Below are positions 1-34,677 of a stretch of DNA of 34,677 bases, one piece after another (position 1 is the stretch's first letter; each line of letters begins with the position of its first letter). Both the position numbers and the translations under genes were made by a program. The stretch is from a virus (lineage: Duplodnaviria > Caudoviricetes). The DNA lies in the IMG/VR virus record IMGVR_UViG_3300020044_002928, positions 1-34,677 of that record, one strand, 5' to 3'. Under the pieces are notes generated by a model. The model saw only the letters and a list, made by a program, of their open reading frames with translations, did no database searches and was not told the DNA's origin.

Positions 1-2
1 AC

Positions 3-137
3 TACGAGCGTGAAGCTCTCGAAACCGATGTCTACACGGACTTCGACACCGACAACCTCAAGGCGAAAGCCATTGAGCGTTATTCGTTCGGCTGCTCGAA
101 CTTCCGCGCAGGCTGGGGTTCGCAGGGCGCTTCCTAA
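3..137 (+). CDS. Major capsid protein, C-terminal fragment (5'-truncated by window)
   Basis: Not in ORF track. Frame 3 reads YEREALETDVYTDFDTDNLKAKAIERYSFGCSNFRAGWGSQGAS*. DFDTDNxKxKxxERYSFG is the typical C-terminus of Mu gpT-like/HK97-fold capsid proteins, and it lies directly upstream of structural genes. Confidence 0.8.
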   Translation, partial: YEREALETDVYTDFDTDNLKAKAIERYSFGCSNFRAGWGSQGAS

Positions 138-145
138 TCGAACTC

Positions 146-169
146 AGGGGGTGGCATCCGTCACCCCCT
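146..169 (+). terminator. GC-rich stem-loop after capsid gene (attenuator, weak terminator or mRNA stabiliser)
   Basis: AGGGGGTGGC-atcc-GTCACCCCCT, 10-bp stem with one G-U pair; no U-tract follows. Confidence 0.55.
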
Positions 170-186
170 AACTATGGAGAAAATTC

Positions 187-849
187 ATGACTCATTTCTC
201 TGACGGCGTTCGGGAAGGCAGAAACTTCGCTAACAACGGGACGGCTAACGAACCCGGTGTTCGGATATCGCCAATAAACGTGTACAACGTGGTTCCTGCT
301 GCTTTGGTAACAAACGGCATCTGCGCGCAGCAGACAATCACTGGCGCAGCTAACGCTGTCATCAATGGTTCTCTGGCTTCGGGTGGCGTTGCTACCTTAG
401 ACGTTCCACGCAACGTCATTGTTGACGCAGCTGGTGCGGCTACCGCAGTTCTGACTATATTTGGTACTGACGCTTATGGCCTTTCGATGTCGGAAGCGAT
501 TACCTTGAACGGCACGACTGCTGTTGCTGGTAAGAAGGCTTTCAAGACGATCACTCGTATCGCATCAAGCGCTACGGCCACCGATATCTTCGTTGGCACT
601 GGTGACGTGTTCGGCCTTCCAATCCGTGCAAACAGCCGTAACTATGTTCAGACTGCTTGGGGCGGCGCATTCGTAACGACCGGCACATTTGCTGCCGCCG
701 ACGCGACTGCCGCAACAACCACGACTGGCGACGTTCGCGGTACTTTTGCTCCTGCTGATGCTGCAGACGCTACTAAGCGGCTGACGCTTTGGGTATTCGT
801 CTTTGACGATGATACTCAGGCCGGCCTCTACGGCGTTCCTCAAGCCTAA
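187..849 (+). CDS. Putative capsid decoration/cement protein
   Basis: 220 aa, Ala/Thr/Gly-rich and beta-rich, GGAG RBS, immediately after the capsid gene. Function inferred from position. Confidence 0.55.
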   Translation: MTHFSDGVREGRNFANNGTANEPGVRISPINVYNVVPAALVTNGICAQQTITGAANAVINGSLASGGVATLDVPRNVIVDAAGAATAVLTIFGTDAYGLSMSEAITLNGTTAVAGKKAFKTITRIASSATATDIFVGTGDVFGLPIRANSRNYVQTAWGGAFVTTGTFAAADATAATTTTGDVRGTFAPADAADATKRLTLWVFVFDDDTQAGLYGVPQA

Positions 850-854
850 TGATT

Positions 855-876
855 GGGGCGACCTTCGGGTCGCCCT
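855..876 (+). terminator. Stem-loop with C(UUCG)G tetraloop after the capsid/decoration pair
   Basis: GGGGCGACC-TTCG-GGTCGCCCT: extra-stable tetraloop on an 8-9 bp stem, only a weak U tail (AGTT). Confidence 0.65.
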
Positions 877-894
877 AGTTACATGGAGACGGTG

Positions 895-1146
895 ATGCGG
901 GCAAAGAAAGATTTTCAGTTCAAGGCTAAGCATAAGAACCCGAAGGGCGGCCTCAGTGAGGCTGGCCGTAAGGCATACAATGCAGCCACTGGATCAAACT
1001 TAAAGCGCCCGCAACCCGAAGGCGGATCTCGTCGTGATAGCTTCTGTGCCCGAATGAAGGGCATGAAAAAGAAGCTGACATCGGCCAAGACTGCAAACGA
1101 TCCGGACAGCCGGATCAACAAATCACTCAGAGCGTGGAACTGCTAA
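895..1146 (+). CDS. Small basic conserved phage protein (DUF6321-like)
   Basis: ATG at 895 with GGAG at 885-888. Motifs NPKGGLSEAGR, RRDSFCARM and SRINKSLRAWNC recognised as DUF6321-like. Confidence 0.75.
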   Translation: MRAKKDFQFKAKHKNPKGGLSEAGRKAYNAATGSNLKRPQPEGGSRRDSFCARMKGMKKKLTSAKTANDPDSRINKSLRAWNC

Positions 1147-1147
1147 C

Positions 1148-1327
1148 ATGCGTGGAAAAAAGAATTTCATTGCCGAGGCTATCAAGAAGCCCGGCGCACT
1201 TCGTAAAGCGCTTGGCGCTAAAGCTGGTAAGCCGATCCCTGCAGGGAAGCTGGAGGCAGCCGCTAAGGCGCCCGGTAAAATGGGCCAGCGCGCCCGCTTC
1301 GCTATGACACTTAAAGGAATGAAATAA
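1148..1327 (+). CDS. Small Lys/Ala-rich basic protein, 59 aa
   Basis: Below the ORF-track cut-off. Reads MRGKKNFIAEAIKKPGALRKALGAKAGKPIPAGKLEAAAKAPGKMGQRARFAMTLKGMK*. Fills the gap exactly and its stop overlaps the next start (TAATG). Confidence 0.8.
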   Translation: MRGKKNFIAEAIKKPGALRKALGAKAGKPIPAGKLEAAAKAPGKMGQRARFAMTLKGMK

Positions 1328-1731
1328 TGCCTGATGCAGTAACCTCTCAGACGCTGGTCGATAATCAGACAACCGCTGTCATGCTGTTCACTAACATTTC
1401 GGATGGAACTGGCGAGTCACTGGTGACCAAGGTGAACGTAGCCAACCTTGCGGCTAACGCCCTTGGTCAGGCTTGCACTGGCGTTAGTGTTCAGAAAATC
1501 CATACAGCATGTCATGGCATGGAGTTCCGTCTTTTTTGGGGCGCGAGTAGCAACGTGTTTTTCTTTGGATCAGCGCAAAACAACCAATACACATTTGACC
1601 TGTCAAATTTCGGAGGCCTTCGAAATAACGCTTCTACCGGCAAAACAGGTAATATTTTGCTAAGCACGGCTGATCAGACTGCTGGCGACACTTACACGCT
1701 CATCCTTGAGATGACGAAATATTATAACTAA
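1327..1731 (+). CDS. Hypothetical virion-associated protein
   Basis: 134 aa, AAAGGA RBS, translationally coupled, beta-rich. Confidence 0.7.
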   Translation: MPDAVTSQTLVDNQTTAVMLFTNISDGTGESLVTKVNVANLAANALGQACTGVSVQKIHTACHGMEFRLFWGASSNVFFFGSAQNNQYTFDLSNFGGLRNNASTGKTGNILLSTADQTAGDTYTLILEMTKYYN

Positions 1732-1743
1732 TAGGAGATTATC

Positions 1744-1974
1744 ATGATCCTTCGTCGATACACAAATGCAAATGGTGATCAGCAGGAAATCAGCCTTTCT
1801 CAAGAAGATTGGGAAAAGGTCACTGAAGAATCGCTTGAAATGATGCTTGGCTTTAAGAAGGCTCCTGCGGCAAAGACTGCGGCAAAGGCTGAGCCTGAGC
1901 CCGTAGCAGAAGAAGCACCTGCCGCTGAAGAAGCTCCTGCTGCTGAAGAGGCTCCTGCTAAGAGCAAGAAGTAA
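1744..1974 (+). CDS. Small protein with acidic EEAPAA repeat tail
   Basis: AGGAG RBS; 76 aa; coupled to the next gene by TAATG. Confidence 0.75.
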   Translation: MILRRYTNANGDQQEISLSQEDWEKVTEESLEMMLGFKKAPAAKTAAKAEPEPVAEEAPAAEEAPAAEEAPAKSKK

Positions 1975-2162
1975 TGCGTGGACGCAAAGAGTCGCGTGTG
2001 AATGAGGCCGGGAACTACACGAAGCCCGGCCTCCGCAAGCGCCTGTTTGAAAGTATAAAGGCCCGCGAGACTCAAGGCACGAAGGCAGGCCAATGGTCGG
2101 CGAGGAAGGCCCAGCTTCTAGCTAAGTCATACAAAGCCAAAGGTGGCGGATATGCCGATTAG
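1974..2162 (+). CDS. Small basic protein, N-terminal half of a DUF5872-like family
   Basis: Motif YTKPGLRKRL...GQWSARKAQLLAKSYKAKGGGY. Confidence 0.7.
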   Translation: MRGRKESRVNEAGNYTKPGLRKRLFESIKARETQGTKAGQWSARKAQLLAKSYKAKGGGYAD

Positions 2163-2391
2163 AAAACCTCAGCAATCCCTGAAAGATTGGACAGACCAGA
2201 AGTGGACAACCAAGTCTGGGAAGCCGTCCAGTAAGACTGGTGAGCGGTATCTTCCAAACGATGCCATTAAATCGCTGACGCCGGCTGAATATGCTGCTAC
2301 AAGCAAAGCCAAGCGGGAAGGTAAAAAGGCTGGGAAGCAGTTTGTGGCCCAGCCTAAATCCATCGCTAAGAAAACGGCGAGGTTTAGATGA
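2152..2391 (+). CDS. Small basic protein, C-terminal half of a DUF5872-like family
   Basis: ATG at 2152 preceded by AAAGGTGG. Motif QQSLKDWTDQKWTTKSG...ERYLP...GKQFVAQP. Confidence 0.7.
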   Translation: MPIRKPQQSLKDWTDQKWTTKSGKPSSKTGERYLPNDAIKSLTPAEYAATSKAKREGKKAGKQFVAQPKSIAKKTARFR

Positions 2392-3071
2392 CAACTAGCG
2401 GCACTTACACATTCGGTGACACCGAACAGATCGACATCATCACCGAAGCGTATGAGCGCGTCGGTCGTAATCCCGCATCTCTGGCATCGAATGACATCGA
2501 TAGTGCACGCCGCTCTATCAATTACATGTTCTCGGACTGGGCAAACAATGGCCCCAACCTGTGGGCTGTGGATCTCCAGAGCATCACGCTGACTCCCGGA
2601 ACGCTGTATTACGAACTTGAACCGCGCACGGTTTCAATCCTTCAAGTGTACACCCGCACCACATCTGGGGGCATTAACACTGACCTGATGATGTCGCCGA
2701 TCAGCCGGGCGGAATACGACGCGATTCCAAACAAAGCTCAGCTTGGTCAGCGTCCGTTCCAATACTATTTCCAGCGCACCATCACTCCGCGCCTGTACAT
2801 CTGGCAGGCTCCGCAGGATGCTGGCGTCACGCTATTCTATCACCGCATGAAAATCCAAGAGGACGCGGGCGAGTTTACAAATAGCATGGATGCGCCAAAC
2901 CGCTGGATGGAAGCTATTGCATCTGGTCTCGCAGCCAAGCTGGCTGTTAAATTTGCGCCTGACCGCCTTAGTTTCCTTCAGGGCTTAGCGGATAGTTCAT
3001 ACGAACGCGCCGCCGCTGAAGATCGCGAAAGAGTTCCTCTGCGTATCACCATTGATCCTTGGAGCTACTAA
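2388..3071 (+). CDS. Head-tail adaptor / tail tubular protein A-like
   Basis: 227 aa. MTTSGT..F start, ARRSINYMFSDWANNG, ISRAEYDAIPNK..GQRP.QYY and EAIASGLA motifs typical of podovirus adaptors. Confidence 0.65.
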   Translation: MTTSGTYTFGDTEQIDIITEAYERVGRNPASLASNDIDSARRSINYMFSDWANNGPNLWAVDLQSITLTPGTLYYELEPRTVSILQVYTRTTSGGINTDLMMSPISRAEYDAIPNKAQLGQRPFQYYFQRTITPRLYIWQAPQDAGVTLFYHRMKIQEDAGEFTNSMDAPNRWMEAIASGLAAKLAVKFAPDRLSFLQGLADSSYERAAAEDRERVPLRITIDPWSY

Positions 3072-3421
3072 TGCAGTACGGATTCGGGCGTGGTAAAAAA
3101 CATCGGACGCAACCGAAGTTTGCTGTCAAGTCACCGCAAGGTCTTGCGATCTGTGACGGCTGTGGCTTCATGGTTCAACACACTGAGCTGCGTCAGAAGA
3201 AAGATTATCGTGGCGGCAGCGTTCCTGTCGGTCTGAGCTTGCAAGTCTGCGCTTCTTGCGATGACGTACCGCAGCCATATTTCGGTCGCCTGCTTCTACG
3301 AGCCGACCCTATACCGTTGAAAAATCCTCGACCAGATTCACAGGATGCGCAGACGGATGCGCAGGAAGCCGCAGCTAACGCACTCTCTCTATATCTCAAC
3401 ATATTATACGGACTGGCATAA
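3071..3421 (+). CDS. Zn-ribbon protein (CxxC...CxxC)
   Basis: ATG at 3071 overlaps the upstream TAA. Contains ICDGCG and VCASCD followed by PQP. Confidence 0.7.
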   Translation: MQYGFGRGKKHRTQPKFAVKSPQGLAICDGCGFMVQHTELRQKKDYRGGSVPVGLSLQVCASCDDVPQPYFGRLLLRADPIPLKNPRPDSQDAQTDAQEAAANALSLYLNILYGLA

Positions 3422-4116
3422 TGGCAAACGTAAAGATCCCTGACCTTACAGCAGCTTCAACCCCGCTTGCCGGGACTGAGCTTTTTGAAACGGTTCAGAG
3501 CAGCTTCAGCCGCAAGGTGTCGGCCTCTGACATTGCGGCAAGCGCGACGAACGTCCGGACTGTTGCGACTGGTGGTACTGGCGCTGCAACGCTGACAGGC
3601 TATGTCAAGGGTAATGGTACGTCGGCGATGACCGCTGCTGCCACGATCCCATTTGCGGATCTTGCGGGTCGGGCCTTTGCTCAGCCGTCAAGCACAGCCG
3701 ACCAGACTGGTAACATCGCTGCCGCTACTGCCGTGACGTTTAACACTGATTTAACAGGAACTGGCGTCAGTGTCGTTTCCAGCACTCAGGTTACGTTTGC
3801 TGCTGCGGGCACATACATGCTGGCCCCGTCAATTCAGTTCGCTAACTCAGCCGCAGCCGACCACACCGCCACTATCTGGTTCCGCAAGAACGGCACCAAT
3901 ATCGCTAACTCTGCCACGATTATTAGCATTCCCAAGTTAGCCGATGGCGGCGCAGCTGTGTTCTCCTTGAGTTTCTTTGATACCGTTACGGCAGGTCAAT
4001 ACATTGAGATGATGTGGCTTCCGAGTAACATTGCTGTGACGATTGAGCATACAGCAATCGGCGCAATTGCTCCTGCTGTCCCATCAGTAATCCTGCCTGT
4101 GATGCGGATTGCATAA
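3421..4116 (+). CDS. Short fibre/spike with C-terminal C1q/BclA-like jelly-roll
   Basis: N-terminal MANVKIPDL fibre motif, VATGGTGAAT fibre repeat, and C-terminal VTF...AGTYML..SIQF...IWFRKNG...AGQYIEM pattern. Confidence 0.6.
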   Translation: MANVKIPDLTAASTPLAGTELFETVQSSFSRKVSASDIAASATNVRTVATGGTGAATLTGYVKGNGTSAMTAAATIPFADLAGRAFAQPSSTADQTGNIAAATAVTFNTDLTGTGVSVVSSTQVTFAAAGTYMLAPSIQFANSAAADHTATIWFRKNGTNIANSATIISIPKLADGGAAVFSLSFFDTVTAGQYIEMMWLPSNIAVTIEHTAIGAIAPAVPSVILPVMRIA

Positions 4117-4478
4117 TGATCGAGCAGCTCATCAGTCGCGTATTCTACGCCCGCAACCTTGCTCACTTTGCTCATTGGCGCGCCAAGGGTGATGGCAGCT
4201 TTGCCAAGCACATGGCGCTGGGCGAGTTCTATGACGGCGTGATCGATACGATTGATCCGCTAGTGGAGGCTTATCAGGGTGCGTATGAGTTGATTGGAGC
4301 GATTCCAGTTCCCGGCGAAATGCAAACAGATATACTGAAGTGCCTCGAAGCTGACGCCGAATGGATCGAGAAGAATCACGACAAGATCTCCAAGGGAAAC
4401 CGCGCCATTGGGAATCTGATCGACACGGTGACCGGCGTGTATCTCTCTGCAATCTATAAGCTGCGGAACCTACGGTAA
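4116..4478 (+). CDS. Ferritin/Dps-like four-helix protein (DUF5856-like)
   Basis: HFAHW....SFAKHMALGEFYD...D.LVEAYQG and C-terminal IYKL match the Dps-like pattern. Confidence 0.7.
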   Translation: MIEQLISRVFYARNLAHFAHWRAKGDGSFAKHMALGEFYDGVIDTIDPLVEAYQGAYELIGAIPVPGEMQTDILKCLEADAEWIEKNHDKISKGNRAIGNLIDTVTGVYLSAIYKLRNLR

Positions 4479-4705
4479 TGGACATGAACACTCTCTTCAC
4501 CATTCTGGGCTTTGTCATCACAGCCCTCAGCTTTATTGGCGGCCTGATTACCGTCTGGGTTAATCTTACTAACAAGCTGACTCTGCTTGAGGCACGTCTT
4601 GGCTTTGGTGACGAGAAGTTTAGCGGCATCGACGAAAAGTTTCGGGAGGTGATGATACACCTGCGCCGGATTGAGGATAAACTGGACAACAAGGCGGATC
4701 GTTGA
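4478..4705 (+). CDS. Small membrane protein, holin/antiholin candidate
   Basis: One N-terminal hydrophobic helix followed by a charged coiled coil ending RIEDKLDNKADR. Confidence 0.55.
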   Translation: MDMNTLFTILGFVITALSFIGGLITVWVNLTNKLTLLEARLGFGDEKFSGIDEKFREVMIHLRRIEDKLDNKADR

Positions 4706-5526
4706 TGAAACGCTTTCTAATAGGTTTTGTGGCAGTAGTTAGCTCGGCATCTATGGTGCTCGCGCAAGCGGCGCCAATATCCTATGTTTACGACACTACG
4801 ACCAACAGCACGTCGAACAACACCAACACCAATAACAACACGTCGGCCAGCACGTCCACCAACACAAACGTGAACACCAGCACATCCACCAACACGAACA
4901 CCAATTATAATATCAATTCTGGCACGATGACCAACATCAACCAGAACACATCGGCCAGCACGTCTGACAATACCAACAGGAATATCAATACCGACACGAG
5001 CAATAGCACGATCAACCAGAGTGTGAACAGCAAGTCCGACAGCACGAACCGGAACATCAACACCGACACAAGCACGATCAATAGCACGGCTTTGACGAAC
5101 AACGTCAACCAGAACAACAACGTCAATGTGAACGACAGTAAGTCCACCAGCTACAGCGAGAACGTATCGCGTCAGGTGATTGACCAGAACATTAAGTCGC
5201 CGCCGCCAAGCGCCATCGCGCCATCGATGATGTCCTACAGCCAAGACCTCTGCACCACCGGGCAATCGGGTGCAGTGCAGACGCAGATCATCGGCTTGTC
5301 GGCTGGCCGCACTGTGCGTGACCAAAACTGCGAACGGATGAAACTGTCTAAGACCCTGTACGACATGGGTATGCGCGTCGCCGCTGTGAGCCTCCTGTGC
5401 CAAGACTTCCGCGTCTTTAGGGCAATGGAGATGGCCGGAACACCGTGCCCATTCTTGGGATTGATTGGCGAGGAAGCCCGCGCCGCGTGGACCGAAAACG
5501 TCGAGCTTCGCCCTGTTGAGAAATAA
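4705..5526 (+). CDS. Exported protein: signal peptide, Asn/Thr/Ser low-complexity stalk, four-Cys C-terminal domain
   Basis: ATG at 4705 (TGATG overlap). MKRFLIGFVAVVSSASMVLA|Q signal peptide. C-domain SPPPSAIAPS..DLC..NCER..LLCQD..GTPCP. Confidence 0.75.
   Translation: MKRFLIGFVAVVSSASMVLAQAAPISYVYDTTTNSTSNNTNTNNNTSASTSTNTNVNTSTSTNTNTNYNINSGTMTNINQNTSASTSDNTNRNINTDTSNSTINQSVNSKSDSTNRNINTDTSTINSTALTNNVNQNNNVNVNDSKSTSYSENVSRQVIDQNIKSPPPSAIAPSMMSYSQDLCTTGQSGAVQTQIIGLSAGRTVRDQNCERMKLSKTLYDMGMRVAAVSLLCQDFRVFRAMEMAGTPCPFLGLIGEEARAAWTENVELRPVEK
4795..5160 (+). repeat. Coding low-complexity region (AAC/ACC/AGC codons; NRNINTDTS and NTSASTS each twice)
   Basis: Visible directly in the DNA and in the translation. 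Confidence 0.8.
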
Positions 5527-6943
5527 GACATACGCTTTGCAGGTTATTCTGCTGGCTTGCGCAACACCCGTTTTCGCGCAGACCTACGAGCCTGCCTTAA
5601 TCCCACCGCAAATCCTCGGCGCGCCTACGACGATGGCACCCCTTAATTTGGGGGACGATAACACACGTAACGTGGCTCTTGGCTTTGAGTTTGAATATTG
5701 GGGCCAGACGTTCACCGACGCTTGGGTGTCGAGCAATGGCTTTGTGTCGTTCCAGAGCGGCAATCATTTGTGCTGCAATGGTCGGCCTATCGAACTGGCG
5801 CAGCGCAACACGATATACGGCTACTGGTCAGACCTAATTAGCTACACCGGCAACCCGTACTTCCGCCGCGACGATGGCTCGATCCTCTTCGGCTGGTACG
5901 GCGTAAACGAATACGGCACGAACAACAGCAGCACCTTCGAGATCGGCCTATTTGCCGATGGCACGATACAACTGAATTACGGCAACCTCGGTTTCTCAGG
6001 TGGGAGAGACTTTACCGCAGGCATTACTGGTCCAACTGCGAACGATAACATCACCCTCTTCTACGGGCGAAACGCGCAGTTTCTTCAGAATCAGTCCGGC
6101 ATCCTGTCGTGGGTCGGGGCAACCGCTACCGTTGACTGCAACGTGACGCCTATGGACCCAAGCTGCCCTCCAATCAGTATCGACGCGGTGCCTGACCCTG
6201 TAGCTGCGATTGCCGAGGCCGTTGAGCAGAGCGTTGAGCTTGAGCCGGAAGAGATCGAGGAGGTTCGCGAGACGGCTGTTATAGCGCTGGAGCGGGCGGA
6301 AGAATCTGTTGCTATTGCTGAGGCGACAGAGGCTGTAGAAGAAGCTGAGGTTGCAGCAGAGGCCGTTGTAGATGCGGATGTGGATGAAGCGGTCGAGCGT
6401 CTGGAACCAGACGAGGTTGCCGCACTGGCAGCCACCAGCTCAGACTTTACCGAAAGTATGCAGCAGCAAGACACCGTCATACAGGAGACGCAAGACGGAG
6501 CATCGTCGTCGTCAGGTACGTTTACGGGGCAAGTGCGATTCGATAACTCATTCGGTGGCTCGTTCGTGCAGGGACCAAGCGTTTCTTCTGCGCAGAGCGC
6601 GTCACCATTGGACATGGCAATCTCGGCAAGCAGCCCAATGTCTATGGCTAACACCGCTGAAGTTCTGGGCCTTGGGTCGCCCGCGCCTGCATCCTCCGGT
6701 GGAAACGCGCCTCAGACCGATAGTGGAATATCTGAGGGTGAGAGCGAAACCATCGCAGCGATAGGAACCGTTCCGGGCTTCGCCGCGTACACGCAGGCAT
6801 CCCTGCAAGATAGGGCTGACTTTTACGCAATTCGTGATATATACCGCAGACGTAGGCTGCAAGACGCAAACTTTGAGATGTATCGTATGATGCAAACGAA
6901 CGATGCCCGATGGCAGGAGATGGTAGATGAGCAGTACAGATGA
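5516..6943 (+). CDS. Exported protein with NIDO (nidogen-like) domain, acidic helical linker and compact C-terminal domain
   Basis: Likely TTG start at 5516 gives the signal peptide MRNKTYALQVILLACATPVFA|Q. GDD....ALGFEFEYWGQTF..AWVSSNGFVSF...IYGYWSDL...TFEI.LF.DG.I..NY is a NIDO-like signature. Confidence 0.7.
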   Translation: MRNKTYALQVILLACATPVFAQTYEPALIPPQILGAPTTMAPLNLGDDNTRNVALGFEFEYWGQTFTDAWVSSNGFVSFQSGNHLCCNGRPIELAQRNTIYGYWSDLISYTGNPYFRRDDGSILFGWYGVNEYGTNNSSTFEIGLFADGTIQLNYGNLGFSGGRDFTAGITGPTANDNITLFYGRNAQFLQNQSGILSWVGATATVDCNVTPMDPSCPPISIDAVPDPVAAIAEAVEQSVELEPEEIEEVRETAVIALERAEESVAIAEATEAVEEAEVAAEAVVDADVDEAVERLEPDEVAALAATSSDFTESMQQQDTVIQETQDGASSSSGTFTGQVRFDNSFGGSFVQGPSVSSAQSASPLDMAISASSPMSMANTAEVLGLGSPAPASSGGNAPQTDSGISEGESETIAAIGTVPGFAAYTQASLQDRADFYAIRDIYRRRRLQDANFEMYRMMQTNDARWQEMVDEQYR

Positions 6944-7448
6944 GGATCCCAAGGTCGCCTTCGATGAGAGCGGCTTTAGTTTTAAAATCGGTGGACTGAG
7001 CAGTGGCAAGATTGCCATTATCTTCGCGGCTATATCGACCATCGTCGGCGGTCTCTGGGCTGGCTTCCAAGTGTATCAGCAATTCCTGACCATGAAGGAA
7101 GTTACTGCAGCGTATGTGCCGCCTGATTTGTCAGGTATCAACAGCCAGATTTCAGTGCTGAATGAGCGCGTTACAAGCGTCGAGCGTTTGACCAAAGGCA
7201 ACAGCGAGGCGCTGAACTACTTGACCGGCTCAATATCTAGCAGCGTGGGCGCAACACGGCAGACGGTTGACGCGGTGTCAAGCAGTGTTAGAAACAGCGA
7301 CGCGCAGAACATGCAGATGCAGCGCGCTATCATAGACCAACTGCGTGAGCAGGACAGGGAACAACAGCGTCGTATCAAGGAACTTGAGACTGAGACCGCT
7401 GCACGTATTCAAAAGACGCTGGCGAACCCGCTGGCCGGGAAGGACTAA
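6927..7448 (+). CDS. Single-pass membrane protein with long C-terminal coiled coil
   Basis: AGGAG RBS. Hydrophobic IAIIFAAISTIVGGLWAGF, then YVPPDLS and a heptad-rich helix ending LANPLA. Confidence 0.75.
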   Translation: MSSTDEDPKVAFDESGFSFKIGGLSSGKIAIIFAAISTIVGGLWAGFQVYQQFLTMKEVTAAYVPPDLSGINSQISVLNERVTSVERLTKGNSEALNYLTGSISSSVGATRQTVDAVSSSVRNSDAQNMQMQRAIIDQLREQDREQQRRIKELETETAARIQKTLANPLAGKD

Positions 7449-7450
7449 AG

Positions 7451-7963
7451 ATGGAAGATAAACTAATGGACGCGCGCATCAAGGCGCTTCTTATGGCGGC
7501 CCGCACGATGGCGTTCGTCATCTGCGCAATCACCTGCGCGATGATTGTCGGACTGTTCGTATCGAATGAGATTATCGACAACAAAGACGTATTCGGCTTG
7601 CTGTCATACGTCATGACTTCGGTTGTCGGCGCTGTTGCTGGCTCCTACGCCACGCTTATGGGAATGAAGGGCGAGTTGGTTCCGCCTCCGCCAGAAGATC
7701 GCGACGATCCTGAGCCGGAGCCTGTGGCCCCTGTAGCGCCTGAACCAGATCCGCTGCCGCTCACACCTGACATGGTTGCGCCAGCACCAAAGGCATACGA
7801 CGATCCGCAAGCCACTGTATTCATCGACGAACCTGAAGACGACGATGATGACGATGATCTAGAGCCTTGGGAGAAGTACCGCAACGACCTGCGCTATGAC
7901 GCCAACGGCGACGGCGTAGTCGATGAACTTGATTTCCCTGATTGGCGGAGTGCTGGCAAATGA
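7451..7963 (+). CDS. Two-TM membrane protein (holin candidate) with Pro/Asp-rich tail and EF-hand-like loop
   Basis: Two hydrophobic helices, a PEPEP linker and a DANGDGVVDELD loop. Overlaps the endolysin start. Confidence 0.6.
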   Translation: MEDKLMDARIKALLMAARTMAFVICAITCAMIVGLFVSNEIIDNKDVFGLLSYVMTSVVGAVAGSYATLMGMKGELVPPPPEDRDDPEPEPVAPVAPEPDPLPLTPDMVAPAPKAYDDPQATVFIDEPEDDDDDDDLEPWEKYRNDLRYDANGDGVVDELDFPDWRSAGK

Positions 7964-8574
7964 GCATGATTGAACTTCAGAAGAAGATTGGCGTAACGGC
8001 TGACGGGGCTTTTGGCCCCGGCACGCTGAAGGCCGCCGCATCCTACTTCAAACTAAACAAGAACCGCGCTGCCCACTTTTTTGCTCAGTGCGCGCACGAG
8101 AGTGGCAACTTCAAGGCCTTCAGTGAGAACCTGAACTACGGTGCCAAGGGTCTGCGCGGCATCTTTGGGAAGTACTTCCCGACTGACGCGCTGGCCAAGG
8201 CATATGAGCGTCAGCCAGCCAAGATTGCTAACCGCGTCTATGCCAACCGTATGGGCAATGGCGACGAAGCGTCTGGCGAGGGTTTCGCATACAAAGGTCG
8301 AGGCCCCCTCCAATTGACGGGCAAGAACAATTACCGCGCATTCGGTAAGTACATTGGACGCGAACAGGAGATTTTGGACAATCCAGACCTTGTGGCTACC
8401 GAGCTGGGTTTTGAAAGCGCCTTGTGGTTCTTCGACGCAAACAAGCTATGGTCAATCTGCGATCAGGGCATTAATGACGCTGCCATTCTGCAGCTCACCA
8501 AGCGGATCAACGGGGGCACACACGGCCTCGAAGACCGCAAAGCTAAGACCAAGAAGTACGCTACTTGGTTGTAA
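7960..8574 (+). CDS. Endolysin, glycoside hydrolase family 19, with short N-terminal peptidoglycan-binding motif
   Basis: AHFFAQCAHESG, ENLNY, YKGRGPLQLTGKNNY and TKRINGG..GLEDR motifs. N-terminal LQKKIGVTADGAFGPGT. Confidence 0.93.
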   Translation: MSMIELQKKIGVTADGAFGPGTLKAAASYFKLNKNRAAHFFAQCAHESGNFKAFSENLNYGAKGLRGIFGKYFPTDALAKAYERQPAKIANRVYANRMGNGDEASGEGFAYKGRGPLQLTGKNNYRAFGKYIGREQEILDNPDLVATELGFESALWFFDANKLWSICDQGINDAAILQLTKRINGGTHGLEDRKAKTKKYATWL

Positions 8575-8585
8575 GGAGACAAGTT

Positions 8586-8780
8586 ATGCTTAATCTAAAG
8601 AAACTTATCCAAAAAGAAGCTGAGAAGGCAATCTCGAAGAAGGCTGTAGGCAAGATTCTGCCAATGGAAAACGCGACAAATCTAACGATGATGGCTAAGA
8701 TTATGAACGTCAAGGGCAGGTTGGCGGTGGCAATCGCTGCTGTCACAGCTTTAGTTGCGGCTGTTTTAGAATTGATGTAA
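8586..8780 (+). CDS. Small basic protein with C-terminal hydrophobic helix (possible lysis accessory)
   Basis: AAGGAG RBS before ATG 8586; C-terminal LAVAIAAVTALVAAVLELM. Confidence 0.65.
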   Translation: MLNLKKLIQKEAEKAISKKAVGKILPMENATNLTMMAKIMNVKGRLAVAIAAVTALVAAVLELM

Positions 8781-8790
8781 GGATTGTCTC

Positions 8791-9444
8791 ATGGCCACCG
8801 CGATGACGTATACCAGCTTGCTCAACGATCTCCGGAATTATCTGGAGCGTGGAGCTACGCTGGCTACCGACCCTTCGGTTTATCTGCAGCTCCCAAGTCT
8901 TGTGGGGCTTGCTGAACGTCGTCTGGCAAGAGAACTTAAGGTTCAAGGTACTGTCACTGTCGTAAACTCAACGATGACTCAGGGGCAGGCTACATACCCA
9001 AAGCCTGACCGCTGGCGTGAAACCGTCAGCATGAGGGTCGGAACCGGAGCTGGCTATAACACGACACGGGAAGTCTTTCCGCGTGCTTACGAATATATGC
9101 GCCAGTACTGGCCGAATCAGACGGTAACTGGGACGCCGAGATTCTATGCTGACTATGACTACCAGCACTGGTTCTTCGCACCCACGCCGTCTGATGATTT
9201 TCCATATGAGTTGATCTATTACGAGCTGCCGCCACTGCTGGGCGAAGACGTACAGACCAACTGGTTTACTGAGTATGCCCCGAATGCGCTGCTTTACGCA
9301 TCGCTCTTGGAGGCTGCGCCATTCCTCAAGAACGAGGAAATCATACCCATCTGGCAGGGCTTCTACGACCGTGCCATTGCTGCGCTCAACGGCGAAGATA
9401 TTCGCCAAATTGTTGACCGTGGTATCATCCGCAGGGAGGACTAA
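8791..9444 (+). CDS. Second head-tail adaptor/connector-like protein
   Basis: MTYTSL..D...YLER, AERRLAREL, GTPRFYA, APTP and LLYASLLEA.PFLKN motifs. Confidence 0.7.
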   Translation: MATAMTYTSLLNDLRNYLERGATLATDPSVYLQLPSLVGLAERRLARELKVQGTVTVVNSTMTQGQATYPKPDRWRETVSMRVGTGAGYNTTREVFPRAYEYMRQYWPNQTVTGTPRFYADYDYQHWFFAPTPSDDFPYELIYYELPPLLGEDVQTNWFTEYAPNALLYASLLEAAPFLKNEEIIPIWQGFYDRAIAALNGEDIRQIVDRGIIRRED

Positions 9445-9446
9445 TA

Positions 9447-11474
9447 GTGCCGTCGTTCACAAATACCTTTGGTGGCACAGTCGTCTATCCGGCTGATGTA
9501 AGCTATCGCGCTATCGCTCTGACAGCAAACGTCACGCTGACGTGGCCGACTGAGCTTGCAACTAACACCAACGTCGTCGCGTCCATCATGGATGTCACAC
9601 CGTCTGGTGCTGGCCTTACAATCCGTATGCCTGATGCAACGCAGGCAAGCGTCGGCCAGACCGCTCTGTTCTTCAACGTCGGCGCGTCTTCGTTCACAGT
9701 CGCTGACAACAGCGGCAATACGATCCAGACGATTGCTTCCGGTCAGGCATGGCAGATATATCTCACGGGCAATACGACTGTTAACGGTACGTGGCGTCCG
9801 ATTCAGTATGGCGCTGGCACATCCTCCGCATCTGCAAGCGCATTGGCTGGTGCTGGCCTCAAGGCGATCACCACCACGCTGAATCAGTCAGCCCCCACGA
9901 CACTACTCTCGGCTAACTACACGCTCACATCCGTTGACCGCGCTCGCGTAATCGTTTGGAATGGTGGTGCTGGTACGTTCACGATGCCGTCTGCTGCTGC
10001 GGTTGGGAATGACTGGTTCTTTGACGCACGCAACTCAGGCACGGGCGGACTCACGATTCAGCCTCCGGGTGGCGAGCTGATCAACGGACAGGCCAACTTA
10101 GTATTCAATCCCGGCGACAGCGCACGCATTATCACTGACGGGATTAACTTCTACACACTTGGCTATGGTCAGAGCGCGACGTTTGCGTTTGATTATGTGT
10201 CGATCAGCCTGACCGGCCAGCCTAGCCCGTACACGCTTTCGGGCACGAACCTGAACCGTATCGCCTATCAGTTCAGCGGCGTCTTGACCGCGAACATGCA
10301 GATCATTGTTCCGAATACTATCCAGCAATACTGGATTAGAAATAACACGACTGGCAGCTACACACTGACCGTGAAAACCGCTTCGGGCACAGGTGTCATC
10401 GTTGTTCAGAACGGAGCCTCCATCCTGTACTGCGACGGCACGAACGTCGTTCAGGCAGAGACTGCGAACCTCAGTGTGCCTGTGGCGATTGCTCAGGGTG
10501 GTACAGGTGCGACGACAGCTGGGTCTGCTCTGGTTAACTTCGGCGGCACGTCGCTCGGTATCGGCCTGTTCACGGCCACCAACGCAGCCACAGCGCGTGC
10601 GTCAATTGGCGCAGCCTCTTCTGGTGCCAACAGCGACATTACCTCGCTATCAGGCCTTACGACGCCACTGAGCGTGCCTCAGGGTGGTACTGGGCTTGCG
10701 ACTGCGCCAGCCAATGGTCGTTTGCTTATTGGTAACGGCACTAACTATACACTAGCCAACCTGACAGCAGGCGCTGGGGTTAGCATCACCAATGGCTCTG
10801 GCGCGATCACGATTGCCAGCACGGGTGTCACTGTATATCCGGGTGCCGGCATCCCTCTCAGCACGGGAACGTCGTGGGGCACGTCATATGGAACGACCGG
10901 CTCCGGCACGGATGTTGTTCTTGTTGATAGCCCCGGTCTCACTGGCATCCCAACGGCACCGACAGCAACGTCCGGAACAAGCTCCGCTCAGATTGCGACG
11001 ACCGCGTTTGTTGCAGCAGCTGCATTCTCTGCGGCGCTCCCGGGGCAAACGGGCAACGCTGGGAAGTTCATTACCACCAATGGTACGGCGGCTTCATGGG
11101 CATACGTTCCTGTCGGTGGCATTGATGCAACAGGCACCCTGACTGCAAACACATTCCTGAGTGGCGCTGGAACGTGGTCAGCTATTCCTGTGGCTGGAAT
11201 TAACGCGACCGGTTCGCTCAGCGCAAACACATTTCTGAGTGGCGCCGGCACTTGGTCTGGGATTCCGATGGCAGGGCTCTCGGCAACCGGCACGCCAAGC
11301 GGCAGCAATTATCTGCGCGGGGATGGGGTGTGGGCTGTTGTCAGCGCATCAACAATTCTTCCTTCTCAGACTGGTAATGCGGGCAAATATCTGCAAACTG
11401 ACGGTTCTAACTTGAGTTGGCAGCAAGCAGGTGGTATCTCAACGCCGAAGGCGTATTATTTCTCCAGCTTCTAA
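9447..11474 (+). CDS. Tail fibre protein
   Basis: 675 aa, GTG start with GGAGG. Multiple fibre motifs (VAIAQGGTGATTA, GANSDITSLSGLTTPLSVPQGGTG, SPGLTGIPTAPT..QIATTAFV, LPSQTGNAGKYL.TDG). Confidence 0.85.
   Translation: MPSFTNTFGGTVVYPADVSYRAIALTANVTLTWPTELATNTNVVASIMDVTPSGAGLTIRMPDATQASVGQTALFFNVGASSFTVADNSGNTIQTIASGQAWQIYLTGNTTVNGTWRPIQYGAGTSSASASALAGAGLKAITTTLNQSAPTTLLSANYTLTSVDRARVIVWNGGAGTFTMPSAAAVGNDWFFDARNSGTGGLTIQPPGGELINGQANLVFNPGDSARIITDGINFYTLGYGQSATFAFDYVSISLTGQPSPYTLSGTNLNRIAYQFSGVLTANMQIIVPNTIQQYWIRNNTTGSYTLTVKTASGTGVIVVQNGASILYCDGTNVVQAETANLSVPVAIAQGGTGATTAGSALVNFGGTSLGIGLFTATNAATARASIGAASSGANSDITSLSGLTTPLSVPQGGTGLATAPANGRLLIGNGTNYTLANLTAGAGVSITNGSGAITIASTGVTVYPGAGIPLSTGTSWGTSYGTTGSGTDVVLVDSPGLTGIPTAPTATSGTSSAQIATTAFVAAAAFSAALPGQTGNAGKFITTNGTAASWAYVPVGGIDATGTLTANTFLSGAGTWSAIPVAGINATGSLSANTFLSGAGTWSGIPMAGLSATGTPSGSNYLRGDGVWAVVSASTILPSQTGNAGKYLQTDGSNLSWQQAGGISTPKAYYFSSF
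11103..11335 (+). repeat. Three tandem ~78-bp (26-aa) coding repeats in the tail fibre
   Basis: VPVGGIDATGTLTANTFLSGAGTWS / IPVAGINATGSLSANTFLSGAGTWS / IPMAGLSATGTPSGSNYLRGDGVWA. Confidence 0.85.
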
Positions 11475-11488
11475 TAGGGATTAAGTCG

Positions 11489-11803
11489 ATGGCGACTGGC
11501 ATTTTAGGACAAGCTGCACCGGCAGCGGCAACCAATACGGTGGTTTACACCGTTCCTGCGGCGACGGTTGCGGTCGCCACGATCAGCATTGTTAATGCCG
11601 GTGCTTACCCAGCTGTTGTCAATGTGGCCGTCGCTTCAAGCGGCACACCCACTGCAAGCGAATATATCGAGTATCAGACCGTAATCGACGTTAATGGCGT
11701 ACTTGAAAGGTCTGGTATCGTGGCAAACGCGACTGAGGCATTCGTCGTTTTCTCAACCACTGCTGGCGTCAGCGTTACAATTTACGGTTACGAGGAGGTT
11801 TAA
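11489..11803 (+). CDS. Small tail-fibre-associated beta protein
   Basis: ATG 11489 (MATGILGQAAP..TNTVVYTVPA...SVTIYGYEE), 104 aa, lies between fibre genes. Confidence 0.7.
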   Translation: MATGILGQAAPAAATNTVVYTVPAATVAVATISIVNAGAYPAVVNVAVASSGTPTASEYIEYQTVIDVNGVLERSGIVANATEAFVVFSTTAGVSVTIYGYEEV

Positions 11804-11805
11804 TC

Positions 11806-14661
11806 ATGGGTCGCTCTGTCACTCCCAACACGTTCAACGAAATTCAGCCGGTAGCGAGCGCCGTTGGCTTCCTGAGCGGCGATCTTGTTTACGAAACTAC
11901 ATCGGGTATCAGCCGTATTCCTGACAACGCAGTAGCTACCGCAACATTCCCTATAAACGCAGTTGTTCCAGATTATACCTATAACAGCGCAGCTGCTGGC
12001 AACTTGAAATATGTTGAGAACGTAGGTGGCGGGCAATTCGCTCCTTCGAGTGCGCGCTTGACGAACGGTAACATTGTTGTTGCTTATGGTATTCGTAACA
12101 CCGTGACCTCAACCAATAACGATGTTTATTTCAAAATTGTTGATGTTAACGACAATGTCGTTGTTGCCCAAACTGCAGTGGCCACAGTAGCCGGTGGTGT
12201 GTACATGAACTTCGGTTCTGCTGGCGCGCTTGCGCTGCCAAATGGTGGGTTTGTTGTTGTTTTTCATGGTTTTGATGGCACGAACCGTCGGATCTCTTAT
12301 CGTGTTTACAACGCATCTGGGGTTGCGCAGACCGCGCTCATTACGGATACTTCAGTCTCTACACCGGCTACGTATTTTCAAGTTGCATTTGCCGCCCGTT
12401 CTGACAGCTCTTTTGTCGTTGCTTTTTTAAACGCATCTCTCGGCCCTGTTTATCGGGTCTACAGCGCAGCTGGCTCTACAGTATATAGTGGAACTTTTGG
12501 CGCAACTATTACTTCTATAAACGGCAATCGCCAGCTTTCGGTTGTCGTCCGCAGCGATGATTCTTATGTGCTGACCTCAGTCATTGGACAAAATAGTCAG
12601 TTTAGCTTCGCCATATTTTCCAGTACTAATACGTCTTTAAATGCTAACACAGTCTCAATCACTGCTGGAACGGCTCAGCACATTGATACAGTCTTGCTCG
12701 CTTCTGATGTTGTTGGCGTGGGCATTTACTCATCCTCTGGTTTTATTTATTACAGAAGCATTACCGGGACATCCGTGAGCGCGGAATCAACGCTGATTTC
12801 GGGTTTTACGGCAACTACGTACTCAGGTTTTGCGATGGAACCATTTTCTTCGGGATCTCGGTTTATTGTAACTTACAGTTTCATAAGCACCGTCTCAACT
12901 GGATCGGCTTATAATAACAGCTACAAAATGTCGTATGCTGTGTTCAACTCAAGCGGTGCGGTTGTAACAGCCACGCAGACCCTCAAGGGCATCACCGTTT
13001 ATACGTCAAATCAGGTTCCTGCTTTTGTAGAGGTTGGAAGCACGCTGCGTATCTATATGTCGCCGATTAGTAGTTACAATTCTCAGTCGCCAACTTTTTC
13101 ACCAAAGGGTATCTATTACGCAGTTATAAACACCACAAACTCCGCGACAGTCCCACAACAGTCTTTTAACATTACAACTGGTACCACCTCAGCACAGCCT
13201 GTAAGCGGTTATGCTCGGATAGGCTCAAACCCAAGCTCAGCGCAGTTTTTTGCATCATCAACGTCATCTGCGGTGAGCACAATTTCTCAATCCACGGGAG
13301 CCGCTTCCACACAGGTTTTAGGAAAAACTTTTCTTAATAATTTTGCAATAGGTTCAATCGCAAGCTGCTACTTAGGAAATGGAATATACGCGGTGGCCTA
13401 TATAGGTAACCCTGTAAATATTGTTAGAATTTCCATCATAAATAGCTCAGGTACTATTATTAATACTATTAACCCCGGAGATGGGATATCTGGTGGCGTC
13501 GGTTGTATTCGCATCTGCCGACTCGGTAACGGGCGGATTGTCGTAGCCTATAAGGCTTCTAACACCCAAATAGACTACCGAGTTTATTCTCCTACGTATG
13601 CGCTTCTTCTTTCAGGTTCCATTACGAATGCGCAGGATGCCAGCTCTGGTAGGTTTGGTCTTTCACCTTTGGGTTCAAGCAGCCTTGCAAATAACTATTT
13701 TATTATTTCATATATGAATAATACTCCGAGGCCAGCATATGAGATTTATGCTGACAACAGCACGACACCAGTAGCTACTGGAATTGTTGATAACTCTGGA
13801 AATGCATGGCAGACCACCGACGTTGTCGGTTTAAGGTCAGGAGACTTTTATTTTGGTGGATATGCCAATTCTTATGGTACTTATCGCATAGCTTATTATG
13901 CAAATAGTCTTGCAGGAAATACTTGGACTCTTGGCTTTTCGGGTAGTATGCCAAACACTACTGCGACTCTTTTTCCCACTGGTCAACTTACTATGGTGAC
14001 TCAGGATGATATTGCGGTTTTTGCGGCAAACGATGGTGGAACTTTTAATTATTTTCAACAAATGGCCTCCGGAAGCGTTGGCAACTTTGTTACGCAAGCT
14101 GTGACAGCCACGTTCCCAATAAATGACAACAATTCACGGTTTGGGATTTCGTGCACTAGTGAAGGGGATATGTTTTACGCTAGCTCAGTTGCTAATTCTG
14201 GTGGCTTTTATGGCGGTAGTTATCCGGTGCCGTATGGATATTCAAACGTGAATGGCGCGAGCCTTTCAGTTCTTTACCCAATTACCAACGCCGGCGGTAT
14301 TAATATTGCATCTTACTCTCCAAGTTTTAACAATTCAGCTCTTTACGCTATGGCTGATTTTAACACGGCGTTCCCGTTCGTTACAATTGTATACCCAATC
14401 AACGGTTCTACGGTTACAAACCTAACTGCTGGAGTATCGACAAGTAGTGCGATTCCGCTTACGCCAACTCGATATGTTCTAAAGGGAATTGCCGTAACCA
14501 CATGTTCTGCTGGTGGATCTGGATTGGTTCAGACATCTGGCGTTGCCCAGCTGAACACGCAGTACTCTTCGATGCCATCTCAGTCTTTTGACTTCACCAA
14601 TCAGATCATAAAGGGCGCGCGCGGCATCCTTAGTGGTCGCACCGTAACTATTGAAGGATAA
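11806..14661 (+). CDS. Large repeat-rich beta protein, putative receptor-binding/fibre tip protein
   Basis: 951 aa, GAGG RBS, recurring LxNGxxVVxY blade-like motifs, AT-rich interior. Confidence 0.65.
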   Translation: MGRSVTPNTFNEIQPVASAVGFLSGDLVYETTSGISRIPDNAVATATFPINAVVPDYTYNSAAAGNLKYVENVGGGQFAPSSARLTNGNIVVAYGIRNTVTSTNNDVYFKIVDVNDNVVVAQTAVATVAGGVYMNFGSAGALALPNGGFVVVFHGFDGTNRRISYRVYNASGVAQTALITDTSVSTPATYFQVAFAARSDSSFVVAFLNASLGPVYRVYSAAGSTVYSGTFGATITSINGNRQLSVVVRSDDSYVLTSVIGQNSQFSFAIFSSTNTSLNANTVSITAGTAQHIDTVLLASDVVGVGIYSSSGFIYYRSITGTSVSAESTLISGFTATTYSGFAMEPFSSGSRFIVTYSFISTVSTGSAYNNSYKMSYAVFNSSGAVVTATQTLKGITVYTSNQVPAFVEVGSTLRIYMSPISSYNSQSPTFSPKGIYYAVINTTNSATVPQQSFNITTGTTSAQPVSGYARIGSNPSSAQFFASSTSSAVSTISQSTGAASTQVLGKTFLNNFAIGSIASCYLGNGIYAVAYIGNPVNIVRISIINSSGTIINTINPGDGISGGVGCIRICRLGNGRIVVAYKASNTQIDYRVYSPTYALLLSGSITNAQDASSGRFGLSPLGSSSLANNYFIISYMNNTPRPAYEIYADNSTTPVATGIVDNSGNAWQTTDVVGLRSGDFYFGGYANSYGTYRIAYYANSLAGNTWTLGFSGSMPNTTATLFPTGQLTMVTQDDIAVFAANDGGTFNYFQQMASGSVGNFVTQAVTATFPINDNNSRFGISCTSEGDMFYASSVANSGGFYGGSYPVPYGYSNVNGASLSVLYPITNAGGINIASYSPSFNNSALYAMADFNTAFPFVTIVYPINGSTVTNLTAGVSTSSAIPLTPTRYVLKGIAVTTCSAGGSGLVQTSGVAQLNTQYSSMPSQSFDFTNQIIKGARGILSGRTVTIEG

Positions 14662-14666
14662 TTGAT

Positions 14667-15422
14667 ATGGGCATTCCTACTATGACAGCCCCTGTAACCA
14701 ACCCCTTCTCTGGGGTTTTTGGCAACGGGCAGATTGAGATATTCCCCACCTCTAGAACTTTCACGGTTCCGCTTGGTGTAGCAAATGTCCGTGTTCGTGT
14801 CTGGGGTGCTGGAGGCGGTGGTTCCAACGGCGGCGGCGGTGGCGCTGGCTTCGCCATGAGGGTCATTGACGTTAGCACAGTCTCTTCAGTTGCTGTCACT
14901 GTTGGCGCTACCGGAAATTCGGTCACGGGGGGTACGTCATCTTTTGGGTCTTTTGTTTCTGCAACCGGCGGTACTGGCGGAGTTAGTTCGCCGTGGCCCG
15001 GAGGTACGGGGATTGGCGGAGATGTAAACTATGTCGGAGGAGCCGGCAACCAAGGGTCCGGTGGAGCAGCAAATCTTTTTGGAAACGGCGGAAATGGGGC
15101 TACTACTAACGCCCCCGGAGGTAATGGCCCGTCCGGTGGTGGTGGTGGGAATTCATCTGCCGTACCGGGGGGTAGTGGAATTTTTTCCACTGGCGGGGGT
15201 ACAACTGCCACAAGCGGCGGAGGGTTCCCTCCCACTTCAGGAATGATTTCCCCATCGATTGACCTTATTGGCACTGGCGGAGGGGGTAGTGCCATGTATT
15301 TTAACGGGGTGAATGGCGGAGGAGGTGCCGGTAATGGTGGATATGGCGGTTTTCCCGGCGGAGGGGGAAATGCTACTGTCACTAATCATGGCGGCAACGG
15401 CCTCGTAATTGTGGAGTATTAA
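14667..15422 (+). CDS. Glycine-rich tail-associated protein
   Basis: TFTVP.GV..VRVRVWGAGGGG...GGTSSFG...ATGG...GGNGLVIVEY, the glycine-rich domain pattern common at phage fibre ends. Confidence 0.8.
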   Translation: MGIPTMTAPVTNPFSGVFGNGQIEIFPTSRTFTVPLGVANVRVRVWGAGGGGSNGGGGGAGFAMRVIDVSTVSSVAVTVGATGNSVTGGTSSFGSFVSATGGTGGVSSPWPGGTGIGGDVNYVGGAGNQGSGGAANLFGNGGNGATTNAPGGNGPSGGGGGNSSAVPGGSGIFSTGGGTTATSGGGFPPTSGMISPSIDLIGTGGGGSAMYFNGVNGGGGAGNGGYGGFPGGGGNATVTNHGGNGLVIVEY

Positions 15423-15424
15423 TC

Positions 15425-15676
15425 ATGAAAATGGCTCGTATTACCGATGGCGTTGTTGGTGACGTTATCGTCCCGCTTGAAGGCTTCTCGATTGAAGAGT
15501 GCTTTCACCCTGATGTTCTGGCCCTGTATGTCACTGTGGCTGATGACGTTCAGCCCGGCTGGATTGTGACTGAGGACGGCATTGTCGATCCGAACGCGCC
15601 TGAGCCTGAGCCTGAAGCTGAGGAAGCTCCAGTCGAAGAAGAGGCTCCTGCGGAAGAAGAGCCTGCCGCCGAATAA
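15425..15676 (+). CDS. Small acidic tail-fibre assembly/chaperone-like protein
   Basis: ARITDGVV...FHPD...VQPGW motif directly after the Gly-rich gene. Confidence 0.6.
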   Translation: MKMARITDGVVGDVIVPLEGFSIEECFHPDVLALYVTVADDVQPGWIVTEDGIVDPNAPEPEPEAEEAPVEEEAPAEEEPAAE

Positions 15677-15700
15677 CTATTGTCATAGGATCGCGCCGCG

Positions 15701-17305
15701 ATGCTCGTACCCATTAACGTCAAATCAGATCCCGGCATCAAGCGCGATGGCACGAAGTTCGAGGGAAACTTCTACGTTGACGGACAGTGGGTTCGGTTTC
15801 AGCGCGGGCTGCCGCGTAAGATCGGTGGGTATCGGCAGATCACGAACTTCGTTGAAGGCACCGTCAATCAGTTCCACCTGCAGTCGCTGAACAACTTTAC
15901 CTATACCCATATGGGCTATGGTGAGGGTCTGCAGCGCATGACTATTGATGTGACGGGCAGCACCAGCTCTTTGGTTTCACGCGCACCTGTAGGGTACACA
16001 GGCGGCCCAGAATTTATGTGGCAGTTCGACGCGCTCTATGACGGCGCTGGTAGCTCGACGGTGCTGATAGCGCACGCCACAGATGCCGCGCTGGATATTT
16101 CTACCGGCACAGACTACCCCGCCTATATCGGCAACATTTATGATACGACGCCCCTGACGCCGATCCCAACGGCTGGCGTAAGCGGTGGCGTTGTGGTGCT
16201 ACACCCGTATCTGTTTATGTTTTCCCAGAACGGCTTCGTGAAGTGGTCGGATGCAAACGATCCCACGAACTTTACGACTGGCGATGCAGGCGATGCGTTC
16301 ATTTCATCCTCGAAGATCGTCAAGGGTCTTCCTCTGCGTGGCGGTGGTCAGAACCCGGCTGGTCTTTTCTGGACGCTCGATAGCCTGATTCGCACCTACT
16401 ACACTGGTGGCTCGGATGTGTTTGCGTTTGATACGATCAGTTCATCATCGTCGATCATCGCGGCCAATAGTGTCATCGAGTATGACGGTATTTACTTCTG
16501 GGTCGGTGATGGCCGCTTCATGATGTACAACGGTGTCGTTCGCGAAGTACCGAACAACATGAATATCAACTATTTCTTCGACGGCCTGAACCGCCCGTAT
16601 GCGAATAAAATCTTCGCCTATAAGGTTCCACGCTTTGGTGAGATTTGGTGGTGCTATCCGCGTGGCGATGCAACTGAATGCACGCACGCTGTGATCTATA
16701 ACTTTCGTGAGCAGACATGGTACGACACGGAGCTGCCGAATCTGGGTCGCTCTGCTGGCATCTATGCTGGTTCGCTGAACCGCCCAATCCTTGCTGGCGT
16801 TAACCCAATTAGCCCCGGCGTTCCTGACATCCGCATCACTCAAGCCGATGATACGCGCATTACTGAAGGCGAAGCAATTCGGGTCGTCAGCAATGGCCCG
16901 ACGCGCTACCGCATTTGGCAGCATGAATTTGGCGTGGACGAGATCGATGGCGCACAGATCAATGCAATCGAAAGCTATTTCGAGACGGGCGATATATCGT
17001 TGCTCACGGATGATAACCCACGCAGCCGCTCGATTCACGTCGATATGATTGAGCCTGACTTCGTGCAGCAGGGCGACATGACTGCGCAGATCACCGGCAG
17101 AATCAACGCTCGTGCGCCTGAAGTATATGGCCCACTACGCACCTTCCCGGCTGTGGCGACCGAGAAGTATGAGCAGCAGATCTTCTTTAAGGAACAACGG
17201 CGTGAGCTTCGCTTTAGGTTCAACTCGAACACGGTCGGCGGGGACTATCAGATGGGTAATGTTATTGCTCACATTGAAGTCGCTGATGGCAGGTATCAGA
17301 GCTAA
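15701..17305 (+). CDS. Tail nozzle / head-closure protein (tail tubular B or P22 gp10-like beta-propeller)
   Basis: 534 aa. PGIKRDGT, WVRFQRGLPRKIGGY, VKWSD..DP and FGEIWWCYP...AVIYN..E..WY motifs. Precedes the ejection genes. Confidence 0.7.
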   Translation: MLVPINVKSDPGIKRDGTKFEGNFYVDGQWVRFQRGLPRKIGGYRQITNFVEGTVNQFHLQSLNNFTYTHMGYGEGLQRMTIDVTGSTSSLVSRAPVGYTGGPEFMWQFDALYDGAGSSTVLIAHATDAALDISTGTDYPAYIGNIYDTTPLTPIPTAGVSGGVVVLHPYLFMFSQNGFVKWSDANDPTNFTTGDAGDAFISSSKIVKGLPLRGGGQNPAGLFWTLDSLIRTYYTGGSDVFAFDTISSSSSIIAANSVIEYDGIYFWVGDGRFMMYNGVVREVPNNMNINYFFDGLNRPYANKIFAYKVPRFGEIWWCYPRGDATECTHAVIYNFREQTWYDTELPNLGRSAGIYAGSLNRPILAGVNPISPGVPDIRITQADDTRITEGEAIRVVSNGPTRYRIWQHEFGVDEIDGAQINAIESYFETGDISLLTDDNPRSRSIHVDMIEPDFVQQGDMTAQITGRINARAPEVYGPLRTFPAVATEKYEQQIFFKEQRRELRFRFNSNTVGGDYQMGNVIAHIEVADGRYQS

Positions 17306-17562
17306 TGGCGAAGATTGTAACGACCACGATTGACCCGCGCATTGTTGACAATGTTGTGGATTGGGCGGACTATATGTTCCCGTCTATTGAAGATTTTGGC
17401 GTTGCTGTGCGTCTCATGGACGAAAGAGATTGGAAAAACTGGGCATCTGGGTTATCAACGATTGCGTCACTCGCATCTCTTGGCGTTCCAGACGCATATC
17501 AGTTTGACGATTGGCGCGAATGGGCAATGCGTTTCAACGATGTGGTTAGTCAGGGGTCTTAG
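17305..17562 (+). CDS. Small Trp-rich hypothetical protein
   Basis: Coupled via TAATG; DWADY, DWKNWA and FDDWREWA motifs. Confidence 0.7.
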   Translation: MAKIVTTTIDPRIVDNVVDWADYMFPSIEDFGVAVRLMDERDWKNWASGLSTIASLASLGVPDAYQFDDWREWAMRFNDVVSQGS

Positions 17563-17564
17563 GC

Positions 17565-20138
17565 ATGTTTGAAGATATTTACCTTGACGATCCAGAACTG
17601 CAGCAGGCTTTGATTGACGCTGGGTATTATACGGATCCAGTACGCGCACCAGCTGTAATGCCTGAACGGCCTATGTATATTGAGCCTGAGCCAATACGCA
17701 TGCCAGCCGCAATGCCTTCGACCGTTGAGCCTGCGCGATCTGATGGAACACCTCCGACCTTCACCCGCGTCCCATCGGTTATTCTCACTGCTGAAGGTTA
17801 CAAGCCCAATCCTGCGTACACTGCGGATGTGGCAATACAACGGTATCGCGCCGAGTTGCTCAACAACAATTACTACTCGCCGCAAGAACGTCAGCAAATC
17901 ATGAGCAGCATTGAGAATGCCTACGCTCAACCCGGCGCAACCGGCGAGCAGATAAGCGACGCATACCAAAACGCTTCGGTTGCTGCAACCCGAGCGCGGC
18001 CTCAGGTGGGGCCAGTAGCTGGTATCGGCTCTCCGGCTGTTGCTGCGCCGGCTGCTGCTCCTTCTGTGATTGAAACAGCGGCGCCGCCTTTGTCATACGA
18101 AGCTCTGGCTGACCGCAGGGCTGCGGCGAACACTTTGCCGCAAGGTACATACCTCTCGGCTCCTACGGGTGGCAGGGGAGAGACAACTGGTTTTGACGTA
18201 ACCAACCAGCCGGCCAACGTCTTCCAGTATCGAGGTGGCCCTGTCCGTGTCGTGGACGGCAAGGGTAATGTACTGTTCAGCGGCGAAGGCCCAGAAGGCG
18301 CTGTAGATGCCGCTCGGTTTGCGCAGAATTTAAGTGACACTAAAGGTCCGAATGCCACATGGGATCTTCAGGAAGGCGAACGGACGATTAACCCAGACGG
18401 CTCTGTAGGGCCGATACGTTATGTTTCAGGTCCATCCACCCGCGCCAAAGGCATGGGTGCTGTCGGCGATCTAATCGCCTTTGTTGCGCCGATTGCTACC
18501 GCAATTGCCACCGCTGGCATGAGCATACCAGCCCAGATGGCTATGGCTGCTGCCGTAGGCGGTCTTGGTGCCGTTGCTTCGGGCAGGGATCCGCTCAAGG
18601 CTGCGGTAGTTTCGGGAATCACAGCAGGCCTTTCATCTGCTGGCGGTAAATACGCCGGACTTGCACTTGAAGAGGGCGGCGCTCTCGGCACCAAACTTAC
18701 GGCAGATTTAGCTAAGGCTGTTGGCACGGGCGTCGGCGCGACCACAGGCGGCTTGGTTACAGGCAGCAGCTTAGAAAATGCCCTACTTAGTGGAGCTGCT
18801 TCAGGTGCCCTGAGCTATTACGGGCCTGCCATCCAGAGGGGCATAGGCGCTGTAGGTGGTGCAATCGGTGATGCGTTTGATGGCATTAATGTTATCGGCG
18901 GCGGTACTTCAGGCGTTAACATAAATACCGGCGGCGGCAGATCGAATTCACCAAGGGAAGCATCAGGCACTGAGCCACCCGCAGCTACTGTTATAGGCGG
19001 CACCACGTCTGGCGTTGGTATTGGTGGCGGCAGCGGTATTACTCGTGTTGATGTACCGGCTTCAACGGTTGCCAATGAAACCCCCGTAGAAGAAGAACCA
19101 CCCGCAGCTACTGTTATTGGCGGCGGAACTACTGGCGGCGTAAACCTATCACCTGAGGTACGTGCTGGAATAGCTGAATTTGAGAGGAATCCTATTGTCT
19201 CAACAGCAAACAGGGTTGAGCAGCCTACTGGTGCATTCCTCCCTACTTTAGATCCCGGCCTAATCGACAGGTTGTCGGGCATGGAGAACTACGCGGAGCA
19301 GCCAATCGACGTTACTGGTAGAAAGACTATTCCGGGAATAGCTGTTCCAGACATTGGTCTTGGCATTGGGTCAATCACCGACACGCTGCCCACACCGAAG
19401 CTAGATCCCGCTCTAACAGAAAAATCCACGCTGGATAAAATTAAAGACGCATATGATATAGCTACGGTTGGAGCCGCACTTCTCCCGCTGATCCCAAGTG
19501 GTGGTGGCGATGATGGTACTGGCGGAATCGGCTCTGGTACTGGCGGCGGCCTGACCTTTACGAAAAGCCCATTGAGGCCAACTCTTACTGGCGGTGGCAC
19601 TGGCGGAATCGGCGGAGTTGGCGGTCGCTATCCCTATACGCCACAGACCTATGGCCGGCGCGGTGGTGATCAGGAGACAGAGTATCTGTTCTTTACGCGA
19701 GATCCCGTGACGGGCCAAGGCTCATTGCAGTCCGCCCCTGCACCAATCACCACGCCCATTGCAAATGAGGCTGCCGCTCCGGCAATGGTTGTTCCTTCTG
19801 GGAATGCTTTTGCTGAAGGTGGCGAAGTCGATGATGATATGGTAAAGCATCTCGTCGAGTATCATAAGAATGGCGGTCATCAGGGCCCCGGACAGGTAAA
19901 GGGTATCGGCAGCGGTCAGGACGATAAGATCCCGGCATGGCTATCTGATGGTGAATATGTCTGGAGCGCGCAGGATGTTGCTGATCTTGGCGATGGATCG
20001 ACTGATGAAGGCGTGCGCCGTCTTGACAAAATGCGCCAAATGGTGCGTCGTCAAGCTGGCCGCAAGGACGTAAAAAAGATTGCAAAACCCCAGAAGGGTA
20101 TAGATAGAATGCTTAAAGCTGTTGGAGGATTGGCGTAA
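17565..20138 (+). CDS. Putative internal virion/ejection protein with glycine-zipper hydrophobic segment
   Basis: 857 aa; Ala/Gly hydrophobic middle; C-terminal FAEGG...GPGQVKGIGSGQDDKIPAWLSDGEYV motif. Confidence 0.6.
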   Translation: MFEDIYLDDPELQQALIDAGYYTDPVRAPAVMPERPMYIEPEPIRMPAAMPSTVEPARSDGTPPTFTRVPSVILTAEGYKPNPAYTADVAIQRYRAELLNNNYYSPQERQQIMSSIENAYAQPGATGEQISDAYQNASVAATRARPQVGPVAGIGSPAVAAPAAAPSVIETAAPPLSYEALADRRAAANTLPQGTYLSAPTGGRGETTGFDVTNQPANVFQYRGGPVRVVDGKGNVLFSGEGPEGAVDAARFAQNLSDTKGPNATWDLQEGERTINPDGSVGPIRYVSGPSTRAKGMGAVGDLIAFVAPIATAIATAGMSIPAQMAMAAAVGGLGAVASGRDPLKAAVVSGITAGLSSAGGKYAGLALEEGGALGTKLTADLAKAVGTGVGATTGGLVTGSSLENALLSGAASGALSYYGPAIQRGIGAVGGAIGDAFDGINVIGGGTSGVNINTGGGRSNSPREASGTEPPAATVIGGTTSGVGIGGGSGITRVDVPASTVANETPVEEEPPAATVIGGGTTGGVNLSPEVRAGIAEFERNPIVSTANRVEQPTGAFLPTLDPGLIDRLSGMENYAEQPIDVTGRKTIPGIAVPDIGLGIGSITDTLPTPKLDPALTEKSTLDKIKDAYDIATVGAALLPLIPSGGGDDGTGGIGSGTGGGLTFTKSPLRPTLTGGGTGGIGGVGGRYPYTPQTYGRRGGDQETEYLFFTRDPVTGQGSLQSAPAPITTPIANEAAAPAMVVPSGNAFAEGGEVDDDMVKHLVEYHKNGGHQGPGQVKGIGSGQDDKIPAWLSDGEYVWSAQDVADLGDGSTDEGVRRLDKMRQMVRRQAGRKDVKKIAKPQKGIDRMLKAVGGLA

Positions 20139-21067
20139 TGGCTGTCACACAAACTGTCACCGAGACCAAGCTACCTCAGTGGCTTGTAGACGCCTACACC
20201 AAGAGCATTGAAAGGGGCTATGAGGCTACGACTACGCCTTATCAGCCCTATACTGGCGGCCCACGACTTGCCGCTGTTTCTCCGCAGGAGCAGCAAGCCT
20301 ACCAGATGACGTCTCAGAACGTCGGAAACTTCCGGCCTTACACGCAGGCTGCTGGTCAGTACATCGCAGGCGGCACGCAATCATTTACTGATCCCGGCGT
20401 AGCATCTCGGTTCATGAACCCATACACCCAGAACGTCGTCTCTGGGATTGGCGCTGCAGCTGGTCGGAACCTGTATGAGAACCTACTGCCTGCAGTGAAC
20501 CGCACGTTTGTCGGCGGCGGCACGTTTGGTGGTAGTCGGAGCGCTGAGTTTACGGCGCGTGCGGTGCGCGATGCCAACGCCGCTGCTCTCTCAGCCCAGA
20601 ACGAAGCTCTGCAGAAGGGCTATGAAAGCGGTATGGGTCAGTTCAACACTGAGGCTGGTCGCTATCTCACTGCAGCTGAGCGGGCCGCAGGGCTTGGCGG
20701 AGACATTCAGAGATTGGCTGGAACTGAAACGGCTGCTCTTGAAGCGGCTGGTCGCGCACAGCGTGGGTTTGAGCAGGAGTCGCTTGACTTAGCGAAATCC
20801 GATTTCGATGCTCAGCGCGATTTTGATTACATGCAAGCTCGGCGTTTTGCGGAGTTTACCGGAACGCCAAGTGCAAGCGGATCAGGCACTCGTTATGAGC
20901 AGGCTCCCGGTGCAAATAAGACGGCGCAGACGCTTGGAGCTATTGCCACTGGCATTGGCGCTCTTGGCAACGTCTTTGGTAAGAAGGACGGCGGCCCAAT
21001 TACCGCAGATGGCAAGCGTAACATCAAGCACCCGATGCACGGGCTTGGATGGCTGAAAGGCAAATAA
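20138..21067 (+). CDS. Putative DNA-transfer/ejection (pilot) protein
   Basis: LPQW, PYQPYTGGPRLA, FMNPYTQNVV and GTFGGSR motifs with a C-terminal Gly/Ala hydrophobic segment. Confidence 0.65.
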   Translation: MAVTQTVTETKLPQWLVDAYTKSIERGYEATTTPYQPYTGGPRLAAVSPQEQQAYQMTSQNVGNFRPYTQAAGQYIAGGTQSFTDPGVASRFMNPYTQNVVSGIGAAAGRNLYENLLPAVNRTFVGGGTFGGSRSAEFTARAVRDANAAALSAQNEALQKGYESGMGQFNTEAGRYLTAAERAAGLGGDIQRLAGTETAALEAAGRAQRGFEQESLDLAKSDFDAQRDFDYMQARRFAEFTGTPSASGSGTRYEQAPGANKTAQTLGAIATGIGALGNVFGKKDGGPITADGKRNIKHPMHGLGWLKGK

Positions 21068-21068
21068 G

Positions 21069-22580
21069 ATGGCGATGACAATCCAGCAGGCGCAAATGAG
21101 AGCGTTGCAGCTGCGGGCACAGAGGCCTGAACTGCAGAACATGGCTGTTCAAGATTTGGTTGCTCAGGTCATGGCGAATGAAGGCATGGGCACTCCCGGC
21201 GCTGGTGGCGGTGGGCTTGCTGAGATATTCCAGCCAGTTAGGGTGCTAACCCCGTCATCTCCAGCGCCTATGGAGGCCGCTCTGCTAAAGGCTCCGAAGC
21301 CGACTGCTGAGATTGTTCCGGGTGCTGGCGCGGATTCCTTACGGCGCGCACGAGAAGTTCGTGACTTTACAGTTCAGCCAGCAACTCCTGATGAAAGAGC
21401 GGCTGCTAACGCACGGGTGCAGGCGCTTATTGCTGAATTGCCTGCAGGTGCTGGAGCGCCTGCACCTGAGGTGACTGCCGCTACTCCTGCTGCTGCTCCT
21501 GCGGCGGTGGCGGAAAAACCGAAATACACATCCCGTTACAGGCCACAGCTTGAGCAGAAGCAGGTTGAACTTGAGCAGCTGAAGGCGACTGTACCAGCGG
21601 GTGCCGCGACTCCTCCTGAACTAGCGTCTAGGTTAAGAAACCTATCTGGCGTAGTTTCTCGGCTGGAGGGCATGGTCGCAGCTGAAGAGGGTGCTGTTGT
21701 CGATGCTGAACGCGCAGCCCTGTTGGAGCGACAGGCGGCACGCCTTGGCCGTGAAGAAGAGTTGGTGGAGAAGGCACGCAAGCGCGCTCCGTTTGATGCG
21801 TTGATTGCTGGCGGCGCTGCACTCGCAGGTGCAAAGCCCGGTGAAAACTTTGCCTCTGCATTGGCTCGCGGCCTTCAGGCTGGATCTGAAAAATATACTG
21901 GTGCTCGTGATGCTCGTGAAAATGCTCTTCGCGGTATTGAAGAGAAGCGCGATGCTTATACGCTGCAGAAAATCGATGCGCTTCAGGCTGCCCGTGACAA
22001 GGCTATTGAACTGGCCAATGCCGGAGTCCAGCTGACTAAAGAAGAGTATGCTTTGGCAAACCTAGAGGATGCGGATGTTGTCGCTTTGGGCACTCAGCAA
22101 GCTCGGATTGATGAAGCTGTGGCAAAGGCGGACAAGGCCCAGACTGAGGCTGAATTTGCGCCACAAATACTGCAGTCTGAGATAGCTCTCAGAAAGGCTC
22201 AGGCTGTAGATGCCCTTAGGCCACCGTCCTCTGGCGGCAGTGGTGGATCTGGCACGGGGACGCTTTCTCCAACACAGGCGTACAATCGTGCCGAGTCATC
22301 TAGGAAGCTATTAGACAAACTAGAGAAGCGGATTATTGAGGCTGATGACAAGGGTGACGTTGCAGCTACAGAGCAGTTGTTAAACCAGTACAAGAGTTAT
22401 CGCGATGCGTACAATCAGAACGCTGCGGGCGCTGGACTTCCCCCTATCACCGTGAGAGGGTTCCCGGTTAAATTGCCAAAATACGAAAACTACGTTAAGA
22501 AAAAAGGACGTCATCCTTCAGGGAGAACTTATACCACTGAATCAACTGGTACGATTGTTTCTTCTAAACCACTCAAATGA
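21069..22580 (+). CDS. Putative ejection protein, alpha-helical/coiled-coil
   Basis: 503 aa, Ala/Glu-rich, ALIAGGAALAG..GENFASALARG segment. Lies between the pilot and the giant virion protein. Confidence 0.6.
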   Translation: MAMTIQQAQMRALQLRAQRPELQNMAVQDLVAQVMANEGMGTPGAGGGGLAEIFQPVRVLTPSSPAPMEAALLKAPKPTAEIVPGAGADSLRRAREVRDFTVQPATPDERAAANARVQALIAELPAGAGAPAPEVTAATPAAAPAAVAEKPKYTSRYRPQLEQKQVELEQLKATVPAGAATPPELASRLRNLSGVVSRLEGMVAAEEGAVVDAERAALLERQAARLGREEELVEKARKRAPFDALIAGGAALAGAKPGENFASALARGLQAGSEKYTGARDARENALRGIEEKRDAYTLQKIDALQAARDKAIELANAGVQLTKEEYALANLEDADVVALGTQQARIDEAVAKADKAQTEAEFAPQILQSEIALRKAQAVDALRPPSSGGSGGSGTGTLSPTQAYNRAESSRKLLDKLEKRIIEADDKGDVAATEQLLNQYKSYRDAYNQNAAGAGLPPITVRGFPVKLPKYENYVKKKGRHPSGRTYTTESTGTIVSSKPLK

Positions 22581-22595
22581 TGATAGGAGTGCCAC

Positions 22596-25500
22596 ATGGC
22601 AAACTATCGATACACATATGACTACAACGGAAGACGCTATGAGATAGACGCTCCAAAGGGGTCTACAGCAGCTGACCTTCAGAGGATTGTGGAGGGCTCT
22701 TCGCGAGGCAAAGCTCCTGTCTCTAACAGGCGGGACACGCGGGACACGCGGGCTGCTGCGCCAGATCCAGCTGTTGAAAATGACCGAAAGAAAACCGCCG
22801 CAAGCATAGCCAATGCACAAAAATCAATTGCCAGTTTAACCGAGCAGCTGCAGAACCCTACTATCCAGTCTAATCCAGATAGGTATCGTGCAATTGAAGC
22901 CGCAATTAACGGTCAGAAAGAAGCGCTTAGGGTTAATCAAAACAGACTTGGGTACTTAGAAAAGACTGGGAAGCTGCCGCCGGGCCTAACCGCGACTGGC
23001 GGGATATCTGATTTTCTTCGCGGCATTCCCCGCACCCTTACGCAATTTCCGGGCCAAGTGGTCGAAGGTGTTTCTGGTTTAATCGGCTCTGGTCTTCAGG
23101 CAGTAGGCGCGGAAGACACTGGTAAGGCAATATCTAACTTCGGTACTCGTGCACAAAAGGCAGGCACCGAGTTTGCTGAAGATGTATTTGGCGGACGAAG
23201 CGAGGCTACCCAGTTTTCTCCTACTGCAAGATTTATTGCAATGGGTGGAGAAGGCGTGGGAAGCACGTTGCCATACGTCATCACAAGTGGCCTTGGCGGT
23301 ACTGCTGCTAACCTATCGAAGACAGGTCGCGCCACTAGGTTGGCAGGCGGCGTGCCAACTGCTGAGAAGGTCGCTCAAAGAACCAACTATCTTATTGCTG
23401 GGGCTCAAGGATCACAGCAAGCTGGTCAGCAGGCGCAGGAGTTCCGTGAACAGGGTGGCACCGTTTCGCCACTTCAAGAGCTTGCAGCTCGCAGTGTTGG
23501 CACGGGCCTTGGCCTTACTGAGGTCGGCGTAGCAAATCGTATGATTGAGAGGTTGCCGGTCTCTGCGCGCACCTCAGCTATTGACAGTGCATCTAACCTT
23601 GTTGAACGTGCAACCCTTGGGCGCGTCGATCCAAAGGCGGCATTTGATTCTGTCAAAAGAGCTGTAGCTGGTGTTGAAGCAAAGGCTCTTGGGCGGACTG
23701 CATTAAGCACGCTTGAAGAGGGTTTGCAAGAAGGTGCTGTACAGCTTGGTCAGAACCTTGCTGCCAAGGCTATCTATAACCCAAACCAAGATGCTTTCGA
23801 GGGCGTGGGAGAAAGCGCATTACTTGGCGGTGTCGTTGGCGGTACTATCAGCGGCGGCGTTGAAACCACGCGCAAAGTCCTTGGCTCTAAGCCTGATGAT
23901 ACAGGCGCTCCACCGCCGCCACCTCCGCCTTCAGGCGTGCCACCAACCGCTCCTCCGCCTGCAGAAATGGGCGCTCTCGCTGAAGCTCTTGGCCCGGTCG
24001 GCGGCAAGATTACTCTTCAGGATGCTTTCGGCCCGCAGGAATACACATTCGAAGGCTTCGACAAAAAAGGTAAGGTCGTCCTCACGGATGTTGACGGCGT
24101 AACATTATCTGAAGATCCTGATTGGGTTCAGGGTGCTATTAAGTCTGGCGTCGTTGAGTCCGAAGAGGGCTTGGGTGGCATGGCCTTTAGCACGGGCATT
24201 GAAGAGGAAGCGGCTGCGCCGCCTCCGCCACCGCCTACTGAGAAGCCGAAGTTCACTCTTGAGCCTGCGCCTACGACTGGCGATGAGTTCGTCTCAAACA
24301 TCCTTGATAGCAAGCCGGTGGCCCCATCGGTATTCTCTCCGGATGTGGCTCCACCGATTTTTTCACCGCCTACTGAGAAGCCCAAGTTCACCATTGAGCC
24401 CGCGCCTGTAGCAGAAGAGCCTGAGCTTCCGCCTCCGCCACCAGAGCGCGTGCGGACTGTCACAACTCCCGGCGGCTCTAAGGTAAACACTGCCTTCGAA
24501 GTCGTTGATGCTGCCAATCTGACAGCGGCCACAGGTGATCTACAGAACCGCGACCGCAGCCGGGCTTCCACTGATATACAGGTGCAAGACATCTTCTCAA
24601 ACTTTGACCCTGAGCGTCTTGGTGAGAGCCTTGAGAGTGACCGTGGCTCTCCGATTGTTGGCCCTGATAACACCGTCGAGAGCGGCAACGGTCGCGTCAT
24701 GGCGATCAACAAGGTGTACGACGAGTCCCCTGAGAAGGCTGATGCCTATCGCAATTTTATTGAAGGTCAGGGCTTCGACACATCTGGGCTTGAACGTCCG
24801 GTTCTGGTGCGCCGTCGGATTGATCGGATGACGCCTGACCAGCGCTCTAAGTTCGTGCGTGAAAGCAACATGGATACGAAGCTGCAGCTCAGCACAAGCG
24901 AGAAAGCGCAGACTGACGCAGCGTCCCTCACGCCTGATGTTATGGGCCTCATGGCGTCTCCAGACGTTAGCGCCTCGGCCAATCAAGGCTTTGTGCGCGC
25001 TTTCCTATCGAAGCTACCAACCCAAGAGCAGGCTGCGTTCCTTGATAAAGAAGGGCGTCTATCGGCTGACGGTATTCGCCGCCTTCGTACCGCCGTTAAA
25101 TCATCGGCATATGGTGATGCTGACCTGATCAACACGCTTGATGAGTCACAGGACAATAATATCAAGAGCATCGGTGGTGCGCTTGAGGATGTTGCTCCGG
25201 CATGGCGTCGCATGCTTGACGCAATCAGGGACGGCGAAGTCGATGCGGAGATGGACACGACCAAGCAGCTCGTTGAGGCAGCCAAGATTGTGCGTGATGT
25301 CCGCAATAAGGGAATGAAGATTGGAGACTTCCTCTCGCAGCAGGACGCCTTTAACCCGCTCGATCCTGTAACTGAGCGGTTCATCCGTTCGTTCTATAAT
25401 GAAAGCCTTGGTCGTGCAGCAGGGCGCGAAGCCATTGCTGATACGCTTAATAAATATGCGCGTCGAGCTGCAGAGCAGACAACGAGTGAGGGGTTGTTTG

Positions 25501-28500
25501 GGCGAGAGTCAATGTCGCCCACCGATATCCTTGACGGCGCTTTGGATGAGCGCGGCACGGGTGCTGCGCAGTCCAATATGTTTGCCAGTATCCAGCCCAT
25601 CTCGCCCCGGCGTCGGGAGGAAATCCTTGATGAAGGTGGGAAAATTCCATCGCTATCTCGTGGCATTACCAAGCTCAAGAAACTTTGGGCTGACGGTAAG
25701 ATAGACGCAAAAGAGTTTGCTTTTGAGGTGGCTTCGTATTCCAATTTTATTGAGGACATGAAGAACTGGAAGCGCTGGGAGAACATTGGAAAACTGAAGG
25801 TTCGCGGTCCCGACAGAATACGCGAAGTCTTACTTCAGGAGAAACGCAGGGGGAATCTATCTCAGGAGGAAGCTAATTTTGCTGAGTGGTTTATTCTGCG
25901 TAATGAACACTTGCTCGATGACCTTGGTATTTCTGTAAAAAAACCGTCTGATAAGATTGGGACGTCAGGATATTACGAAGTTTTGTCTCGCGTCATGTAT
26001 TTGATAAAAGGCCATACGAACGACGGCACAGCGGTCCATGAGATCATGCACCACCTTGAGCGCATGCTGCCACAGGACATTCGCATGGCGATTAAGCGCG
26101 CTTGGTCGAAAGAGTTAGATAGAGTTGAGCGACTTCCTTATAAGGGAAAGAGTGAAAATGATGCTATGTTCTTTAAGGCCATCCGTGCGTTCCATAATCA
26201 AGAGAGCGTCAATCTGAATGGCGAGGATTTAAACCCAAGTCAGGCGTTTAGGTTTGCTACTAATTTAATTGCAGACGGAAAAGTTGACGGACGCCTTTAT
26301 CAATATGTGAACCCATCAGAGTTCTGGGCCGTTAACGCCACCGAAATTCTGCAGGGCCGATTTGATGTGCAGGGTTCGCTGCTTGGCCGTCTGAAGAATT
26401 GGCTGCGTGAGCTTTCCATAAAGATAAAAGGACTCTTTAAGCTAGATTCAAATGCACCGATCATCAAGGCGCTGGACAGCTTGGCAAAGAGTGACGGTAA
26501 GTTTGTTTCCAACGAGATGCTTGAAGACAAGCCGGGGGATTTCAGGGACATCGCACGCGCTGAAGAGCAGACTGAAGAAGGTTTCGAAGAAGGTCCAGTA
26601 TTGGAGGCGGCACCAGTAAAGCTCAGCCGTGTTCGCCAGTCCGTCAATCGCCTGCGCACCAGCGCAACTTGGAGCAACATCGCAAGCCAGTTCTCTGGCG
26701 CTCGTGCCGTTGATAACTGGCTGGCTCGTTCTTACGGTTTGGAATCCCTTCCTGAAACGGACTCGTTCTACAGCGCATTCGAAACCTATCTTTCAAAGAA
26801 GAACGGTAAGCTGCAGCAGCTACGCCGCAAGTATGTCGATCCAATCGATGATGCGGTGGGCGATGCCATCAAGAACGGCGTCACGATGGATGACATCAAC
26901 GACGCTATTCAGGCACGCGGTGCTGCTGAGCGCAATGCTGCTATCGCTGAAATCAACGAGGACATGCCCGATGGTGGCTCCGGCCTGACGAATGCAGAAG
27001 CGGCTGCCAAACTCCGTGAGCTGCAGGCGTCCGGGAAGATGCGTTACATCAACCGGGTGGTGAGACTGCATGACCGCCTGCGTGATGAAACGCAGAGAAT
27101 AATGGTTCAAGATGGCCTTGTCTCGGCTGAGACGATGGCTGAGTGGAAGAGAAAGTATCCAAACTATACACCGTATAAGGGCTGGGCTCCCGCTGGCGAC
27201 ATGGCTGTCGATGGTCAGGAAGATCCGCATGCTGATTACGGCTCCTATGATAAGGGCGTTCCTGTCTATAGTCGCGTGGCTGGACTTCGTGCTAAGCCGA
27301 TTAAGGCAGCGAAGGGACGTTCGTCTCAGGCGGCTAACTCCCTGTACAACATGATCGCTGATGCCGAGATGTTCTTGGAGATGGGCCAGCGCAACCAGAT
27401 CGCGCTTCAGCTGGATAGCACCTACCAGAGCGACCCTGATGCGTTCACGGGCCTTCTCAAAATCTATGACAAGAATAACCCCAAGATCGTCAAGGGTAAG
27501 GCCGTCAAGATTACAGACGAGCGCGCCTTCAAGAACGGCATTCGCGGCTTCAAGAATGGTGAGCCGTTCATCATCGATACCGCACCTAATGAAGAGGGGC
27601 AGGCAGTCCGCCGGGCGTTCACTAACCTCGATCCTACGCAGCTCGATAAGTGGTTCGGAGGTTTTTACAAGGTTATGGGCGTTATGCGCGGCCTGCACAC
27701 CCGCTTCAACGCAGCCTTCTGGCCTCGCGAGTTCCTGAGAAGTATCTCTGACGCCGTTGGCAATGTATACACGGAGAAGGGTCGCAAGCGCAGCGCAGCC
27801 TATGGCAAGAGCGCGGCAATGAAGACGTGGAAGTATTCATGGGATCCAGCGACGCAGGCTGGCGTCTTTGCGCACCTAATTAATAGAGATGCGGGCAGCG
27901 GGCGTGTCGCTCACGTAAAGGCGTTGACAGAAGAGATGATTGTCAACGGCGGCGCTGCTGGCCAAGAGTTTGCTGAACGTGCTGAGCGCGTCGCCGAGCG
28001 CATGGAGCAGGAGCTGAAGCGCATGACTGCGACTGGCGTCAAGGCTGGATACTTTGAAACCAAGGCCGGCTTTGCAAAGCTCATCAAGGTCGTCGATGGC
28101 ATCAATGATTTCGTGGACATCGTGCCCCGCGTTGCTGCTTATCGTGCGCTCACTGAAGCTGGTGTTTCTCCGAAGGACGCGGCGCAGATAGCATTGCGCA
28201 GCACACTCGACATGAGCAAGCGTGGCCGCTTCGGTCGTGTGATCGATAGTTTCTTCTGGTGGACAACTCCATCGATAACCAACCTGACCAAGAAGGTTAC
28301 GGGTCTGGACAGCTCCACCTATCGCAAGCTGGTCCTTGCTCAGCTGTCTATTGGCTTTGCTCTTGGGATGCTTAACATCATGAACGCGCCTGATAGCGAC
28401 GATGATGGTGAGGACGATTACAGCCAGCTCCCTGAGTGGCGGAAACTCGCATACCTACACGTTTATTACAGCCCGGATGAGAAGCCTTTCACAATGCCGA

Positions 28501-29372
28501 TTGGGTTCCTCTTCCTCTTCGAACGCTACGTCGGCGGCAAGATGGCTGAGGTTCTCGCTGGACAAATCTCTGACGGCAAGGCTGCAGTGGACATCATGAC
28601 GGCATCTCAAGATGTTGGGGCTGCGTTCCTAGCTTCGCTTTCGCCTGTGGTCCGCAGCACTGAGGCGCGAACTCTGGTCCCAAGCAGCATCGCTCCAATT
28701 TGGGATCTCAACCTCAACGAGAGCTTCTTTAAGGCACCGATCTATAACGAACCGTTCGATGACAGTGAGGCTCAGGCATCGCGTGTGAAGCGCACTACGC
28801 CAGAGGTATATAAAATAATCGCGGAGGGCCTTCAGGAATCGACTCTTGGATACGGCAGAATACCCGGCGGCATCGATGTGTCTCCTGATCAGATCAAATA
28901 CTTTGTTGATCAGTATTCCGGTGGTGTTGGTCGCCTTGTTTCGGGCGCTGCTGAGGGTGACATAGAGGCAGTCAAGAAACTGAACCCGTTCTACTTTGAT
29001 CCGAAGTTGGTAGAGTATTCTCCAATGGGCAGATTCTTTGAGCGCGATCCGGAAATGAAGAGGGCTATCGCAGCTGACAAGATGGCTGACGAAGGCGATA
29101 GCTCGGAGCGTGATTTCTTAGAAAACACAAATCCCGTGTCGGTGGATTCTGGAGTGATAAGCGCGTTCAAGGATGCCGAAAAAGAACTGAAGGATCTGCG
29201 CAAAGACGCTAATGATATGGATCCAGATGAGTATCGGGCTGAGCAGCTACGTATCATGTCGGACTTCAACCGGGCGTACAACGACGCAAAGAAAGGTAAT
29301 TATTCTTACACGTCGAGCGCAGATGAAGAGGAAGAAGATTTCATCCCAGAGGAAGAGGAAGGCGACGAGTAA
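22596..29372 (+). CDS. Large polyvalent virion/ejection protein (DdrB-like ParB, zincin metallopeptidase, LPD38-like C-terminus)
   Basis: 2258 aa, AGGAG RBS. LQNRDRSR...DPERL...GSPIV...VESGNGR (~24447-24880); HEIMH at 26037 with downstream EFWA; C-terminal DDYSQLPEWRK...LVPS..APIWDL..NESFF.APIY. Confidence 0.8.
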   Translation: MANYRYTYDYNGRRYEIDAPKGSTAADLQRIVEGSSRGKAPVSNRRDTRDTRAAAPDPAVENDRKKTAASIANAQKSIASLTEQLQNPTIQSNPDRYRAIEAAINGQKEALRVNQNRLGYLEKTGKLPPGLTATGGISDFLRGIPRTLTQFPGQVVEGVSGLIGSGLQAVGAEDTGKAISNFGTRAQKAGTEFAEDVFGGRSEATQFSPTARFIAMGGEGVGSTLPYVITSGLGGTAANLSKTGRATRLAGGVPTAEKVAQRTNYLIAGAQGSQQAGQQAQEFREQGGTVSPLQELAARSVGTGLGLTEVGVANRMIERLPVSARTSAIDSASNLVERATLGRVDPKAAFDSVKRAVAGVEAKALGRTALSTLEEGLQEGAVQLGQNLAAKAIYNPNQDAFEGVGESALLGGVVGGTISGGVETTRKVLGSKPDDTGAPPPPPPPSGVPPTAPPPAEMGALAEALGPVGGKITLQDAFGPQEYTFEGFDKKGKVVLTDVDGVTLSEDPDWVQGAIKSGVVESEEGLGGMAFSTGIEEEAAAPPPPPPTEKPKFTLEPAPTTGDEFVSNILDSKPVAPSVFSPDVAPPIFSPPTEKPKFTIEPAPVAEEPELPPPPPERVRTVTTPGGSKVNTAFEVVDAANLTAATGDLQNRDRSRASTDIQVQDIFSNFDPERLGESLESDRGSPIVGPDNTVESGNGRVMAINKVYDESPEKADAYRNFIEGQGFDTSGLERPVLVRRRIDRMTPDQRSKFVRESNMDTKLQLSTSEKAQTDAASLTPDVMGLMASPDVSASANQGFVRAFLSKLPTQEQAAFLDKEGRLSADGIRRLRTAVKSSAYGDADLINTLDESQDNNIKSIGGALEDVAPAWRRMLDAIRDGEVDAEMDTTKQLVEAAKIVRDVRNKGMKIGDFLSQQDAFNPLDPVTERFIRSFYNESLGRAAGREAIADTLNKYARRAAEQTTSEGLFGRESMSPTDILDGALDERGTGAAQSNMFASIQPISPRRREEILDEGGKIPSLSRGITKLKKLWADGKIDAKEFAFEVASYSNFIEDMKNWKRWENIGKLKVRGPDRIREVLLQEKRRGNLSQEEANFAEWFILRNEHLLDDLGISVKKPSDKIGTSGYYEVLSRVMYLIKGHTNDGTAVHEIMHHLERMLPQDIRMAIKRAWSKELDRVERLPYKGKSENDAMFFKAIRAFHNQESVNLNGEDLNPSQAFRFATNLIADGKVDGRLYQYVNPSEFWAVNATEILQGRFDVQGSLLGRLKNWLRELSIKIKGLFKLDSNAPIIKALDSLAKSDGKFVSNEMLEDKPGDFRDIARAEEQTEEGFEEGPVLEAAPVKLSRVRQSVNRLRTSATWSNIASQFSGARAVDNWLARSYGLESLPETDSFYSAFETYLSKKNGKLQQLRRKYVDPIDDAVGDAIKNGVTMDDINDAIQARGAAERNAAIAEINEDMPDGGSGLTNAEAAAKLRELQASGKMRYINRVVRLHDRLRDETQRIMVQDGLVSAETMAEWKRKYPNYTPYKGWAPAGDMAVDGQEDPHADYGSYDKGVPVYSRVAGLRAKPIKAAKGRSSQAANSLYNMIADAEMFLEMGQRNQIALQLDSTYQSDPDAFTGLLKIYDKNNPKIVKGKAVKITDERAFKNGIRGFKNGEPFIIDTAPNEEGQAVRRAFTNLDPTQLDKWFGGFYKVMGVMRGLHTRFNAAFWPREFLRSISDAVGNVYTEKGRKRSAAYGKSAAMKTWKYSWDPATQAGVFAHLINRDAGSGRVAHVKALTEEMIVNGGAAGQEFAERAERVAERMEQELKRMTATGVKAGYFETKAGFAKLIKVVDGINDFVDIVPRVAAYRALTEAGVSPKDAAQIALRSTLDMSKRGRFGRVIDSFFWWTTPSITNLTKKVTGLDSSTYRKLVLAQLSIGFALGMLNIMNAPDSDDDGEDDYSQLPEWRKLAYLHVYYSPDEKPFTMPIGFLFLFERYVGGKMAEVLAGQISDGKAAVDIMTASQDVGAAFLASLSPVVRSTEARTLVPSSIAPIWDLNLNESFFKAPIYNEPFDDSEAQASRVKRTTPEVYKIIAEGLQESTLGYGRIPGGIDVSPDQIKYFVDQYSGGVGRLVSGAAEGDIEAVKKLNPFYFDPKLVEYSPMGRFFERDPEMKRAIAADKMADEGDSSERDFLENTNPVSVDSGVISAFKDAEKELKDLRKDANDMDPDEYRAEQLRIMSDFNRAYNDAKKGNYSYTSSADEEEEDFIPEEEEGDE
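24231..24407 (+). repeat. Two 42-bp imperfect direct repeats (PPTEKPKFTxEPAP) in a Pro-rich linker
   Basis: Copies at 24231-24272 and 24366-24407. Confidence 0.85.
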
Positions 29373-29382
29373 GCCGCCTTCC
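29357..29382 (-). terminator. Hairpin at the convergence of the two transcription units
   Basis: Minus strand GGAAGGCGGC-ttactc-GTCGCCTTCC followed by pyrimidine run TCTTCCTCT; 10-bp stem with one G-U pair. Confidence 0.55.
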
Positions 29383-29392
29383 CCTCAGCAAC

Positions 29393-29689
29393 CTAAAATG
29401 GGACATCATCTCCGTCGAGATCACGCCACTTTGGCGGCTGGTCACCAGACTTAGCCATTGGAGTCTGCTGCTGGCCACCTTCCTGCTTCGGTTCATAGAG
29501 CGACACGATGATGCTCTCACGGCCTTCGTTGCCGCCAACGCCAGCTGGATTGAACGTGCGGTCGAGCAGGATGTAGGGGCCCTTGTCCCCGTCCATCATG
29601 ACGCCGACGTTCTTGAACCGGCCCTTGGTCTGGCCTTGGCCGTCTGTGTATTCGCCAACCTTGACGACGAGATCATACTTCTTACCCAT
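29393..29689 (-). CDS. Putative single-stranded DNA-binding protein
   Basis: 98 aa beta-rich core with SSB-type acidic C-terminus DGDDVPF; AAGGAG RBS; directly downstream of recT. Confidence 0.6.
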   Translation of the reverse strand: MGKKYDLVVKVGEYTDGQGQTKGRFKNVGVMMDGDKGPYILLDRTFNPAGVGGNEGRESIIVSLYEPKQEGGQQQTPMAKSGDQPPKWRDLDGDDVPF

Positions 29690-29700
29690 TTACTTTCTCC

Positions 29701-30741
29701 TTATTGAAACAGTTTCATTAACTTGGTGGTGTTGCGTGGGGCCATAAGCTCTGCCTCTTCCAGCATTGCTTCGTGCAATACGCGCCATGCTTCGCGCTCT
29801 TCAGGGGACAGACTTGCAACAATCTCACACGCAGAGATTGCCCATCCATCCCAATCCGTCATGCCTTCATCATCATCACCAGCCTCCAGTATATCGATGT
29901 GCAGCTTCGTCTTCGGCGCAGGCGCAGCCTTGGCTACAATCTTTTCCTCAAGGGTCTGCACCTGAGCTTCGGCTGCAGGAACGTCATCGAAGTCGGTGAT
30001 GTCCATTTCATTGCCTGTATATTCATCGGCATCGATGATACCTTCCGCCTGATTGTCAGCCATCACTGCACGCTGTGCTTCGGTGGATAGTGGCATATAC
30101 TTGCTGGCACGGCGGACCACAGTCTTGCGCCACATCTCAGCCTCATCGGTCTTCCAAGGGCCGACGATAGTGCCGTCCTTGGTCTTCGACGATGAGCGGT
30201 CACGGATAGCAAGGATCTCTTCCTTGCTCATGATCTCGAACTGCGTCTCGCCGTTCTTCAGCTTCCACACACAGTACGCGCCGATCTTCTCACCGCGATC
30301 AGATAGGCCATGCTTGTGAATGATGCGCGACTCGATGCCTTCCTCGACCTCGAACAAGTCTTTGCTATATACCAGACGGCTCTCGATCTTCAGAACCTCA
30401 CCGGCCTGCAGGGCCAGCTTCATCAACCCCTTGTAGCGTGGGCGGAACTGCGCGACATTCTTCTTCAGACGGCCATCCCAGACCTTCAGTATGTCAGCTT
30501 CACCCATGCTCTTGTTAAGCGACAGGCCAAGCTCTGCGGCGCTCAGGCACGCCTTCAGCAGCGATCCTCGGTCACAGTCCAGCAAGTCCATGTTGTCAGC
30601 GACAGCTGCCACCACAATGCCTTGGAACTTATCGACCGTCATGGCCTGCGGCAGAAGACTGCGGAGATGCCCTTCGCGCATCGCCAGCTCCTGCTTAAAC
30701 CGATCCATCGGCTTCACGGGAACCATCTCATTACTTTGCAT
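29701..30741 (-). CDS. recT: RecT-family ssDNA annealing recombinase
   Basis: LLDCDRGSL..AAELGL, AQF...YKGLMKLA, GAYCVWKLKNG, GPWKTD..EMWRKTVVRRASKYMPLS. Confidence 0.92.
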   Translation of the reverse strand: MQSNEMVPVKPMDRFKQELAMREGHLRSLLPQAMTVDKFQGIVVAAVADNMDLLDCDRGSLLKACLSAAELGLSLNKSMGEADILKVWDGRLKKNVAQFRPRYKGLMKLALQAGEVLKIESRLVYSKDLFEVEEGIESRIIHKHGLSDRGEKIGAYCVWKLKNGETQFEIMSKEEILAIRDRSSSKTKDGTIVGPWKTDEAEMWRKTVVRRASKYMPLSTEAQRAVMADNQAEGIIDADEYTGNEMDITDFDDVPAAEAQVQTLEEKIVAKAAPAPKTKLHIDILEAGDDDEGMTDWDGWAISACEIVASLSPEEREAWRVLHEAMLEEAELMAPRNTTKLMKLFQ

Positions 30742-30892
30742 TTTTCAATTCCTCTTCTAAATCATCAATCATTAATTCAATGGCACGCTCAACAACGGCT
30801 CGAAGCGTAGGCTTCAGGGGGTGCTTGGCTGCGACATCGCGCAGCCTTGCCAGCAGATCCCTATCGACCCTCATCATAACAATATCTTTCAT
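30731..30892 (-). CDS. Small ribbon-helix-helix-like DNA-binding protein, 53 aa
   Basis: Not in ORF track. Reads MKDIVMMRVDRDLLARLRDVAAKHPLKPTLRAVVERAIELMIDDLEEELKNAK*. ATG overlaps the upstream TGA and the ORF fills the gap to recT. Confidence 0.7.
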   Translation of the reverse strand: MKDIVMMRVDRDLLARLRDVAAKHPLKPTLRAVVERAIELMIDDLEEELKNAK

Positions 30893-31827
30893 CAGGTAAT
30901 CCTTACTGTAGTGTAGCCAGAACGCTTGCCTGTCAGGGTGCCAACCATGTCAGCGGTGATTTCCTTACCGGGATTATCAGCAACCACACTGATAGACATC
31001 TTATGTTCGCCGCACTTAACCGAAGCCTTGTCCTGCGATGTATTCATAAGCTCCAGCTTCGCACGAGCCTTCATCAGAATCATTGCCTTGGCTTCGTCGG
31101 CGCGAGCAGCTGCGTCCTTCTCGTCTTGCTTGGCAGTCTTATAGTCCAAGAAGAGCATAGCGTCTGCGTCATCGAGTACGACATCGCTCTTAGGCAACGT
31201 CCCCATCAGCTTCGTGATAGCGCCAACGTCCGTTGTGTAATCTGGCTCCGGCTCCGTGCCATCAGCAATCGACTGCCAGAACAGCGTGATCTGGTTCTTG
31301 ATAGCGTTAATGATATTGTCATTGCGCGGGATCTTCATGCGGCGCGGCTCGTCATCGATCAGAGCAACCAACCATGCGTGATCCGAAGTCGTGCAAGCCA
31401 GCTGGTGCTGCACCTGAAGCAGATAGTTCTCAGGCGCTTCGTCAATCTCTTCGCCGTTGTAGTGCCAGCCATAGCCGCGTGCAGACCACTTGATCTCCAC
31501 AGGTGCGCCACCTGCCGTGATGTAATCGAACGATGCACCCATGCCGGGGCAGTCATCGACCGTGTAATAGTCACTGACCTTACCAAGATCCATTGACCAA
31601 CGATGCGACGCCCAGTTTGCAATACCGCTCTCAAGGAATGTCCCAGCTTGCACAGCCTTATTGCCAGAGATGTCCTCCGGCGGCAGCTTGCCAGCCTTCT
31701 CCATCCACAGCTGCCAGCGGCTCGAATAGGGCGACAGCCCGAACAACGCAGCAACATCGCTCCCGCCAATGTGCTGGGAACGTAACTCGTGCCAGTGCTT
31801 CTGGTCACGTACTTGTATGATAGCCAT
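30892..31827 (-). CDS. YqaJ-like viral recombinase exonuclease (lambda Exo family)
   Basis: WHELRSQHIGGSD.AALFGLSPY, GTFLE, ASFD...VEIK and YLLQVQHQL motifs. Confidence 0.92.
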   Translation of the reverse strand: MAIIQVRDQKHWHELRSQHIGGSDVAALFGLSPYSSRWQLWMEKAGKLPPEDISGNKAVQAGTFLESGIANWASHRWSMDLGKVSDYYTVDDCPGMGASFDYITAGGAPVEIKWSARGYGWHYNGEEIDEAPENYLLQVQHQLACTTSDHAWLVALIDDEPRRMKIPRNDNIINAIKNQITLFWQSIADGTEPEPDYTTDVGAITKLMGTLPKSDVVLDDADAMLFLDYKTAKQDEKDAAARADEAKAMILMKARAKLELMNTSQDKASVKCGEHKMSISVVADNPGKEITADMVGTLTGKRSGYTTVRIT

Positions 31828-31828
31828 T

Positions 31829-32296
31829 TTATTCTCCCCTAAAGTATGAGCTTAATGAGAGGCCGTGATCTTTCAGGATTCCCTTGAATTCGTCCAAGGA
31901 CTTCCGGCCAAAGTTTGGGTAGCGAAGCAGCTCGGCTTCTGTGTATTTGCAAGCGTCACCAAGTGTCTCAATGTTCTGCTGCCGCAATACATTCGCGATC
32001 CGAACTGATAGCTCCAATTCATCAACCTTAATCTTCATTGATTGATATGCGTCAACGTATGAAGCGGCCTCGCTATCCTTCGGGATAACTTCGTCAGTAC
32101 GGTGTTTTAATTGCTCCGCGATAGTGTCGGTCAGCTTTACCAGAACTTCCCTTAGCTCTGAGTTTTCATTATCCAGCCGTGTAATAAGGTAGTGTTGTAG
32201 CACAATCCTGTCTGCTCTTATGTTATCAAGGATTTTCTCAAAAAAATTAGCGCGGTCGCGCCAGTATTTGAGCGTAAACTCTAATTCTTCAGCCAT
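31829..32296 (-). CDS. Coiled-coil protein fused to an RNA polymerase alpha subunit C-terminal domain
   Basis: ATG 32296 with GGAG RBS. C-terminal [15 protein letters not shown]....IETLGD....[21 protein letters not shown]...GLSL is clearly alpha-CTD. Confidence 0.88.
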
Positions 32297-32339
32297 TTTT
32301 ATTCTCCGGTTTATGGCCGTATCTAGTCGGCCTACATGT

Positions 32340-32372
32340 GGCATACACTTGTCTACGGAGTTATGTCAAGTG
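32340..32372 (-). promoter_or_regulatory. Candidate sigma70-type promoter overlapped by an inverted repeat
   Basis: Perfect TTGACA at 32369-32364 (minus strand), then TATGCC 18 nt downstream. Inverted repeat CACTTGTC-N11-GTCAAGTG. Confidence 0.5.
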
Positions 32373-32676
32373 CCTTGTAAACATCTTCAACAGATCGCGC
32401 CAACACGTATATTCCGCCGCGCTTTTCCCACGCACTCTGCCATGCTGCCTGAGCAAGCCGCTGCTTCCCCTTCTCGGTCTTGACCTCGATAGCGAAGGCT
32501 CGGCCCGGCGTCATGACTCCCAACAGGTCGGGTGTCCCTTCAGGTGCAGACTGGATGACACGGGCTCCGCCATCGAGCGGTCGGAACTTGCCCACGTTGA
32601 TGCGGAACATCATGATGTCCTGCCTCTGGCCCAGAGCGAGACGGATGTCCTGCTGGATTGCAGCTTCAGATCTCAC
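32353..32676 (-). CDS. VRR-NUC domain nuclease / Holliday junction resolvase-like
   Basis: [28 protein letters not shown]...Q..W and [11 protein letters not shown] (PD-(D/E)xK motifs). Confidence 0.88.
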
Positions 32677-32897
32677 TGCAGGGTTTCCGGTTTCTCATCG
32701 CCATCCAGATGCTCCATCGCAGCCTCAGCGGCGGCCATCATGGCAGCAAAGCACCGATGGATGTCGATCTCTTCAATCTTCCGGTCTTCATGCCACTGAT
32801 CGATCACATGCAGCATCTCGAATGTCAGCGCATGGATCAGTGATAGCGGCACTACTACCGAATGGAATCCTGTGTCTTCCCCATCGTCATCTTCCAT
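32673..32897 (-). CDS. Small acidic hypothetical protein
   Basis: Probable ATG at 32897 (MEDDDGEDTG...KPETLQ); stop overlaps the VRR-NUC start. Confidence 0.6.
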   Translation of the reverse strand: MEDDDGEDTGFHSVVVPLSLIHALTFEMLHVIDQWHEDRKIEEIDIHRCFAAMMAAAEAAMEHLDGDEKPETLQ

Positions 32898-34345
32898 ATC
32901 GCTGCCCTTTCTTCTGCCGTCAGGCCGTTGGTTGTTTGAGCATCGCGCATACCGACCTTCTTGGCAAGTCGCGACGCCTCTTGCCCGCAGATAACATTGA
33001 ATGCCCACTGCGTAGGATTCTTGTATCCGCGCTTGCGTGCGACACTGGTGAGAACTCGATGCCTCTTCTGCATCAATCCCTCTTGCGTGCTGATGTCTGG
33101 ATCATCGTCCCGGCTGGTCATCACCAGATCGCCATCAACATGCTTCACTTTTCTAGCCGCGACAGGATAAACGTGGCCGCACATGGGGCATGTAGGCGTC
33201 GGCTTGTGAACAGCGAAGCAGGCGGTGCATGTCCGAACAGACACGACCTTCTCCGCATTCTTGCCGCGTCCCGTTACAAAGCCATCGGCAAGGCTCCATT
33301 CTCTCTCATCGTCAATGAATCCATGACGGGCGGTGTTGCCTGCGTGATCAAGGATAATCGTGCGCTCCTTGTCGGGGTGCGGTCTGATCGCTCGACCGCA
33401 TTGCTGCAGGAACAGGCTTAGGGATTTCGTCGGGCGCAGCAGGATTGCGACCTCGACGGACGGAAGATCGAAGCCCTCACTCACCAGATCACAGCTGGTC
33501 AGGATCTGAACACGGCCATCCTCGAAGGCTTTTAAAATACCATCCCGCTCAGTGTCGTCCATACCACCATCGATGTGGCTGGCTGCATAGCCAGCGTTGC
33601 GGAAGTCCTCTGCCACATCCTTGGCGTGCTTGATGCTGACGCAGAACGCGATTGCCTTCCTGCCCGGCGCGTATTTACCATAGTGCTTGACCGCGCTGCC
33701 GGTGATAATCGGCTTGTCCATCGCGTCTTCGAGCTGCTTGGAAACGAAGTCCCCCATGCGCGTGCCGACAGAGCCCAGATCAGGCGTGCTCGGCGCATAT
33801 ACAATGGCGGGGGACAGGAAGCCCTGCGCGGTCAGCTCAGCGACTGTAGGCCCCATCACCATGTCATCGAACATCTGGCCCATACCTTTGCCGTCAAGGC
33901 GCTCAGGCGTAGCCGTAACACCCAGTACGCGGGCAGTCGGGAAGCCAGCGACAGCCTTGCCCCAGCTGCTGTCAGGGGTGAAGTGATGCGCCTCGTCGCC
34001 AATGATTAGGTCGAACGGCTTCATCATCTTCATGCGCCGCACCAGCGTGAACACGGATGCCACCACCACATTGGCAATGGGAATGCCCGGCGTCCCGCCA
34101 GACAGGACGGCATGAGATACACCCACCTTCCTCAGTGCGCTGCTGATTTGCTTGAGCAGCTCACGCCTGTGAGCCACGATCAGGATGCGCTTGTTGTTGC
34201 GCGCCATGCCTGCCGCGATGTAGCTGAAGATCACCGTCTTGCCCGATCCCGTAGGGGAAACGAGCAGTGGCTTCTTGTGCCCAGCGCGAAAGCTGTCACG
34301 CACAGCCTGAACGGCTGATTCTTGGTAGTCTCTAAGCTGAACCAT
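32855..34345 (-). CDS. Superfamily 2 DExH helicase with C-terminal Zn ribbon (RadD/YejH-like phage helicase)
   Basis: ATG 34345 with AAGGA RBS. LRDYQ, PTGSGKT, DEAHH, TATP, EGFD.P, QQCGR.IR and CTAC...CPMCG motifs. Confidence 0.93.
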   Translation of the reverse strand: MVQLRDYQESAVQAVRDSFRAGHKKPLLVSPTGSGKTVIFSYIAAGMARNNKRILIVAHRRELLKQISSALRKVGVSHAVLSGGTPGIPIANVVVASVFTLVRRMKMMKPFDLIIGDEAHHFTPDSSWGKAVAGFPTARVLGVTATPERLDGKGMGQMFDDMVMGPTVAELTAQGFLSPAIVYAPSTPDLGSVGTRMGDFVSKQLEDAMDKPIITGSAVKHYGKYAPGRKAIAFCVSIKHAKDVAEDFRNAGYAASHIDGGMDDTERDGILKAFEDGRVQILTSCDLVSEGFDLPSVEVAILLRPTKSLSLFLQQCGRAIRPHPDKERTIILDHAGNTARHGFIDDEREWSLADGFVTGRGKNAEKVVSVRTCTACFAVHKPTPTCPMCGHVYPVAARKVKHVDGDLVMTSRDDDPDISTQEGLMQKRHRVLTSVARKRGYKNPTQWAFNVICGQEASRLAKKVGMRDAQTTNGLTAEERAAIWKMTMGKTQDSIR

Positions 34346-34434
34346 GTGTTTCCTTATGTGGCAGACTATCTTCGCCCCGGCCTGCCAGCAGGGTTCCAAA
34401 GTGCCTTAACGACACGACCGAAGCTGATACTCTA

Positions 34435-34677
34435 TCACTCTGCCCGCCATACCTGCGTCGATGTCTTGATGTCAGTCGGCCAGCCAGTGTCTTCAGTGAA
34501 GCTGCGCTCATCGAACAGAACCATGTTCGTCGGCCTGATCAGCAGCCGATCACCCTTCGTTCGCATGAACATGAACTCCTTGCTCTGGTCAGGTGACGCA
34601 CTGAATCCGTCGCCGTGTGGGCAGGCGGTGAACAGACAGGTCGCCCGGTCATCGCCGCCGTCGTAACGCGCCTCTAG
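34435..34677 (-). CDS. Hypothetical phage protein, C-terminal fragment (5'-truncated by window)
   Basis: Not in ORF track. Open frame from the window edge: LEARYDGGDDRATCLFTACPHGDGFSASPDQSKEFMF...RPTNMVLFDERSF...QVWRAE*. Confidence 0.65.
   Translation of the reverse strand, partial: LEARYDGGDDRATCLFTACPHGDGFSASPDQSKEFMFMRTKGDRLLIRPTNMVLFDERSFTEDTGWPTDIKTSTQVWRAE

Follow-up and report, generated by a model that had tools for sequence, protein, structure and literature searches.

CsgG is a ring of helical collars that give their hairpins to one outer-membrane barrel. With CsgF and CsgA/B it makes up the curli (type VIII secretion) module of pelagiphages, which is a Sec-dependent envelope module (PMC9599517, PMC9004378) with a secreted part rich in N/Q/G/S/T. 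Trimeric autotransporter adhesins (YadA/Hia, type Vc) join a signal peptide and a fibrous N-terminal passenger, which varies and can include collagen-like repeats, to a C-terminal oligomeric anchor with four strands per subunit and a small-residue-lined lumen. In two-component spanins (lambda Rz/Rz1; PHROG 739/812, 1152/456), a protein with one N-terminal TM segment and a coiled-coil-like body is partnered by a small lipoprotein. Here we describe a three-gene cassette (genes A, B and C, hereafter the trio) in a 34,677-nucleotide window, the whole of a viral record analysed, that is like phage curli in its predicted Sec-dependent envelope targeting, its hosts and the composition of its putative secreted part, and that shares its lysis-cassette site with the spanins. 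A search of main texts, mostly outside subscription journals, found no published description of the trio, and the same three genes occur as unannotated hypothetical proteins in HTVC023P, Mosig and CRP-207.

Positions 4705-7448 of the window are filled by three overlapping ORFs, all on the + strand: gene A (4705..5526, 273 aa, ATG at 4705), gene B (5516..6943, 475 aa, likely TTG start at 5516) and gene C (6927..7448, 173 aa). A and B overlap by 11 nt and B and C by 17 nt, which confirms the three overlapping genes reported in the earlier note. To the left lies a protein with a TM segment and a coiled coil (4478..4705, +), and to the right a two-TM protein, D (ORF 7451-7963), with a GH19 endolysin (together 7451..8574, +); these neighbours lie outside the cassette and are kept in sisters that lack the trio. 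The lysis-region setting claimed for the cassette stands as regards the annotated GH19 endolysin, but the two flanking ORFs that had been called holins (4478-4705 and 7451-7963) carry no label in Pfam or PHROG. Signal peptides, scored on non-redundant A and B sets with a purpose-made heuristic rather than SignalP, were found in 74/78 A and 72/80 B proteins versus 45/400 background ORFs, and together with the kept gene order these heuristic calls bear out the view of the trio as a conserved envelope-targeted module. Scans for promoters and terminators gave no excess over shuffles (4 vs 4.3; 8 vs 6.0), and the RNA libraries (three of the four listed runs) held short pieces of relatives only, a presence that is not equivalent to transcription.

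Gene A starts with a predicted Sec signal peptide (4705..4764, +; called by the heuristic, with the cleavage site placed by eye), followed by a 133 aa low-complexity stalk, 70% N/T/S (4792..5190, +). Stalks measure 8-360 aa in relatives and are N/Q/G-rich or collagen-like in distant members, with about 220 aa of collagen-like repeats in A-domain proteins. A conserved small-residue segment before the first cysteine, PPxSAxAP here and PVxTAxAP in its family form (5191..5250, +), leads into an amphipathic beta-hairpin between Cys183 and Cys209 that has a Gly/Ser/Gln face and a hydrophobic face (5251..5331, +), and then into a helical collar with Cys232 and Cys248 (5332..5523, +); the domain has two central strands followed by four helices. 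The Cys-Cys spacing across the hairpin is 25 residues in 148/148 sequences, the face S53/Q57/G62/S64/G66 is conserved at 91-98%, and the hydrophobic face is bracketed by F61..W69, the outer-face mean KD being 0.96 (mildly hydrophobic) in strand 1 and 1.85 in strand 2. At the level of sequence, the invariant tiny-residue inner face and the small-residue linker suggest a filled lumen, for which the PVxTAxAP segment would be a candidate pore-threading linker.

The protein is a member of PHROG 20531 (E 4.4e-14 over residues 76-249, covering the Cys domain), whose known members, such as JWAlpha gp25 and RSL1 ORF070, are unannotated and occur as solo A without B or C. Pfam returned no CsgG or YadA-anchor match for A and no curlin match for A or B. 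Neither Foldseek against the PDB (best E 2.2) nor VIA (best Z 3.5) gave a usable match for the A domain, which says nothing on its novelty; the BFVD fold search retrieved uncharacterised phage proteins only, PDB sequence searches with profiles of A and of the B tail gave no match, and what NCBIfam returned for A and C was confined to noise from low-complexity or coiled-coil stretches.

When three copies of A were modelled together, the score was 0.47, with 0.00 for the best control. This is above the self-association mark of the tool, which was reached by 20/30 true homo-pairs and 1/23 monomers; three copies lie outside its calibration. The runs agreed on at least 90% of contacts with a partner pLDDT of at least 71, and the A-A interface ran head-to-tail via the collar. 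The second-ranked covarying pair in A, L79-D99 (z 6.8), was among the closest inter-chain contacts of this model, the covariation and the model drawing on the same family signal and thus not being independent. Since confident hairpin contacts were almost absent (residues 55, 64 and 70 only), no barrel was seen. We predict from this modelling that A subunits join into a ring by way of the collar, which may resemble the CsgG ring at the level of fold; what the model supports is self-association of the collar. Unlike CsgG, A has one hairpin, four cysteines and an ordinary signal peptide without a lipobox (0/78 by the heuristic); its low-complexity stalk is fused to the putative ring subunit, and B and C have no curli counterpart.

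A is also like the trimeric autotransporters in its signal peptide and variable fibrous N-terminal passenger and, as we propose, in an oligomeric anchor with a small-residue-lined lumen. It differs from them in that the putative anchor is central and contributes two strands per subunit; behind it come a helical collar with disulfides and, in some proteins, OmpA_C. The latter domain was found on 24 of the 28 proteins retrieved by one A-domain query, which places the C-terminus of A on the periplasmic side, and five of these 24 also have collagen repeats ahead of the A domain; one such A-OmpA_C fusion belongs to cultured Novosphingobium humi, where the genes around it are not those of a phage. 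A wider search for long A fusions, crowded by low-complexity words, gave a single match among 7,992 scored. In the CRP-207 clade, to which it is confined, a Cys-rich lipoprotein paralogue of A has the collar but no hairpin (29/80 CRP-207-type loci), as if, judging by its sequence, lipid had taken the place of the hairpin as anchor.

Gene B encodes an N-terminal export signal, a beta-sandwich head (5579..6181, +), acidic and Ser/Gly spacers and a conserved tail. The heuristic flagged the window's B as lipobox-like (ILLAC), while the 80 B proteins scored comprised 66 with an ordinary signal and six with a lipobox. The AF2 model of the head is all-beta (mean pLDDT 89.7), and its profile matched the N-terminal region of the Flavobacterium adhesin RemA (8gl6_D, residues 51-186) with an E value of 1.4e-10; B lacks the T9SS tail of RemA. 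The NIDO-like domain that had been read in this head has an ESM Atlas lead (0.94, with NIDO in 12-14% of cluster members) but stays under the Pfam cut-off: PF06119 gave no match for the window's B head and matched 3/33 of its relatives at E 0.003-0.1, below that cut-off. Other heads are carbohydrate-binding-like according to record annotation, with a weak CBM_4_9 match. Foldseek found no usable match for the head (best E 0.29), and the best VIA hit (Z 5.4, rmsd 3.2, 107 aligned) was a generic beta-supersandwich; neither bears on novelty. The aromatic type-1 tail ending in MVxxQY (6746..6940, +) is conserved, and 26 of 87 B proteins carrying it are without a NIDO-like head. By sequence comparison, the head is a swappable part, one of several exchangeable types, with the tail kept on exchange, although the tails of three clades show no detectable homology to one another (HHalign probability at most 2.3%). 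Between the two, the Glu/Ala spacer (6182..6418, +) has 28 E+D and 3 K+R in 79 aa and the mid-section is among the least conserved parts of B (median 40%), so that what had been taken for a Glu-rich rod is more likely a flexible spacer. The layout in which B spanned the periplasm is probably wrong, as the evidence favours C crossing the periplasm and the Cys domain of A in the outer membrane.

Gene C has a single TM segment (7011-7067), predicted N-in; net charge was higher on its N side in 35/55 proteins and lower in 9/55. Its body, 49-160 aa in relatives, is coiled-coil-like with a modest heptad bias and ends with a C-terminal NPL motif. The predicted architecture, an N-terminal TM segment and a coiled-coil-like periplasmic body, matches the i-spanin type.

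The three genes travel together, and their order is kept across podo-, sipho- and T4-like aquatic phages, among them cultured pelagi- and roseophages (HTVC023P gp45/46/48, Mosig 202-200, CRP-207 gp75-73). All cultured hosts are Proteobacteria. The four-Cys domain of A is represented by 3,795 clusters at 50% identity and 4,606 at 90%, almost all viral. A stands alone in 12/12 RSP15-type loci, and the trio is therefore not its only mode of action. Scanning GTDB with RSP15-type A gave 0/21 confirmed cases, and main-type A turned up at 46 loci of many phyla, all on contigs from MAGs or single cells, which we read as binned phage contigs and left out of the host range; a survey of alphaproteobacterial genomes found A in 2/401. 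With tblastn against 50,697 phage records, B had no match and C one.

Within each of two T4-like lineages, the genes that flank the trio in some phages flank a curli module in others. Upstream, a curli locus (L403) has 11 and 10 genes in common with trio loci (L092/L096); downstream, all have the same three. In the second lineage flanks are common to L357/L343 and L118/L120. The slot in L403 has CsgG, and we take its remaining contents, from their motifs and PMC9599517, to be two small TM genes and CsgF, curlin-like, FecR-like and cyclase-like proteins. CsgG (PF03783) was present in 0/40 trio records and 2/2 controls, and A in 0/17 CsgG records, only three of which are near-complete; since CsgG is confined to few lineages, failing to find it in trio genomes says little by itself. 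The common slot may be only a hot spot at which envelope genes insert. In HTVC008M and Melnitz, Mosig's slot showed no curli swap, the trio being absent there and CsgG lying elsewhere, and Buchholz 2022 reports no clumping for the curli-pore-bearing Melnitz (PMC9004378).

The reading we favour, to which we give about an even chance, is that the trio builds an outer-membrane ring showing adhesive proteins on infected Gram-negative cells and is not a lysis aid; adhesion is the best supported of the three functions first suggested for it. A would ring up via its collar, with each subunit lending one hairpin to a shared beta-barrel in the outer membrane, of which we infer both the existence and the stoichiometry, and C would tie this ring to the inner membrane. 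The PVxTAxAP linker would thread the stalk of A through the Gly/Ser-lined lumen, the tail of B and the NPL tip of C would bind the collar, and the stalk and the swappable adhesin-type head of B would be exposed outside the cell. Infected cells would then probably adhere to particles or to one another, a role also suggested for phage curli, and the benefit would be an aggregation bringing progeny near new hosts or shielding the cell from other phages. A barrel of one hairpin per subunit would hardly accommodate a folded B head, whose export route the ring leaves unexplained. A bolder version, which we consider possible but on balance doubtful, makes A the founder of a new class of self-displaying outer-membrane rings (a hairpin-per-subunit barrel in which each subunit threads its own N-terminal fibre). 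Phages that infect SAR11, roseobacters and freshwater Proteobacteria would combine such a ring with a swappable adhesin and a tether in the inner membrane, and so glue infected cells to siblings or particles by a device that replaces curli and is unrelated to it.

Superinfection exclusion or receptor masking, in which a ring of A, acting alongside B and C, would remodel or block the envelope against adsorption or injection by other phages without any adhesion, is unlikely, even though solo A lies among the early/middle genes of the lytic phages JWAlpha, RSL1, RSP15 and JP1, the variable B heads could bind various receptors and the cassette is accessory. Known exclusion proteins are mostly small single proteins, the trio sits in late/lysis operons, and the cellular A-OmpA fusions with long stalks resemble anchored surface or envelope proteins.

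We attach a low probability to a lysis accessory or spanin substitute, in which C would serve as i-spanin, with either A or the lipoprotein paralogue as o-spanin, or in which the ring would aid or time outer-membrane rupture. Many phages have the trio inserted in their lysis cassettes, C has the i-spanin architecture, 11/76 A proteins bear a C-terminal hydrophobic helix reminiscent of unimolecular spanins, the window has no visible spanin, and phrog_812, a single spanin family, was found in only 3/39 trio records. However, A and B are large signal-peptide proteins rather than a small lipoprotein partner, none of the three matches a spanin family in Pfam or PHROG whereas neighbouring genes in L042, L065 and L079 do, and membrane fusion offers no role for a B head that is large, variable and of extracellular type. 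PHROG-labelled Rz/Rz1 pairs lie within the fetched flanks of 26/241 trio loci, including that of L042, which is closely related and has the same D-GH19 cassette; of the 30 sister loci carrying D and GH19, eight have a spanin only and one has it together with the trio, and in the other 21 the trio is missing and no spanin was detected; and spanins stay in place while trio and curli alternate (L092 vs L403). The trio is thus an accessory, optional cassette and, since Rz/Rz1 pairs adjoin it and most spanin-less sisters also lack it, probably no spanin substitute. The non-canonical outer-membrane disruption device in place of spanins that the earlier note considered is not supported.

A nutrient-uptake pore, with the A ring as an open channel, B as a substrate or polysaccharide binder and C as a coupling arm, seems to us similarly improbable. 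The hosts are oligotrophs, the NIDO-like or carbohydrate-binding-like heads would suit such a binder, and uptake has also been proposed for phage CsgG (PMC9599517), but the lumen of A would be filled rather than open and no transporter or TonB partner was found travelling with the cassette. We think it very improbable that A, B and C form a purely periplasmic scaffold that braces or joins both membranes or shapes vesicles late in infection: all of the confident A interface is in the collar, and the OmpA_C, C-terminal TM and lipoprotein variants all fit envelope tethering, but stalks reach 360 aa and collagen-like repeats about 220 aa, and RemA-type and carbohydrate-binding-type heads are typical of surface proteins. 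That the trio encodes virion components (fibre, decoration or ejected proteins) is hardly credible despite its late-operon site near structural genes and NIDO/CBM-type heads that could bind receptors, given the export signals predicted on nearly all A and B, its sharing by podo-, sipho- and myoviruses, and the absence of the JWAlpha solo-A homologue gp25 from the eight virion bands, of low sensitivity, described for JWAlpha (PMC3915230).

The A domain defines a family that is very large, lacks annotation and is found in cultured phages infecting the most abundant bacteria of the ocean. If A is an outer-membrane ring displaying fibres and adhesins, it would represent a new secretion and anchoring architecture, and the trio would provide another way, unrelated to curli, to reach the aggregation ('sibling capture') that has until now been proposed from phage curli genes only. 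The natural trio-vs-curli pair of Mosig and HTVC008M and the cultured A-OmpA bacterium make the question testable, and aggregation by the trio, if true, would bear on particle formation, on phage spread at low host density and on SAR11 recombination.

Three genes overlap head to tail in the window, as the earlier note had read them: A (4705-5526), encoding a stalk and a four-Cys domain, B (5516-6943), encoding an exported protein, and C (6927-7448), encoding a single-TM protein. The Pfam search of the window found no family for any of the three, and PHROGs assigned A to family 20531, of unknown function. A TM/coiled-coil gene (4478-4705) flanks the trio on the left, and a two-TM gene, D, with a GH19 endolysin gene (7451-8574) flanks it on the right. 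The window, an IMG/VR-type virus record of 34,677 bases and about 63% complete, carries podovirus-type virion genes (adaptors and ejection proteins by Pfam and PHROG). Gene D (7451-7963) combines a pair of TM helices with a Pro/acidic tail and an EF-hand/dockerin-like DANGDGVVDELD motif; it has no family label, is invariably directly 5′ of the GH19 endolysin and is a candidate calcium-sensing holin or antiholin. Gene E (8583-8780), after the endolysin, has a basic N-terminus, a C-terminal TM and no family label, and is found in most sister loci, with or without spanins. The window also holds a ferritin/Dps-like gene in the late operon (4116-4478; DUF5856; PHROG 858, "starvation-inducible regulator"), a polyvalent ejection-type protein of 2,258 aa with ddrB-ParB and LPD38 domains (22596-29372), and a cluster of short, highly basic proteins among the head genes (853-2391; DUF6321, PHROG 17747, 14910), similar genes adjoining the trio in unrelated phages too (L085, L090, L079).

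Relatives of the A Cys domain numbered 4,606 at 90% clustering and 3,795 at 50%. The window's query found A in 12 of 50,697 annotated phage records, distant queries adding further records, and the cultured hosts of A-bearing phages are all Proteobacteria. Trio carriers include the podoviruses HTVC023P and HTVC115P, the T4-like Mosig, an autographivirus and the roseophage CRP-207; RSP15 has a solo A. The co-occurrence of the three genes in other phages was borne out. In 10 of the 11 annotated regions read, A comes first, a long exported protein second and a single-TM protein with NPL or NPM at its C-terminus third; in some of them small genes are interposed. B and C lay downstream of A in 57/57, 59/59 and 65/65 IMG/VR loci that extend 3.5 kb or further 3′ of A (three queries, best 80 of 600, 594 and 210 matches), in 17 of 22 GTDB loci and in none of 12 RSP15-type loci. 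With redundancy among the IMG/VR loci, and with B and C profiles made from the very loci in which they were counted, these figures represent a few clades and not hundreds of tests. We found no description of the trio in a literature search of freely available main texts.

The proposal that the trio replaces spanins had to be abandoned. Of 241 trio loci, 26 have a PHROG-labelled Rz/Rz1 pair inside the flanks retrieved, a lower bound with spanin seeds drawn from four loci; in one of these, L042, a window-type D-GH19 cassette precedes an overlapping Rz/Rz1 pair. Pointing the other way, a search of 39 whole trio records for phrog_812, one spanin family, gave just 3 positives. To sample sister loci without bias for the trio, we searched with the neighbouring adaptor gene (43 of 80 loci span the slot, 37 being dropped for a missing flank); only one of the 43 carries the trio, and spanins are there too. 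Among the 30 sisters with D and GH19, 21 carried no trio and no detected spanin, and 8 had spanins only. The trio is an accessory insertion, and sisters without a detected spanin hold the same lysis genes without it. Eleven sister loci (L409, L411, L416-L418, L420, L422, L428, L429, L431, L438) hold another pair in the slot, which was noted at L069, L091 and L268 as well. One member is a Cys lipoprotein of 60 aa with a YRYPCQDP motif, the other a two-TM protein of 95-100 aa that resembles the N-terminus of D by descent; the two may be spanin-like or regulate a holin, and as such would have gone unrecognised.

The AF2 model of A comprises a long hairpin and four helices (core pLDDT >90) after a disordered N-terminal part. 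Cys183 and Cys209 bracket the hairpin, with 25 residues between them in 148/148 sequences. One hairpin face carries S53, Q57, G62, S64 and G66 at 91-98% and the opposite face F61, L63, x65 and W69 (alignment numbering), the outer face of strand 1 being just mildly hydrophobic. Three copies of A passed the complex test (0.47 versus 0.00 for the best control). In its calibration, which does not extend to three copies, 20 of 30 homo-pairs reached the mark, as against 1 of 23 monomers. The three-copy model (at least 90% agreement across runs, pLDDT at least 71) joins the helices head to tail and scarcely places the hairpin. L79-D99, second in the covariation ranking (603 sequences, effective 170), is among its closest inter-chain contacts, covariation and model sharing the same signal.

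OmpA_C lay C-terminal to the A domain in 24 of 28 proteins from one search, with collagen repeats before the domain in five; a stalk-A-OmpA gene stands amid cellular genes in cultured Novosphingobium humi. A hydrophobic helix forms the C-terminal end of 11 of 76 A proteins, and in the CRP-207 clade a lipoprotein of 71-85 aa directly upstream of A keeps the helices without the hairpin. Taken together, these variants lead us to infer that the helical collar lies beneath the outer membrane, that the hairpin is likely A's outer-membrane anchor, and they suggest that the stalk is outside the cell; tethering inward would be the task of OmpA_C, of the C-terminal helix or of protein C, as alternatives to one another. 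The collar-homologous lipoprotein (L090:1725-1940, L091:886-1101) occurs in 29 of 80 CRP-207-type loci, and the CRP-207 record has no annotation for it. The stalk-A-OmpA gene of N. humi lies on a plasmid (L312:5473-6741), directly preceded by a gene for a small Gly/Ser-rich secreted protein (L312:5062-5463), and a similar gene for a Gly/Ser-rich secreted product follows the solo A of Agrobacterium phage JP1 (L315:4503-4937). The protein P0274 has two tandem A domains, then OmpA_C, on one contig and may be a mis-called gene pair.

The head of B models as a beta-sandwich, and a profile search with it hit the N-terminal part of RemA, a surface adhesin of Flavobacterium (8gl6_D, E 1.4e-10). For the head that the earlier note called NIDO-like, NIDO similarity is under the cut-off. 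B heads get exchanged: relatives whose A domain is 77% identical retain the B tail (about 50%) under an unrelated head, and 26 of 87 B proteins with a type-1 tail are without the NIDO-like head. The middle is acidic and little conserved, and homology among the three tail types was not detectable. C has one TM, then 49-160 residues, with a terminal NPL that doubled as the selection rule for C.

CsgG (PF03783, the curli pore family) was found in none of 40 trio records, among them 8 named genomes and 14 IMG/VR records with completeness of 90% or more, in a search with both controls positive; A was found in none of 17 CsgG records, 3 of them near-complete, and in none of 82 CsgG loci. L403 and L092 have 11 upstream genes in common, an Rz/Rz1-like pair among them, and three downstream genes, and between these flanks L403 holds a curli module whereas L092 holds the trio and three small genes. 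The same swap occurs in a second lineage (L357/L343 versus L118/L120) with more genes intervening, and Mosig's trio slot holds neither in HTVC008M and Melnitz. The phage curli module comes with two small TM/coiled-coil genes (L403:6746-7848, L357:6811-7340, L343:6792-7312), which parallel the trio's C-like single-TM genes. Wittmers et al. described the module and proposed aggregation, superinfection defence or uptake (PMC9599517); Buchholz et al. observed that Melnitz caused no clumping, and suggested a role in controlling lysis (PMC9004378).

For the trio itself we rank a display device ahead of all other readings. An exclusion device is improbable; a lysis aid and an uptake pore are each more doubtful still, and a periplasmic scaffold slightly more so. 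Least credible is a virion part: of the eight virion bands described for JWAlpha, none is its solo-A homologue gp25 (PMC3915230). The best-supported mechanism, to which we give roughly even chances, is that the trio would act as a trans-envelope display device, working much as curli or an autotransporter does yet belonging to neither class.
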